The translations under genes were made by a program, and so were the position numbers. Of a stretch of DNA of 64,000 nt, positions 1 through 64,000 are shown piece after piece. A model generated the notes under the pieces. That model searched no databases. It was given only the letters and a program-made list of their open reading frames with translations, and was not told where the DNA came from. Within the stretch, counting starts at the first letter, position 1. Each line of letters opens with the position of its first letter. This stretch comes from a bacterium (GTDB taxonomy: Bacteria > Zhuqueibacterota > Zhuqueibacteria > Residuimicrobiales > Krinioviventaceae). The stretch covers positions 96,001 through 160,000 of the forward strand of contig CAXXFV010000027.1 in the NCBI GenBank assembly GCA_963674595.2, in the 5' to 3' direction.

Positions 1-12
1 GATATTAAAATA

Positions 13-57
13 AAAACACCCGGAATTCAATTTATGCTGCTTTTCGGGTGTTTTTTA
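13..57 (+). terminator. Intrinsic terminator of an upstream gene
   Basis: Inverted repeat AAAAACACCCG...CGGGTGTTTTT followed by a T run. Confidence 0.65.
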
Positions 58-171
58 TTTGAATTTTCATTAAATCCTTATTCTTTTATACTTAAAACTT
101 TTTAAATACAAGCATAATAGTTCTGAAAATAAATATTTTAAAATAGGTACTTTAATCGAGGGAGAGTTCCT

Positions 172-2415
172 ATGCAAAAAAGCAGATTATTATTCTTTTC
201 ATTATTTATTCTTTTTTTTCTCACATTTCATCATACCGTTTTATCGACTGTTAACGACCCGTCTTATCTAGACAAGCCCTTTATTCAGGAATATCACGAA
301 GCATATATTCCGGGGGAAAACTCTGCGGAAAACGATGTTAAAAGCATTGCTGTTGATCACAAATCCAATATCTGGATTGCTACGGCAGACGGTATTTTTA
401 CCAAACCCTTTGCTGATAAAAAATGGTTAAAAATCATCCAAGGTGAATCCAGAGGACCTGCCTATGCGGTTGCCGTCGATAAACAAAATGTAGTTTGGCT
501 GGGTACCTGGGACGGTCTCTATAGCGTTATTGACGGAGAACTGAATAAACTAAACAATATCAATTCTCCAATTTCCGTTATCTGTCCCACAAAAAAAGGT
601 ACCTATTTCCTTGGACCCAAAGAAACATGGTATTATTCGCAAAATACCTGGCAGCAAAAAAACTATTCAACAGCAAAATCTATTCGGGATGCCGTTTGTG
701 ATGATAAAGGGGGTTTGTGGATCGCCACAGACATCGGATTATATCATTGTACGGACCAAAACACAGAACTTTATCAGAGTGAAAAAGAGTTAATCAGCGC
801 CTATATAAGAGGACTGGATTTTGCAAACGATGGACAATTATGGGCCGGAGGTTTAGGCGGTGTGACTATCCGAAAGGGTACACAAAAACTTTTAACGCTT
901 ACACCCGGTAATGGGATTCCCTCTGTTTTTGTTAACAGTGTTGACTGTTCTCCTGATGGTTTTATGTGGGTCGGAACAGATTGTGGTGTTGTTCGATATG
1001 ACAAATCCGGCAACTCTTCACTTCGTTTTAGCAAACGCTGGCTGGTAGATGATAAAGTGCGAGATGTCACGTTTGATCAGCAGGGCAATGCCTGGATAGC
1101 TACGGCCGGCGGTGTCAGTGCCATTAAACGAAAAAACATGACGTTGGCGGGTAAAGCTGACTACTTTTACAATGTGCTGATGAAAAGACATATTCGTGAA
1201 CCCTGGATTGCGGGTCAATGCCGTTTAGCTGTCCCGGGTGATACAACAACCTGGCAGCCTGAAGATGATGATAATGACGGCGAGTATACAGGCGGTTATT
1301 TGGCCATGGAAAGCTTGCGTTATGCAGTTACAAAAGACCCGGATGCCAAAGAAAAGGCAGCGAAAGCTTTTGCGTTTTTAAAGTTTTTACGTGAGGTGAC
1401 TGGAAGAGACGGCTTGTTTGCCCGCACTATTGTTCCGGCTGACTGGAAACAGGTGCATGACACTAACCGCCGCTATACGGAAAAACAATTAGCAGACGAA
1501 CTTTTACGGGATCCGCGATATAAACCGGTAGAAAACCGTTGGCATCCTTCCAAAGATGGCAAATGGTTATGGAAAGGCGACACCAGCAGTGACGAAATGT
1601 GCGGCCACATGATGGGTTATTTTTATTATTTCAAGTTTGCTGCTGATGAAAATCAAAAGCAGGAAATTCGCCAGCATGTCTGCAAAATTATGGACGATCT
1701 TGTTACAAACAATTATAATCTCATTGGCGTCGACGGCACACAGACCCGTTGGGGTGTCTGGTCACCGGACCAGTTAAATCGTAATCCGGATTGGGCGCCG
1801 GAAAAAGCCCTTAATTCCTTTGAATTGTTGGCCTATTTAAAATTTGTTTATGGTATTACGGGGAATCAAAAATATCAGAACGAATATATGCGTTTAATAA
1901 ATGAAGAACATTATCTTGAAAATGCAAAAAAAATGAATCGTAAAAATCCCGCATGGTATATTTATTTTGATGTCACCATGGCCGGATATCTGTTTCCGAT
2001 TCTGTTGGAATATGAACAGGACCCGGAGATTTTGCACGTTTATGAACAACTTTTTGATGAATGGTTTGAAAAGCAAATTCGTGACAAAAGTGCACTCAAC
2101 AATCTGACCTATTGTTTTGCGCGAAAAACCAACAAAGAAATTCAGGCATCGGTTAATTTTCTTATTGATACGCCCCTGGACCTGGTAGACTGGCCTATTA
2201 ATCACGGCAAACGGGAAGATATTCAGCTTGTGCGAATCCCAACCCTGGAAGAGTGGCAAACAAACAAGCTCGTCCCTCCTTCTATTCGAGCCACAGTACG
2301 TTGGGACAAAAATCCCTGGGCCGCTGTTGCCGGAAATCCTTATCGTGAACGGGAGCCGGTGTTTTGGCTTTTACCCTATTGGATGGGGCGATATATTGGT
2401 GTGATTGTGGAATAA
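172..2415 (+). CDS. Secreted protein: N-terminal two-component-regulator-type beta-propeller plus C-terminal putative alpha/alpha-barrel domain of unknown function
   Basis: 747-aa ORF; signal peptide; repeated D..G.lWiaT..G propeller motifs; acidic motifs DDDNDGEYTG and GDTSSDE; GGGAGAG RBS. Confidence 0.7.
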   Translation: MQKSRLLFFSLFILFFLTFHHTVLSTVNDPSYLDKPFIQEYHEAYIPGENSAENDVKSIAVDHKSNIWIATADGIFTKPFADKKWLKIIQGESRGPAYAVAVDKQNVVWLGTWDGLYSVIDGELNKLNNINSPISVICPTKKGTYFLGPKETWYYSQNTWQQKNYSTAKSIRDAVCDDKGGLWIATDIGLYHCTDQNTELYQSEKELISAYIRGLDFANDGQLWAGGLGGVTIRKGTQKLLTLTPGNGIPSVFVNSVDCSPDGFMWVGTDCGVVRYDKSGNSSLRFSKRWLVDDKVRDVTFDQQGNAWIATAGGVSAIKRKNMTLAGKADYFYNVLMKRHIREPWIAGQCRLAVPGDTTTWQPEDDDNDGEYTGGYLAMESLRYAVTKDPDAKEKAAKAFAFLKFLREVTGRDGLFARTIVPADWKQVHDTNRRYTEKQLADELLRDPRYKPVENRWHPSKDGKWLWKGDTSSDEMCGHMMGYFYYFKFAADENQKQEIRQHVCKIMDDLVTNNYNLIGVDGTQTRWGVWSPDQLNRNPDWAPEKALNSFELLAYLKFVYGITGNQKYQNEYMRLINEEHYLENAKKMNRKNPAWYIYFDVTMAGYLFPILLEYEQDPEILHVYEQLFDEWFEKQIRDKSALNNLTYCFARKTNKEIQASVNFLIDTPLDLVDWPINHGKREDIQLVRIPTLEEWQTNKLVPPSIRATVRWDKNPWAAVAGNPYREREPVFWLLPYWMGRYIGVIVE

Positions 2416-2443
2416 TATAGTTTCCGACATTGAGCTGCTTTAT

Positions 2444-2478
2444 AAAAAAAGGGATTCAAAATATTGAATCCCTTTTTA
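2444..2478. terminator. Bidirectional intrinsic terminator
   Basis: AAAAAAAGGGATTCAA-aata-TTGAATCCCTTTTT between convergent genes. Confidence 0.85.
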
Positions 2479-2503
2479 ATAATCGCTACAACTTGACAAT
2501 TAC

Positions 2504-3751
2504 TTATCTAGATTCATAGGGCCCAAAAACAGCCTTGATCTTGTATGATTCACTGCTGTCATCAATGATAATTATTTTATAGGTATCTCCACCATCAGCC
2601 ACACGGATGAGAATATGTCCCTGATCGCTTTTTAATTGTTCGAGTCTATCCCCAATAACGGTTTTATTGGCCTGCATCATGTTGGTGGCAAAAATATCCC
2701 GGGGACCGGGATAAATTTTTTCCGATAATAAACGTCTTAAAACACTCAAACACGGATGATCCGCTGACCATACCGGAATAATCTGTACACGCGGTCTTAG
2801 TACACTCAGGAAAAATGCGTTTTGCGAATCAACATAACCATGATGATCAAGGATCATAACATCAACCGGTCCGATAGCCTGGGCAACAGGCGTTTCCTGG
2901 TCATTCCACAGCGGCATACCATAATCCACAACACCGTTTATATCGCCGCCGTTATAAAAGTCAAATTTGCCATAGGACATTCTAAAAACAATACTGCACA
3001 TATTTTCATTGGGATATTCTTCAGGAGACAGGTCTTTTAAATCCGGAAAATGTTTTCGGGTTACATTACCCACACCGGTCCAAATCTCACCATTAACAGC
3101 TACATTACGTATTTCAAAATTATCAAACGCGTCCGGTTCATTTAAAAGCACAATCTGGTCGTTGCGTCCTGCCTGAAACTTTTCAACAGTTATATTGTTG
3201 TTTTTAATCTGCCAGTCCACAAAATCACGATAATTATTTACCATCATCTTGTCTTTTCGAATGGGATAATTATAATTTGGCCAATCGCGGTCAATAATTT
3301 TATCTAACTTGAAATGTTCGGCAACCTCGGTAATACCGCTAAGACGATAACTTTTAGACTTGGAAAATGGGCATTCTTCCGTAATGTCACCCATGTGATC
3401 ATCGTGAAAATGCGTTAACATGGCATAATTTACGGAAGTGATGGATTCATTTCCGGGCAGATTTTTAATATAACGCACTATCCATTCACCGGCCGAACGT
3501 GAAGCATTCGGACAAAGTTGAGTTAATCGCGGGCTTTTTTCCAGCATAGCCCCGGCATCAACAATAAGAGTTGTCCCATCCGGCAAAATAGAAAAAGACG
3601 CCTCTCCCCTGCCGGTATTGATAAAGTGGATGTCCAACCCTCCTTTTTCCCAGGGCGTTATAACCTGTCCGACCTCCTCAGATACGGAAATACCGGCGAT
3701 AATTAACATACTGAAAACAATAACTGTAAAAATTCTTTTCAATTCCATCAT
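2504..3751 (-). CDS. Secreted metallo-beta-lactamase-fold hydrolase (ComEC/Rec2-like)
   Basis: IHFINTGRGEA, THFHDDHMG (HxHxDH), GGD and DHHG motifs; signal peptide. Confidence 0.85.
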   Translation of the reverse strand: MMELKRIFTVIVFSMLIIAGISVSEEVGQVITPWEKGGLDIHFINTGRGEASFSILPDGTTLIVDAGAMLEKSPRLTQLCPNASRSAGEWIVRYIKNLPGNESITSVNYAMLTHFHDDHMGDITEECPFSKSKSYRLSGITEVAEHFKLDKIIDRDWPNYNYPIRKDKMMVNNYRDFVDWQIKNNNITVEKFQAGRNDQIVLLNEPDAFDNFEIRNVAVNGEIWTGVGNVTRKHFPDLKDLSPEEYPNENMCSIVFRMSYGKFDFYNGGDINGVVDYGMPLWNDQETPVAQAIGPVDVMILDHHGYVDSQNAFFLSVLRPRVQIIPVWSADHPCLSVLRRLLSEKIYPGPRDIFATNMMQANKTVIGDRLEQLKSDQGHILIRVADGGDTYKIIIIDDSSESYKIKAVFGPYESR

Positions 3752-3865
3752 TCACCTCAGCCATAATTAATTCAACAGTTCAAGTATTTGTATAATTGAA
3801 TATACAAATTAAATTATAAAATGAAAGGATTTTCAGATTTTTCTTTTTTAATTTTTAAAAACAAC

Positions 3866-3894
3866 TTGCGGAAATTTCAATTATTTTGTATAAT
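3866..3894 (+). promoter_or_regulatory. Sigma70-type promoter
   Basis: TTGCGG-17bp-TATAAT upstream of the 3998 ORF. Confidence 0.6.
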
Positions 3895-3997
3895 TCCCAA
3901 ATCATCTAACGATTTGTTTTTCAATACATTGAATTAATTAACAACTCATCCTTCAAATTCACAACATTCAAAAAATTAAACAAGAGGAAACAGAAAA

Positions 3998-5023
3998 ATG
4001 AAAGCCAGAATTATGATCGTTTTGTTAACATTACTATTTCTTACAATACCGACTTTTGGTCAAATTGCACTGGAATGGGGACTGTTACCGCAAACAGAAG
4101 GCAAAGATTTGTCTGTTCCGTTTGATCAAACCAAAGTAACTGCAAATGATTTCAAAATAAACCTTGGTGTACCTGTTGTATTGTCAACTGTGGATAACGG
4201 CACTGAAAATGAACCATCACTTGTTTTAATTAATAATATTTTCTATGGGAATAAACATTTAGAAGTTAATAATTGGCCCTTTTATTCGCTGGATGAACAG
4301 CAAAATTATAAATTAAACTTTATGGGGTCTTATGATCATCTTGTTTCTTTTGGTTATTCGGCAATGTTGATGAAAAGAGTTTCAGCCAAATGGTCTCTAT
4401 TGGGTATGGGAGGTTTTACCTATGCCGGTGTTAGTCCGGATGAATATAAAACAGAGGATATCGGTTTTAATGGTGGTTTTGCTGCGTTACGTAAATTGAA
4501 ATCAAACTGGTCTTGGGGTATAGGATTGTATTACAGCCGTTTAACCGGTGCAGATGCAATCTTGCCTTTAATCATTATTGAAAAGGAAACTGAAAAAAGC
4601 ACTATAAGTATTACGTTGCCCAGTGATATTAACTATTGGTATCATCTTAATAAAAAGCTGTCTTTAGGATTGCTGGCGCAGCTTGAAGGAGATTTGTACA
4701 CTTTTAGTGAAACATCAAATCAATATGATGAAAACGGACAGCTTGTTTCAACCGATAATAAAGTAGGATTAGCCTATTCTGCGCTCACCTTAGGGCCGGC
4801 ATTCAAGTTTTCGCTTTCCAATGGAATTGCTTTAATTGTACGCACCGGAATGTCTCTTGCCCGGCGGTATCAATATTGGGTCCCGGATGAAAACCAGCCT
4901 TTAAGATATAACGCGAGTCCATATTATCTCTCCCTTACCGGCCACGATTTCAGCGGTGAAGAGATAGACTTTCCCATGAAAAAGACGGCTTTTATAAAGC
5001 TTACGTTGGGATTTGGTATTTAA
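3998..5023 (+). CDS. Outer-membrane beta-barrel protein (DUF6268-like)
   Basis: Signal peptide; amphipathic strands; C-terminal LTLGFGI; WSWGIGLYY..LPLI pattern. Confidence 0.65.
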   Translation: MKARIMIVLLTLLFLTIPTFGQIALEWGLLPQTEGKDLSVPFDQTKVTANDFKINLGVPVVLSTVDNGTENEPSLVLINNIFYGNKHLEVNNWPFYSLDEQQNYKLNFMGSYDHLVSFGYSAMLMKRVSAKWSLLGMGGFTYAGVSPDEYKTEDIGFNGGFAALRKLKSNWSWGIGLYYSRLTGADAILPLIIIEKETEKSTISITLPSDINYWYHLNKKLSLGLLAQLEGDLYTFSETSNQYDENGQLVSTDNKVGLAYSALTLGPAFKFSLSNGIALIVRTGMSLARRYQYWVPDENQPLRYNASPYYLSLTGHDFSGEEIDFPMKKTAFIKLTLGFGI

Positions 5024-5049
5024 CAATAGATCAATTCCTTAAAAATCCC

Positions 5050-5078
5050 TTGTTCTGATTTTAAATTATTTGTATAAT
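5050..5078 (+). promoter_or_regulatory. Sigma70-type promoter of the aldolase-NRAMP-thioredoxin unit
   Basis: TTGTTC-17bp-TATAAT. Confidence 0.55.
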
Positions 5079-5187
5079 CCTCCTGCTTATTATTACTCAT
5101 TTAGCAAGAGGCCTTATATTGACAGGATCTGGTAGTCCGCTAAATGTAAACCCACAAAATAAAATAATTTCAGGACATCTAAAAAAT

Positions 5188-5955
5188 ATGGAACAACTAA
5201 TAGAAACATTTAAAACAAAATTACATGCAGGTGAGCCACTTTATGGTTTATTTTCCAAATCAAGCGATCCTGCATTTATAGAAATATCAGGCTATGCAGG
5301 CTTTGACTTTATCATCCTTGATATGGAGCATGGCGCTGTGGGATATGAGTCACTGCAAAATTTGATAAGAGCAACCTTTGCAGGAGGTATTTTACCTGTT
5401 GTTAGAGTTCAAAGTATTGAAGAAACATTAATAGGAAAAGCATTTGATGCAGGTGCACTGGGGGTTCAGATACCACAGGTTACAAATGTCAAAGATGCCG
5501 AATCAGCAATAAAGGCTTCAAAATTTTATCCTTTAGGTGAAAGAGGTGTTTGCAGGTTTGTTAGGGCCGCTAAATATTCATCCCTGGATAAAACCTCGTA
5601 TTTCAGGGAAGCAAATCAATGTCTGGTAATATTACAAGTTGAGGGTCAACAGGCTATAAACGAAATAGACCATATAATTGCTGTTGAAGGATTTGACATT
5701 CTTTTTATCGGTCCATATGATTTATCCCAATCGCTAGGTTTACCGGGAGAAGTAACCCATCCCAAAGTAATTAATCAAATGAAAATGATTGTCGAAAAAG
5801 CCCAAAAAGCCGGCAAAATAGTCGGGACGTTCACAGATACCCCATCACAGGTTAAACTTTGGCGGGATGCCGGGATACAATATATTGCTTACTCAGTTGA
5901 TGTAGGTATATATTATGACGCTTGCACGCAAATACTTGAAAAGATAACTGAATAA
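5188..5955 (+). CDS. HpcH/HpaI family aldolase
   Basis: GFDFIILDMEHG, FYPLGERG, ILQVE, FIGPYDLSQSLG motifs; ATG at 5188 preferred over TTG at 5119. Confidence 0.9.
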   Translation: MEQLIETFKTKLHAGEPLYGLFSKSSDPAFIEISGYAGFDFIILDMEHGAVGYESLQNLIRATFAGGILPVVRVQSIEETLIGKAFDAGALGVQIPQVTNVKDAESAIKASKFYPLGERGVCRFVRAAKYSSLDKTSYFREANQCLVILQVEGQQAINEIDHIIAVEGFDILFIGPYDLSQSLGLPGEVTHPKVINQMKMIVEKAQKAGKIVGTFTDTPSQVKLWRDAGIQYIAYSVDVGIYYDACTQILEKITE

Positions 5956-5965
5956 AAGGAAACTG

Positions 5966-7213
5966 ATGAAAAATATTTTTACTAAATGCTGGTATTTACT
6001 GCTCTCGGTTGGACCGGGCATTTTTTGTATTGGTTATACTATTGGCACCGGAAGCGTTACTTCAATGATCAAATCAGGCAGTCAATATGGAATGCAGTTA
6101 CTGTGGGTTTTATTCCTTTCAACTTTTTTTGCATGGATATTAATGGAGACCTTTGGGCGCTTTGCCGCTGTTACAGGAGGCACAGCAATTCACAGCTTTA
6201 AAACCAGGCTAAAGTATGGCAAGTTGATAGCAATATTAACAATTATTGGAGTTGTCATCGGGCAGTGGAATTCACTTTCCGGTATACTGGGTTTATCATC
6301 CCATGCAATTTATGAAATGTTACACCTGTTTATTCCCGGCATGGCCAAAGAAAGCTATTGGGGCGTACTGGCTATTGCTGTTGCAATTATCATTATTTTA
6401 TATAGTTTGCTGCTTATCGGCAGATATTCGTTTTTTGAAAAAATTCTCATAATTTTTGTTACTCTAATGGGTTTATCCTTTATCGTGTCTATGTTTATAG
6501 TTATGCCGCCTTTGGAGGTTATCGGCAAAGGATTTATCCCGCGTATTCCTGTTGGTGGCAGTCTCATGGTGGCAGCATTTGTCGGAACAACAATGGCAGC
6601 ACCAACATTTATTGTTCGACCTCTTCTTGTAAAAGAAAAAGGCTGGGGCATAGGAAACCTGCGTGAGCAAAGCCGGGATGCACTAATTTCCTCATTATTT
6701 ATGTTTTTTATCAGCGCATCTATTATGGTGGTTGCAACAGGCGCCTTGTTTTTTAAAGGCAGATCAGTTGAGAATGTACTTGATATGGTCTATTCTCTAG
6801 AACCGATAGCCGGCAAGTTCGCCATTGCCATTTTTATGGTCGGAACGCTTAGTGCGGGACTATCTTCTGTTTTTCCAATTTTAATGGTTGCTCCCCTGCT
6901 CATTGGTGATTACAGAAATGGAGAAATGGATATTAAATCTAAATTATTTAAAATATTAACGGCTTTTGCCTGCTTAATCGGACTCACTGTACCTATACTG
7001 GGGGCAAATCCTATAATAGCACAAATAGCTACACAGGTTGCCAATGTTTTTATTTTACCTTTGATCATTTCAGCTATTCTATTCCTGATTAATAATAAAA
7101 AACTGATGCAGGAACATAAAGCAGGACTTTTTTTGAATATGGGATTAATTTTGGCTTTACTTTTTTCATTAATTATATCATATACAGGAATTATCGGTCT
7201 TTTAGAATTGTAA
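5966..7213 (+). CDS. NRAMP-family transporter
   Basis: GPG..IGTGSV..GSQYGMQLLW; about 11 TM helices; AAFVGTT. Confidence 0.85.
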   Translation: MKNIFTKCWYLLLSVGPGIFCIGYTIGTGSVTSMIKSGSQYGMQLLWVLFLSTFFAWILMETFGRFAAVTGGTAIHSFKTRLKYGKLIAILTIIGVVIGQWNSLSGILGLSSHAIYEMLHLFIPGMAKESYWGVLAIAVAIIIILYSLLLIGRYSFFEKILIIFVTLMGLSFIVSMFIVMPPLEVIGKGFIPRIPVGGSLMVAAFVGTTMAAPTFIVRPLLVKEKGWGIGNLREQSRDALISSLFMFFISASIMVVATGALFFKGRSVENVLDMVYSLEPIAGKFAIAIFMVGTLSAGLSSVFPILMVAPLLIGDYRNGEMDIKSKLFKILTAFACLIGLTVPILGANPIIAQIATQVANVFILPLIISAILFLINNKKLMQEHKAGLFLNMGLILALLFSLIISYTGIIGLLEL

Positions 7214-7258
7214 GCAGAGAATTGAGTCATTTTTATGAGTTAAATAAAAAAGGATAGT

Positions 7259-7765
7259 ATGAGACGTATTTTACAAATTTCTTTTCTATTTTTATTCTTA
7301 TCTGCAATAATGTTATCTTCATGCAATAATAAAGTTGGGGGTAAATTCTATTCTTTTAAGGTTAAAGCTCTATCCGGTGATGAAATACGGCTGGACGATT
7401 ATCGTGGAAAAATTTTATTAATCAATGTTTGGGATACTATTTGTCCTCCGTGTGTTGCAGAGTTTCCTTCTTTTATTGAATTATACAACACATATAATAA
7501 GGACGGTCTTGAGATATTGGGATTAACTCCAGCACTTTATGCCAATAAAGATGAGGTAAAACAGTTTTTAATAAAGCATGGGATTAATTATCCAAATGCA
7601 ATCGTTTCTAAAAAATTATTATCAAAATTGCCCAAAGGTAAAGGAATACCCATAACATATTTGATTAACCAGGATGGGATACTTTTACATAAATATATTG
7701 GATATCAGGAAAAAGCAACTTTTGAAAATCATATCAAATTGTTATTTGAAAAAAAGCAGCTCTAA
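7259..7765 (+). CDS. TlpA-like thioredoxin lipoprotein
   Basis: Lipobox LSSC; NVWDTICPPC (CxxC); GIPITYLI cis-Pro loop. Confidence 0.85.
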   Translation: MRRILQISFLFLFLSAIMLSSCNNKVGGKFYSFKVKALSGDEIRLDDYRGKILLINVWDTICPPCVAEFPSFIELYNTYNKDGLEILGLTPALYANKDEVKQFLIKHGINYPNAIVSKKLLSKLPKGKGIPITYLINQDGILLHKYIGYQEKATFENHIKLLFEKKQL

Positions 7766-7780
7766 ATTATAAAACTCTTT

Positions 7781-10084
7781 TTATTTTAACAATATCATCC
7801 TTTTCATTTGAGTCATGGAACCACAGGTCAGAGTATAAAAATATATTCCACTGGGCATATTTACAGCATTCCATTGGTATTCATAGTTTCCCGGGGAAAG
7901 CTGCTCATCAACTAACGTGGCAACAAGTTGACCTGTTATGTTGTAAATTAAAAGTGTAACATGATTTGCAGCCGGTATTGAAAAACAAATTGTCGTAGCC
8001 GGATTAAAGGGATTGGGATAATTTTGTTCAAGAATAAATTGTGTAGGAATTTCGGTGAATTGATCACTCGCCACGTCAGTCATTCCGTCAACATTTTGAC
8101 TTGAAAAAGTCGGGCTCATTTGTACAAAAGTTCCTGTTCCGTTTGGATATCTGCCTGTTGATATGTCCGATGTTTGTTCGCCAAAACTTGTTTCATCTAC
8201 TATGGTTGTGTCGCTACTAGATAAATATATAGCTTCTCCTGAAGCGGAAAGTTTAAAATTCGCATGTAATCCCTCCTGCTCTTCATCTTTATCGGCCCAC
8301 ACAATTAAATAACTCCTGGCTGCGATAAATGTATCGGGAAATACCCACTGTGTAAGATCGTCAGCATCATCAGATAAAAAATATCCTGATAGCTGTATAT
8401 CATTTTCTGTATTATTGTAAAATTCAATCCAGTCATCATAATCTCCATATGCATCGGTGATTATGGACTCATTACTTGCCATAAATTCGTTAATAACCAA
8501 ATCACCCGAAACTGTTACAGAATAGAATTCAAAAGCAGCGCGTTCAGGTGAAAAAGATGCTGCATTCTCATTTTCCGCATAGATATAATATTGAAAACCA
8601 CTCGTCCCGGTTGCAACCAATGCCCCATAAATTCCATCCCCGGCAGCGTTGTCATTGTTACTACCGTCATCCAACATCTCTATTTTTTTATAATCAGTTG
8701 TTAAACCCGTTCGATAGGCCAATTGTACTGAACTTGCTCCTGATACATTGGCTGTTATATATACTTTTGAATTGGCGGATGGATTTGACGGACTTTTAAT
8801 TTCTGAAATTACCGGTTTCTCCGCCTGAAAATCAGAAAGTGAATTCAAATAGGCAACTCTTGAATCCATTAACTGAGTAATCCCAATGATGGACTCATTT
8901 TGTCCGGGTCTCCCTTCAATGTTGATAGCATTATCAATATTATTTTTAAAATCCGAATATGTATAAAACTTGTTGGGATCGTTCAGTACATCATCGTCAA
9001 TAATTTCCTGAATTTCCAACGCCCGGGTCCGATACAACCCATTTATCAAAAAATCATCCATAATTGTCTTCATGTGTGCTACATACATTTTTTTATATGT
9101 TGGATTGCTCAATATTTTACTAATAATTGGAAAATCACTATTAGTCGAATTTAAGAAAGGATCTAATTGCTGCAAACCGTTAATGCTGAGCTGATCCTCA
9201 TGCAAAAGTCTGGAAAATACTCCAAAATTTTCATTCAGGTCCCAAATAATCGGATTAAAATGTCCGGCATCATCCTGATATAAATAATAATTATGAGCAA
9301 AATTAACAGGTGAATCTAAATTTACGAATAAAATATCAAAGGCCAGCATCCACAAATGGCGGTCAACATTTAATACGTCCTCCACAGATTCAGAGTTATT
9401 ATTCAATACATCGAGAAAGTTGATCAGTTCTCCCCATCCATATTCAGATTCTAATTCATAATAATTTGCATAACTTGATGAATCCTGACCCAAATAATCC
9501 CAAATTATTACATAGGCTTGCGTTCCACCGCTTGCCAACTCGCCTTTAAAAAAAGCATTTTCATCACTACTAAAATGACTCCGTAAAAAGTGCTTGTCAA
9601 CATCCTGAACGCTTGTATAAAGGCCTATATAAGAGTTATTTATGTAAACGTTAGCATAGTTGGCCAAACCAGCAGGCATATATTCTCTGGCAATCTCATA
9701 TCCCAATACTTCCCTTATAAAACTGGGATCTTTATATACATTAGCAAGTTTTAATGTACCGTAATTTTCATGCAACTGGTCTTCTATAATATAATCAAGT
9801 TTTATATTAAGTGGATTTTTATCCTGGTTAGGATTATAGCTGCTGTTTCCTTTATATCTGACACCAACACTATCATATTTAATACCATTCACGACAACCG
9901 TTGCCAACAAACGCTCTTCATTTCCCTCTAAAAACAATTTATCTAATAAATAATCCCAATTTGGTTCTTCAAAAGTCAATTCGATTGTATTAATTGTGTT
10001 AACGTTATAAAAATCCTGACTAAAAATTTTTACAGCGGAAAATAACAAATAAACCATTAATGCCATTGCAGAGACATTTTTCAT
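7781..10084 (-). CDS. CotH kinase-family protein with lamin-tail domain and C-terminal T9SS/FlgD-type sorting domain
   Basis: VGVRYKGNSS, HNYYLY, PIIWDLN (CotH); VINEFMASN..DWIEFYN (LTD); QNYPNPFNP C-terminus. Confidence 0.9.
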   Translation of the reverse strand: MKNVSAMALMVYLLFSAVKIFSQDFYNVNTINTIELTFEEPNWDYLLDKLFLEGNEERLLATVVVNGIKYDSVGVRYKGNSSYNPNQDKNPLNIKLDYIIEDQLHENYGTLKLANVYKDPSFIREVLGYEIAREYMPAGLANYANVYINNSYIGLYTSVQDVDKHFLRSHFSSDENAFFKGELASGGTQAYVIIWDYLGQDSSSYANYYELESEYGWGELINFLDVLNNNSESVEDVLNVDRHLWMLAFDILFVNLDSPVNFAHNYYLYQDDAGHFNPIIWDLNENFGVFSRLLHEDQLSINGLQQLDPFLNSTNSDFPIISKILSNPTYKKMYVAHMKTIMDDFLINGLYRTRALEIQEIIDDDVLNDPNKFYTYSDFKNNIDNAINIEGRPGQNESIIGITQLMDSRVAYLNSLSDFQAEKPVISEIKSPSNPSANSKVYITANVSGASSVQLAYRTGLTTDYKKIEMLDDGSNNDNAAGDGIYGALVATGTSGFQYYIYAENENAASFSPERAAFEFYSVTVSGDLVINEFMASNESIITDAYGDYDDWIEFYNNTENDIQLSGYFLSDDADDLTQWVFPDTFIAARSYLIVWADKDEEQEGLHANFKLSASGEAIYLSSSDTTIVDETSFGEQTSDISTGRYPNGTGTFVQMSPTFSSQNVDGMTDVASDQFTEIPTQFILEQNYPNPFNPATTICFSIPAANHVTLLIYNITGQLVATLVDEQLSPGNYEYQWNAVNMPSGIYFYTLTCGSMTQMKRMILLK

Positions 10085-10402
10085 TATCTACTCCTTTTGC
10101 TTAACATCTTTTTTATATAGTTGAATTGTTTGGCATTTTTTATAAGATTTGTTGCTTACATCTTTAATACCTTTGACTCCTTTTTTTAAAAAAACATGCG
10201 CAGAAATTAAAAATAAATTCAGCTAAATAGAAAAAGATTGTTATAAAAAAATGTATGCAGCATTTAAAAAATAATCAAGAAGCAGGAAATTGATGAGGAA
10301 CAGGTATGTAATAAATCTGACCTAATGACATATATATTTATTTGTTAAGGCAATTCCGACAGAATTTAGGTATTTCCCCCCTGTTGAAAACGTTAAATAA
10401 AT

Positions 10403-11216
10403 TTATTTCAGCGCTCCGGCTGACAATCCTTTCACAAAAGTTTTTTGCATAATTAAAAAGATAAATAAAGGCGGAATACTAAACAAGACGGCGGCTGCGG
10501 ACATTGTGGTTCCACACGTCTGTATATTCACCGACAAACATACCAATACCGACCGGGATAGTTCTCACCGTATCAGAAGTGCTCAGAATTAATGCAAAGA
10601 AAAACTCATTCCAGGAGCCTAAAAAAGCAAATAAAGCTGTTGCGCCCAAACCCGGTAACGCGAGCGGTAAAAGTACTTTGATCAGACACGTCATTTTCGA
10701 ACAGCCGTCGATTAAAGACGCGTCTTCAATTTCCTTGGGGATCGTTTTAAAAAATCCATAAAGCAGCCAGATTACAAATGGCAGCATAACTGCGGTATGG
10801 GTTAAAATTAATCCGATATAGGTATCATACATTCCTGCTTTTCTGATAACCTGAAAAAGAGGTATGATAACCGAAGCGCCGGGAAGCATTTGCGATAATA
10901 AAAAGACCATTAAAAACAACTCTTTTCCTTTAAAATTAAACCGCGAAAAAGAAAATGCCGCCAAACTGCCGATTAATAATGTTAAAAAAGTTGCTGAAAG
11001 AGCAACAACCAAACTATTCACCGTATATTGACCGAAAGGCAAATAGTCAAACATACCTTTATAGGGCTGCAAACTCATATCTTGAGTTACCCATTCCGGC
11101 GGGTATTTATTCACTTGTGGCAATGGTTTTAAAGAGGTGGAAAACATCCACAGAAACGGAAGTAAAACAGCAAAAGCAATTATACTCAATAATATAATCA
11201 ATAACACCTTTTTCAT
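10403..11216 (-). CDS. Carbohydrate ABC transporter permease (MalG-type), +1 frameshift near 10507
   Basis: EAA loop IPKEIEDASLIDGC; removing one base gives the canonical end MSAAAVLFSIPPLFIFLIMQKTFVKGLSAGALK* at 10403. Confidence 0.9.
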
Positions 11217-12079
11217 AGCTCTTCCTTTTTGTTCAGAATTTTAAGGTAAACAAAAGAAAGCGAAATCAACACTGTGAACGTTATAATAGAAAGTGCAGAT
11301 CCTTTTCCAAGATCAAAATGAACAAAAGAATATTCACGAACAAGCACAGGCAGTACCATGGAGGCATGAATAGGGCCTCCCCGTGTCATAACAAATACCA
11401 TATTAAAATCGTTAAAACTCCAGATCATTCCCAATAACAACAACACACTGGTAACTGAACTAAGATTAGGCATGGTGATATGAATAAATTTGCCTACGAT
11501 AGAAGCCCCGTCTACATTCGCCGCTTCATACTGTTCACGGGGAATGGATTGAAGTCCGGCATAGAACATAACCATAGCAAAAGGAAAAAACTGCCAGACT
11601 CTTGCAATGATGACACATATTAAAGCTGTTCCGGCGCTGCCCAGCCAGGTAATACCTTCTTTAAGGATTCCCGAACGGGTTAGCCAGTAATTAACCAGAC
11701 CGAAATTGTCGTTTAATATCCATTTCCAGGCAAATCCGGCAACAACCGGTGATACGACCCAGGGAATGGTATACAAAAATTTATAAAAATTATTGACTTT
11801 AAGCTTTGTGTTTAATAACAGGGCTATTCCCAATCCCAAAGATAACGAGACCAACGTCCCTAAAACCGAGTATAATACGGTATTTTTAAGTGAAAGCCAG
11901 AAAACATCATCGTGCAAAACATGAAAATAGTTTTTTAATCCGATCCAGCCATTGGTCCCATCAATGAGGCTGACATGCATAAAACTGTTGATTAAATTTT
12001 GAAAAAGAGGATATACCAACACAAATATAGTAAAAATTAATGCAGGTGCTAATAACAGATAAGGCAAATATTTTTTCAT
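11213..12079 (-). CDS. Carbohydrate ABC transporter permease (MalF-type)
   Basis: AGLQSIPREQYEAANVDGA; ITMP; MTRGGP. Confidence 0.92.
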   Translation of the reverse strand: MKKYLPYLLLAPALIFTIFVLVYPLFQNLINSFMHVSLIDGTNGWIGLKNYFHVLHDDVFWLSLKNTVLYSVLGTLVSLSLGLGIALLLNTKLKVNNFYKFLYTIPWVVSPVVAGFAWKWILNDNFGLVNYWLTRSGILKEGITWLGSAGTALICVIIARVWQFFPFAMVMFYAGLQSIPREQYEAANVDGASIVGKFIHITMPNLSSVTSVLLLLGMIWSFNDFNMVFVMTRGGPIHASMVLPVLVREYSFVHFDLGKGSALSIITFTVLISLSFVYLKILNKKEEL

Positions 12080-13368
12080 TTATTGCCCTCAATAATATCC
12101 TGTGCCTCTTTTGCAGCCAATTCCAAAGCTTTTTCAACTGTCAATTCACCAATGATGGCTTTTTGACCATAAGGCGCAATAACATTTCTAACAATAGTGA
12201 TCATTTTAGGATGTGCCGGCCAGGGTTTTGCGTATTGCAATTCATGAACAAATACATCAAAATGCGGGAAAGGTTTTTTCTCCGGACTGTTTATGGCTTT
12301 TAATGTTGTGGGAAATGCGCCCATATCTTGCCGGATCCATTCCATGTCGGCTTCTTCATTTCTTAAATATTTTGTCAGTTGCCATGCCTCATTCAGATGT
12401 TTTGAATGGGCACTTATGGCTATCATAACCATGTCCTGTAATGTAGGCGCTGTATCGTACTGGTCTATTTTATCATCAGGAACCGGGACCGGTACGGACA
12501 TAAATCCCATACCGGGATTTTTCTCTTGTATAACAAAATTCATCCAGGGGCCTTCTATAGCCATCGCTACCTTTTTACCGCAAAAGAGATCATTTATTTC
12601 TGTGTGAGAATAAGCTAAAAATCCCGGTGTTATGGACTTGTCTTTTTGATACATATCCGTAAGAAGCTGAAGCGCGCCGGCACTTATTTCATTGTTAAAT
12701 GTTACTTTGGTCAAATCATCGGACAGAAAGGTCCCCCCTGCTTTTAATATAAAAGGAGCAAGACGGTAGGAAAAACCTCCGCGATCACCTCCCAGTAAAG
12801 TCATACCCCATTGATCAATAGCGCCGTCTCCATCTAAATCTTTAGTCAGCTTTTTTGCCGTAGCGCGAAACTCCGACCATGTTTTAGGAGGTGTCAGACC
12901 TTCTTTATTAAATAACTCTTGATTGCAGACAAGAACAAAAGCCATTCCCGTGCCGGGTAATCCATAATAGTTATCTTTATATCGGCAAGCTTCAAAAAGA
13001 TTCGGTTGGTACCAGGTCCTTACGGAATCAAAATCAGGAAAATTATTGACAGGATATAAATGCCCGGATTCACCAAATTCAGCAGCATAGTTGGCATGGA
13101 TGCGCATAACATCCGGTCCTGTACCTGTGCTAAAGTTGGTATATAAAAGTTCACGAATCATATTCCAACTTTTTTGCCCCTGTATGACTTGAACAACAGG
13201 ATGTTTTTGGTTAAAAGAAGCAACTCTTTCTTTTGTCCATTTCATCATTGTGGGTGAACCGCCAAAGGCCCAAAACTGAATTTTGATAATATTGCTGTCG
13301 GTACCACATGTTAGAAAAAACGCGATTGTTATCACTAAAATTGAACAAATGACCAGCAAACGTTTCAT
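12076..13368 (-). CDS. Sugar ABC transporter substrate-binding lipoprotein
   Basis: Lipobox FLTC; GPDV; PPKTWSEF; GKKVAMAIEGPW. Confidence 0.9.
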   Translation of the reverse strand: MKRLLVICSILVITIAFFLTCGTDSNIIKIQFWAFGGSPTMMKWTKERVASFNQKHPVVQVIQGQKSWNMIRELLYTNFSTGTGPDVMRIHANYAAEFGESGHLYPVNNFPDFDSVRTWYQPNLFEACRYKDNYYGLPGTGMAFVLVCNQELFNKEGLTPPKTWSEFRATAKKLTKDLDGDGAIDQWGMTLLGGDRGGFSYRLAPFILKAGGTFLSDDLTKVTFNNEISAGALQLLTDMYQKDKSITPGFLAYSHTEINDLFCGKKVAMAIEGPWMNFVIQEKNPGMGFMSVPVPVPDDKIDQYDTAPTLQDMVMIAISAHSKHLNEAWQLTKYLRNEEADMEWIRQDMGAFPTTLKAINSPEKKPFPHFDVFVHELQYAKPWPAHPKMITIVRNVIAPYGQKAIIGELTVEKALELAAKEAQDIIEGNK

Positions 13369-13523
13369 TGATCCCTCCGAAGCAGTTATATTTACATTTC
13401 AGCTATTCTCCAAATACCCTTTTATTTTAGAACGACAAATAACTTTTTAAATGGCTCGTTAAATTTGAGCTTCTAACCTATTCTTTTGATACCAGTATTT
13501 ATTAACAAAATATTATTTTCCAA

Positions 13524-14627
13524 TTAATCACGATTGGTTAATTCACACGCTGTCTTGATAAATGTAATAAAATTTTCAGGCGGTGTACCGGGTAGGACAG
13601 CATCAGCAGTAGAAATAATATGCTTCCATCCGGCAACATCATTTATCATTTTTTTTGTCGCAGAACGAATTTTATCGGGTGTGCCGCCTCGCAGCAGGTC
13701 TAAATTTAAATTACCTTTAGTGCAAATTTGTGAATCAATAAACTGCCTCGATTCTGCCAAATTATTATCACCTTCCGGAGGGGGAGCAATTGTTTCAATT
13801 ACATCGGCTCCCATTAAATTAAAAGTGCCATCTTTAATCAATTTTTTTGTAAAGCCACAATTATGATACCAAAACAAGCTATTGTGTTCATGAGTATATT
13901 TTGAAAATTCAGTAATATAAGGTAAATCCATTTCATAAAAAAGCTGGGGCGAAGTCATTTCCAGGCCGTAACTGGAGTCACTCATAAAGTCAATACCTTG
14001 CTCCATTGCAATCGACATGACATATTTTGATGCATGAAAAAAGGCATCCATACTTTTTTTAAACGTTTGCGGGAAATCATGCCATTGCAAATAAATTGCT
14101 TGTGGATTGATCTGATAGCCTAACCATGAAGGATGAGGGTGCCCGGCGACAATAACGCCGTCTTCACCGACTCTTTCCCGAAAATTTTGAAAATACCGGC
14201 GGATATCTGTTTCTCTTTCATGAACATGCTCGCAAATGAAAACAAATTTTTCATGATCTTTTTCTGAATGGACCGGGCAATCTGCTGTATCGCTCCAGGG
14301 TATTTCATCTTTAGGAAATTTATGCTGCCACTCGCCATGAGAGGTTTCAATTGTACAAAATTTGTAAAAACTGTCTGATTTTTTTTTATCTTCTTTCCAG
14401 GGAAAAACAAGAGATGAAAATTCCGTCATAAACATTGGCGCGTAATCCAATGCTTTGGCTAGCTTTATTTCATTTTTAATAAAATCATCTCCAGTCTCTA
14501 ATCCCAAAAAATAAAGTGTATTTTTTATAACATCAGGATCAGGTAAAAAAGGGGAAACGATGTGTTGAGATGTTTCTCCCCGAACGTATGATAAAAATTG
14601 TTCTCTTTTTGATCTAGTATTTTTCAT
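13524..14627 (-). CDS. Uroporphyrinogen-decarboxylase / MtaA-CmuA superfamily protein
   Basis: SPQLFYEM, WYHNCG, IETIAPPPEG, KGNLNL, IISTADAVLPGTPPEN. Confidence 0.8.
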   Translation of the reverse strand: MKNTRSKREQFLSYVRGETSQHIVSPFLPDPDVIKNTLYFLGLETGDDFIKNEIKLAKALDYAPMFMTEFSSLVFPWKEDKKKSDSFYKFCTIETSHGEWQHKFPKDEIPWSDTADCPVHSEKDHEKFVFICEHVHERETDIRRYFQNFRERVGEDGVIVAGHPHPSWLGYQINPQAIYLQWHDFPQTFKKSMDAFFHASKYVMSIAMEQGIDFMSDSSYGLEMTSPQLFYEMDLPYITEFSKYTHEHNSLFWYHNCGFTKKLIKDGTFNLMGADVIETIAPPPEGDNNLAESRQFIDSQICTKGNLNLDLLRGGTPDKIRSATKKMINDVAGWKHIISTADAVLPGTPPENFITFIKTACELTNRD

Positions 14628-14671
14628 TGTTAACCTATAAAAAATTATACCTGGTTCCAGTATTAAGCGTG

Positions 14672-16903
14672 TTAATTTTCATCAATTATTCGGTTAACAA
14701 CCATTTGCCGCATTTCTTCTGATAGACTGGCAAAATAGGCGCTAAACCCGGTAACCCGAACCACCAAATCCGGAAATTTGGAAGGATCTTTATGTGCCTC
14801 TAAAATTTTCTTTTTATCCACAATATTAAAATTAATTTGTGTTCCGCCCATTTTAAAATGGGTTTGGATCAAACTGGCAACCTGATCAATATTATAGCTG
14901 TTTGTGCCAAATCCCGGATCAAGTTCCATTTGCATCGGTGCGGTATTGCCAAATCCCGGTTGAACCGCTGCAACAATATTTGACAACGCTGTGGGTGCTG
15001 AATCTTTACGGAATCCGGGATCAGGATTCGGGCCATGCGAAATAGGACTTTTATCAAATCTTCCGTTCGGTGTAGCGCCAACATCAAGGCCCATTAACGT
15101 ATGTGCGGCCCAGGAAAAAATGCCGGGAACCATCTTAAATCCATGTGGCGTCTTTTTTTCAGTGGTATATTTAGTAAAAATTTTTGAAACACGTTTACCA
15201 TACTCGTCTGCACGTGAGTTTCCGCTTCCATAACGCGGAATGCTTTTCATCATTAAACGTACCTTTTCACCTTCTGGTGTCTGCCAGTCGGCATCCATTA
15301 TATTTTTAATTTCTTTCCAACTTGCTCTTTTTTCTTTTTCTATCCGTTGTTCCAATGCGGCAAATGAATCTGCAACCGTTGCCAGACCGGCAGCATCTAC
15401 ACAAAGGTTAACGTATTTAACACCGCCGTGAGATGCATCCCGTCCTCTTTCAATTACATCATGACATAATAAATCCAAATGTAATTCAGGGAAAACATTG
15501 AACATGTGGTCAATATGATAATCAAGACTTTGGGCTGTTACATCAACAGCTCTATTTAAATGAAATTCAAAACGGTCCCATAATAAACTTGTACAGGGTT
15601 CAACCGATTCGTTTTCCATCATATCTTTCCATGCAACTTGAAAGACAGCGGCAAGATTGATTTTTACACAATCATTAACCGTATATTCTACACCTGGTAA
15701 GGCACTCCAGTGACATCCTGAATAAGCACGTTGTCGCGCCAATTCAACAGGATACCCATTTTTTGTAAATCCTTCAACAGTTTGATTTACACCTAAAAAT
15801 TTTGGAATACCGGTTTTGTCTTTAAACATGATTTCAAGCCCGCGATGCAAAAGCCTGGGATCACAATTATCACCGACACATACCCCGATATTTGCAGGGA
15901 TTTTTAAACGATGTGCTGCTTCCAAAACTAAAAAAGATAACTCATTTGTTGCATCATTACCATTATTATCCGGTCCGCCAAGCTGCATATAGCTTGTATC
16001 CTGAATCAAGTAGCAGGCAAGGTGAAAAATGGCTTCTTCATCAGTTAGAATCCCCGCATTTTTATCTTGTTGATAAAATGGATACAAAAATTGATCAACG
16101 CGCCCTAATGCACCACCCATATTGTACATTTTTCCGGCCATTTGGTACCAGGCCATCCATTGAGCAGCTTCACGAAATGTTGCCGGCGGATCAGAAACCA
16201 GTTTTGTATTAATTGCCGCGATTTTCAGCAAATTTTGTTTTATTTGCGGATTTTCTTCTGTCCCGGCCATTTCTAATGCGGCCCTGGCCGTTCGACCGAT
16301 CCAGCTTTGGAACCCTAATACCGTATCTTCAAGACCGTCATATAATTCCTGAGCTTCGTCATCCGTATTAACTTTACGATAATGACGGATTTTATTTAAA
16401 ATTCCACCCCATCCTAATTTAAAACCTATTGTTATATCCGGACAGAAATGTTGTACAGCACCAATTCCATGGCTCATTTTATATTTATCGTGATCCGCTT
16501 TAAGGTGTGCATAATCAAAATCCGGGTTCCAAAAGGGATCACGGTGTGATAAAAAGTTGGTCATATAACCACCGGCCAGTGAACTGATGGGATCGATATA
16601 AACCGGATGAATTTCCAAAAGTTTTCTGAAATTTTTGCCACATGATCGTGCTCCGAAAAATCCTCCGCTGGGATGGTTTGCTTCGGGTTCAAATTCCTTT
16701 AACAATACATCGGTTATAGGAACACCGGAACCACTGATAACCTCAACGATATTCCTGGATTCGGGTGGCGGCAAGATAATAGCATGATCATCAAAATCCA
16801 TGGAACCGATAACGTCCCACTTTTCTTTTGTATGCTTTAATTTTGTTTTCCGAAGCGCGTCAATGCGCTCCTGGTATGAGTATTTAACAAGATTGTCCTT
16901 CAT
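14672..16903 (-). CDS. Glycyl radical enzyme (PFL superfamily), uncharacterised subtype
   Basis: Gly-radical motif DLVVRVTGFSAYF; LGRVDQFLYPFY; GATPNGR; Cys loop YSGCHWS. Confidence 0.92.
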   Translation of the reverse strand: MKDNLVKYSYQERIDALRKTKLKHTKEKWDVIGSMDFDDHAIILPPPESRNIVEVISGSGVPITDVLLKEFEPEANHPSGGFFGARSCGKNFRKLLEIHPVYIDPISSLAGGYMTNFLSHRDPFWNPDFDYAHLKADHDKYKMSHGIGAVQHFCPDITIGFKLGWGGILNKIRHYRKVNTDDEAQELYDGLEDTVLGFQSWIGRTARAALEMAGTEENPQIKQNLLKIAAINTKLVSDPPATFREAAQWMAWYQMAGKMYNMGGALGRVDQFLYPFYQQDKNAGILTDEEAIFHLACYLIQDTSYMQLGGPDNNGNDATNELSFLVLEAAHRLKIPANIGVCVGDNCDPRLLHRGLEIMFKDKTGIPKFLGVNQTVEGFTKNGYPVELARQRAYSGCHWSALPGVEYTVNDCVKINLAAVFQVAWKDMMENESVEPCTSLLWDRFEFHLNRAVDVTAQSLDYHIDHMFNVFPELHLDLLCHDVIERGRDASHGGVKYVNLCVDAAGLATVADSFAALEQRIEKEKRASWKEIKNIMDADWQTPEGEKVRLMMKSIPRYGSGNSRADEYGKRVSKIFTKYTTEKKTPHGFKMVPGIFSWAAHTLMGLDVGATPNGRFDKSPISHGPNPDPGFRKDSAPTALSNIVAAVQPGFGNTAPMQMELDPGFGTNSYNIDQVASLIQTHFKMGGTQINFNIVDKKKILEAHKDPSKFPDLVVRVTGFSAYFASLSEEMRQMVVNRIIDEN

Positions 16904-16980
16904 CGAACCTCTCCAAATCGGCTCAATATTAATAAAACTAATGGGAATTATATATTAGAGTATTAATAATTTTTTATAAA

Positions 16981-17922
16981 TTATATTACTAAAACACCAA
17001 AATCACCGGCAATATTTTTTAATTCATCCATTTTATTATTATTCAATAACTGCAAATGTTGGGCTTTATATTCCAATCCCAGACTAGAATATTTATTTGC
17101 AGCTAATTTATGAAAAGATAATAATTCATATTGAATATCACAGCTCTTCGCCCCTGAATAACCGTTATTATTACGCAGTTCCATCAAACTTTTTATAAAG
17201 GAAGCAATTTCACTTATTTCTTCAGGTGTGTCGTTAAAGGTTGGAATAACAGGCGTTCGAAATAATATCGGCTTGTTAGTATGGGCAAGGTTGCGTGCGT
17301 TTTCGATTATTTTCTCATTCGCCTGACCTGTCGCTTGACGGTGCTTTTCAGAATTCATGTGCTTGAGGTCCATCATTACCAAATCTATAAAGGGCAATAG
17401 CCCGGCAAGTTTCTTCCAGTCATAATTCCCACAGGTTTCAATTGCCGTATGTATATTTTCCCTTTTACAGCTTTCCAGTATGGCCTTGGCAAATTCTCCG
17501 CTTAAAACCGGTTCACCTCCTGAGAGAGTTACGCCGCCTTTGGAATCTTTATAATAAGCGGAATCGCTTAAAATTTCATCCATTACCTGCCCGACGGTCC
17601 ACTCTTTGCCTGTCAATTCAAGAGCCCCGGTGTAACAGGTATCGACACAAGCGCCGCATTTTACGCATCTTTCCCTGTTATAAATATGGATGTTGTTACT
17701 CGCTATATGGGCAGCATTAGAACAAGCTTTTACGCACTCCAGGCATCCGATACACCGATCTGCAATGTATTTGATTTGTGAATGGGTTGGTCTTCCCTCA
17801 GGATTATGGCACCAATAACAACTCATGGTACATCCTTGCAAAAATACAGTCGTTCTGATGCCAGGGCCGTCATGAATGGAAAAGCGTTGTATATTAAAAA
17901 GGATTCCCGTTTGTCTCAACAA
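16981..17922 (-). CDS. Glycyl-radical enzyme activating protein (radical SAM with 2x[4Fe-4S] ferredoxin insert)
   Basis: HDGPGIRTTVFLQGCTMSCYWCHNPE; CIGCLECVKAC and CVKCGACVDTC; GGVTLSGGEP. Confidence 0.95.
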   Translation of the reverse strand: MLRQTGILFNIQRFSIHDGPGIRTTVFLQGCTMSCYWCHNPEGRPTHSQIKYIADRCIGCLECVKACSNAAHIASNNIHIYNRERCVKCGACVDTCYTGALELTGKEWTVGQVMDEILSDSAYYKDSKGGVTLSGGEPVLSGEFAKAILESCKRENIHTAIETCGNYDWKKLAGLLPFIDLVMMDLKHMNSEKHRQATGQANEKIIENARNLAHTNKPILFRTPVIPTFNDTPEEISEIASFIKSLMELRNNNGYSGAKSCDIQYELLSFHKLAANKYSSLGLEYKAQHLQLLNNNKMDELKNIAGDFGVLVI

Positions 17923-18200
17923 ATTACTTTCATATTGACGAATTTGACAAGGTTTAATCAGGATTATTTTGAATTTTTTATCTTTTACAAATATCTAAAA
18001 ATACAGCGAGAAATAATCCTAACTGGTAATGACGGTTAATTTTCAGAATTTAATTTAAAGAAAAACGAAAATCAACATAAAAATATAATATATCTCTTTT
18101 TTTAGCAGGTTAACAGCCAATGTAAATTTTGTAATTATTTTAAATTTATTGCTTTAAAAAAAGACAAATACATTTTTGTAATTATTTTTCAATATTCCCA

Positions 18201-18410
18201 AAAACATCTTGCGCCATTATTAAATAATTTGTATAATTATTTTGTCAGTTTTAGTCTGTTTTTCAAAATGATTGGGATTCTACATTTTTATATAAAAGAC
18301 TTGCTGATTTTCCATTTTTAACACGGGATGTTACGGTACTCATGAGGAAGAGATTGCGTCGGATTAAAAATCATATTCCTGCTAACACACTGTCTTACCT
18401 GTTGGGATTG
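18201..18410 (+). ncRNA. Candidate structured non-coding RNA or leader, copy A
   Basis: TTGCGC-17bp-TATAAT promoter then two stem-loops; homologous to 57331-57560. Confidence 0.45.
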
Positions 18411-18771
18411 ACCAGGTCTGTCTGGTTCTTATTGATTAACACAATTCCTGAATTTTCGTTCACTAATTTAAACTCTCCGTTAATATTTAACAGATTACGC
18501 CTTTTATTTATTATGACATTGTATTGGAGTGTCTATTTAAAACAATGCTGTCACAATGCCTGTGTTACTTTTAAACTTTGATATTTAAAATCAGGCTGTT
18601 GGTATTTTAATTATATATATAATTCTAAATACTGAAAAAGTTTAAGCTGATCGCGATAAATTGGTTACATCAACTTGACAATTACCACATTTCAGTTACC
18701 CGGCTTGATTACAGGTTGCATAGCCCGGGAATAAGGAATGATAGGTACAACGGCAGAAAGAAGGTTCTTCC

Positions 18772-19233
18772 ATGAATAAATACAAGCTCTCAATAACCGG
18801 TCTTTTAGTTTCAGTCATTGTGTACCTCGTTACTCGTTTTACCAAGTATGATTTGTTTGAAAACTTTATTAAAGCTCTTCAGAATTTTGAAAGGCACGAA
18901 ATAGATGAATTTATAATTCCTGTTGTGATCTTTATGATATTTTTGCTAATTGAATTATTTAGGAAAAACCAACATTTATCTGTTGAAAATGAAAAAATTA
19001 AAATATACAAGGCTATGCTGCGTTCAATTCATTATATACTTAATAATTTTCTCAACCAAATGGAGTTGTTTTTAATTACGGCACAGGATATTGAAGAGTT
19101 TCCTGATGATATATTAGCTCTATATGAAGACATTTCAAAAGATGCGAATGCGCAAATTGAAGCATTAAGCAATATCTCTTCAATTAATCCCTCATCTATT
19201 GAAATGTCAATCTTGCCAAAATCAAATGGATAA
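18772..19233 (+). CDS. Hypothetical membrane protein (2 TM plus HisKA-like helical tail)
   Basis: 153-aa ORF; two hydrophobic segments; IHYILNNFLNQM. Confidence 0.6.
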   Translation: MNKYKLSITGLLVSVIVYLVTRFTKYDLFENFIKALQNFERHEIDEFIIPVVIFMIFLLIELFRKNQHLSVENEKIKIYKAMLRSIHYILNNFLNQMELFLITAQDIEEFPDDILALYEDISKDANAQIEALSNISSINPSSIEMSILPKSNG

Positions 19234-19361
19234 TTTATAATAAATAAATGAGGTTGTTAAATAGAGAATTAAGTATAGCAAGTAATAAAACTGGAAATTA
19301 ATTTTTAATATTTTGTAAGATGTAAACTCTCCGTTCATCATCCGATTTGGAGGTGTTCAAA

Positions 19362-19919
19362 ATGGAATTACGTCAAATCGCATATACGGCGCGTCAGCGT
19401 GTCGAAACGACATTCGATGGAATTAAAAGGTTCTCAAAGCTGGAAAGAGTACTCGCACTTGTCTGCATTCTAATTCCTGCATTGCTGATCATATTTGATA
19501 ACGGTCCTGTTCGCCCCAGTATCAGTGCCTATTATGATATGGAAAAGAACCAGGTTTATTACTTTTCTTTAACTGTCGCATCCATGCTATTCATTGTAAA
19601 TGGTATTGTAAAAAGAAAAAAAATATATAATACCATACTGGGTATAATGCTTGCCGGATTAATATTATTTAATCATGAGGATGCATGTGTTTTACATTTT
19701 ATTTTTGCAGCAATATTTTTCAGCGGTAATGCGCTGGTTATGGTTATTTACACACCAAGGAAGGAATTATGGTTTAAAATTCTTTTGGTACTTTGTATTG
19801 TGATTTCAATGCTTGTATTTTTTATTTTCAAGTGGGGCACATTATTTTTTGCGGAATGGCTGTCATTTACAATTATCGCTGTGCATTATGTTCTGGAGTC
19901 ATTAGGTTTAATACATTAA
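19362..19919 (+). CDS. Hypothetical integral membrane protein (DUF998-like)
   Basis: GGAGG RBS before ATG 19362; SISAYY motif; about 6 TM helices; LHFIFAAIFF. Confidence 0.65.
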   Translation: MELRQIAYTARQRVETTFDGIKRFSKLERVLALVCILIPALLIIFDNGPVRPSISAYYDMEKNQVYYFSLTVASMLFIVNGIVKRKKIYNTILGIMLAGLILFNHEDACVLHFIFAAIFFSGNALVMVIYTPRKELWFKILLVLCIVISMLVFFIFKWGTLFFAEWLSFTIIAVHYVLESLGLIH

Positions 19920-20129
19920 GAGGCGTACATTATTTTTGGGGAATAAATTGCATTCTTTTCTATGATTTATTACATTCCATGTAACAATTTCAATTAGAGA
20001 TTATAAATATTGATCCCGAAAAAGGGTCAAAAAATTGAACATCCGGGAAAACGATGTTATCCTGTTAAATCTCGTAAAATTTTAATAATTAAATATAATT
20101 ATATACCATTTTCCAGGAGCCACCTCTTT

Positions 20130-23003
20130 ATGAACAACTTAATTTCCATTGTACAAAAACAACTGATTCTCCTTTTTGTATTATTCCTGTTACTTCCTGT
20201 TCAAAATATGTTTGCACAAAAAAATCCACAGGACGACAAAATTATCTCTCTGGCCGGAGAGTGGAAAATAAAACTGGACAACAATAATAGCGGTATTCAG
20301 GAAAATTGGTATCTTGAAAATTTTACCGATGTTACAACTTTACCCGGTTCCTGTGTTGAAAATGGTTATGGTAATGATATTTCTTTAGACGCTCAATGGA
20401 CAGGTGATATCATAGATAAATCATGGTATACGGATGCCAAATATGAAAAATACAGAAAACCGGGCACTATCAAAATGCCCTTTTGGCTGAATCCTGTTAA
20501 ACGATATGTCGGACAGGTTTGGTATCAAAAATCGATTCATATTCCGGAAAATTGGCAGGGAAAACGGATCGTGCTTAGTCTTGAAAGATGCCATTGGGAA
20601 ACAAAATTGTGGATTGACGATCACTATGTGGATATGCAAAACAGTCTAAGTACACCGCACTATTTCGACCTGTCCGAATACATAACCAAAGCACATCACA
20701 AAATCACACTGTGTGTGGACAATCGTATAAAAATAAATATTGGCCAAAATTCTCACAGCATCTCCGATCACACACAAACCAACTGGAATGGTGTCATCGG
20801 TAAAATGCAGTTAATAGCGACTGACAAAGTATGGCTGGAAGATGTTCAAATATACCCCGATGTTAAGGGAAAACAAGCTAAAATAACTGTCCGGGTGGGA
20901 AATATAACCGGACATCCTGTAAACGTTCAACTGACTATTAAAGCCCGAACAACAGACACCAGTCCCTCCTCACACGTGGTTTCTGGAGAAACGGTTGACA
21001 TTAATGTTAAAAATAATTTACAAACAACGGATATAATATACTACTTTGGCGATGATGTAAAATTATGGGACGAACTAACTCCGAATCTTTATGATCTGAC
21101 TTTAACATTAAAAAGTGATAAGGCTTTTGATTCAAGGACCATTACATTTGGTATGAGAGACTTTTCCACGCAAGGTACCCAGTTTATTATTAATGGCAGG
21201 AAAACCTTTTTACGCGGGACATTGGAGTGTTGTATTTTTCCACTGACAGGTTATCCTCCTACTGATGTCGAATCATGGATTAACGTTTTAAAAACCGCAA
21301 AAGCCCATGGTTTAAACCACATTCGCTTTCATTCATGGTGCCCGCCGGATGCGGCATTTACAGCAGCCGATCAGCTTGGATTTTTCTATCAAATCGAATG
21401 CGGCGTATGGGCCAACCAGGGAACATCCATAGGAGATGGTCTGGAGGTTGATCGTTTTATCAGAGATGAAAGCGACCGGATTTTAAAAGAATTTGGCAAT
21501 CATCCCTCCTTTTGTTTAATGGCCTATGGGAACGAACCGGCCGGAGAAAATCAAAAAGAGTATTTGGGGGAATTGGTCACCTATTGGAAAAACAAAGATC
21601 CGCGTCATTTGTATACGGGAGCTGCTGCCTGGCCGTTAATTGATGAAAACCAATATCATAACATTCCTGAGCCGAGGATTCAGGCATGGGGCGCCGGATT
21701 AACCAGCAGAGTTAATTCTTCTGCGCATGAAACAGAAACGAATTACAGCGATATTATTGAAAAACACTCCATTCCCGTTATCAGTCATGAAATTGGTCAA
21801 TGGTGTGTCTATCCGGATTTTAGTGAAATTGATCGGTACACCGGCGTATTACGTGCCTATAATTTTGAAATTGCCCGTGACGGCTTGCAAGAAAACGGCA
21901 TGCTGCACCAGGCTGAGGATTTTCTAATGGCTTCCGGTAAACTTCAGGCGCTTTTATACAAAGAGGAAATAGAATCGGCCCTGCGAACGCCGAATTTCGG
22001 TGGATTTCAACTGCTGGATTTACATGACTTTCCCGGTCAGGGCACGGCATTGGTGGGTGTTCTCAACGCATTTTGGGGCGAAAAGGGATATATTACACCT
22101 GAACAATTTCGACAGTTTTGCAGCACAACCGTACCACTTGTAATTTGTGAAAAATTTACATGGACGAATGATGAAAATTTTAAGGCAATTGCCAAAATCG
22201 CCCATTTTGGCGCTCAATCCATATTCAATGCAAAACCAATATGGAGTGTATACAAAGGTAAAGAGCTTGTTTTGTCCGGTGAATTTGAAAAACAGAATAT
22301 TCCAATCGGAAATGAACATGCTCTGGGTGACATCTCTTTCCCTCTCGGTCAGTTGTCGGCACCGTCCAGGTATACACTCTTAATTTCACTGGAAAATACA
22401 ACTATTGAAAATTCATGGGATTTTTGGGTATACCCAAAAACACGTGCACCTATTGATAAAAAAGATATTTACATTTCTCACACTCCTGATAATTTGACAA
22501 AAAACGCCCTGGAAGCCGGAAAAACCGTACTATTATTAATTAATCCGGATAACGTTGCCGGAGATGTGCCTCAAGGGTTTTCTTCAATATTTTGGAATAC
22601 AGCCTGGACAAACAAACAAGCACCACATACATTGGGTATCCTCTGCGATCCCTCACATCCCATATTTGCTGAATTTCCGACCGATTTTCATAGTAACTGG
22701 CAATGGTGGGACATAAATGTTCACTCAAAAAGTATGATTTTATCTCAACTGCCTCATGAATTAACACCTATTATCCAGGTCATTGATGACTGGAACACAA
22801 ACAGAAAACTCGGTCTTTTGTTTGAAGCTCGGATTGGCAAAGGCAAAATTCTAGTTTGTTCAATTGATTTTAACGATAATATCAAAAACAGGCCCGTATC
22901 AAAACAGCTTGAGTATAGTCTATTCAACTATATAAACAGTCCGCAATTTCAACCGAAAACAAATATCTCTTTTGATAAGTTAAAATCATTAATAAAAAGT
23001 TGA
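20130..23003 (+). CDS. Glycoside hydrolase family 2
   Basis: ISLAGEW, WNGVIG, FGMRDF, GLNHIRFHSWCPP, NHPS..GNEP (acid/base), SHEIGQ (nucleophile); AGGAG RBS before 20130; signal peptide. Confidence 0.9.
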   Translation: MNNLISIVQKQLILLFVLFLLLPVQNMFAQKNPQDDKIISLAGEWKIKLDNNNSGIQENWYLENFTDVTTLPGSCVENGYGNDISLDAQWTGDIIDKSWYTDAKYEKYRKPGTIKMPFWLNPVKRYVGQVWYQKSIHIPENWQGKRIVLSLERCHWETKLWIDDHYVDMQNSLSTPHYFDLSEYITKAHHKITLCVDNRIKINIGQNSHSISDHTQTNWNGVIGKMQLIATDKVWLEDVQIYPDVKGKQAKITVRVGNITGHPVNVQLTIKARTTDTSPSSHVVSGETVDINVKNNLQTTDIIYYFGDDVKLWDELTPNLYDLTLTLKSDKAFDSRTITFGMRDFSTQGTQFIINGRKTFLRGTLECCIFPLTGYPPTDVESWINVLKTAKAHGLNHIRFHSWCPPDAAFTAADQLGFFYQIECGVWANQGTSIGDGLEVDRFIRDESDRILKEFGNHPSFCLMAYGNEPAGENQKEYLGELVTYWKNKDPRHLYTGAAAWPLIDENQYHNIPEPRIQAWGAGLTSRVNSSAHETETNYSDIIEKHSIPVISHEIGQWCVYPDFSEIDRYTGVLRAYNFEIARDGLQENGMLHQAEDFLMASGKLQALLYKEEIESALRTPNFGGFQLLDLHDFPGQGTALVGVLNAFWGEKGYITPEQFRQFCSTTVPLVICEKFTWTNDENFKAIAKIAHFGAQSIFNAKPIWSVYKGKELVLSGEFEKQNIPIGNEHALGDISFPLGQLSAPSRYTLLISLENTTIENSWDFWVYPKTRAPIDKKDIYISHTPDNLTKNALEAGKTVLLLINPDNVAGDVPQGFSSIFWNTAWTNKQAPHTLGILCDPSHPIFAEFPTDFHSNWQWWDINVHSKSMILSQLPHELTPIIQVIDDWNTNRKLGLLFEARIGKGKILVCSIDFNDNIKNRPVSKQLEYSLFNYINSPQFQPKTNISFDKLKSLIKS

Positions 23004-23124
23004 TCTGTTTTTATAATTATATTACTGTAATCTCCTGATTTTTAAAAAATAAAAACACTTGATTCCTGATAATAGAATTTTTATACTTTTCAAATTATTA
23101 AAATAAAAAAAGAAAAATAGATAT

Positions 23125-23862
23125 ATGCGAGCAATGATCCTTGCGGCTGGTTTTGGTACCCGGCTTGTACCTTTAACAGACTCGGTACCAAAAGCACTTG
23201 TGCAAATTAAAAATAAAACTTTACTGGAAATTCTGGTTGGCCGGCTTGAAAAAGCCGGTTTTTCAGAAATTGTGATAAACGGCCACTATTTATCCCAGCA
23301 AATTGAGGATTATGTCCGATTTTTACAGGAAAGATATGAGTGCAAAATTTCCTATTCTCACGAAAAAGAAATTTTGGATACTGGCGGGGGTATAAAAAAG
23401 ATGCTTGAATATTTTAAAGGTCCGAAACCGATTCTGGTCCATAATGTGGATGTATTAACCGACCTGGATTATAAAAGAATGATTGATTATCATATCGAAA
23501 ATAAATGCCGGGCAACTCTTGCTGTTAAATCGATAACATCTGATAGAAATTTGTGGTTTGATAAATCTATGCATCTATGCGGGAAAAGAGAACCGGGGCA
23601 GTTTCAGGATTTATCCTGCGAACCGGATGGAAAAATAACGCCCTACGAATTTTGTGGAATTCAGGTCATTTCACCCGATCTGTTTAAAGAAAATGATTCA
23701 ATAAAATTTTCCAGCATAACTCTTTATCTGCATCAAGCCAGACAAGGTCAAATCATAAAGGGGTTTCCTATTGATGAATATTATTGGCGGGACGTCGGTA
23801 CCCACTCGGATTTACAACAAGCGGAAACCGACGTTAACGATGGTATATATTTTGTAAATTAA
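23125..23862 (+). CDS. Sugar-phosphate nucleotidyltransferase (MurU-like)
   Basis: MRAMILAAGFGTRLVPLTDSVPKAL; LDTGGG; HNVD; WRDVGT. Confidence 0.88.
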   Translation: MRAMILAAGFGTRLVPLTDSVPKALVQIKNKTLLEILVGRLEKAGFSEIVINGHYLSQQIEDYVRFLQERYECKISYSHEKEILDTGGGIKKMLEYFKGPKPILVHNVDVLTDLDYKRMIDYHIENKCRATLAVKSITSDRNLWFDKSMHLCGKREPGQFQDLSCEPDGKITPYEFCGIQVISPDLFKENDSIKFSSITLYLHQARQGQIIKGFPIDEYYWRDVGTHSDLQQAETDVNDGIYFVN

Positions 23863-23875
23863 ATGTTCGAAACTA

Positions 23876-25873
23876 TTATGCTTTAAAAACCGGTTTTCCG
23901 TCCATTTCAGCCGGCACATCCAATCCAAATGAGTTTATAATAGACGGGGCCAGGTCCCAGATTGCCGGTTTTGGCGCACCGACTTCTTTATTGGTAATTA
24001 ACGTACCAGGAACGATAGACCAATCCATACAATGATCTGCAGACCATTTATCTATCCGGTCACCCACAACTTCTTTCGGAAACTTGCCGAGAACCGCTTC
24101 ATCTGAAATTCTGTATCCACTTGCATAACCGACAATGATATCCGGCGCAATATCCAAAAACGGGCCTGAATATATTTCATGCGAGTCATATGCTTTTATA
24201 ACCATTCTTTTCCCGGTTTTCGGATCTCGAACGTCTTCAAGTTTCTCAATAATCTCTTTTTTAATTTTGGTGGCTTCACGCGGCATAACAGAACCGTATG
24301 TATCTCTGCCGTATAAATTCAAATAAATCCCGTTGAGTCCCATTGCGTAGGCTTTGGTTTTGCTCCAGTCCACATAATCATAATAACTGCTGTCATACAG
24401 TTTATCTTTATCGGTAGCTGCCATAAAATCATTTTCAGCAAGCCATGTACTCAGGTGAAATTCACGACCAAAAGGCGCAAAACCATGATCTGACATAATC
24501 ATCAGGGTGCTTGAGCTGTCCATTTTTGCCAAGGTTTGTTTGGCAATATCATCCATTTGTTTATAAAAATAATAAACAGCGTCTTTGGCTTCCTTGCTGG
24601 CATCCGGTTCATACAGCGGATGTGACGGGTCCATATCTCTCCACATCATATGCGTATTTTGATCTATACTGGAAAAATAGAAAAAGAAAAATCCTTCATT
24701 AAACTGATTAAATTCATACTCAAAAGCATTTCGTCGCTCTTCCAAAACAAGTTTGGATTGTTTTAAAAATTCTTCGTTGCTGAATATACCGTGAGATAAT
24801 GCTTTGGTATCTTCCGGGAATCCCTGGGTGTAAAACCGTCCGATGGCCTGGGACAATTCTTTGGAATAGGAAGAGTTTCCAGAAATAGGCAATGTCGGGT
24901 CCATTGGATCAATATTAATAGGTGACATGTAAACCTGTAAATAGGGATGGACCTGTTTTACATAAATACGCACCATACCGCTCACACCGGCAAACATGGG
25001 CAAAAGTTCAAATTTTAATGGAACCCATTCCGACCACTCTCCCTGACGCAGCAGAATTTCATGATCCTGAATGGATATTTTTACCGTTTTGTCCCATGGA
25101 TCACGAAATATCGTAAAATCAACAGTCGTATTGCTATTGTCATTACGGAAAGAGTTTATCGGTCCTTCCAGTTTGCTTTTAAAAGTATGGTTCTCTGAAG
25201 ATAGTTTAACGACTCGTCCTCCTGAAAATTTTTCCGCATCGGGAACATCTGTTTGTGAAAAAAACGTAAATGTTCCATAGGAACCGAGTAAATCCGGCGT
25301 ACCCATACCGCTTATCATATTTGCCTTGTGATCAACAACCGGGAAATTAGCCGGAAGTTTAAATAATGAGGCCGGAATGTTGTTGTTTTCCAAAACATTC
25401 CAAAAAGCGGGTCCGCGACGCAATAATTCAACTTTACCACCTTTGAGTGGAATGGACCACTTTCCCATATTTAAACTTTTATCAGAACCGAAACTACGTG
25501 AAGTCGATAAATAAGGTGTAAATGTGGAAACGTCCCGATGGATAAAATCATAAATACCATGACCGCCGGGATTAGTGCCACTGATAAAACTTGACCATGC
25601 TACCGGACTTTGCGGCGGCATAGTTGTTTGTAATGGTCCGAAATATCCTTTTTCAAACAGCTTTTTAAAAGTCGGCATCTCTCCTTTTTGAACAAATTTT
25701 CTCAGCAAAACAGGGTCCATACCGTCTATACCAAGCACGATCACTTTGTTTGCTATTTTTGAATTTTTAATATGCGGTGCGGCGGTTAAATATTGTGATA
25801 CAGGAGACGCAGCAGTCAGAAAAGCTGCTCCCTGCAATGATCTTTTTAAAAATTGTCTTCTGTTATAATCCAT
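23876..25873 (-). CDS. Tat-exported alkaline-phosphatase-superfamily (type I phosphodiesterase/NPP) protein
   Basis: NRRQFLK Tat motif; GIDGMD; PPQSPVAWSS; SDHGF; WSADH. Confidence 0.88.
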   Translation of the reverse strand: MDYNRRQFLKRSLQGAAFLTAASPVSQYLTAAPHIKNSKIANKVIVLGIDGMDPVLLRKFVQKGEMPTFKKLFEKGYFGPLQTTMPPQSPVAWSSFISGTNPGGHGIYDFIHRDVSTFTPYLSTSRSFGSDKSLNMGKWSIPLKGGKVELLRRGPAFWNVLENNNIPASLFKLPANFPVVDHKANMISGMGTPDLLGSYGTFTFFSQTDVPDAEKFSGGRVVKLSSENHTFKSKLEGPINSFRNDNSNTTVDFTIFRDPWDKTVKISIQDHEILLRQGEWSEWVPLKFELLPMFAGVSGMVRIYVKQVHPYLQVYMSPINIDPMDPTLPISGNSSYSKELSQAIGRFYTQGFPEDTKALSHGIFSNEEFLKQSKLVLEERRNAFEYEFNQFNEGFFFFYFSSIDQNTHMMWRDMDPSHPLYEPDASKEAKDAVYYFYKQMDDIAKQTLAKMDSSSTLMIMSDHGFAPFGREFHLSTWLAENDFMAATDKDKLYDSSYYDYVDWSKTKAYAMGLNGIYLNLYGRDTYGSVMPREATKIKKEIIEKLEDVRDPKTGKRMVIKAYDSHEIYSGPFLDIAPDIIVGYASGYRISDEAVLGKFPKEVVGDRIDKWSADHCMDWSIVPGTLITNKEVGAPKPAIWDLAPSIINSFGLDVPAEMDGKPVFKA

Positions 25874-26015
25874 AATTTATTATTCCGTGTTCGTCAGTAT
25901 TATATATTGATGAAAATATTAACATATCAGTTAAACGGGTTATTCCCGTCTGCATAAGGTTATTAATTTAAAAAATTTCTACGTATAAGGCAATTATTTA
26001 GTTTTTAATAAAATA

Positions 26016-26921
26016 TTAAAAAAAGGCATTGTATAAATAGCCAAGAATAACTGCACCGGAAAGTGTAATTATTAAATAAATTAACAACAATTTTGTTCCA
26101 AGAGTTTGTCTAAAAACAAACAATGTTGACAGTTTTGTCGCCGGGCCGGCAATAAAAAAGGCCAATATAGCCCCGGAAGCCATCCCCATATCAGCAAGAA
26201 CATGCATTACCGGTATGGACGCCCCACCACATGAATAAAACGGCACCCCAAGTCCCACACCTATTAAGACGGAAAAACTCTTGTTCATTCCCACAGTTTT
26301 CACAATCCAGTCAGCAGGAACCAGTACCCGTACCATTGAACTGATAAAAAGGGCAATTAAAAAATATGGAGTGATATATTTGATATGCGCCAAAACTTCA
26401 TTTATAAAGGTTCGTTTTGTCTTAAAAACAACTTTTCCATCGTCAATAATAACATTGGTTAAAGATATTTTCTCATGTAATACTTTAATTAAATATCCAC
26501 CTGTTACGCCTAAAAGCCAGGCGCTGGTTGTTCTTGCCAAAGCGAGCGGCCATCCGAGGACACCGGCTGTTAAAATAATCAAGTTGGGATTGATTAACGG
26601 AGAGGCAATTACAAATGCGATAACTGTCGGCAGGGAAAATCCTCTTTTAATCAACACGGCGCCGATGGGTAAGACAACATAAGTACCAAGTGGTGATAAA
26701 ATTCCTAAAAAAGCGCTGATACAGAGCGATAAAAAATTATTCTTTTTAAATAATTGAATTTTATCAATATGATAAAAGAATCTTGTTAAAAAAGCAGCTA
26801 AAAATATCCCTATCACAAAATATGGAAGCACCAGAAGAAAAAGCTCCCAAAAAGTAACAAAAATTTTCCAGGTAAAGGTTCGTTGAAAAGTGTAATAAAA
26901 ATGCCAAAACCAGTCGGGCAT
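26016..26921 (-). CDS. DUF318/ArsP-family permease
   Basis: ASPLINP; GVPFYSCGG; FFIAGPAT; ATG at 26921 just after the glgB stop. Confidence 0.8.
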   Translation of the reverse strand: MPDWFWHFYYTFQRTFTWKIFVTFWELFLLVLPYFVIGIFLAAFLTRFFYHIDKIQLFKKNNFLSLCISAFLGILSPLGTYVVLPIGAVLIKRGFSLPTVIAFVIASPLINPNLIILTAGVLGWPLALARTTSAWLLGVTGGYLIKVLHEKISLTNVIIDDGKVVFKTKRTFINEVLAHIKYITPYFLIALFISSMVRVLVPADWIVKTVGMNKSFSVLIGVGLGVPFYSCGGASIPVMHVLADMGMASGAILAFFIAGPATKLSTLFVFRQTLGTKLLLIYLIITLSGAVILGYLYNAFF

Positions 26922-26922
26922 G

Positions 26923-29175
26923 TTAATTTGTAACCTTTTCTTGTAAATTATCAGGTTCAAATACAGGGCGAAATACAACTGTTGCCAAAGGCGGAACGAT
27001 TATATTTATAGAATGGGGTAAATAGTGCCATTCTTTATTCTCACTTGCCAGGCCGCCGCTATTGCCCTTGTTACTTCCACCGTATATTTCCGCATCCGTA
27101 TTTAAAATTTCCTTATAAAAAGCTTTATAGGGAACACCAACACGATAGTTTTCTCTGTAAACAGGTGTAAAATTGCAGACAAATATCAAAATATCATGAG
27201 GATCGTTTGATTTGCGAATAAAGGAAATAATACTGTTCTCGGAATCCTGAAAATCGATCCATTGAAATCCCTTTGAATGCACATCGTTTTCATACAAGGC
27301 CGGTTCCTGCTTATATAGTTTGTTCAAATCAGAAACCAACAGTTGCAAATTTTTATGCGAATCATATTCCACCAAATGCCAGTCAATACTTTTAGCTTCG
27401 TCCCATTCATCCCATTGCCCAAATTCACTGCCCATAAATAACAATTTTTTACCGGGATGACCATACATAAACGCATACAATGTGCGTAAATTAGCAAACT
27501 TTTGCCATATATCTCCGGGCATTTTGTCCAACATGGCCCTTTTACCATGTACCACCTCATCATGGCTGAGAACCAGCGTAAAATTTTCATGAAAAGCATA
27601 TAATAGCGCAAAGGTAATCATGTTGTGATGAAATTTACGATGCACAGGGTCTTTGGAAAAATAGGTCAGAAAATCATGCATCCAGCCCATATTCCATTTT
27701 AAATTAAATCCCAAACCATTTGCATAAGTCGGCTTGGAAACGCCCGGCCAGGCAGTAGATTCTTCGGCAACCATTAAAGCACCGGGAAAATAACTAAAAA
27801 TCAGCTCATTCAATCTTTTTATAAAGTCAATTGCTTCCAGATTTTCACGTCCGCCAAATTTATTGGGCAGCCATTCACCCTGTTCACGGGAATAATCAAG
27901 ATAAAGCATGGAAGCAACGGCATCAACCCGCAATCCGTCAATATGATATTTATCAAACCAGAAAAGAGCATTGGCAATAAGAAAATTTCTGACTTCATTT
28001 CTCCCATAATTAAATATCAATGTGCCCCAGTCCATATGCTCCCCAAGACGGGGATCCGAGTGTTCGTATAAATGACTTCCGTCAAAATAGGCCAATCCAT
28101 GATCATCTTTGGGGAAATGGGCCGGTACCCAGTCCAATATTACGCCAATATCGTTTTTATGACAATGATCAACAAAATATTGAAAATCGGCCGGTGTACC
28201 AAATCGAGATGTCGGCGCAAAATAACCGGTCACCTGATATCCCCATGACGCATCCAGCGGATGTTCGGCTACAGGAAGCAGTTCAACATGGGTAAAATTC
28301 ATATATTTTACATATTCTACAAGATCGTGTGCGAGCTCTCTATAGTTTAAAAACCCGTCTTCATTCTCGTATTTTTTCTTCCATGAGCCCAAATGAACTT
28401 CGTATATAGAAATCGGTTCCTGCAACGTATCCGCATGTCGTCGTTTTTCAAGCCATACCGTATCATTCCATTCATATGAATTTATATCAGCAACAACAGA
28501 TGCTGTTTTCGGACGTTTTTCATACTGAAATCCATAAGGATCAGTTTTGATAAAAAACTTTCCATTCCTGTCTTTAATTTCATATTTATAAGTCTCGCCA
28601 AGACCAATTCCGGGAATGAATAATTCCCATATACCGGATGACCCTAAAACCCGCATTTGGTGTTTACCACCGTGCCATTGATTAAAGTCACCAAGCACAC
28701 TAACATTTCTTGCATTTGGCGCCCATACGGCAAAATAAACCCCTTCAACACCGTCAACGGTACGAACATGTGCTCCAAGCTTTTCATAAATTTTGTGATG
28801 GTCGCCTGCACCGAAAAGATATAAATCAGTATCATCAAGCTGGGGCAGAAAAAAATAAGGATCAAAAATATATCGTTCATGTCCATTATGTGCGATCACA
28901 CGAAAACGATAGTTTTTGAGTTTTTTCCATTCCGGAAGCTGGAGTTCAAAAAAATGTTCGTTAAAAACAGACGGCATTTTGGTTTCTTTTTTGGAATCCA
29001 GTTCTTCAAGGTACACCTGCTTTGCATCCGGCAGCCAGGTACGAATAACCCATACTTTTTTTCGTCCGACTTTAATTTGATGCGGGCCTAAAATTTGAAA
29101 GGGATCGTGATATAGGTTTTGAGCAATTTGCTCAACTTGATCTATCGAAATACTTGGTTCAGGGTTTGTTTTCAT
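26923..29175 (-). CDS. glgB: 1,4-alpha-glucan branching enzyme
   Basis: FAVWAPNA, IYEVHLGSW, SWGYQ, LDWVPAHFP, DGLRVDAVASMLY, AEESTAWP, SHDEVVHGK. Confidence 0.98.
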   Translation of the reverse strand: MKTNPEPSISIDQVEQIAQNLYHDPFQILGPHQIKVGRKKVWVIRTWLPDAKQVYLEELDSKKETKMPSVFNEHFFELQLPEWKKLKNYRFRVIAHNGHERYIFDPYFFLPQLDDTDLYLFGAGDHHKIYEKLGAHVRTVDGVEGVYFAVWAPNARNVSVLGDFNQWHGGKHQMRVLGSSGIWELFIPGIGLGETYKYEIKDRNGKFFIKTDPYGFQYEKRPKTASVVADINSYEWNDTVWLEKRRHADTLQEPISIYEVHLGSWKKKYENEDGFLNYRELAHDLVEYVKYMNFTHVELLPVAEHPLDASWGYQVTGYFAPTSRFGTPADFQYFVDHCHKNDIGVILDWVPAHFPKDDHGLAYFDGSHLYEHSDPRLGEHMDWGTLIFNYGRNEVRNFLIANALFWFDKYHIDGLRVDAVASMLYLDYSREQGEWLPNKFGGRENLEAIDFIKRLNELIFSYFPGALMVAEESTAWPGVSKPTYANGLGFNLKWNMGWMHDFLTYFSKDPVHRKFHHNMITFALLYAFHENFTLVLSHDEVVHGKRAMLDKMPGDIWQKFANLRTLYAFMYGHPGKKLLFMGSEFGQWDEWDEAKSIDWHLVEYDSHKNLQLLVSDLNKLYKQEPALYENDVHSKGFQWIDFQDSENSIISFIRKSNDPHDILIFVCNFTPVYRENYRVGVPYKAFYKEILNTDAEIYGGSNKGNSGGLASENKEWHYLPHSINIIVPPLATVVFRPVFEPDNLQEKVTN

Positions 29176-29203
29176 TTAAATACCATTTTATACAATTTTT
29201 TGT

Positions 29204-30176
29204 TTATTTTTTTGGAGATGCTACGACAAGAGCATGGTCTCCTTTCAGGAGTTTTAATTTAACAGCCAGTTTATCAAAATTTTTCAAACATTTTAAAAAA
29301 GCGTATTTTAAAAATCCGGGTAATTTTACATCACCGGCGATTGCTGCCCGATAGCCGATGCCTGTATGGTATGTTATTGATTTAAAATCGAATAAATTGT
29401 TTGCCGTTTCAATTATTGTGCTGGTGTGAATTTCTTCAAAAGGTGAACGGTCCGCCATTTCTTGGTGTATTTTTTGTGCACCTGAAAAGGCGTATTTTGC
29501 TTTTTTGCAATAACTCATAAATGTCGGTAAAATAAAGTATATGCCGCCGCCCAACATACGACCGGACCAGTTGCATTCCCACGTTATCTGAAAAAATAAA
29601 CAATCCATCTGGTTTCAGGGCTTTGTTTATTTGCTGCATAAAACGTTCTAGTAGTAAAATATGGTGCAGTCCGTCCCAGGCAATAACCATATCATAGCTG
29701 TTTTCATCTAATTCGATTTTGTTTAAATCAGCGACTGAATAGTTTAGACTGCCAAAATTATCTTTATATGGGTTTTCCTCTGCAAATTTTTTCGCAATAT
29801 CTATCGCGCCTTTACTAATATCAATACCGTGCACAAGGTGTCCGTTACGGGCCAGTTCCAGACAAAGTCCGCCTGGTCCGCATGTAGGCACTAAAATTCG
29901 ACTGGACGGATATTGGTTTACTGTATGAAAAACAAAGTCATACAGATCGCCATTCATAATACGTTCGGAAACAGGATCATAAATTTGCTGCTGGGGCAGG
30001 CCGTCTCCCCTGTCAACGTGAATTTTCTCAGCACGCCGCATGTCAGCAGAGAAAGGAATACCACTATCCACAGCTTGTTGTATTTCCTGTCCCCAATAAG
30101 CGCTCTCTTTTTCACAAGCCTGGAGATATTTTTCGCTGTTAATATCAAAAAGATTATTTTGTGTTTGATCTTTCAT
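29204..30176 (-). CDS. Class I SAM-dependent methyltransferase, +1 frameshift near 29572
   Basis: VPTCGPGG, GIDISKGA, ADLN, LHH, LKPDGLFIFSD; continues in the second ORF (WSGRMLGG...RSPFEE). Confidence 0.8.
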
Positions 30177-30177
30177 T

Positions 30178-30810
30178 CTAATCTTCCGATAGAAAAAATA
30201 CAACACCAATAGTAATATTTATATCTTCAGCATCAGTTTCAAATGTTTGGCCATCATTTTCAGTTTTAACAGCACCGGGAATTTTTTGATATTTGAAACT
30301 TATATCAATATGCGGCCCAAGACCTATATCAACAAGTGTTCCAGCTGTTATTGTGTAACCAAATTTGGTCGAACTTGCCCTTGTTCGAGATACAGCATAG
30401 CCTGTATAGTAATAAAGTTCAGGATTAGAATCAACTGTCCTGTAAATGTAAAGGCCACCCATGGGTGCTAAATATAATGTAAAACGTCCCTTTTTTTGAT
30501 TAATCTGTGGACCGGCTGTGAATTGAAAAGATTCGTTACGTGTCGTTAAAGTAGCACCATAATTATAGTCCGAATATCGTCTTTCTCCATAAGATATATA
30601 AACAATATCAAGACGCGGTTGTAATATATCCGTATTATAAAGTCGGTATAAAACTTTAACACCCAGACCTTCTCCAGTCTTTGAAATAGTTTTCAATTCA
30701 GATTGAGGAAAAGATACAACTGCATGAGGACCGACAGCCCATCGTCCATCCTGAGCCTGTACGAAAGAAAATAAAATAAAAACAAAAAACAGAGTCAAAA
30801 ACCTGGACAT
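30178..30810 (-). CDS. Outer-membrane beta-barrel protein
   Basis: Signal peptide; 8-strand OMP-like pattern; C-terminal NITIGVVFF. Confidence 0.7.
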   Translation of the reverse strand: MSRFLTLFFVFILFSFVQAQDGRWAVGPHAVVSFPQSELKTISKTGEGLGVKVLYRLYNTDILQPRLDIVYISYGERRYSDYNYGATLTTRNESFQFTAGPQINQKKGRFTLYLAPMGGLYIYRTVDSNPELYYYTGYAVSRTRASSTKFGYTITAGTLVDIGLGPHIDISFKYQKIPGAVKTENDGQTFETDAEDINITIGVVFFLSED

Positions 30811-31043
30811 TTGAATCTCCTATTCTTAAAAAATCCGGTTGTATTTTCTTAATTTTAAAATAATTGAATTAAAAAATCAATTTATTTAGTAATAACTATA
30901 TCAAGTTACTGAACTAAAAAATAAAAACCGATCATTTTAATTCTTTATTTCCAGATTTTGCAGTTAAGCATATATAATCAAATTAACAAAAAGAAAACAG
31001 TTCTCCAAGTATTAATCTATAACAATATAAATTTTAATAACAG

Positions 31044-31070
31044 AAAAGCCACCACAATAAATGTGGTGGC
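31044..31070 (-). terminator. Intrinsic terminator after the tricorn protease
   Basis: GCCACCACA/TGTGGTGGC stem with T run on the minus strand. Confidence 0.75.
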
Positions 31071-31107
31071 CCATTAATTTTAACACTTTTAACTAATAAA
31101 AATTGCG

Positions 31108-34100
31108 TCATTTTTTGGGGAAAGGCGGTATCGGATATATCTTTTTGCCTTGAGTTTTGAGTTCTTCCAAGACAACTTCAATCGCTTTGTTAAGCTGTTG
31201 ATCAATACCTTCGTACTCTTTTGCAGGATCATTGTCAACAACAATATCCGGTTCAACACCAACACCTTCAATGACCCATTCGCTTCCATCAAGACTGTAT
31301 GGGGCAAACTCTGGTTTATATAAATATCCGCCGTCTACCAAAGGCAGCGAACCCCGAATACCAACAACACCGCCCCAGGATCGTTTACCGATTAATTTTC
31401 CCAAACCGAGTTGTTTGAATCTATATGGGAAAATATCCCCATCGGATGCGGAAAATTCATCCATCAAGCATACTTTGGGACCGTATATCAAAGCACCCGG
31501 ATCTGTTCCGGGAGCTGTGTTTCGGGCCATATCCAGCATTACAGCTTCACGTTGCAGCCTTTCAATAATCATTGGCGAAACATTGCCTCCGCCATTTCCA
31601 CGGACATCGATAATAAGGGCTTTTTTACGTAATTGGGGATAAAAATGTTTAACAAATTCGTTTAATCCGTTTCTATCCATATCAGGCACGTGTATGTACC
31701 CAACCTGCCCTTTTGTTGCAACATCAACTTTGTGAATATTGTCCTGTACCCAGTTATAATAATAAAGGTCCAGTTCGTCACCTGTCGGTATAACGACAAT
31801 ATCACGGCTTCCTTCAGTTTGCGGTAAAGAGTTGATTGTAAGTGTCACCTGTGTGCCGACAGTATTGACAAGTTCCGCATAAATATTTAACATTCCTTTT
31901 GTCGACTTGCCGTTGACCGCTAAAATAAAGTCTCCTTCTTTGGCGTCTATACCAATTTCCGTAAGCGGGGAACGACGTGAAGATTTCCAGTTTTCACCTT
32001 TAAGGATTTTTTTAATTTTGTAAAAACGTGTAGCTTTGTCACGTTCAAGGATGGCACCCAATAAGCCGGTTTCAATGCGTTTTGCAGCAGGCTGATCGCC
32101 ACCGCCGACATAGGAATGACCAATACTTAATTCGCCGATCATTTCACCAATAACATAAGTCAAATCAGCACGATGATTTACATAATCAACCAGCGGACGG
32201 TATTTATTTCGGATACCTTCCCAATCAAGTCCGTGCATATTCGGATCATACAGAAAATCACGCATCTGTCGCCAGGTTTCGTTAAAAATTTGTACCCATT
32301 CCTGCTTTCTGTCTACTTTAACCTGAAGGCCTTTAAGATCAAGTTTGTCTTTCAACTCTACTTTACCTTTAGGAAGATCAATAATAGCATAGGATTTATT
32401 CTGAGAGACAAGCATTTTTTTATTATCAGATGAAATTTCAAAGCCGTTAAATTGACCAACTTCTGTTTCCTTTTTCTTTTTTAGGTCATAAAATAACAAT
32501 AATGGCTTGGCATCCTGGCTACCTTTTCTGGTATAATAAACGTTGTCACCAACACACATCGGGCTTGAATAAGAAGAAGCTTTAATCGGAAGTGAAAGAA
32601 TACGATCAGTTATGCCGTCAGCATCAACTATCACCTTAACTGATTCGTCCTCTTTTTTCTCATCCTTGCTTTTATTATTTTTTTCTTCAGATTTTTCTTT
32701 TTCAATTGCAACTTCATCGCTTTCAGGTTTGAACGGAGAGTCTGTTTTTTTACTCAAAGTGACAAAATAAATTCCTCCCATGTCTCTATAAGCATGGTTC
32801 CATTCTGTTTGACTGTATAATGGATTAAAGTTGCGGTCTGATGTGAAAAACAGATACTTGCCGTCAGAACTGAAGGAAGGATATGAGCAGGAATACCAGC
32901 CATCGGTTACCTGAATTTGTTGTTCGGTTTCCAGCGAATAAAGATAAATTTTATTCATGGAATCTTTTTCATATTTGGCATAAGCAATCCATTTGCTATC
33001 CGGAGACCAGGAGTAATGACGGAATTCCCACATTTCTGCCTGGGTAATACGAATCAGTTTTTTTGCAGCTAAATCATAATAACTCAAGCGCAATTTTTTA
33101 TCTGCCCACAGCAATTTTTTACTGTCCGGTGACCAGTAGATTTGGTATTTATAGGTATCAGCATTGGATGTCAGTTGAATTTCTTTACCCTCTCCATCTT
33201 GCGGAAGGATAAAAATTTCATTTTCGCCGGTTTTATCAGATATATAAGCAATCCATTTCCCGTCCGGAGACCATTTTGAATTACGCTCATGCACATCTGA
33301 TGAGGCTGTTATATTACGTGTTTTGCCATGTTCAGCCGGTACTGTAAAGACGTCACCTCTGGCGCCAAATAAAGCACGTTTACCGTCAGGAGAAATTTCA
33401 TAATTACTGATTCGATCACTAACAGAAATAATTTCGCCACGACTGGCCTGTTGATCATTGGCAATTTCTACACTTACCTTTTCATATTTCTCTGATCCGA
33501 TATCAAATTTGTAGATAAAACCGCCGTTTTCAAAAACAATTTTTGTTCTCCCTAGTGAAGGAAACTTTATGTCAAAATCTTTAAATTTTGTCAATCGTTT
33601 GGTTTGTTTTGACGCAATGTCATAAACATACAGATTCATGCGTTTATTGTCATCACGGTCGGATAAAAAGTATATTTTATTGCCCCACCACATGGGAATA
33701 ATATCCTGTGCCGGATTATCTGTAATATTTTCTGTGGTTTTATTTTCAAAATCGTATATCCAGATATCATCTGCCATACCGCCCCGATAGCGTTTCCAGG
33801 TCCGAAATTCCCGAAAAACCCTGTTATAGGCCAATTGTTTATCATTTTGAGAAAAAGAACAAAATCCGCCCCGTGGTAAAGGAAGCTGCTCTTGAATGTC
33901 ACCGTCAATACCGACGGTATAAAGCTGCCCTTTAAAATCGTTAAACTCACTCATTCTGGAACGAAAAACTATTGTTTTGTTATCATGCTTCCAACCCATA
34001 ACAATGTTATTGGGACCCATTCTATCAGAAATATCATCCCGTTTTAAAGTTGCTGTAAAAGTCGCTCTTTTTGGTACCCCGCCTTCAGCAGGAATCAAAT

Positions 34101-34362
34101 AAACTTCAGTATTACCATCATATTGACCCGTAAATGCAATATATTTGCCATCATGGGAAAATCTGGGAAACGATTCAAATCCAATATGACTCGTTAATCG
34201 CCTGGCAACACCTCCATCAGCAGAAACCGTATACAAATCTCCTGCATAGGAAAACACAATCTGGTCCTCATAAATTGCCGGAAACCGCAATAACCCGGTC
34301 TCTTTTGACATGGCCAGAGACGTTAAAATCAGGATGGTCAACGATAACAAAAGTTTTCTCAT
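31108..34362 (-). CDS. Tricorn protease homolog (peptidase S41, PD40 propellers, PDZ)
   Basis: LLRFPAI, WKRYRGG, SPDGK repeats, GYIHVPDM, DVRGNGGG, FSASDGD, GKRSWGG. Confidence 0.95.
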   Translation of the reverse strand: MRKLLLSLTILILTSLAMSKETGLLRFPAIYEDQIVFSYAGDLYTVSADGGVARRLTSHIGFESFPRFSHDGKYIAFTGQYDGNTEVYLIPAEGGVPKRATFTATLKRDDISDRMGPNNIVMGWKHDNKTIVFRSRMSEFNDFKGQLYTVGIDGDIQEQLPLPRGGFCSFSQNDKQLAYNRVFREFRTWKRYRGGMADDIWIYDFENKTTENITDNPAQDIIPMWWGNKIYFLSDRDDNKRMNLYVYDIASKQTKRLTKFKDFDIKFPSLGRTKIVFENGGFIYKFDIGSEKYEKVSVEIANDQQASRGEIISVSDRISNYEISPDGKRALFGARGDVFTVPAEHGKTRNITASSDVHERNSKWSPDGKWIAYISDKTGENEIFILPQDGEGKEIQLTSNADTYKYQIYWSPDSKKLLWADKKLRLSYYDLAAKKLIRITQAEMWEFRHYSWSPDSKWIAYAKYEKDSMNKIYLYSLETEQQIQVTDGWYSCSYPSFSSDGKYLFFTSDRNFNPLYSQTEWNHAYRDMGGIYFVTLSKKTDSPFKPESDEVAIEKEKSEEKNNKSKDEKKEDESVKVIVDADGITDRILSLPIKASSYSSPMCVGDNVYYTRKGSQDAKPLLLFYDLKKKKETEVGQFNGFEISSDNKKMLVSQNKSYAIIDLPKGKVELKDKLDLKGLQVKVDRKQEWVQIFNETWRQMRDFLYDPNMHGLDWEGIRNKYRPLVDYVNHRADLTYVIGEMIGELSIGHSYVGGGDQPAAKRIETGLLGAILERDKATRFYKIKKILKGENWKSSRRSPLTEIGIDAKEGDFILAVNGKSTKGMLNIYAELVNTVGTQVTLTINSLPQTEGSRDIVVIPTGDELDLYYYNWVQDNIHKVDVATKGQVGYIHVPDMDRNGLNEFVKHFYPQLRKKALIIDVRGNGGGNVSPMIIERLQREAVMLDMARNTAPGTDPGALIYGPKVCLMDEFSASDGDIFPYRFKQLGLGKLIGKRSWGGVVGIRGSLPLVDGGYLYKPEFAPYSLDGSEWVIEGVGVEPDIVVDNDPAKEYEGIDQQLNKAIEVVLEELKTQGKKIYPIPPFPKK

Positions 34363-34465
34363 CAGCAACTCCTTTTTAAATTAATTTTATTATTAAAACC
34401 TTTTGTTCTTTGACGAAAAAAAAGCCAAAGAGATTCAATATTTTTTCTTTAGCTTTATTTAATTC

Positions 34466-35449
34466 CTAATTCGTTTGAATATAATTTTCAAAATTATTAT
34501 CCAGTTCCTCTTTAGATTTATCCCCTTCAAAAATTATAACTCTGAATTTAAAAAAGGCTTTTTGACCGGGTTCTAATGTTAAATTATATGGAACAACTTG
34601 CTCTTCACCTCTTGTTTTTTGAAAAGCAGATTGACCAAGCGGATTTGCCGCAAATAAACCATAAGCACGGACATGCCAGTATGTAGGATAATTGATACTT
34701 TCAGGATGATTTAAAATTGCAATACCCACAACCGTACTATCCTTTTTTCCCTGTAATGCAACCCAGGAAGCTCTTTTTCCCCAAACATTCTTTTCACCTT
34801 TGTCGCCATTAGAGCTCAGGTAGTAGCTGTTACCTGCCTTTTCCTTTAGCCAATGGGCAACACGTATGGCAAACATACCTTCTTTTGTATCTTCAAAAAC
34901 AACTTTTTGGTTAACAGCCGTTAATGTAATATCAAAATCAATAATATTTTGATTACAGCATCCCGAAAACTCCATTGTGCGGTCTTCCTGCAGCAGTACC
35001 TCACCTTTTTCATTAGTCCATTCGTGAGTAACAGACAGGATACCTTTATCATCGTCGCTGGTCATTGTATTCAAACTAACAAATTTGATCTGTGGTGGAA
35101 TTTTAGTCGTGTTCCAAAAACCGGTACCATTAACTTTATCAACGGTAAAAAACAAACCGGCATGGTGTGGATGGTCCTGTTTTTCACCCTCTACATCAGC
35201 AAATGGAAAACTACGGTTTACCTGAATTCCGCTTGGAGAATTGACAGGAAAAAGGACAGGTTTGGTATAATCCTGTTTATATACAAAAGATGTAAAAAGT
35301 TTGTCATTGAACAATACATCAATCTTGTCCTGTGCCTTCACAAACAGAACTTTGGCCTTTTCCTTTTTCATAGGTTCTGTTTTAGACTGACAAGCAATAG
35401 ATAAAACAATAAAAAATAACACTATAATAGGAAATAATCGCAACTTCAT
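34466..35449 (-). CDS. DUF6807/PmoA-like lipoprotein
   Basis: Lipobox SIAC; KPVLFPV, DHPHH, DTKEG, WHVRAYGLFAANP. Confidence 0.8.
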   Translation of the reverse strand: MKLRLFPIIVLFFIVLSIACQSKTEPMKKEKAKVLFVKAQDKIDVLFNDKLFTSFVYKQDYTKPVLFPVNSPSGIQVNRSFPFADVEGEKQDHPHHAGLFFTVDKVNGTGFWNTTKIPPQIKFVSLNTMTSDDDKGILSVTHEWTNEKGEVLLQEDRTMEFSGCCNQNIIDFDITLTAVNQKVVFEDTKEGMFAIRVAHWLKEKAGNSYYLSSNGDKGEKNVWGKRASWVALQGKKDSTVVGIAILNHPESINYPTYWHVRAYGLFAANPLGQSAFQKTRGEEQVVPYNLTLEPGQKAFFKFRVIIFEGDKSKEELDNNFENYIQTN

Positions 35450-35613
35450 TTTAAAACTCCCATCTACACGAATAATTTGTCAGATTTACTTTTATTAAAA
35501 AAACAGACAAGCATTTATATTGTAAGATATTTTAATAAATTCAAGATACAAAAATTTTTCGTACGAGTAAAGAAGTTATCAATAAAATTAATCATTTTTT
35601 TCATAAAAGAACA

Positions 35614-35643
35614 TTGCAATTCAAATGTGATTTAATTACATTT
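35614..35643 (+). promoter_or_regulatory. Putative araB promoter with overlapping palindromic operator
   Basis: TTGCAA-17bp-TACATT; AAATGTGA-tttaa-TTACATTT dyad overlaps the -10. Confidence 0.45.
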
Positions 35644-35755
35644 TATCCCGATCTTTTATATATTCAATAGAATGTTTCCTTTTATTTGATTGAATAATTT
35701 TTAATCAATAAAACAAACCTTACAATACACCATAAAACCATAGGAGTTGGTAAAA

Positions 35756-37435
35756 ATGAGTGATAAAAAATACGTTATCGGAATTGATTATGGTACAGAT
35801 TCCGTCCGTTCAATCATTGTAGATTCTTCCAACGGCACAGAAATTTCATCTTCCGTTTATGCTTATAAACAATGGGCTGCAGGAAAGTTTTGTGATTCGG
35901 CAAAAAACCAGTTTCGCCAACATCCTGTTGATTATATTGAAGGTTTGACTTTAACAGTAAAAGAAGCCCTTCAAAAAGCTCCTCAAGGAACCGCTGAAAA
36001 TATTAGTGGTATTTCAATCGACACAACAGGTTCCACACCTGTTGCTGTTGATAAAAACGGCGTACCGTTGGCGCTTACACCCGGTTTTGAAGATAATCCT
36101 AACGCCATGTTTATACTATGGAAAGACCATACAGCGATTAAAGAAGCAGACGAAATAAACAAACTAGCCAAAACCTGGGGCGGTGAAGATTTTACAAAAT
36201 ATGTCGGCGGCATTTATTCTTCTGAGTGGTTTTGGGCTAAAATATTGCATGTATTACGTAATGATTCCAGGGTACGTGACGCTGCTTACTCGTGGATGGA
36301 ACATTGTGACTGGCTCCCTGCCCTGTTGACCGGTAACACCGATCCATTGACCATTAAACGCAGCCGATGTGCTGCCGGGCATAAAGCCATGTGGCATGCC
36401 ACTTTTGAAGGTTTACCCTTTGAAGAATTTTTAGTTAAACTGGACCCGTTGCTTAAAGGTTTAAGAGAACGGCTGTTTTCAAAAACCTGGACATGTGACG
36501 AACCTGTGGGGACTCTTTGCTCTGAATGGGCTGAAAAACTTGGTTTATCAACTGATGTCGTTATAGGTGTGGGAGCTTTTGATGCTCATATGGGCGCTGT
36601 AGGCGGGGAAATTGAACCCTATGTTTTAACAAAAATTGTCGGAACGTCCACATGCGATATGCTTATTGCTCCTAACGAAGAGTTTGGTGATAAGCTTGTT
36701 AACGGGATCTGCGGGCAGGTTGACGGATCTATCGTTCCCGGCATGTTGGGTATGGAAGCCGGTCAATCTTGCGTTGGTGACGTTTATGCGTGGTTTAGAG
36801 ATATCCTGATGTGGCCGGTGGAAAACATAATCGGTAAAAACACATTAATTGATGCCGACCTTGGAACAAAGTTAGTAGATCAAATATCTGATCAGATTAT
36901 ACCTATGCTGTCTGAAGAAGCTGAGAAACTGGATATAAACGAATCCGGTATTGTTGCGCTTGACTGGTTGAACGGACGCCGCACACCGGATGCGAATCAG
37001 GCGTTAAAAGGCGCCATTATTGGCCTTAGTCTCGGCTCTGATGCCGTTAAAATTTTCAGAGCACTGGTTGAAGCGACCGCTTTTGGCGCGAAAAAGATTG
37101 CAGACAGGTTTATCGATGAAGGCGTGAAAATTACCAGCGTTATTGCACTTGGCGGCGTTGCCAAAAAATCACCTCTGGTAATGCAAATTCATGCCGATGT
37201 GCTAAACATGCCAATAAAAATTGCCCGTTCCGAACAAACCTGTGCACTGGGTGCCGCCATGTGTGCTGCTACCGTAGCCGGTGTTTATGAAAACATTGAA
37301 CAGGCACAAAAAGCCATGGGCAGTGGGTTTGAAAAGGAATATCAACCCATTCCTGAAAATGTTGAAAAGTATAAAAGCTTGTTTGAAAAATATTCAAAAT
37401 TAGGTGATTTGGTTGAGAAGGAATTGACAGAGTAA
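35756..37435 (+). CDS. araB: Ribulokinase
   Basis: IGIDYGTDSVR, QFRQHPVDY, LWKDHTA, GGIYSSEWFWAK, GTSTCD, GICGQVDGS, DWLNGRRTPDA. Confidence 0.95.
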   Translation: MSDKKYVIGIDYGTDSVRSIIVDSSNGTEISSSVYAYKQWAAGKFCDSAKNQFRQHPVDYIEGLTLTVKEALQKAPQGTAENISGISIDTTGSTPVAVDKNGVPLALTPGFEDNPNAMFILWKDHTAIKEADEINKLAKTWGGEDFTKYVGGIYSSEWFWAKILHVLRNDSRVRDAAYSWMEHCDWLPALLTGNTDPLTIKRSRCAAGHKAMWHATFEGLPFEEFLVKLDPLLKGLRERLFSKTWTCDEPVGTLCSEWAEKLGLSTDVVIGVGAFDAHMGAVGGEIEPYVLTKIVGTSTCDMLIAPNEEFGDKLVNGICGQVDGSIVPGMLGMEAGQSCVGDVYAWFRDILMWPVENIIGKNTLIDADLGTKLVDQISDQIIPMLSEEAEKLDINESGIVALDWLNGRRTPDANQALKGAIIGLSLGSDAVKIFRALVEATAFGAKKIADRFIDEGVKITSVIALGGVAKKSPLVMQIHADVLNMPIKIARSEQTCALGAAMCAATVAGVYENIEQAQKAMGSGFEKEYQPIPENVEKYKSLFEKYSKLGDLVEKELTE

Positions 37436-37473
37436 TAAACTGATAGCGTAAAAAAAGTTTTATTTTAATCGAT

Positions 37474-37555
37474 AAAAAATAACGGACCGAAGATTAAAAA
37501 AATTCCGGTCCGTTTCAGGAGGCCAATGGGAGTAAAGTCGAACCCATTTGGCTTA
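37474..37555 (-). ncRNA. Candidate small RNA (hairpin, CCTCCT, terminator); the terminator hairpin may also serve araB
   Basis: Minus strand: GCCAAATGGG/CCCATTGGC stem, CCTCCT, AACGGACCG/CGGTCCGTT stem then ATTTTTT. Confidence 0.4.
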
Positions 37556-38039
37556 ATTTTTAATAGAACAACCTAGTAAAAGATAACAAAGATTTTTCAA
37601 ATTAGAAAAGTTCCAAAATCTACTGATATAGTTTTAATAGATTTTACCATTAAACCGATGTAAAAAATCTATTAAATCATTCCAATATTGAAAAGTATTA
37701 AGATCATTGATCTGCCTCCCTTAGTTACTACTTTTGAAAAAATGAAACTACCTGGCCGGCACGTATTTTTAGGTCAATTTATTACCCAATAGATCGTTAT
37801 AATAATAAATTACATTTTACTATTAATGTCAACAAAAAAAATATTTTTTTAATTATACTATTTTCCCCAAATCACATAGTTTTTGAGAATTACAAAAATA
37901 TTGTTCGCCATATAAAATTGTGAAAATAGTTTCATCTTGATCTGTTCAAGTAATATTTGTATATGGAAAAAACAATATGGTCCTTATAACCCGAAGGAAT
38001 CTCACCTCAACTGAAAGCAACAGACAATACAGGCAAGAA

Positions 38040-38954
38040 TCACTTTTCTTTCATGTTTTCGTTAGCTTTAATCCATTCTAAAATTCGTTCAACAATCCAA
38101 TCCTTTAAGCGGTCATCCGGCAGTAAACCTTTATCGGAAAAATATATATTTTGCCGGCTAAACCAATCATTATTCAATTTCTGTTGGCTCAAATAACGAC
38201 TTGCAATTTGACCCGGTGCCAAAGAGAGATAAAGTCCAAGTACGATAACTCTTTCGCAGTTTTCAGCCATACCCAAAATACAGGGTAAACCCTCGGTTTC
38301 AAAAGATTGCCCTACCTCAATAAAGGCGTAATCAAATTTGGTTATGCCGGATTTTGCACAGATATAGGCACCCGCTTTTTTACATGCCTTGTGCCAAAAG
38401 GGTGCAAAATCCGAACTGCCATGCGTTAACAGAACAATTCCCTCATTTTCCGGTGAAATTGATAATTCCCTAACGCGATCAAGCAAAATCACTTGAATTA
38501 GGTCACCATAATCCAATGTTGGCCCAAGAACAATTTTTATTTTCGTATCAACAATTTCAATTCCTTCGTCAAGAAGCGATTGTATAGTATCTTTATTGAA
38601 CGATAATCCTAAAATCGAAGGTATATCAAACATCGAATGACCGGAAGCGTTGGTAAACAACGGCAAAGCGAATATTGATTCAACACCTGAAGCCTCCAGT
38701 TCCCTGACCACCTCAGCGATGGTTGGTTTGGCCATTTCCATAAAAGCAATTCGAACCTCACAGTCAAAATTTTCAGACAATAAACGTTCAGATACAATTT
38801 TCTCCAGGGACTGTACGGAGGTATTCCACTCCGTACTATGCGAACCATGTGCAATAATCAAAATCGCTGTTTTATCTTTAGCGAATGATGAGATTGTTTC
38901 GATGAATAAAAAAAGTAATATGACTGCAAATATAACTGTTTTCCTGGATTTCAA
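38040..38954 (-). CDS. Exported CbiX/SirB-type class II chelatase-like protein
   Basis: Signal peptide; IIAHGS, AFMEMAKP, PLF...GH in domain 1; THGS in domain 2. Confidence 0.8.
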   Translation of the reverse strand: MKSRKTVIFAVILLFLFIETISSFAKDKTAILIIAHGSHSTEWNTSVQSLEKIVSERLLSENFDCEVRIAFMEMAKPTIAEVVRELEASGVESIFALPLFTNASGHSMFDIPSILGLSFNKDTIQSLLDEGIEIVDTKIKIVLGPTLDYGDLIQVILLDRVRELSISPENEGIVLLTHGSSDFAPFWHKACKKAGAYICAKSGITKFDYAFIEVGQSFETEGLPCILGMAENCERVIVLGLYLSLAPGQIASRYLSQQKLNNDWFSRQNIYFSDKGLLPDDRLKDWIVERILEWIKANENMKEK

Positions 38955-38987
38955 ATTTTTCTCCTATTTTCGGATATAAAATATAAA

Positions 38988-39548
38988 TCAATTCAGGTAA
39001 TAAAACAACAAGATCAGCGGCATTGCAATGCCCAATCCTGTCAACACAGCCCCACGTCCTGTTATGCCGTTTTTTCCGCGCACAATAAATAAACCGGTTA
39101 TCGCTATAAGGATTAATGAAACACAAAAAACATCCGAAAACCAGGTCCACAATCGTCCTGGATTATAATGTAAAAAATTCACTTCACGTAATACAGGCCG
39201 CCGTTTCAATTTTTCCATAACGCCATGTCCGGTCGATAAGTTTATTTCTACATGACCGCTTTTCAAAAAAATCTTTAATCGTTCCGGTTCAGGCTGATAA
39301 TGTTTTTTATAATTACCCTCCTGGCCATATTTTCCCAAAAACGTCATCACAGCTTTTTGGGTAACCGGTTCTCCGGTAACAGGCTGCTCCCACTGAACCC
39401 TGTTAGTATAGACGACGTAACTCGGATTCCAGTCTTTAAGGTGGTTTAATGCAATACCGGATAAACTATATATAATTGTCAGACCGAAAAAAAAGTAGCC
39501 AAAATCACGATGTAAAATTCTGTTCCATTTCCTTAAATTGAGTCCCAC
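38988..39548 (-). CDS. PepSY-associated TM helix protein
   Basis: RILHRDFGY, SGIALNH, NFLHYNP, ITGLF. Confidence 0.85.
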   Translation of the reverse strand: MGLNLRKWNRILHRDFGYFFFGLTIIYSLSGIALNHLKDWNPSYVVYTNRVQWEQPVTGEPVTQKAVMTFLGKYGQEGNYKKHYQPEPERLKIFLKSGHVEINLSTGHGVMEKLKRRPVLREVNFLHYNPGRLWTWFSDVFCVSLILIAITGLFIVRGKNGITGRGAVLTGLGIAMPLILLFYYLN

Positions 39549-39560
39549 TCAAAAACTCCG

Positions 39561-40100
39561 TTACTTAATTTCTTTAAAAGATTCACATTCCAAATTATAA
39601 AACGCAATTACTTCTTTACCGCTTTCCTTTAATTTTTTCCTCAAACTGTTGATTTGATTTTGTGCATTTTCATGATGATCATCAATAGCTTCTGAAGCAC
39701 CATGTTCATGGCCCTGATGTCCTACTTCCGGTTTTTGTTCATCACTAATTTCAGCCTCCCAATTATCCAAAAAAGCAGCATCAACTTTTTGCTCCTGAAT
39801 AACGCCGGTTACCTGAACATCACTGCCCTCCAGTTCAATATCAAATGCCCCCACGCTTTTACCGGCAGTTATTTTGAATCGTGGTTCCGGCTGCTCTCCG
39901 ATAATAAACATTCTTTTACCGCCATGTTTACATACATGAACAACAGTCCCTGTGATACTTGTACTTTTCCCAACATACTCAGCGGCATTCGCAGCAATAT
40001 CTTTCACAGTCAATTTTGGTATATTTTTATCTGTTTCATTTTTACTGCAAAATAAATTTAACACCAAAATAAAAATTATAATTAAAAATCTTTTAAGCAT
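39561..40100 (-). CDS. OB-fold lipoprotein with His-rich segment
   Basis: Lipobox-like NLFC; ITGTVVHVCKHGGK; GHQGHEHG..DDHH. Confidence 0.65.
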   Translation of the reverse strand: MLKRFLIIIFILVLNLFCSKNETDKNIPKLTVKDIAANAAEYVGKSTSITGTVVHVCKHGGKRMFIIGEQPEPRFKITAGKSVGAFDIELEGSDVQVTGVIQEQKVDAAFLDNWEAEISDEQKPEVGHQGHEHGASEAIDDHHENAQNQINSLRKKLKESGKEVIAFYNLECESFKEIK

Positions 40101-40306
40101 ATTTAATACTCCTATCCTTTCACTTAAAATAGTAATTTCAATTGAAATTTTCTACCAAAATCAATTACCATATAGCCAAACATTTGAGTTGTTGAGTAAA
40201 GATGTGAACGCAAAGCCAATATTACAATATATCTTTTGCAATGTCATTTCGAGTTATTGCAAAATCCATTAACACTAGTTCCTTAAAAAAATTAACCAAG
40301 TTTTTT

Positions 40307-42673
40307 TTATTCTGATTCTTTACCGAACGGTTTGGTTAACAATATCAGTGCCGGTGTCATCAGATAGTCAATCAGAAGCGCGGCAAAAAGTCCTACGGAG
40401 GCTAAAAAACCGATTCGCGCAAGATTTGCCACATTTGAAAACATGTACATAGCAAAGGTTGCTGCAAGCACAATGGTTGTCATTGCCAACGTTTTTCCGA
40501 CTGTATTAAACGACCGGAGAATGGCTTGCTCATATTGACCGTGTAACTCAAACTCATATTTGATATGATTTATAAAGTGGATTGTATCATCTACAGCGAT
40601 TCCCAACAGCATGGGCATAATAGTCATCGTCATCATATCAAGGGGCGATTTGCAATAGCCCATGTATCCACCAAGTACAATCAATGGAGAAAGATTTGGG
40701 ATCATACCGATCAAACCGGTCTTGATACTTCCGAAAACCAGGATTAATAATACACCAATCACCACAAGAGCCGTTAAGATGGAGGTTAGTTCACCGGTAA
40801 CAATTTTTTTGTTTAATTCAGCAAACTGGGCTGCACTACCCACGATACTCACCTCAGAGCCCGGGAACCATTCCTCACTTAGACGTTGAATGGTTTGTAT
40901 TTCCCGCACAAATTCGTTAGCGTCGAATCGACTGACCCGTACCTGGGCACGCAACATGGAATAGTCTTCGTTTATCCAGCGAAATGTTTTTGTGCCCCCG
41001 GAAATTTCATACAAGAACAAAAGCTGGGCAACAAGTTCTCGGCTGTCCGGGACTTTATAATAAGCGGCACTATCATTGTGAAGGGTTTGGTTCATATCTT
41101 TTACAATATCCAAAACAGAAAATACCGTGGATGCTGTTTCATTTTTTTTGGTCAATTCAAAATTGCCTACAGTGTCCAACAGTGCATCAAAATGTTTCAT
41201 AACCACCGGGTCTTTAATTTTATCAGCTTCATCATAAGAAATTGTCAAGTTATAAGTCATATAAGAACCGAGCTGTGAATTTGCAATATGATACAACCGC
41301 TGGACGTAGGGAATTTTAAGTCCCATAAACCGAAAGGCATCCATATTGACATCTATTTTGAACGCACCGGGAATAAAAGCAAGAAGACAAACCGAAGTTG
41401 TTATTAGAATGATTCGTTTGCGTCTTAATACAAAGACACCAATTTTACCTATTATACGGTCAAAAAAGAGAATCCCTGACTCTTTCGCCTTATTGACACT
41501 TTTATCCTTTCCAAAACTCATCAGCACAGGCGTCAGAACAATAACAAATATATAATCGGCAAACACCACGGCTGCACAGGTAAATCCCAGCCATTGAATA
41601 GTCAAAATACCTGCTGTGGCAAAGGACATAACAGAACCCATGGTTGTTATAGCAGTAAATAATATGGGCCATCCTGTTTCTTCCACAGCAGCAACCATCG
41701 ATTCTTTACGTTTTCCGGTGGCTCTAAAAAATCGTTTAAATGCGTTAACCAAATGAATAGAATAGCCTACAGACAAGGCCATACCGAGAAGAATGGGCAG
41801 GGTCATCATATTGGCGTCCACACCCACGCCTATCCAGCCCATAATGCCAAAAACCACCACAATCCCCATAATGGTTGTAAACACGGGTACAAACACGCCT
41901 CTGAATGAACGGAGGAAAATTGCCAGTAAAACTATCATTAGCGCAAAACCGGATAAAACACGTGTCATAAGCTCTTTACCGAAAAAATCACGTTCTTCCG
42001 TTTCGCTGTAGGGCATGCCGGCAGCCTTGATGGTATAAAATTCGCTTTTCCATTTCGGATTCGTTATAATGGGAATGGCGGCTTCACCGACCTGAAACAT
42101 GGGATCAAGGTCCGTCTCTTTTTTCCATTCTTCCGGTTCGGGATATTCCAAAAGATCAAGAGAAAGCCAGGTTTCCTTACAATCCGCAGACACTAATTTG
42201 TCAGCAATTGATTTGCGGGAGAGGACGAGCTTTCGTATCTCCTCAATTTTTGCCGGATCATCGGGAATACCGTCTTCGAATGGATTGATGATCTCTATAC
42301 CCTCTTCCGTCCCCACAGAGACTTCCAGTTCCATCAGGGAAGTTACTTCATCCGCATAGGGGACCTTGGCAAGAAGTTCATCTCCCAACGCCTTTATAGC
42401 TTCAAGTACCTCCGGATGAAAGACATCCTCAGCTTCAAAGAGAATGCCGATATTATCGTTATTACCAAACTGATCTTCAAATGCTTCAGTGGCAATTTCA
42501 ATAGCCTCCTTGTCGTCGAACCAACTGTCACGGTCATTTTTAACCGCAATTTTATCAAGACCGGTTATCCCAAAATAAGTCAGGATAAGCGCAAATAACA
42601 TAAACATCCAGCGATACCGGATTTGAAATATACCCATTCTTTTAAAGAATTGATTAATTTGTTGTATTTTCAT
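40307..42673 (-). CDS. MMPL/RND-family transporter
   Basis: Two repeats; GMALSVGYSIH; GIAVDDTIH; about 12 TM. Confidence 0.9.
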   Translation of the reverse strand: MKIQQINQFFKRMGIFQIRYRWMFMLFALILTYFGITGLDKIAVKNDRDSWFDDKEAIEIATEAFEDQFGNNDNIGILFEAEDVFHPEVLEAIKALGDELLAKVPYADEVTSLMELEVSVGTEEGIEIINPFEDGIPDDPAKIEEIRKLVLSRKSIADKLVSADCKETWLSLDLLEYPEPEEWKKETDLDPMFQVGEAAIPIITNPKWKSEFYTIKAAGMPYSETEERDFFGKELMTRVLSGFALMIVLLAIFLRSFRGVFVPVFTTIMGIVVVFGIMGWIGVGVDANMMTLPILLGMALSVGYSIHLVNAFKRFFRATGKRKESMVAAVEETGWPILFTAITTMGSVMSFATAGILTIQWLGFTCAAVVFADYIFVIVLTPVLMSFGKDKSVNKAKESGILFFDRIIGKIGVFVLRRKRIILITTSVCLLAFIPGAFKIDVNMDAFRFMGLKIPYVQRLYHIANSQLGSYMTYNLTISYDEADKIKDPVVMKHFDALLDTVGNFELTKKNETASTVFSVLDIVKDMNQTLHNDSAAYYKVPDSRELVAQLLFLYEISGGTKTFRWINEDYSMLRAQVRVSRFDANEFVREIQTIQRLSEEWFPGSEVSIVGSAAQFAELNKKIVTGELTSILTALVVIGVLLILVFGSIKTGLIGMIPNLSPLIVLGGYMGYCKSPLDMMTMTIMPMLLGIAVDDTIHFINHIKYEFELHGQYEQAILRSFNTVGKTLAMTTIVLAATFAMYMFSNVANLARIGFLASVGLFAALLIDYLMTPALILLTKPFGKESE

Positions 42674-42687
42674 AGATTACTCCTCTT

Positions 42688-43281
42688 TTACAGGTATCGG
42701 TTCACTTTATCGGAATATACTTTCCACCTGGAACCGAATCTTTTTTCCAGGAAAGACTCTTCCTTTAGCACAATTTGATGATGAACAATAAATGCAAATA
42801 TTGAAAAAATCCACACAACAGGATTAAGGACATAAAAACACGCGCTCAACATTAAAAAATAAAATCCCACATACATGGGATTTCTGCTAATGCGATAGAG
42901 ACCGGTTACTTTTAATGTCGCCCTTTTTTCCTCATCTCGTGATGGAATACCAAACTTTAAATTATGGCCAAGCTCAAAATAAGCGCCAAGCTGCAAAATG
43001 GTGCCCGATATTAAAAAAACAATAGACAGAGCGATGGCCGCACCTGATCTGTCCCAGAGTGATAATTGCACAAGACCGGCACCCTCCACAAACAAACTCA
43101 CCCAGGTCAACATCATGCATGCTTTAGCAAATTTAAACAGTACTTTGTTAATAGGAGGTACACCGCTCATTGACCAATGATTCTTTTTTAAATAAATACC
43201 AAATCCCGCCGCTTGTATCCACATAACCACAAAACAGACAATGATGATGATTTGATCTAATTCCAATTTTATTCCTTTCAA
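42688..43281 (-). CDS. ICMT/PEMT-family membrane methyltransferase
   Basis: TGLYRISRNPMYVG; EESFLEKRFG..Y..V.RY. Confidence 0.88.
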   Translation of the reverse strand: MKGIKLELDQIIIIVCFVVMWIQAAGFGIYLKKNHWSMSGVPPINKVLFKFAKACMMLTWVSLFVEGAGLVQLSLWDRSGAAIALSIVFLISGTILQLGAYFELGHNLKFGIPSRDEEKRATLKVTGLYRISRNPMYVGFYFLMLSACFYVLNPVVWIFSIFAFIVHHQIVLKEESFLEKRFGSRWKVYSDKVNRYL

Positions 43282-43289
43282 ATTGTCTC

Positions 43290-43934
43290 TTAAATTTTTT
43301 GCACCATACAGGCCCTGAAACGAATCTCATTATTTGCATGTATTCCCATAAAATCAGCACTTTTAATTAAATGAAATGAACACTCATCAAGTAATATTTG
43401 AATTTCGGATTCATTATATCGATAAACAGTAACCGATTTGCCGGGTATCTGCCGGTCCTCTATGATTATTTCTTTTCCTTCTTTTTCCTTATAATCCATT
43501 ACACAAAAAACAAAAAGACCTTTGCTTTTTAAAATTCGGTTAACCTCTTTAAAGATTAACGATAAATCGCTAAATAGATGAAAAACCCCCGTACTAACGA
43601 CATGATCTATAGAATTGTCGTCATAAGGATAGGGCGTAACAATCAAATTATGGTATTTTAACCTTTTAGCAATTTCCTTTTCAGCGCATATCTTGAGCAT
43701 TCTCTTCGAGTAATCCATTCCATAGACAAAAAGTCCGGCCTTGTGAAAAAGAACTGAGGAAAGGCCGGTACCAATACCAATATCGAGGATGGTCTCCCCG
43801 GGTTTGATCCAGGCGTAAGAGAGTCCAAAAACAACTTCAGGCGCAACCCAATTGGATTTCCGGGCTTTTTCGTCATAGTTCTCTGCGTGGTTCTGAGAAT
43901 CAAATATGTGTTTTATTTTGTCTTTATCTTTCAT
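43290..43934 (-). CDS. Class I SAM-dependent methyltransferase
   Basis: ILDIGIGTGLS; GMDYS; RILKSKGLF. Confidence 0.88.
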   Translation of the reverse strand: MKDKDKIKHIFDSQNHAENYDEKARKSNWVAPEVVFGLSYAWIKPGETILDIGIGTGLSSVLFHKAGLFVYGMDYSKRMLKICAEKEIAKRLKYHNLIVTPYPYDDNSIDHVVSTGVFHLFSDLSLIFKEVNRILKSKGLFVFCVMDYKEKEGKEIIIEDRQIPGKSVTVYRYNESEIQILLDECSFHLIKSADFMGIHANNEIRFRACMVQKI

Positions 43935-43951
43935 ATACTTTTTTTGTCCCA

Positions 43952-44770
43952 TTATTTTTCCATGTTTATATAAACCATATGACACACACCCAAAATATCA
44001 GAAAAGGCCAAACCCAGCTTTTGAGACAGAGAAAGTCCTTTTTTCATTCCTTTATACATGGGCTTTGCCTCAACGATCTTAATTCTGTCATCCCATTTTT
44101 CAAGAGATTTTATACGCTTGAGTCCCCAACCGGCCAGTTCTATATTCACTCCACCTTTTTTTAATACCTGTTTATTGCCGATTTTAATGCCCATAGGTGA
44201 AAGAGAGTCAAAGTAAAAATCACATTGCCCGAAATGGTCAGCCATTGAAATGAAAAAGTCTTTTATCTGCTTTTCTTCGGAATAGTAAAGCACACCTCCG
44301 GCAATACACAGCAATCCTTTGGGATTTTTTATTTCATCATACCATTTCTTTTCCAGAAATGAACAAGCAATACACTTGTGCCTCTCGGTATCCTGATTAA
44401 AAGACTGTCTCAACGCAATTACTTTAGGGAAATCCAGTTCATAAAACATAATTTTTCCATTGTCGATGCGATCAAAAGTCGTGTCCAATCCACAACCGAT
44501 GTTGATAATGGTCGCCTCAGGATATCTTTTAATAAACATTGCAACCGTTTTATCAATATGAAGACTACGCGCTATCCATCCCGCTCTTGACATCTCGTTG
44601 ATATTGTTTGTCATGGTTGAAAAATCATAGTCAAGCATATCGATAATTTCAACCGCCTTTTTGTCAATCAATCGGGGTTTTTCTTTTTGTGTTTCAACTG
44701 CTCTGCCCCATAAAGGCAGTAAAAGGGTTTCCTGGACATTGCCTTTTTCAATTTTTAGTTTTTGTCCCAT
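43952..44770 (-). CDS. LCM/TcmP-like O-methyltransferase
   Basis: VQETLLLPLWGRA; NIGCGLDT; ELDFPKVI; GVLYY. Confidence 0.88.
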   Translation of the reverse strand: MGQKLKIEKGNVQETLLLPLWGRAVETQKEKPRLIDKKAVEIIDMLDYDFSTMTNNINEMSRAGWIARSLHIDKTVAMFIKRYPEATIINIGCGLDTTFDRIDNGKIMFYELDFPKVIALRQSFNQDTERHKCIACSFLEKKWYDEIKNPKGLLCIAGGVLYYSEEKQIKDFFISMADHFGQCDFYFDSLSPMGIKIGNKQVLKKGGVNIELAGWGLKRIKSLEKWDDRIKIVEAKPMYKGMKKGLSLSQKLGLAFSDILGVCHMVYINMEK

Positions 44771-44788
44771 ATCTTTTTCCTCTTAATC

Positions 44789-45337
44789 TTAAAAAAACAT
44801 TAAATACCGTGGGACACTTTGCTTAAATGCCCTGTAACTTTTTCCATATTTCTCTGCACAGAACGTTTCTTCTTCCAGTATGATAAAATGCTGTAAAATC
44901 AAAATTATTATTAATAGTACGGCTATGGTCACAGAAAGGCACATAAAAGCCATACCAAAACCCATAATAGACACCGAAACGTATATTGGATTTCGTGAAA
45001 ATTTATACATTCCCTTGCAAATAGTCTGGTCAACAGGTGTTGAGAAATAATTTATAAAACTTGTAATAGCAGCTATTCCTGACAAAATAAAAAGTCCCAA
45101 TCCTATATAGAAAAAAATTGTACCATCTTGAATTTTAAGAAACACAGGATACGCAAGCATGAAGAAATAAAGAATCATAATTATAAATGAATTAATTCTC
45201 CCCATAGTGCTTGCAAAAGAAAAATCAACCAGGCGTTTTACGGCCTTGCCGCCAAAAAACATAGGCACGTATGATACCGCCAGATAAATTAAACTTAAAA
45301 TCCAACCGTTTCCGAATTCAAAATTAAACACTCTCAT
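44789..45337 (-). CDS. ICMT/PEMT-family membrane methyltransferase
   Basis: KGMYKFSRNPIYV; EETFCAEKYG..Y...VPRY. Confidence 0.85.
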   Translation of the reverse strand: MRVFNFEFGNGWILSLIYLAVSYVPMFFGGKAVKRLVDFSFASTMGRINSFIIMILYFFMLAYPVFLKIQDGTIFFYIGLGLFILSGIAAITSFINYFSTPVDQTICKGMYKFSRNPIYVSVSIMGFGMAFMCLSVTIAVLLIIILILQHFIILEEETFCAEKYGKSYRAFKQSVPRYLMFF

Positions 45338-45397
45338 TATGACTCCTGCCTCTTAACAAAGCATTTCATATAACCTATTATCTAAAACTTTTCTAAT

Positions 45398-47137
45398 TTA
45401 GTTCAAGACCGGCTTCATTTGTCGTTCGACCATTTTTGAAAAAATGCCATTTTTAATTTTTAATTCATCGGGCGAACCGGTTTCCGCCACACGTCCGTTT
45501 TTCAGCACCACAATTTTGTCGGCGTTGGCTACGGTGCGCATACGGTGCGCAATGATGAGCACAGTTTTATCCCTGACCAATTCCGAAATACCGGCTTGAA
45601 TTTTGGTTTCGTTTTCCACATCAAGTGACGCCGTAGCTTCATCCAGCAGCACAATAGGCGCATTCTTTAGCAAGGCGCGGGCTATGGAAATGCGTTGGCG
45701 TTCACCACCTGACAGGGTTTCTCCATTTTCACCAATAATGGTATGATAGCCGTCCGGCATTTTGCCGACAAACTCGTCGCACAGTGCCAGCTTAGCAACA
45801 CGAATCACTTCTTCATCAGTCGCATCGCGCTTGCCCACACGAATATTGTCCATAACAGACGCATTGAACAGCACCACATCCTGAAATACGACCGAATAGT
45901 TTTTTAACAGTGTTTCCGGCTCTATTTTGCTGATATCCTGACCGCCCAAAGTAATTTCCCCATTATCAATATCCCAGAAACGGGCGGCCAACTTGGCTGA
46001 TGTGCTTTTACCACCACCTGAAGGACCAACCAAGGCGGTGATCTCGCCCTGTTTTGCAGTAAAGGAAACGTCTAGCAACACCTGTTTTCCCTCTTCATAA
46101 GAAAAATCTACATTGCTGAATTGAATATCGTAATGGTTTGGCCTGAAATCAGTTTTTCCCTGTTGGATAGGCATGGCCTGCATCTCATTCATACGATTGA
46201 TACGGACATTAAGATATAATAATGCCGCCAAATTATTAAAAACCTCATTGACAGGATTATAAATACTGGCTGATATCATTAAAAAGATAAAATATGTAAA
46301 TAAACTGACACTGCCTGTAGTGACCATGTTTGCCCCGACAACGATGACACCGGCCAGTCCCAGCTTTAAAAAACTTTGAGAAGAGTTAACCAACATTCCA
46401 GTGAATAACTCACCGCGTATCAGTTGTCTTTCGTATTGATCAACTGTCTTGTCTAGTTCCTGGATGTAGGAATCTTCCTGACTATAAGATTTGATTTCCT
46501 GAACCGTCTCCAGTCCTTCCTGAATTTTTTCACTTACATCACGTTTTGTCTGGTAGCCAAAACGATTTTCTTTATCAATCCGTCTTTTTGAAATAAACAA
46601 TATCCCTGCGGCCAAGGGTACAACCCAAAATAAAGCCAAGGACAGTTGCCAATTAAAGAAGAACAAACCGATAGCAATCAAAATGATACTGATGACTGAC
46701 GCAAACAATTGCGGTACGGCATGAGAAAAAGTATGCTCCAAATCGGTATTGTCGTTCATAATGGTTGAAGTAAGGTCTGAAAGGTTCTTTTCACCAAAAA
46801 AAGCCAACGGCAGTTTCCGGAGTTTTTCCGCCAGGGAGATACGTCGGTTGGCACTTTCCTCATAAATCGTTGTAAACGTACTGTTGTATTGAAGCATGGC
46901 AATAAGGAACATAATTACCATAAATCCCACCCCAAACAAAACATAATACAAAAAACCATGTACAACAGTGGAAGACGGGTCGATAACTTTGTTTAAATAT
47001 TCTTCAAGAAATAAAAAAATAAAAACCGCCGGAAGCATGAGTGCAACATCGAGCAAAACCGTACATAAGGTTCCTTTTAAAAAATCTTTTGCACCTTTTT
47101 CAGAAAGGGCCAAACGACGTTGTATCATTTTAAGCAT
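45398..47137 (-). CDS. ABC transporter ATP-binding/permease (IrtB/YbtQ-like)
   Basis: RISLAEKLRKLPL; GPSGGGKS; LSGGERQR; LLDEATASLD; AHR. Confidence 0.92.
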   Translation of the reverse strand: MLKMIQRRLALSEKGAKDFLKGTLCTVLLDVALMLPAVFIFLFLEEYLNKVIDPSSTVVHGFLYYVLFGVGFMVIMFLIAMLQYNSTFTTIYEESANRRISLAEKLRKLPLAFFGEKNLSDLTSTIMNDNTDLEHTFSHAVPQLFASVISIILIAIGLFFFNWQLSLALFWVVPLAAGILFISKRRIDKENRFGYQTKRDVSEKIQEGLETVQEIKSYSQEDSYIQELDKTVDQYERQLIRGELFTGMLVNSSQSFLKLGLAGVIVVGANMVTTGSVSLFTYFIFLMISASIYNPVNEVFNNLAALLYLNVRINRMNEMQAMPIQQGKTDFRPNHYDIQFSNVDFSYEEGKQVLLDVSFTAKQGEITALVGPSGGGKSTSAKLAARFWDIDNGEITLGGQDISKIEPETLLKNYSVVFQDVVLFNASVMDNIRVGKRDATDEEVIRVAKLALCDEFVGKMPDGYHTIIGENGETLSGGERQRISIARALLKNAPIVLLDEATASLDVENETKIQAGISELVRDKTVLIIAHRMRTVANADKIVVLKNGRVAETGSPDELKIKNGIFSKMVERQMKPVLN

Positions 47138-48902
47138 GGCACACCTCTTTTCCGATGGTCCATTTAACCGACTGTTGATATTCATTCCACATTTTTGTAT
47201 AAATTCCATTTTGCGTTAATAATTGTTTGTGATTTCCCTGTTCAGCTATCTTTCCTTCCTGAATGACCAGGATCTTATGCGCCTCTAAAACACTTGTCAG
47301 CCGGTGGGCAATCATTAAAACCGTTTTACCTTTGGTCAGTTTTTTAAGAGCTTTTTGAATGAGATGCTCATTTTCAGGATCGGTAAACGCAGTGGCTTCA
47401 TCCAATACGATAATCGGAGCATTTTTCAAAATCGCCCGCGCCAATATAATTCGCTGCTGCTCACCTCCGGAAAGATAGGTCCCTTCTGTTCCAATTTTCG
47501 TATTCAGCCCATTAGGAAGCCGGTCAATTATTTCTCGACATTGGGCCAAATCAACGGCACGCTCCACTTGTTCCATGGCGGCGGTATGGTTTCCATAAGT
47601 GATGTTTTCCAAAAGAGTTTTTTTAAACAAACGGGTGTTTTGGAAGACAAAAGAAATGTGGTCCATTAAATCCCTGGGATTAATATCCTTTACATTAATC
47701 CCTCCGATAGAGACCTGTCCTTCGTCGGCATCCCAAAAACGTGGAACAAGCCGGGCAATGGTTGTTTTTCCGCCTCCGGATGCGCCTACCAGGGCAACTG
47801 ATCGGCCTTGCTCAATTTCAAAGCTTACATTGTCCACTGCCTTTTTAATTGTTTCGGGATAACTAAATGAAACATTCTTAAAACAAATATTATGACCGTT
47901 TATAGTATATGGTTTTTCCGGAACAGGTAGCTGACCTACCGACGTCAGATTTTCCAAACGATCGATGGCTTCTTTTGCCTGACCAAGTGCCTGGCTCAGA
48001 TACATGCTTTTCATAATACTTGAAGAAAAAACAGGGGCAATCAAAACATAAAGAAACATATTGAGAACAACTTTAGCATATTCTCCGGTATTACCAATTA
48101 GTAAAATGGCAACCGGAACAAGAAAGAATGAAAATCCGTTAATGATCACGGTATATGCAGACATGGGAATTCTCCACATTTTTGTGTATGAAAAAACCAT
48201 GTCCTTATATTTTATAATGCTGTTGTGGAAATTTTTAAATGAAAAAACAGTTTGTTGAAACACTTTAACCACCGGTATGCCGCGTACGTATTCAACAGCC
48301 TCGGAGTTCATTTCTTCGAGTGAGTCCATATAGCATTGCATAAAATAACGCCCCCTTTTTCCCATCATAAATCCCATAATAAACATTGACAGAACAACAG
48401 GGAAAACACAAGCAAGACCAAGCCTCCAGTCAAAAACAAATATCAGCACAAGGGCGGTAATCGGCATGACAAAGGTGCCTGCAAGGTCAGGCATTTGGTG
48501 GGCCAAAAAAGAATGTGTGATACCGGCATTGTCATCAATTATTTTTCGGATGCGGCCGATAGTGTTATTATCAAAAAATCCTAACGGCATATTAACAATT
48601 TTTTGCATCGCATAGCGGCGCATATTACATTCAACCCTGAACGCAGCGAGGTGTGATATAGACAAAGCCAAAAAATATATACCGATACTTGCAACAGCCA
48701 ACCCGGCTGCCCACAAGGCATAACTAAAAATCAAACCGGACGAGGAAACACTCCCCGCTGTTATAAATTCACGAATAATGAACCATATTAAAATATATGG
48801 GATCATTGCTGTCAAGGCACTGAGCGCTGACAACACCAGTGATGCCGGAAGCAAAGCTTTTCTGCCTTTCATGTATTTTTGCAATTTCAATAGTGTGTTC
48901 AT
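47130..48902 (-). CDS. ABC transporter ATP-binding/permease (IrtA/YbtP-like)
   Basis: SHLAAFRV; FLAHQMPD; EAVEYVRGIPVVKVF; GASGGGKT; LSGGEQQR. Confidence 0.92.
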   Translation of the reverse strand: MNTLLKLQKYMKGRKALLPASLVLSALSALTAMIPYILIWFIIREFITAGSVSSSGLIFSYALWAAGLAVASIGIYFLALSISHLAAFRVECNMRRYAMQKIVNMPLGFFDNNTIGRIRKIIDDNAGITHSFLAHQMPDLAGTFVMPITALVLIFVFDWRLGLACVFPVVLSMFIMGFMMGKRGRYFMQCYMDSLEEMNSEAVEYVRGIPVVKVFQQTVFSFKNFHNSIIKYKDMVFSYTKMWRIPMSAYTVIINGFSFFLVPVAILLIGNTGEYAKVVLNMFLYVLIAPVFSSSIMKSMYLSQALGQAKEAIDRLENLTSVGQLPVPEKPYTINGHNICFKNVSFSYPETIKKAVDNVSFEIEQGRSVALVGASGGGKTTIARLVPRFWDADEGQVSIGGINVKDINPRDLMDHISFVFQNTRLFKKTLLENITYGNHTAAMEQVERAVDLAQCREIIDRLPNGLNTKIGTEGTYLSGGEQQRIILARAILKNAPIIVLDEATAFTDPENEHLIQKALKKLTKGKTVLMIAHRLTSVLEAHKILVIQEGKIAEQGNHKQLLTQNGIYTKMWNEYQQSVKWTIGKEVCHA

Positions 48903-48924
48903 CTTTGTTCCTTAATTTTCATTG

Positions 48925-49341
48925 TCATTTCCATTCGCAATCAGAGAAAGCCACTTTAGCCAGACTCGCGCGGGAGTTTTTTATATCGGATATATTTACA
49001 TCACGGGAGTCTGTGTTGCTCACCGAATGACCTTTTCGTTTCAGGTAACGGTGGCATTGTTTGATTCGACAATATCCCAGCATAATACCGAGAATAAAAT
49101 CCTGCTCATCTGTAAATGTGCTTAAAGGTTTGTTTCCAAAGCCACGGACAATATCAACGCATTCTTTCATACCGAAAAAAATATTAACCTTGTTTTCACT
49201 GACCTTTTGAATCAGATAGGCAATCTCATTGTGCTCAAGCCGTTCAACAGCTAATTCCAGGTAATCACTTGACAGCGTACATAAAACGAGATTACGCAGC
49301 CCTTTCCGATATTCATATATATGATGAAATAATATTTTCAT
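48925..49341 (-). CDS. DUF2023 family protein
   Basis: HHIYEYRKGLRNLVLCT; EQDFILGIMLGY..QCHRY. Confidence 0.85.
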   Translation of the reverse strand: MKILFHHIYEYRKGLRNLVLCTLSSDYLELAVERLEHNEIAYLIQKVSENKVNIFFGMKECVDIVRGFGNKPLSTFTDEQDFILGIMLGYCRIKQCHRYLKRKGHSVSNTDSRDVNISDIKNSRASLAKVAFSDCEWK

Positions 49342-49351
49342 ACAACGGCCT

Positions 49352-51677
49352 TTACTGTAAATGAAAAGATAAGACTGTTTTTATGTTCCGACCCATGGCC
49401 TGGATGTATGAGCCATAGGGTTGATATTCCAGATTAAACATATTACAAATTACCAATTGTAGTTTTGGTGAACCCGGTAATGAGTTGGCCTTGATGCCAC
49501 AGGCAAGATGCCACACCACATGTGAGTCGGAAGGTATGTATCCCCAAGGTCCGCCTTCACTTCCCTCTGGAACTTCGGAAACTCTATCCTGAGAAGCCGC
49601 ATATTCACATTGTATTTTCATGGAATAACCCGTGATATAATAGCGGTTGAAAAGGCCGTGATATTTTAGTTCACCGGTTAATTTAAACGGCGGCACACCA
49701 AAAAGAGGCACATTATCCCCATCCTTTGACAGATCTACGCCATAGACATGGGAGCTGCCCAAACCGACATACAAGGTATTAGCCGGATGAAGTATATTAT
49801 CAAACCGGTATGAGGCGGACAATTCTCCGCCTCTAATGACCGCATCGGTATTGGTATAGGTAAAATCCACGGATTCATGTTCAGTATCAGCCGTTTCATT
49901 GATATAATCTTGTAAACGGTTATAAAACAAGGCCAGATCATAAATAAATCGATCTTTATTCGTATGGCCCCGTAACCCAATATCTATATTAAAACTGTAT
50001 TCGGGCTGCAAATCGGGATTTCCGGCTTTGGTGCCCTTGCAACTGATCACCTCGGTAAACAACTCTTCGGCGGTAGGCATACGAAACGCCCTCCCCAAAT
50101 TTAAAGAAAACCTGTGATTGCTCTTCCAGGCATAAACCAGTCCCATATTGCCGCTTAACGCATCTCTGTCTTCATGTCGTTCCACCAGATTTTTGCCGGT
50201 TCCTTCGTCCCACAGTTGCCACATCATAACGCAGCCCCGCAATAACGCGCAGCCGGTTTGTGATGTCCAATGCGTCGTTGAAAAAACACACCCCGGTTTT
50301 TTTGTCCCGCGTTCTCATAACCTGCCACAGTTCCTTGTGTAGCATAATAATAATCGATTACGTCCGAAGGATTATCCAGCATAAAGAAATAACCATCCAA
50401 TCCTATGGTCATTGTGTTGCTTGGTCCAAATTTAAAATTAGCATAAAGTCGTGCGCCACCGTATTGATCCTTATAATGCACCAAATCAAGGGAAGTAGCT
50501 ATGCCGGAAACCGTACTGTATTTTGTTTTATAATAATCCCGTGTACCCGAATCATAATAAGCATTAAACTGAACTACAATCCACCCATGAACCGGGTGAA
50601 TAAGTATAGGAAAAATCGGAATGATTACGTTCCTCTTTATTTCGTATTTCGGTAAAAGCTTTGGTCGGGCCGTTAAAACCTCTTGGTTTTCCCCAATCTC
50701 CTTCATGATAGTCTGCATGAACCATGATTTTGTGACGGGAATTTATCTTAATACCTGTCGTAATGTCCAGATCGCGGTCCTCCACATCACTGTTTTCAGC
50801 AGAATGTCCCGTCACCATATTTAAAAGAATCGGTCTTTCGCCACTTTCCATGAATCATTATGCCATATTTTTCTTTTTGATAGCACGCGTTGGCGGTTTC
50901 GAGAAATTCATTATTATTACTTCCAAATCGGAAACCACACTCAAACGCGATCCCGGACGCCCCCAGGGTTCCTGACTGATTAAATTAATGATCCCTGATA
51001 TAGCACCGCTTCCGTATATGACAGATCCCCGGACCTTTTATAATCTCAACCTTTTGCGCACCGTAAATGTTCATATCCTGGCCAAAGTAACCGCCCGGAA
51101 AGGTCCCGATGCGCCTGTTTCCGTTTTTCATTACCAAAAGCCGTTTGGAGTTCATGCCCCGCAATAACAGAGGCGAATGGTATTCCCAAACCTGTGTAAA
51201 TCCAGGTTTAGTTGCCAGCATATCTGTCATATTGGATTGCATGTGCTCCACCAGTTGCCGGCGTTCAATAATCATCGCAGATTTGGCCAGGGTCTGAACA
51301 GGCTGTTCATAAAGTGACGCAGAAATAATTACATTTGGGAATTCCAAAACTTTGGGTTTTAAATCTACCCTCAACTTTTCTTCATTAAAAGGTTTAGTAA
51401 ATATTTTGGTCTTTTTTTGATAACCTACATGAGAAAATATCAAGTTTATTGTCCGATCATCCTGTATTTTAATCCTGAATATACCGCTTGAATCTGTTAC
51501 AGTTCCGCTGGACAAGTTTCTAACGCTTACATTGACATAGGGAATGGCATACCCGGTTTCAGAATCGCTAACACGACCGGTCACTTCAATGGCTGCTTCA
51601 GCATGATGAGGGATTAAAAGATTTATTAATCCAATCATACTGATAAGAAATATCATATATCTATCGTAAAAGTTCAT
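49352..51677 (-). CDS. TonB-dependent receptor, broken by about six single-base frameshifts
   Basis: Carboxypeptidase-like N-terminus; plug PLLLRG; VEIIKGPG/SVIYGSGAISGIINL after frame correction; RAFRMPT, NPDLQPE; GRNIKTVLSFHL end. Confidence 0.85.
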
Positions 51678-51701
51678 TCTTTATCCAATTTTTCATTCAA
51701 A

Positions 51702-51731
51702 CTGCCGGATAATTTTCTTTAATACCGGCAG
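51702..51731 (-). terminator. Intercistronic hairpin after the HmuY-like gene
   Basis: CTGCCGG...CCGGCAG inverted repeat. Confidence 0.45.
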
Positions 51732-51745
51732 CCGAATTTTTTGTG

Positions 51746-52437
51746 TTAATTAAGAAAATCCCATTTCAAAGCGATATAACCAGTGCTGGTGGGTGCCGGA
51801 TCAGCGGGAAAATCAGTAACAATAAGTTTTACCAGACGCCCTTCACTTGTCTGAACAATCCATACAATTTCATCATCAGCAACATCGTTATTTGCACTAG
51901 TTTTCCACCTGATACCGATAACCAGCTTTTTATATTCCTTTGTAACCCCTGATGAAAGGGGCTTTCCAGTATTACCAAGTTTCCAAATCTGTGAGATCAA
52001 AAGTTGTATCGTCGGATTTATAAGTAACGGCCTGCATGTTGTCTGCTGTTAAATTTTCAAAAGCAGTTAATCCGGTACAGAGAGTATCCACGGCACTGTA
52101 ATTCACAGCCTGAGTCTTTTCAGACAATACGATACGCGGCATACCTCCTAACGTACCGTCCGGCTTTTCGGCTTTAGTTGTAATTATTTTTAATATCAAA
52201 ATCAAAATCAGAAACGGTTAAAGAGTCCATATTGTTTGCTCCGCCTGCTTTATCGTTATATTCAAAATCGAATCCAACTCCACCTGGATTTCTGCTGGCA
52301 CAAATCAAATAGGGCGATGACAAAGATACAAAAATTTCACTGCTCTTATTGGAAACAGGATTATTATCATCATCACTACAACCGATAAGAGTAAAAGCCA
52401 AATATGCGCATAGTAAAAAAAGTATTTTCGATTTCAT
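51746..52437 (-). CDS. HmuY-like lipoprotein, two +1 frameshifts
   Basis: Lipobox LIGC-SDDD; DFDI; C-terminal VWIVQTSEGRLVKLIVTDF...TGYIALKW resembles HmuY; lies directly before a TonB receptor. Confidence 0.6.
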
Positions 52438-52479
52438 CAAGATTCCTTTCATTTATTCAAAAGTACGTTGCTGTTTATT

Positions 52480-52989
52480 TTATTTAAATTCATCTTCAAG
52501 CTGCTGCACCCATGAGGTGATACGCTTTTCGGTTAATTGTCCCTGATTATCATCGTCCAAAACAAGGCCAACAAACTGTCCGTTAATTTCTGCTTTTGAT
52601 GAATCGTAATTATATCCTTCAATGCAAGTACTACCTACTATTTTACACTCCTTATCAAGCAATACTTTATAAACTTTACCCAGGGCATCAACAAACGAAT
52701 CGCTATATGCTTCCTGATCACCATAGCCAAAAATTGCCACCTTTTTTCCTGACAAATTAGCTTTTTCAATTTCTTCCATAAAGGTATCAAAATCATCCTG
52801 AAGATCACCAACACCCCAGGTGGAAACGCCGAAAATAAGATAATTGCAGGATTCTATGTCAAGAGATGTTGCTAAAGTCACATCAAAAACTTTTGCGTCG
52901 GAACCTAATAACCTTTGAATTAATCCAGCTGCAGACTCTGTATTGCCTGTTGTGGAACCGTAAAAAATCCCAATATTATTCATAAACAT
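52480..52989 (-). CDS. fldA: Long-chain flavodoxin
   Basis: IGIFYGSTTGNTE; STWGVGDLQDD; GYGDQ..YSDSFVD; FVGLVLDDDNQ. Confidence 0.92.
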   Translation of the reverse strand: MFMNNIGIFYGSTTGNTESAAGLIQRLLGSDAKVFDVTLATSLDIESCNYLIFGVSTWGVGDLQDDFDTFMEEIEKANLSGKKVAIFGYGDQEAYSDSFVDALGKVYKVLLDKECKIVGSTCIEGYNYDSSKAEINGQFVGLVLDDDNQGQLTEKRITSWVQQLEDEFK

Positions 52990-53008
52990 TTTCCTTTCAT
53001 TGATGTAT

Positions 53009-54262
53009 TTAAAAACTATATTTTGCTTTAATCCAAAATTCACGATTGTCATTGTATTGGCCGAACATGCCTTTATCACCTGAGAACCAATCGATACCAG
53101 TCGAAAGATGTAGTTCATCCGTCAGGGCATAGGTTAAGCTGCTGCGGTCAAAAAAATCACCATGATTCATGCCGATATAGGCAAATGTGTTAATTGTTAA
53201 TGTTTCTCTTAAAAACTTTCTGGAGACATTCCATGTCGAAAACACAGTATGCTCCTTGTCGGACATGATCTCCCTATGGTCCGGGATAAACGTATCCGTC
53301 AATTGAGCACTGAGCGTCCAGTTATTTCCCGGATACCAGTCTACCCCCAGCAGCCACTTCCATATATTTCTATCGAACAAATCGCCGGGTAAACTCTCAG
53401 TTTTAATTTTCTTACCCATAAAGAGAGCTGATTCTCCCCGGACAACAAATGCATTTTTAGGAATTGAAAAAGCGCCACCGATAAATGCAAGACGATGATG
53501 TTCTTTTCGCATATAAACCTGGTTATCCGTAACATCCATTATGCGATAAACAGGAAATTTGTCCCATGTATAAAGCCCGGACAAGGAAAAATCAATTCCG
53601 GATAAATAAAAAGAAATTTTTCCGCCAATCTCACTGCTCTTAAAAGTGTTTTCAGGTTCAAGAGAGGTTTTATAAATTATATCCATATCTTCCGGCAAAT
53701 CGCTTTCCACCACCCAGGGGTTGCCTGTTTCCGGTAATATGGCTGATTGAAAAGTAGGCAGCCAAATCAGTTCTAAAGTTGCTTTATTCATTAAACCCCT
53801 AATTTTAAACGCATCCACCGGAATACGAATGTCATCGTAATCCCTTGCCAGGAATTCCGTATAATCCATAGGAGAAATCATATCGGTTATTTGAACACCA
53901 TCGGCCTTTCCCCAAACCACAATCTGGCGGCCAATACGCATATCCCAATGATCAGCACCATATTCCATATAAGCCTCTCTAAGCTCTACGCCGCTTTGCG
54001 ATTTAAGAACATTATTTTGGATGGCATTCATCGAAAAAAAAGCCAATCCAATATCATTTTCGGCAAACATTTCCAAACGTACCCGATTTCGGGAACTCAA
54101 ATATTCATTGGGCGCGTGGACCTGAATAGCGTGATAAGAATCCACAAAACCTCGAACAGTGTATTGAGCTTGTACCGGATGCGGAAACAACATATACATG
54201 AACAGTAAAACAAAAGTTTGGTACGCCAAACTTTTTATGTAAAAAAAGGGTGGTCTTTTCAT
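53009..54262 (-). CDS. DUF1302-like outer-membrane protein
   Basis: ELREAY; IGRQIVVWGKADG; FGQY; C-terminal KAKYSF. Confidence 0.8.
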   Translation of the reverse strand: MKRPPFFYIKSLAYQTFVLLFMYMLFPHPVQAQYTVRGFVDSYHAIQVHAPNEYLSSRNRVRLEMFAENDIGLAFFSMNAIQNNVLKSQSGVELREAYMEYGADHWDMRIGRQIVVWGKADGVQITDMISPMDYTEFLARDYDDIRIPVDAFKIRGLMNKATLELIWLPTFQSAILPETGNPWVVESDLPEDMDIIYKTSLEPENTFKSSEIGGKISFYLSGIDFSLSGLYTWDKFPVYRIMDVTDNQVYMRKEHHRLAFIGGAFSIPKNAFVVRGESALFMGKKIKTESLPGDLFDRNIWKWLLGVDWYPGNNWTLSAQLTDTFIPDHREIMSDKEHTVFSTWNVSRKFLRETLTINTFAYIGMNHGDFFDRSSLTYALTDELHLSTGIDWFSGDKGMFGQYNDNREFWIKAKYSF

Positions 54263-55044
54263 TTAATTTTCCCGCGTTCCAAATTAGCTACATGAAAGAT
54301 ATTATCCTGAATACCCAAATCGTAATCTACTTTTTCCAGCTCTAATATGGTTTGGTGTTTTTCTTGAAGATTATTCATCTCCCACCTAAAAATTGTCCAA
54401 AATCCCTGCGTTTCCCGAACATCTGGACAGGTTAAAACCTTGAGTAGATCACCGTTCTTATTATAATATTCAATTTTGAATGCAGTATACGAGTCCTGCC
54501 GAATCCAGTGAATAACCTTTGAGTACATATAATCTTTATCTTTCGGAGTTGATTCTACAATCCAGCACAAATATCCTTCTATGGATTCTTCCTTTAAGAG
54601 TTTATGAACATCTTCATCTACAGACCGGTCGCCCATGTCATCATAAGTAAAATCCGATCCCATGAAATAATCATTCTTTGATGAACCGGAAATACGCCTC
54701 ACTTTTTTAAGGGCCGGCAAATAAAGCCAACGGTCATCTTCTTTTGATGCATCCTTATATTCCCACGAAAGAAATCCGGTGCCCTTAACATCGGCGGGCT
54801 TTTGGAAATACATCAATGTTTTAGTGTCCTGACCATAGTCCTTGGAGTAAGACAAAACCGTTCTCTCCCTTGTATGTCCCCGCTTGTTGATCAGCGTCAT
54901 GTGCATCAAAGTTTGGCGGTCATCCCCGTCCGGTCGTTGATCAACTTTTTCCATAATATCTCGTCCAGATAAAATTTGACCTGATGCAATTGCAGCATTA
55001 AACAAGACAAATAATAACAATGTATAACATTTTAAATTTTTCAT
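54259..55044 (-). CDS. Outer-membrane lipoprotein-sorting (LolA-like) protein
   Basis: PADVKGTGFL; DDRWLYLPALKKVRRI; FMGSDFTYDD. Confidence 0.88.
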   Translation of the reverse strand: MKNLKCYTLLLFVLFNAAIASGQILSGRDIMEKVDQRPDGDDRQTLMHMTLINKRGHTRERTVLSYSKDYGQDTKTLMYFQKPADVKGTGFLSWEYKDASKEDDRWLYLPALKKVRRISGSSKNDYFMGSDFTYDDMGDRSVDEDVHKLLKEESIEGYLCWIVESTPKDKDYMYSKVIHWIRQDSYTAFKIEYYNKNGDLLKVLTCPDVRETQGFWTIFRWEMNNLQEKHQTILELEKVDYDLGIQDNIFHVANLERGKIK

Positions 55045-55260
55045 AATAGGCTCCTGTGTTGGAGTATCAATATAAAATCCGACATACCTCCTTTAACCCG
55101 GTTCCAACCTAAGAAGCCGAAATGTTGCCGGGATTATTCCGACAACATCCGGCTTTTATAAAGGAGGAATTATTGACCAAATTTATGGCCAATATCAACA
55201 CTATCAATTTTTTGTACATACAGTCATTTGCCATTTAAAACGACCGGTACAACCTGCAAC
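55045..55260 (-). promoter_or_regulatory. Structured 5' leader with alternative RBS-sequestering pairings
   Basis: CCTCCTTTA/TAAAGGAGG outer stem around the AAGCCG-GATGTTGTCGG/CCGGCAACATT-TCGGCTT stem; TACTCC can pair with GGAGGTA or with the gene RBS GGAG. Confidence 0.5.
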
Positions 55261-55591
55261 AGCTTTCTGAGATTGATTATAAAAAATGTAATCCAATGAT
55301 AATGGTATCAAAAGAGTAATAAATAGTGCTTCCCAATCATTCCTAAATTTACATCCTATAATCTACAGTATAATAGAATGGTTTTCCATAAAGCTGTTTA
55401 ATTGATAATTAATTATAAACGGATTAATATAACAAAATGGCAAAACGAAATCTATCGCATGAAGTAATGATTTTTATATAATTGTATAGTTAAAAATAGG
55501 GATAAAAGGGGCTGTTATAACTGTTGATTTTTATAATCCGTGCCCATAAAGTATAAATTCTGATCGAATTATAAAAAGAAACCAGTTAAAA

Positions 55592-55760
55592 GGGCTACAC
55601 ATAATTAATGACAAAGATTGTGTTACCATTGGAGAACTGTCAATATATATGAGAATAGCCAGAGGTACATGGTACAATTGTGTTAGTAACGGAAAAAATT
55701 CCACATACTAAAAAAGTGAGGATTAAAATTTAACAGAGAATAAATAGATAACTAGTTATA
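55592..55760 (+). pseudogene. Decayed excisionase / MerR-like HTH (HTH_17)
   Basis: DCVTIGELSIYMRIARGTWYNCVSNGK/IPHTKKVRIK/FNRE*IDN*L with two frameshifts and two stops. Confidence 0.7.
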
Positions 55761-55940
55761 ATCAAAAAATTTAAATCCGAATGATATCTGGAAATAGATG
55801 ATAAAAAAAAGACTCATAAAGAACTGGTATAAGACCAAAGAGAATTATCTTGATTTTATGCAGTAATTTTATTAAAATTGGTAGCATTAAATCAAAAAAC
55901 ACCGAACCAGAATCGTATCCCTCCTGGACGGAAGATTTGG

Positions 55941-55962
55941 AGGTGATACAAAAGGTGATACA
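55941..55962 (+). repeat. 10-bp direct repeat AGGTGATACA x2 (integrase arm-site-like)
   Basis: AGGTGATACA-AA-AGGTGATACA about 55 bp upstream of the tRNA. Confidence 0.5.
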
Positions 55963-56017
55963 GTCGATGAAAAGTGAAAATAATTTGCAACCATAACTCA
56001 AGTAATAATAAATTATT

Positions 56018-56091
56018 GCCCCTGTAGCTCAGTAGGATAGAGCAACGGTTTCCTAAACCGTGGGCCGTGCGTTCGAATCGCGCCAGGGGCA
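56018..56091 (+). tRNA. tRNA-Arg(CCT), CCA not encoded
   Basis: GCCCCTG/CAGGGGC acceptor stem; TAGCTCAGTAGGATAGAGC D-arm; ACGGT-TTCCTAA-ACCGT anticodon arm; GTTCGAATC T-loop. Confidence 0.97.
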
Positions 56092-56098
56092 CAAAAAT

Positions 56099-56130
56099 AA
56101 AGGCAGTTTATTCTCAAGCTGCCTTTTTTT
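56099..56130 (+). terminator. Intrinsic terminator after the tRNA
   Basis: AAGGCAG...CTGCCTT followed by T run. Confidence 0.85.
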
Positions 56131-56257
56131 ATGGTTACTTTTCATGTTCTTATACGGAAAAAAATTGAAATTCCCGTTGTTATTTTTCTAAATTTGGTTA
56201 AATTATTTTTAAAATACAAATTCAAGCCAGAATTAAAAATAGAAACAGGAGATTACT

Positions 56258-56811
56258 ATGAAAAAACAAATGATATTTCTTTGTCTGTTATCTGTTGTTT
56301 TAATTCAAACTGTAAAGGCCCAGGAAAATGAAATTAGTAACAAAATGAGCCTGGGATTTCAATTAAACCAATATCAACGCGATTTTGGATTGGGAATACA
56401 GGCAACCACCCCCTATTTTGCTCAGGGCAATATGGCTGTTCGTTTTAGAGCAAACTATATGTATTTAGAACATTTGGATACCGAAAATCTGTTAGACCTT
56501 GAAATGACCTGGACTCCCTATTTCAATATATGCATCGGGCTGGTAGGTGTTTCCGGAAAATCGGCGATTTTATGCGGCTATACGGTGAAGGCGGCTCGAT
56601 CATAATACTGCCTTCAAAAGATTTTTCATCAGAAGATATGGTTTTTGGCGGTTATGGTTGTTTCGGTTTTGAATTTTATATGTATAGCAAAGCAAATTAT
56701 TTTATCGAACTCGGTGGTATTGGGACCGCAGCAACAGCCGATAAATTATCCACTAAACCAATTTATTCAAACGGTTTTCTTATCAGCACAGGATTTCGAA
56801 AACATTTTTAA
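56258..56811 (+). CDS. Outer-membrane beta-barrel protein, -1 frameshift near 56560
   Basis: Signal peptide; adding one A in the GGAAAA run joins VSGK/IGDFMRLYGEGG...ISTGFRKHF. Confidence 0.7.
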
Positions 56812-56890
56812 CCAACAAATCAAAAAAATACAAGGCAAAAACTTGAAGGCCATATAGGAACACAACCACTTTTCACGAAAAGGACCAGGA

Positions 56891-57208
56891 ATGAGAATTG
56901 CATTTAAAATGAAACTAAAACCAGGATTTGAAGAAACATACACCCAGCGGCATAATCCAATTTGGCCTGAATTAGAAGCTGTTTTGATACGTCAAGGCGT
57001 TAAAAGTTATTCAATATTTTTAGATCAGGAATCTGATACACTTTTTGCATACGCTGAGATTGAAAATCTGGAAAAATGGAAAGAAATCGCGCACACAGAC
57101 GAATGTCAAAGATGGTGGCGGTATATGGCGCCACTTATGGAAGTGAATGATGATAACAGTCCGAAAGAAATAGAATTAAAACAAGTGTTTCATATTGAAC
57201 AAAAATAA
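56891..57208 (+). CDS. rhaM: L-rhamnose mutarotase
   Basis: RIAFKMKLKPG..Y..RHNPIWPEL; YSIFLD; LFAY; CQRWWRYMAPLM. Confidence 0.93.
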   Translation: MRIAFKMKLKPGFEETYTQRHNPIWPELEAVLIRQGVKSYSIFLDQESDTLFAYAEIENLEKWKEIAHTDECQRWWRYMAPLMEVNDDNSPKEIELKQVFHIEQK

Positions 57209-57231
57209 TTAACATTAGAAAATAAACTATG

Positions 57232-57280
57232 AAAAGTCCCTCCTGTCGTTTGCTTAAACGGAAGAGGGACTTTCTTTTTA
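57232..57280 (+). terminator. Intrinsic terminator after rhaM
   Basis: AAAGTCCCTC...GAGGGACTTT followed by CTTTTT. Confidence 0.8.
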
Positions 57281-57330
57281 GAGAGAATGCTCATACTTGA
57301 ACTATCATCTGTGTATTATAATATTTTCAA

Positions 57331-57560
57331 AAAACTCTTGCACTGTTTTAAATAATATGTATAATTGTTTTATCAGTAATTAAGGTTTATTTTTGCAGAA
57401 AAATGGGTAAACTCGGGAATTTTTGAAAATCTTTTACTGATTAACCAAATATGAATATGGGAACCAAAAGCGCCAACCAGGAACATATTGTGTCGGAATT
57501 TAAATTATATTCCTGTTGTCACGCCGATAATATTATTAGATTGGGCAGAGAATACCCAAT
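57331..57560 (+). ncRNA. Candidate structured non-coding RNA or leader, copy B
   Basis: TTGCAC-16bp-TATAAT promoter; ATCAGTAA/TTACTGAT and AGGAA/TTCCT stems; homologous to 18201-18410. Confidence 0.45.
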
Positions 57561-57765
57561 TGATAGAAAAATACATGACCATCAATATTTTTCGGAAAAA
57601 CCATAGTTAGTACAACCAACTATGTTATTAACTGTTAAACATGATATAAACTAATAATAGGACACAGACCCCATTTACTAACATTCAACTTTAATATCAA
57701 TGTATTGTAATGGTTGTCTTTTAAAAGACAACTCAAATAATAACATTAATTTATTGGAGGTTGAA

Positions 57766-58173
57766 ATGCCAAGTATTAAAATTAAAAAATTTTCTATTTC
57801 TGTCCCCACGAATAGTAAAATTAACGTTAATGTCGAGTTTGATATTACACAAACAGACACTGAAAAGCGTTTAGAGATTCCAGGCAAAGTATTCTTTCAT
57901 TTAATGGAATGGGATGGTTCTTATAAAGATACCATGAATTTAACAGCAGATGGAAGTTATCTGCGAACAGGTGAACAAGATGATGATATAGCCGCCTTTT
58001 ACAAATACGCAGGTATGTTTACATCAGGAACATATAAATTTACTTTTAGTGTAGATAAAAGTCATTTACCAGGAGAATGGGGGAATGAAGAATGGTACGT
58101 TATCGGAGAATGTACAGCCGATGTAATAGATTCTCTCACGTATTCAAAGCATCTAAGTCTCAATCTCGCTTAA
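57766..58173 (+). CDS. Hypothetical protein (135 aa, beta-rich)
   Basis: GGAGG RBS before ATG 57766; followed by a hairpin. Confidence 0.65.
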   Translation: MPSIKIKKFSISVPTNSKINVNVEFDITQTDTEKRLEIPGKVFFHLMEWDGSYKDTMNLTADGSYLRTGEQDDDIAAFYKYAGMFTSGTYKFTFSVDKSHLPGEWGNEEWYVIGECTADVIDSLTYSKHLSLNLA

Positions 58174-58203
58174 AAAAGTCATAATTTTATTATGTTTTAT
58201 GTC

Positions 58204-58226
58204 AGCGGGAGCGATACTCTCCCGCT
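58204..58226 (+). terminator. Terminator-like hairpin
   Basis: AGCGGGAG-cgatact-CTCCCGCT. Confidence 0.55.
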
Positions 58227-58322
58227 CATTAAATAAAAGAGTATAAAAAAAGATGTCTGGGAATAAACGTTTTTTTATTAAAATAAATACCTGATACTTG
58301 ATTCTTTAATAGTGATATCGAC

Positions 58323-60287
58323 ATGAAAAAAAATGAATATCTAATTTTTGTAATGTTAATTTGTTTGATTCTGCTCCCTGTTTACAGCCAATCAACCGAT
58401 TTACTCAAGCAATCAAATTATTCTCCTTATTTGAGAGGTCAAAGTATTAAATCAATCCCATCCGATTTTCAGGCAACAAGCTGGTTTGAAAAACAATTGG
58501 ATTGGGTTGACGGACGGTTTTCACAGGGTTTGGCTTATGACGGCGCCTATTGGTATTTTTCAGAAAAAGATGGCCTTTATAAAACAGATGAAAATTATAA
58601 TATGCTTTTGGAGGTTACCGGTAACCAAAATCCAATTCCGGACTCTCTCAGGGCCGAGGGTTTTCATCACATCGGGGATATAGCCTGTTTTCAGGGAAAT
58701 ATTTATGCTCCGATTGAAGAACCTACCTATACAAAACCGGTGATTATTACTTTTGATGCAGACAGCCTAAAATACACGGGTTTTTGTGTGCAAGTCCCGC
58801 AAGCTCATTTCCCCTGGATTGCCGCTGATCCGAATACTGGTCTTTTTTATTCATCTGAATTTAGTAACGCAGACCGCATATTTGTCTATGATTCAAACCA
58901 AAATTTCGCCCTTGTTGATCAGATAATGTTGAGCTCCCCGGTGGACCGCGTTCAGGGCGGCGCTGTTTTGGACAGCCTTTTGTATCTTTCCTGTGATAAT
59001 GGTGATTATGTGTATAGTATGGATATAGCGACCGGTACGGTGAATTCTTTGTTCAGTGTACTGTATTTACCGGAAATGGAAGGAATTGAGGCCTGTAAAC
59101 TTCCGTCCGGATTATTGCATTTTATTGCTGAAACCGGTCTGTCGCAAAATCTATTTTATCATTACGATCAACCTTTACCGGATGATATAAAATTAAGTGC
59201 CGTTTTGCTGCCGGAACCTGAAATGCCGATTTTTAGAAAATTTAATCCGCAAATAGTTTTGCAAAACGTTGGTATGAATGTCGGGCAAAATATCAATGTA
59301 ACTTGTATAATAGATAATAATAGTGTTGAAATTTACAGGGACACTCAAATTGTATCCGATGTGGAAAGCTTTGCAGAAATAGCAGTTGTGTTCAAAGACT
59401 GGTCACCAACAGAAATCGCCACATATAATTTTACTTTTATCAGCCAAATGGCAAACGATATGAATGCACTCAATGATACGTTACGCGTTACAATGGATGC
59501 GGGAAATATCGTTGAAAATTTCAATGCCGGTACAACAAATTGGGTCCTGGAGGGAAATTGGGTCCGATTGTTGGGAAAAGATTATACCTGGGGTATTGCA
59601 ACAATGCCCCGACCCTATCAAAACAATATGAACGCAATTCTATCTTACCTCCCCTCCTTTGATTTTTCGACCATTACTTTTCCGGATTCGATTGGGCTGA
59701 GTTTCTGGATGCGATATTGGCTTGAAAGCGGCAAAGATTTCTGTTATCTAGAAGTTAGTTCAGACAGCGTTTCATGGCAGACCGTGGCCGATTTTACAGG
59801 CATTACAAGTTCCTGGGAACAAAAATTTGTGTCTTTAAATGATTTTACAGGTCCCGGATATAATAACGTGCAAATCAGGTTTCGATTCGTGTCTGATTCG
59901 CTGGGTACGGACGAAGGCATTAACTTGGATGATATACAAATTTATATAGCACAACGTTCTGCAGCCGTTGAGAAACGGCCGGATAAAAATGTTATACCTG
60001 ATGGTATAGCACTCTATCAAAATTATCCGAATCCGTTTAATCCAAGTACGGTTATTGAATACGAACTGCACTCGGGTTCAGGTCCATGTGATATAACGTT
60101 GGAGATTTTTAATATTTTAGGCGAACGGATAAAAACGTTTCGATCTGTACAGAATCCCGGTAAATACAGCTTCACCTGGGACGGTGTGGACAATTATGGC
60201 AACAGCGTTCCGAGCGGTGTTTATTATTATCGCATAAGAACGGATTTTGAATATACTTCGTTGCAAAAAATGTTATTGATGAAATGA
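58323..60287 (+). CDS. Secreted multidomain protein (propeller-like, Ig, jelly-roll, FlgD-Ig/T9SS-type C-terminus)
   Basis: Signal peptide; SQGLAYDG, HHIGD, VQGG, EMEG blades; VQIRFRFVSD..GINLDDI; QNYPNPFNP..WDG.D..G..VPSGVYYY. Confidence 0.8.
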   Translation: MKKNEYLIFVMLICLILLPVYSQSTDLLKQSNYSPYLRGQSIKSIPSDFQATSWFEKQLDWVDGRFSQGLAYDGAYWYFSEKDGLYKTDENYNMLLEVTGNQNPIPDSLRAEGFHHIGDIACFQGNIYAPIEEPTYTKPVIITFDADSLKYTGFCVQVPQAHFPWIAADPNTGLFYSSEFSNADRIFVYDSNQNFALVDQIMLSSPVDRVQGGAVLDSLLYLSCDNGDYVYSMDIATGTVNSLFSVLYLPEMEGIEACKLPSGLLHFIAETGLSQNLFYHYDQPLPDDIKLSAVLLPEPEMPIFRKFNPQIVLQNVGMNVGQNINVTCIIDNNSVEIYRDTQIVSDVESFAEIAVVFKDWSPTEIATYNFTFISQMANDMNALNDTLRVTMDAGNIVENFNAGTTNWVLEGNWVRLLGKDYTWGIATMPRPYQNNMNAILSYLPSFDFSTITFPDSIGLSFWMRYWLESGKDFCYLEVSSDSVSWQTVADFTGITSSWEQKFVSLNDFTGPGYNNVQIRFRFVSDSLGTDEGINLDDIQIYIAQRSAAVEKRPDKNVIPDGIALYQNYPNPFNPSTVIEYELHSGSGPCDITLEIFNILGERIKTFRSVQNPGKYSFTWDGVDNYGNSVPSGVYYYRIRTDFEYTSLQKMLLMK

Positions 60288-60294
60288 TTTATCC

Positions 60295-60830
60295 TTGGCA
60301 ATAACAGGGAATGGCACATACCATTTCCATTACCGTAGGGACAGCCCCCTGTGTCTGTCCTGGTATCGGGCAATTTATTGGGCAATCACAGGGGATTGCC
60401 CCTACAATATAGGGCAATTTATCGGGCAATCACAGGGGATTGCCCCTACAAAATCGGGTAATCACGGATAATCACACATACCATTTCCATTACCGTAGGG
60501 ACAGACCCCTGTGTCTGTCCTGGTATCGGGCAATTTATCGGGCAATCATAGGGGATTGCCCCTACAAAATCGGGTAATCAAAGATAATCACACATACCAT
60601 TTCCATTACCGTAGGGACAGACCCCCGTGTCTGTCCTGGTATCGGGCAATTTATCGGGCAATCATAGGGGATTGCCCCTACAAAATCGGGTAATCAAAGA
60701 TAATCACACATGCCATTTCCATTACCGTAGGGACAGACCCCCTGTGTCTGTCCTGGAATCGGGCAATTTGTCGGGCAATCACAGGGGATTGCCCCTACAA
60801 TATCGGGTAATCACAAAGATTGCCTTTACG
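60295..60830. repeat. Tandem array of GTAG-family REP doublets (BIME-like), 116-bp unit x4
   Basis: Units start at 60315, 60475, 60591 and 60707; each has GTAGGGACAGACCCCTGTGTCTGTCC and inverted GGGCAATCACAGGGGATTGCCCCTAC. Confidence 0.9.
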
Positions 60831-60947
60831 ATTTAACCTTGATTTTTTCCTGTCATTTTCCTACAATAAACAACAAGGCGGACGATTTAAATTTTTCTTA
60901 TAAATCGACATAGGTGAATTCATAAAATATTAAAAGGTGATATTATT

Positions 60948-61790
60948 ATGAAAAAGGTTTTGATTGCCGGAACAACAGGATATTTGGGACAACACGTTGT
61001 AAAAGAGTTTAAGGCGCAGGGATATTGGATTCGCGCACTGGCAAGAAATGCCAAAAAGCTTGAAAATTTAATAGGATATATTGATGAAATTGTAATAGGT
61101 GATGTTACCAATCCCGAATCTTTAACGGATATTTGCAAAGACATGGATTATGTATTTACATCCATAGGCATTACAAAGCAAAAAGACAATTTAACATATA
61201 TGGATGTGGACTATCAGGGTAATAAAAATCTTTTGGATAATGCAAAAAAACATGGCGTATCTAAATTTATTTATATTTCAGTATTTAACATTGATAAATT
61301 GAAAAATCTAAAAGGTGCGCATGCCAAGGAAAAATTTACAACAGAGTTGAAAGAATCAGGAATAAATTATCTTGTTATTTATCCGAACGGATTCTTTTCA
61401 GATATTTTAGAGTACCTGCGAATGGCCAAAAAGGGACGCGGTTATGTTTTCGGTTCCGGTGAATATAAACTTAATCCGATTCATGGAAATGATCTGGCAA
61501 AATTCTGTGTTGAGGGTGTTGCCTCTAAAGAAACAGAGCTTGATGTTGGAGGTCCGGATGTTTTTACGCATAATGAAATTTTAAAAATGGCTTTTGAAAT
61601 ATTATCTAAACCTGTTAAAATATCCGGCATACCAATATGGTTAAAAAATTGCCTTTTAAGCTTAATGCGGACATTCACATCGTCCAAAACATATGGTCCC
61701 ATAGAATTTTTCATGACGGTTTTGGCCATGGATATGGTGGCCCCTACATACGGAAAGTATCATTTAAAACAATATTTTTTTGGAAAATAA
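60948..61790 (+). CDS. Atypical SDR / NmrA-like NAD(P)-binding oxidoreductase
   Basis: VLIAGTTGYLG; DVDYQGN; NGFFSD; NPIHG. Confidence 0.88.
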   Translation: MKKVLIAGTTGYLGQHVVKEFKAQGYWIRALARNAKKLENLIGYIDEIVIGDVTNPESLTDICKDMDYVFTSIGITKQKDNLTYMDVDYQGNKNLLDNAKKHGVSKFIYISVFNIDKLKNLKGAHAKEKFTTELKESGINYLVIYPNGFFSDILEYLRMAKKGRGYVFGSGEYKLNPIHGNDLAKFCVEGVASKETELDVGGPDVFTHNEILKMAFEILSKPVKISGIPIWLKNCLLSLMRTFTSSKTYGPIEFFMTVLAMDMVAPTYGKYHLKQYFFGK

Positions 61791-62058
61791 AGATAAAATA
61801 TAAAGACGAATACTTGTAAAAATCAAGTTGATGGCAACTTTTTCCATTTCACACCTATGCCGACCAGACAGTTATAATCAAAAAAACCTTTGATTGTAAA
61901 ACCTGCATTTTTAAAATACCTCCTATCAACTTTGCCTCAAAAAAAATGAAAAAAAATTCATATTTTCGTTGCATAATTTATTATAATTTATTACTATAGA
62001 CAACTAAACAATGAATAAGGTTCAGAGGGGATTACAGTAACACTCATCAGAAAAGGAG

Positions 62059-63363
62059 ATGGAATTGAAAAAGCTAGCATTTGTAGCAGTCGCATTACTG
62101 TATCTAACTGTTTTATCACCTCAAGGTTTAATCGCCCAAGAATCAGGAACAAAGCTCAAATACGGATTTAATGAGCGTGTGCGTAATACTTATTTCAACA
62201 ATATTATGGATTGGAATGAGGATGCGGACGATAAAAACCATTTTTTCAGAATCCGTAGCAGTCTTTGGGCACAATATTCATTTGCACCAAAGGCCCTGAT
62301 TTATGCAAAATTAACAAACGAAAACCGCCCCTATATTTCTGATCCTAAAGATCGTGATTATGATATACACGAAATCTTTTTTGATAATTTATATGCCAAA
62401 ATCTCATTTGGCTCCTCTATACCAACTACCCTGACCATCGGTCGTCAAAACATTATATACGGCGAAGGTTTTATTATGCTGGAAGGCGGTCCCTGGGATG
62501 GTTCGCGCGCTATTTATCATGATGCCGTCAAATTATCCATGCAAAAAGGAAAAACAACCATTGATCTTCTCGGTATCAATAATACTGCAGAAGAAGATCA
62601 TTTGCCTTTGATTATCGAGGCTGATAACGCGCAAAAAATGAATGATACTGACGAGGTTGCTTTTGGTACTTATATCACCAACACCTCAAAAGCAAACCTG
62701 AAACTTGAAGGTTATTTTTTCAACAAAACCGAAAAGTTTGACACAGAACTAAAAACCAATACCATTGGTGGTAGAGCAACAAAATCCGGAATGGGAAATC
62801 TTTCCCTTGTTACGGAATGGGCTTATCAGTTTGGTTCACAGGGAGATACTGACATCTCTGGTTTTGGCGGATACGGTTATTTGTCCTATCTTGCTTGTAA
62901 AAAACGCAACACAATCTTAAAAGCAGGCGCCAATTATTTATCAGGAGATGATCCGGAGACAACTGATAAAAATGAAGGCTGGAACCCGATTTTCAGTAAA
63001 TGGCCAAAATGGAGTGAATTGTACATTTATTCTCAAATACCGGAAAAAGGTAAAGTAGCCTATTGGACCAACACTTTTTCCCCCTGGGTGAGTGTTAATC
63101 TAAATCTGTGTAAAAAAGTCAATTTTTCAGCCACTTTTTATCATCTAAAAGCTATTCATTCCCTGCCCCCTGCAGAAGGCAAACCTTTCGGGACCGGAAA
63201 AACACGGGGCAATGAAATACAATTATTGTTCAAAATCAAATTTAACAAACTTTTAACAGGTCACTTTTTATATGACTATTTTTCTCCCGGCGACTATTAC
63301 AAGGAAGATCGGGTTAGTGGTCAATTTATCCGTGGTGAATTGATGTTTAACATTTCCAACTAA
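62059..63363 (+). CDS. Alginate-export-family outer-membrane porin
   Basis: Signal peptide; ERVR; IGRQNIIYGEGF; DGSRA; YLSGDDP. Confidence 0.8.
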   Translation: MELKKLAFVAVALLYLTVLSPQGLIAQESGTKLKYGFNERVRNTYFNNIMDWNEDADDKNHFFRIRSSLWAQYSFAPKALIYAKLTNENRPYISDPKDRDYDIHEIFFDNLYAKISFGSSIPTTLTIGRQNIIYGEGFIMLEGGPWDGSRAIYHDAVKLSMQKGKTTIDLLGINNTAEEDHLPLIIEADNAQKMNDTDEVAFGTYITNTSKANLKLEGYFFNKTEKFDTELKTNTIGGRATKSGMGNLSLVTEWAYQFGSQGDTDISGFGGYGYLSYLACKKRNTILKAGANYLSGDDPETTDKNEGWNPIFSKWPKWSELYIYSQIPEKGKVAYWTNTFSPWVSVNLNLCKKVNFSATFYHLKAIHSLPPAEGKPFGTGKTRGNEIQLLFKIKFNKLLTGHFLYDYFSPGDYYKEDRVSGQFIRGELMFNISN

Positions 63364-63407
63364 ATAGAATCGACATTGAACTCTGCACCTTCAGTAGGGA
63401 GAAAAGT

Positions 63408-64000
63408 ATGAACATTTTGTTTTTAACATCGATTGTACTTGTGTATCTGTTCATTATTGGTTTTTTAGCCTATTCCGGATATAAAAAAACCAAAGATGCT
63501 AATGATTATATGGTGGCCGGACGCAGTATTCATCCGTATGTCATGGCTATTTCTTACGGGGCTACGTTTATCAGTACCTCAGCGATTGTTGGGTTTGGGG
63601 GAGCTGCTGCGGTCTTTGGAATGGGGATTTTATATTTAACTTTTCTAAATATCTTTGTAGGTATTTTCATCGCTTTTGTACTTTTTGGCAAACGCACCAG
63701 GTCAATGGGATTGAACCTGAACGCCCATACTTTTCCTGAATTTTTGGGTAATCGGTTCCAATCGACATTTCTTCAGGGAATTACCGGACTGCTGATATTT
63801 ATTGCAATGCCGCTTTACGCAAGTGTTGTCCTTATGGGCGGCGCTCAGTTTATTGCCGAAGTTCTAAGTGTTAACTATAACGCAGCTCTGTTCTTTTTTA
63901 CCGTTATCATTGCCATCTATGTGGTTATGGGCGGACTCAAGGGTGTTATGTACACCGACGCTTTCCAGGGCAGTATCATGTTTATTGGTATGTTTCTGTT
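63408..64000 (+). CDS. Sodium:solute symporter (partial, runs off the window; not in the ORF track)
   Basis: MNILFLTSIV...DYMVAGRSIHPYVMAISYGATFISTSAIVGFGG; TFPEFLG.RF; GGLKGVMYTD. Confidence 0.92.
   Translation, partial: MNILFLTSIVLVYLFIIGFLAYSGYKKTKDANDYMVAGRSIHPYVMAISYGATFISTSAIVGFGGAAAVFGMGILYLTFLNIFVGIFIAFVLFGKRTRSMGLNLNAHTFPEFLGNRFQSTFLQGITGLLIFIAMPLYASVVLMGGAQFIAEVLSVNYNAALFFFTVIIAIYVVMGGLKGVMYTDAFQGSIMFIGMFL

What the first reader, a model, noticed from the sequence alone, without database searches (positions are those of the whole stretch)
10403..17922. Glycyl radical enzyme with a non-canonical GCHW Cys loop in an operon with a URO-D/MtaA-like protein and a sugar ABC importer
Seen: six co-oriented genes (activase with ferredoxin insert, 743-aa GRE, URO-D-like protein, solute-binding protein, two permeases). 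The GRE has an intact RVTG glycine loop, but its thiyl loop reads AYSGCHWS. Established: characterised GRE eliminases use GCVE/GCLE with Glu as catalytic base, and PFL uses CCVS. Inference: His-Trp in place of Val-Glu implies different chemistry on an imported sugar or polyol-type substrate. This is the best candidate here for an undescribed anaerobic catabolic pathway.
Basis: partly seen in the sequence, partly recalled or inferred. Interest (0 to 1): 0.8.

Follow-up and report, generated by a model that had tools for sequence, protein, structure and literature searches.

The report
Uncharacterised glycyl radical enzyme cassette
A six-gene operon pairs a sugar-type importer and an odd metal-enzyme relative with a glycyl radical enzyme from a large, unstudied branch of that family that lacks the usual catalytic glutamate, so it probably marks an undescribed oxygen-free breakdown pathway.

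Summary
Six minus-strand genes at 10403-17922 encode an activase, a 743-aa glycyl radical enzyme (GRE), a URO-D-fold protein, a CUT1 solute-binding protein and two permeases. The thiyl loop G396-C397-H398-W399 aligns with GCVE of solved eliminases.

The motif defines a clade. Of 90 full-length sequences, the 26 with C-x-W form one side of a branch (support 99, loop columns removed). No solved GRE is closer than about 22% identity. A June 2026 review lists no such class.

The six-gene cassette recurs with unrelated flanks in all 5 related genomes fetched with long flanks. URO-D follows the GRE in 13 of 15 closest loci. It was found only in GRE-bearing genomes: 10 of 11 against 0 of 29. The reverse fails: in an Anaerolineae-type class sample, 22 of 151 genomes have the GRE and 1 the URO-D ortholog.

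Substrate and chemistry remain inferred, most likely a small carbohydrate-like compound. A frameshift in the last permease is missing from three other assemblies.

The parts
16981..17922 (-). GRE-activating radical SAM enzyme (313 aa) with a two-cluster ferredoxin-like insert
   Evidence: TIGR02494 at 351 bits (cut-off 174), below every substrate-specific equivalog cut-off. CX3CX2C at residue 31 and CX2CX2CX3C at 57 and 86. It is the only activase homolog found in the genome with this query.
14672..16903 (-). Glycyl radical enzyme (743 aa) of the C-x-W clade
   Evidence: PF02901 and PF01228. TIGR01774 scores only 262 bits against a cut-off of 678. AF2 model pLDDT 82; best fold match is PflD at TM 0.76. 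It is the only PFL-like gene in the 6.6-Mb genome.
15707..15718 (-). Thiyl (Cys) loop codons G396-C397-H398-W399
   Evidence: Aligned to GCVE or GCTE of solved GREs. C397 and W399 are invariant across the C-x-W clade alignment A4. Coordinates.
14747..14758 (-). Glycyl radical loop codons R716-V717-T718-G719
   Evidence: All 120 closest representatives carry the RVTGF loop: RVTGFSA in 119, RVTGFTA in 1. Thr718 is nearly invariant in the clade, whereas C-x-E representatives mostly have Ala or Ser there.
13524..14627 (-). URO-D/MtaA-fold protein (367 aa), probably a metalloenzyme
   Evidence: PF01208 at 58 bits, C-terminal half only. TIGR01463 scores 46 bits against a cut-off of 235. AF2 pLDDT 92.6; fold matches are MtaA 4ay7, URO-D, then MetE. 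Invariant H163, H165, H255, C257, E278, H336 and D342 in 42 orthologs.
12076..13368 (-). CUT1-type extracellular solute-binding protein (430 aa)
   Evidence: PF01547 and PF13416. Best solved relative is 5ci5 at E 1.4e-33. Two papers list that structure with alpha-D-tagatose bound.
11213..12079 (-). ABC permease 1 (288 aa)
   Evidence: PF00528. Nearest NCBIfam models are UgpA, GlcT and MalF, all below cut-off. Overlaps its neighbours by 4 bases.
10403..11216 (-). ABC permease 2, frameshifted at 10506 in this assembly (called ORF ends at 10479)
   Evidence: Orthologs match residues 1-237 only. The other frame continues ortholog-like to a stop at 10403. Contigs of runs X3, X4 and X5 lack one base at 10506.

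Best explanation
This is a compact six-gene catabolic cassette that appears to move between lineages. Shown: it encodes a complete radical system, a PFL-like GRE with Gly719 and Cys397 plus its radical-SAM activase. The GRE belongs to a large clade with no characterised member, in which the Glu of the eliminase/isomerase C-x-E loop is always Trp (C-x-W). In the window's subclade the GRE is joined to a URO-D/MtaA-fold protein and a CUT1 ABC importer. Inferred: the importer brings in a small, unphosphorylated carbohydrate-like compound of roughly monosaccharide size. The URO-D-fold protein, probably a metalloenzyme, performs a lineage-specific accessory step that feeds into or follows the GRE. 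The activated GRE abstracts a hydrogen atom through the Cys397 thiyl radical and cleaves or rearranges a C-O bond, or possibly a C-C bond. It does this without the Glu-assisted deprotonation used by known eliminases. Trp399, Tyr305, Phe596 and Trp598 would form an aromatic, sugar-stacking pocket. The retained His152 and Asp411 (equivalents of glycerol dehydratase His164 and Asp447) would supply acid catalysis. A substrate that already carries a carbonyl or carboxylate next to the abstraction site would explain why no base is needed.
For: Clade: among the query plus 89 full-length representatives, 26 have C-x-W, 52 C-x-E and 12 other loops. The 26 form one side of a branch (support 99) on a FastTree built without the loop columns. 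C397, W399 and D411 are invariant and H152 and T718 nearly invariant in the clade. No characterised class has this loop in the sections of the 2026 review that I read. Cassette: activase-GRE-UROD-SBP-perm-perm recurs in 5 of 5 long-flank loci from 5 related genomes. Flanks are unrelated except between two genomes of one genus. UROD lies directly after the GRE in 13 of the 15 loci with at least 63% GRE identity. Among 40 relatives, the UROD ortholog is in 10 of 11 GRE-bearing genomes and 0 of 29 others; the exception has its GRE at a contig end. Twenty of the top-120 GRE and top-120 UROD cluster representatives share an identical longest-contig length. The pairing recurs in other forms. A Thermoflexales-type genome has GRE (57%) and UROD (54%) 8 kb apart around a different ABC system. 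A sister GCNW-type GRE is followed directly by a distant URO-D paralog, and another is preceded by a CUT1 ABC. Carbohydrate context: the SBP's best solved relative is listed with tagatose bound. Outside the subclade, GFO/IDH/MocA oxidoreductases flank the GRE in 7 of 80 loci, with FGGY kinase, xylose-isomerase-like TIM barrels, aldehyde dehydrogenase and many glycoside hydrolases. Of 17 surveyed regions around URO-D paralogs in this genome, 10 carry glycoside hydrolases, BNR proteins, sugar transporters or GFO/TIM genes. Active-site mapping onto glycerol dehydratase comes from the printed alignment.
Against: There is no biochemical, structural or expression evidence for any step. The neighbourhood is not conserved in most of the family. 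Of the 80 best loci, only 14 have the UROD ortholog within the flanks. In a class sample, 22 of 151 genomes have the GRE and only 1 of 151 has the UROD ortholog, so the GRE does not need it. One natural cassette (L074) lacks UROD. Glycoside hydrolases are abundant in these genomes, so their proximity may be chance, and the recurrent Anaerolineae synteny may reflect kinship. The AF2 model is least confident exactly at the active-site loops (147-152, 390-410, 625-638), so the aromatic-pocket picture rests on sequence alignment alone. His398 is replaced by Asn or Gln in sister subfamilies and by Phe, Tyr, Gly or Pro in the other half of the clade, so it is not a general catalytic base. Loss of Glu does not by itself prove new chemistry: PFL and phenylacetate decarboxylase also lack it.
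Confidence: 0.5

Rival explanations
1. Same chemistry as a known GRE, with a relocated base. The enzyme would be an ordinary diol or glycerol dehydratase, or an anhydro-sugar ring-opening isomerase like PflD/YbiW. The proton abstraction normally done by the loop Glu would be done by another residue or by water.
For: The best sequence and fold matches are PflD, propanediol dehydratase and glycerol dehydratase. The equivalents of glycerol dehydratase His164, Tyr339 and Asp447 are retained as H152, Y305 and D411. An aldehyde dehydrogenase sits directly upstream of the GRE in L105 and L126, as expected for an aldehyde-forming eliminase.
Against: All twelve eliminases and isomerases described in the review keep C-x-E, and Glu491 of CutC is reported essential. 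The C-x-W group is a deep, separate branch rather than a scatter within C-x-E groups. All matches to solved enzymes are equally distant at 18-22% identity. NCBIfam equivalog models score 4- to 12-fold below their cut-offs.
Confidence: 0.2
2. The substrate is not a carbohydrate. The aromatic residues W399, Y305, F596 and W598 would form a box for a quaternary amine, an aromatic or another hydrophobic compound. The sugar-like context would then be incidental.
For: The family mostly occurs with no conserved neighbour except the activase, which lies within the flanks in 35 of 80 loci. One locus has an MttB-family methyltransferase beside the GRE (L028) and another has ethanolamine ammonia-lyase nearby (L026). 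URO-D-fold proteins include corrinoid-dependent methyltransferases, and the nearest NCBIfam model is MtaA/CmuA.
Against: The transporter is CUT1-type, with maltose, galacto-oligosaccharide and chitobiose binding-protein models as its nearest NCBIfam hits. Its nearest solved relative is listed with tagatose bound. Recurrent neighbours elsewhere are sugar oxidoreductases, kinases and hydrolases. No betaine-type transporter or corrinoid protein lies in any cassette examined.
Confidence: 0.2
3. The URO-D-fold protein is a corrinoid-dependent methyltransferase. The pathway would demethylate an imported O-methylated sugar or cyclitol, with the GRE acting on the demethylated product.
For: The top fold match is the MtaA methyltransferase 4ay7. 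An invariant H255-x-C257 resembles the His-x-Cys zinc motif of MtaA; that motif is recalled, not from a call.
Against: No corrinoid protein, activating enzyme or second methyltransferase lies in the six-gene unit in any of the 6 full cassettes. The genome has 41 URO-D matches but only 7 B12-binding-domain matches over the cut-off. The two of those I examined are a 219-aa open frame and a radical-SAM fusion. TIGR01463 scores 46 bits against a cut-off of 235. The position of MtaA's third Cys ligand reads H336-I-x-S-T-A-D342.
Confidence: 0.1
4. The cassette is decaying in this genome. The frameshifted permease would mean the importer, and so the pathway, is inactive here.
For: The assembled sequence carries a 1-base frameshift after permease residue 237. 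None of the 18 other genomes of the same family has the GRE ortholog.
Against: Contigs from three other studies at 95-99% identity lack the extra base at 10506. The contigs of the best holder break at exactly that point, with no cover from 10381 to 10506. This points to an assembly error or a strain-level variant. The other five genes are intact, and their conserved motifs are unchanged.
Confidence: 0.08

Closest known systems
GRE isomerases PflD and YbiW (1,5-anhydromannitol-6-P and 1,5-anhydroglucitol-6-P ring opening)
   Same: PflD is the best sequence match (8yjo, E 9e-55) and the best fold match (TM 0.76). It shares the ten-stranded barrel, the Gly and Cys loops, a carbohydrate-type context and an activase with a ferredoxin-like insert.
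   Different: Identity is only about 22%. PflD and YbiW keep C-x-E, with Glu433/Glu443 hydrogen-bonded to the substrate C2-OH, whereas this enzyme has Trp399 there. The first ~150 residues do not align. Import here is by an ABC system, with no kinase or PTS in the cassette, so a phosphorylated substrate is not indicated.
B12-independent glycerol and 1,2-propanediol dehydratases (1r8w, 5i2g, 9rco)
   Same: The alignment covers residues 149-738. The equivalents of His164, Tyr339 and Asp447 are retained as H152, Y305 and D411. Fold TM is 0.73-0.77.
   Different: Glu435 becomes Trp399, Val434 His398, Ser282 Ala265 and Tyr640 Phe596 (the roles of Ser282, Asp447, Tyr339 and Tyr640 are recalled). The Gly loop is RVTG rather than RV(A/S)G. 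TIGR01774 scores 262 bits against a cut-off of 678.
Pyruvate formate-lyase and TdcE
   Same: Public sources name family members 'pyruvate formate lyase family protein' or 'formate acetyltransferase'. This is the only PFL-like gene in the genome.
   Different: There is no adjacent Cys pair; the review says only PFL and TdcE have one. TIGR01255 scores 83 bits against a cut-off of 994. PFL 1h16 matches only residues 512-740, at E 2e-16.
MtaA methylcobamide:CoM methyltransferase and uroporphyrinogen decarboxylase (URO-D fold)
   Same: The URO-D-like protein models confidently (pLDDT 92.6). Its best fold matches are MtaA 4ay7 (E 8e-13) and human or plant URO-D, then MetE. It has an invariant H-x-C.
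   Different: Identity is 10-15%. Only the C-terminal half matches PF01208. It is far below the MtaA/CmuA cut-offs. No corrinoid partner lies in the cassette. A much better HemE candidate lies elsewhere in the genome, at 206 bits.
CUT1 sugar ABC importers (MalEFG, UgpABE, Tlet_1705 type)
   Same: It has an SBP_bac_1 binding protein and two BPD_transp_1 permeases with overlapping stop and start codons. The nearest solved SBP is listed with alpha-D-tagatose bound.
   Different: There is no ATPase gene in the cassette. All NCBIfam equivalogs are far below cut-off, so the ligand is unknown.

Membership tests
Glycyl radical enzyme superfamily (PFL-like branch) | PFL-like barrel domain plus a C-terminal glycyl radical domain | tested here: met
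   PF02901 at 298 bits and PF01228 at 49.7 bits. The AF2 model matches 96 PDB chains at E <= 0.001; the top-ranked chains listed are all GREs.
Glycyl radical enzyme superfamily (PFL-like branch) | RVxG glycine loop and a catalytic Cys on the Cys loop | tested here: met
   RVTG at 716-719 and C397 aligned to the catalytic Cys of 8yjo, 1r8w and 6lon. G719 and C397 are invariant in A4.
Glycyl radical enzyme superfamily (PFL-like branch) | Cognate radical-SAM activase | tested here: met
   The adjacent gene scores 351 bits on TIGR02494 (cut-off 174) and has CX3CX2C.
Glycyl radical enzyme superfamily (PFL-like branch) | Formation of a stable glycyl radical | not testable with these tools
   This needs anaerobic activation and EPR.
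GRE 1,2-eliminases and isomerases | C-x-E motif with Glu hydrogen-bonded to the substrate hydroxyl | tested here: not met
   The loop reads C397-H398-W399. The review states that all six C-O eliminases and the three isomerases retain CXE, and describes the Glu of that motif in CutC and the three C-S lyases.
GRE 1,2-eliminases and isomerases | Scores above an NCBIfam equivalog or subfamily cut-off | tested here: not met
   TIGR01774 scores 262 against 678, HypD 215 against 1100, CutC 176 against 1050, and HpsG/HpfG 222 and 216 against 1000.
Pyruvate/ketobutyrate formate-lyases | Two adjacent cysteines on the Cys loop | tested here: not met
   The residue before C397 is Gly396. The review says only PFL and TdcE have the pair.
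C-x-W clade of GREs (defined here) | Trp at Cys+2, Thr in RVTG and Asp411, grouping on a tree built without the loop columns | tested here: met
   The window groups with P0241 (57% identity) inside a starred set of 12 rows that all carry C-x-W.
Uroporphyrinogen decarboxylase (HemE) | Full-length match to the URO-D model | tested here: not met
   PF01208 is over its cut-off (58 against 23.9) but matches profile positions 173-343 only. The genome holds a 206-bit full-length match elsewhere.
MtaA/CmuA corrinoid-dependent methyltransferases | Family model over cut-off | tested here: not met
   TIGR01463 scores 46 bits against 235, and NF040654 37 bits against 400.
MtaA/CmuA corrinoid-dependent methyltransferases | Zinc site His-x-Cys plus a distal Cys (motif recalled) | tested here: inconclusive
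   H255-N-C257 is invariant. No invariant Cys lies downstream, but H336 and D342 are invariant. Metal binding was not tested.
MtaA/CmuA corrinoid-dependent methyltransferases | Corrinoid protein partner in the gene cluster | tested here: not met
   None is present in the 6 full cassettes.
CUT1 carbohydrate ABC importers | Family-1 SBP plus two MalF/MalG-type permeases | tested here: met
   PF01547, PF13416 and two PF00528 matches.
CUT1 carbohydrate ABC importers | ATPase subunit | not tested
   None is in the cassette. CUT1 systems often share an ATPase encoded elsewhere (recalled). I did not search the genome for one.

The most novel reading that the evidence does not exclude
C-x-W glycyl radical enzymes are a new mechanistic class of the superfamily. 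They carry out a radical transformation of carbohydrate-derived compounds without the eliminase Glu. They repeatedly work with URO-D-fold metalloenzymes, a fold so far tied to haem synthesis and methyl transfer. The pathway would be widespread in uncultured anaerobes of sediments and digesters across more than ten phyla, including Bathyarchaeia, and would be missed because it is annotated as 'pyruvate formate lyase'.
Probability: 0.35. Interest if true: 0.85.

Novelty: new variant of a known kind. Interest (0 to 1): 0.7.

Why it matters
GREs carry out key oxygen-free transformations such as TMA formation from choline, sulfite release, hydroxyproline breakdown and anhydro-sugar use. Each newly assigned clade has so far revealed a new pathway. 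This clade is large. At least 579 stretches in species-representative genomes matched its Gly-loop pattern and were confirmed as relatives, and 986 cluster representatives match the query at E <= 1e-30, a count that includes other GREs. In the records seen it comes only from uncultured organisms. Public sources name it 'pyruvate formate lyase' or 'formate acetyltransferase', so metabolic reconstructions of Anaerolineae, Ignavibacteria, KSB1 and Bathyarchaeia may wrongly credit them with formate-lyase activity. The cassette is a compact, testable unit: binding protein, accessory enzyme, GRE and activase. It also gives a first handle on the large expansion of URO-D-fold genes, 41 matches in this genome, seen in glycan-degrading bacteria.

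Tried and rejected
- Earlier findings of this scan were not open.
- Rfam at E <= 1 over 10000-19500 found nothing, so no riboswitch clue.
- Promoter and terminator scans did not exceed shuffles.
- No listed holder of the stretch is on record as RNA, so expression could not be addressed.
- The ESM Atlas gave only URO-D-family clusters for the accessory protein.
- A PDB profile search with the URO-D ortholog alignment found only plant URO-D, at E 7e-4.
- I tested whether the other URO-D paralogs of this genome also sit beside CUT1 ABC genes. Only this one of 41 does, so I rejected a general URO-D plus ABC module.
- I considered the MFS-DUF362-MBL-kinase-GH5-like-GH20-like-GH116 genes around Anaerolineae homologs as a pathway clue. 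I set this aside because the synteny is confined to about six related MAG loci.
- I considered a hydroxyproline-betaine link, based on an enolase-superfamily gene and one MttB gene beside the GRE. I rejected it because the enolase-family neighbour scores best with galactonate and mannonate dehydratase models.
- No complex prediction was run. I make no binding claim, and the pair exceeds the size limit.
- Literature searches found no description of this loop or pairing. The single hit for 'glycyl radical enzyme' plus 'uroporphyrinogen decarboxylase' is a Desulfitobacterium proteome paper, seen as a listing only.

Full report
**Observation.** The region 10403-17922 holds six minus-strand genes with short gaps or 4-base overlaps:
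- a GRE-activating enzyme (16981-17922);
- a 743-aa PFL-like GRE (14672-16903);
- a 367-aa URO-D-family protein (13524-14627);
- a family-1 solute-binding protein (12076-13368);
- two binding-protein-dependent permeases (11213-12079 and 10479-11216).

Pfam and NCBIfam confirm each assignment. The activase has the CX3CX2C motif and two CX2CX2CX3C motifs. The GRE has RVTG at 716-719 and GCHW at 396-399. HMMER alignments to PflD (8yjo), glycerol dehydratase (1r8w) and 6lon put C397-H398-W399 on C-V-E or C-T-E. Trp399 therefore replaces the catalytic Glu, and His398 replaces the Val.

**The frameshift.** The last permease is frameshifted after residue 237. Orthologs align only to residues 1-237. 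The other frame continues ortholog-like to a stop at 10403. Contigs from three other studies, at 95-99% identity, lack one base at 10506. The contigs of the best holder break exactly there. The shift is most likely an assembly error or a strain variant.

**The enzyme's place in the superfamily.**
- All NCBIfam GRE models score far below their cut-offs; the best is TIGR01774 at 262 bits against 678.
- The best solved relatives are PflD, glycerol and propanediol dehydratases, HpsG and CutC. All are about equally distant: E 1e-55 to 1e-40 by sequence and 18-22% identity by fold.
- The 120 closest cluster representatives are at least 66% identical. Of these, 114 carry GCHW, 5 carry GC[QN]W, and all 120 carry an RVTGF Gly loop, RVTGFSA in 119.
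- An exhaustive search of 1.84 billion representatives gave 986 hits at E <= 1e-30.
- I aligned the 89 full-length sequences among the best 150 with the query. 26 have C-x-W, 52 have C-x-E and 12 have other loops.
- On a FastTree built with the loop columns removed, the 26 C-x-W rows are one side of a branch (SH-like support 99). They split into a GC[H/N/Q]W half (15 rows, including the window) and a GC[F/Y/Q/G/P]W[Y/F] half (11 rows).
- The clade also shares Thr in RVTG, Asp411 and an [F/Y]-S-[W/H] motif at 596-598.

The tree is a quick method and is unrooted.

**Literature.** In the June 2026 review of GREs (PMC13450708) I read sections 4.3, 5.4, 5.6, 5.7 and 7, plus passages found for 'Cys loop' and 'CXE'. 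It states that all six C-O eliminases and the three isomerases retain CXE. It also describes the motif's Glu in CutC and the three C-S lyases. Only PFL and TdcE have two cysteines, and entire clades remain without validation. It mentions no C-x-W class. Six further full-text searches found none either.

**Distribution.**
- The window's genome (6.6 Mb, 37 contigs) has this one PFL-like gene and one activase.
- Among 40 relatives, orthologs at 63-75% identity occur in 11 genomes. All 11 are in two sister families of the same order, and none of the 18 genomes of the window's own family has one.
- The best 80 loci, at 55-71% identity, are all metagenome-assembled genomes. Their labels include Bacteroidota, Ignavibacteria, 'Cytophagia', Anaerolineae and other Chloroflexota, Acidobacteriota, Planctomycetota, Lentisphaerae, Spirochaetes, Poribacteria, Gemmatimonadota, Clostridia, Bathyarchaeia (4 loci) and Nitrososphaeria (1 locus).
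- Such high identity across phyla and domains, with patchy presence among close kin, suggests horizontal spread under strong constraint. This is inference; I ran no transfer test.

- In 5 of 5 long-flank loci from related genomes, the full order activase-GRE-UROD-SBP-perm-perm is kept at 42-68% protein identity. Everything outside the six genes differs, except between two genomes of one genus.
- Of the 15 loci with at least 63% GRE identity, 13 have the URO-D ortholog directly after the GRE. L074 has activase-GRE-SBP-perm-perm without it, and the Anaerolineae locus L090 lacks it.
- L079 (61%) has UROD-activase-GRE and no ABC genes.
- Among the 40 relatives, the URO-D ortholog (E <= 1e-30) is in 10 of the 11 GRE-bearing genomes and in 0 of 29 others. 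The exception has its GRE at a contig end. Kin are not independent, and the genes are physically linked, so this mainly shows that the cassette is inherited as a unit.

Against conservation:
- Of the first 31 loci, only L001 had URO-D and only L031 had weak ABC hits.
- Among the 65 loci of the 80 with less than 63% identity, only L079 had the ortholog within the flanks.
- In a 151-genome sample of the class of a Thermoflexales-type genome, 22 genomes have the GRE at E <= 1e-100 but only that genome has the URO-D ortholog at E <= 1e-60. In a few genomes only part of the first-look candidates was scored.
- Four of five other Chloroflexota-type GRE-bearing genomes have the ortholog at 50-54% identity. 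It is unlinked in three. In one it lies 8 kb from a 57%-identical GCHWS-type GRE, across a two-component system and a different ABC set.

So the URO-D ortholog was found only with the GRE, but the GRE mostly occurs without it. This asymmetry fits an accessory, lineage-specific step. The pairing also recurs in unrelated forms. A GCNW-type paralog (44% identity) is followed directly by a distant URO-D paralog. Another (47%) is preceded by SBP-perm-perm.

**Other context.** An activase homolog lies within the flanks in 35 of 80 loci. The most recurrent further neighbours are GFO/IDH/MocA oxidoreductases. They sit directly upstream in L097, L112, L120 and L130 and downstream in L077, L102 and L139, and appear as ThuA-GFO fusions in L021 and L026. 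Also seen:
- FGGY kinases and xylose-isomerase-like TIM barrels (L007, L112, L120);
- a split transketolase (L007);
- an aldehyde dehydrogenase (L105, L126);
- a galactonate/mannonate-dehydratase-family gene directly upstream in four of the first-set loci;
- many glycoside hydrolases.

This is a carbohydrate flavour, not a defined pathway.

**The URO-D-fold protein.**
- Only its C-terminal half matches PF01208, and MtaA/CmuA models score far below cut-off.
- The AF2 model is confident (pLDDT 92.6). It matches MtaA 4ay7, URO-D enzymes and then MetE at 8-15% identity.
- In 42 orthologs, H163, H165, H255, C257, E278, H336 and D342 are invariant. This suggests a metal site. The H-x-C resembles the MtaA zinc motif (recalled), but no distal Cys is conserved and no corrinoid partner is in the cassette.
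- The genome carries 41 URO-D matches. Only this one lies beside a CUT1 ABC system. Of 17 other regions surveyed, 10 carry glycoside hydrolases, BNR proteins, SSF or RhaT transporters, or GFO/TIM genes.

**The transporter.** It is CUT1-type and has no ATPase gene in the cassette. The SBP's best solved relative is 5ci5 (E 1.4e-33). Two papers list that structure as Tlet_1705 with alpha-D-tagatose bound (passages only). This weakly favours a ligand of monosaccharide size.

**Mechanism.**
- Shown: a complete GRE and activase pair with intact radical loops, and Glu replaced by an invariant Trp.
- From the printed alignment to glycerol dehydratase and family conservation, the equivalents of His164, Tyr339 and Asp447 are retained as H152, Y305 and D411. 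Ser282 and Tyr640 are replaced by A265 and F596, and W598 follows. The role of His164 comes from the review; the roles of the other residues are recalled.
- Inferred: Cys397 abstracts a hydrogen atom. The aromatic residues stack on a sugar-like ring, and H152/D411 protonate a leaving group. No Glu-type base is needed, perhaps because the substrate already carries a carbonyl or carboxylate. That group could be installed by the URO-D-fold enzyme here and by GFO/IDH/MocA dehydrogenases elsewhere.
- His398 cannot be a general base, because it varies across the clade.
- The AF2 model of the GRE is weakest at the loops that matter, so this picture is provisional.

**Verdict.** The finding is real and is not explained by any characterised GRE. 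It is best filed as a new variant of a known kind: a clade-level change of the catalytic loop, with a conserved accessory module in one lineage. Substrate and reaction are unknown.

Noticed in passing
whole genome G000 (for example L143-L159): The genome holds 41 matches to the URO-D family (PF01208) but only 7 B12-binding-domain matches over the cut-off. Many URO-D paralogs sit beside glycoside hydrolases (GH5-like, GH38, GH28, GH31, GH4, GH141), BNR proteins, SSF or RhaT transporters, GFO/IDH/MocA genes and xylose-isomerase-like genes. This suggests an unrecognised carbohydrate-related role for the fold.
   Followed up: partly
window 10506: There is one extra base relative to contigs of three other studies. 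It frameshifts the second permease. The best holder's contigs break between 10381 and 10506.
   Followed up: yes
window 16965: One related contig (run X4) carries an 8-base insertion in the activase-GRE intergenic spacer.
   Followed up: no
L100, L106, L114, L123, L127: Family members at 55-59% identity occur in MAGs labelled Bathyarchaeota/Bathyarchaeia and Nitrososphaeria. If the binning is right, this GRE crosses domains. The 2026 review says that no archaeal PFL-like GRE has a characterised function.
   Followed up: no
G044 (L021, L062/L064, L160, L161): One Thermoflexales-type genome carries five C-x-W GRE copies, two of them in tandem. It also has at least 15 URO-D-family matches to the window's protein.
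   Followed up: partly
L074: This is a natural cassette variant without the URO-D gene (activase-GRE-SBP-perm-perm). It would be useful as a comparison for what the accessory enzyme contributes.
   Followed up: partly
window 7781-10084 (-): A 767-aa secreted protein with CotH, lamin-tail and type IX secretion sorting domains lies directly downstream of the cassette. It is not conserved with the cassette in related genomes.
   Followed up: partly
window 5119-7213 (+) and L149: An Nramp-type metal transporter follows an HpcH/HpaI aldolase in the window. A second Nramp gene follows a URO-D paralog elsewhere in the genome (L149: SSF, URO-D, Nramp, TIM barrel). This may bear on metal supply to these enzymes.
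   Followed up: no
L005, L010, L015, L028, L002, L004: Anaerolineae homologs share a block of MFS, DUF362, MBL-fold (PhnP-like), fructosamine-kinase-like/APH and GH5-like genes upstream, and GH20-like and GH116 genes downstream. No activase lies in the flanks.
   Followed up: partly
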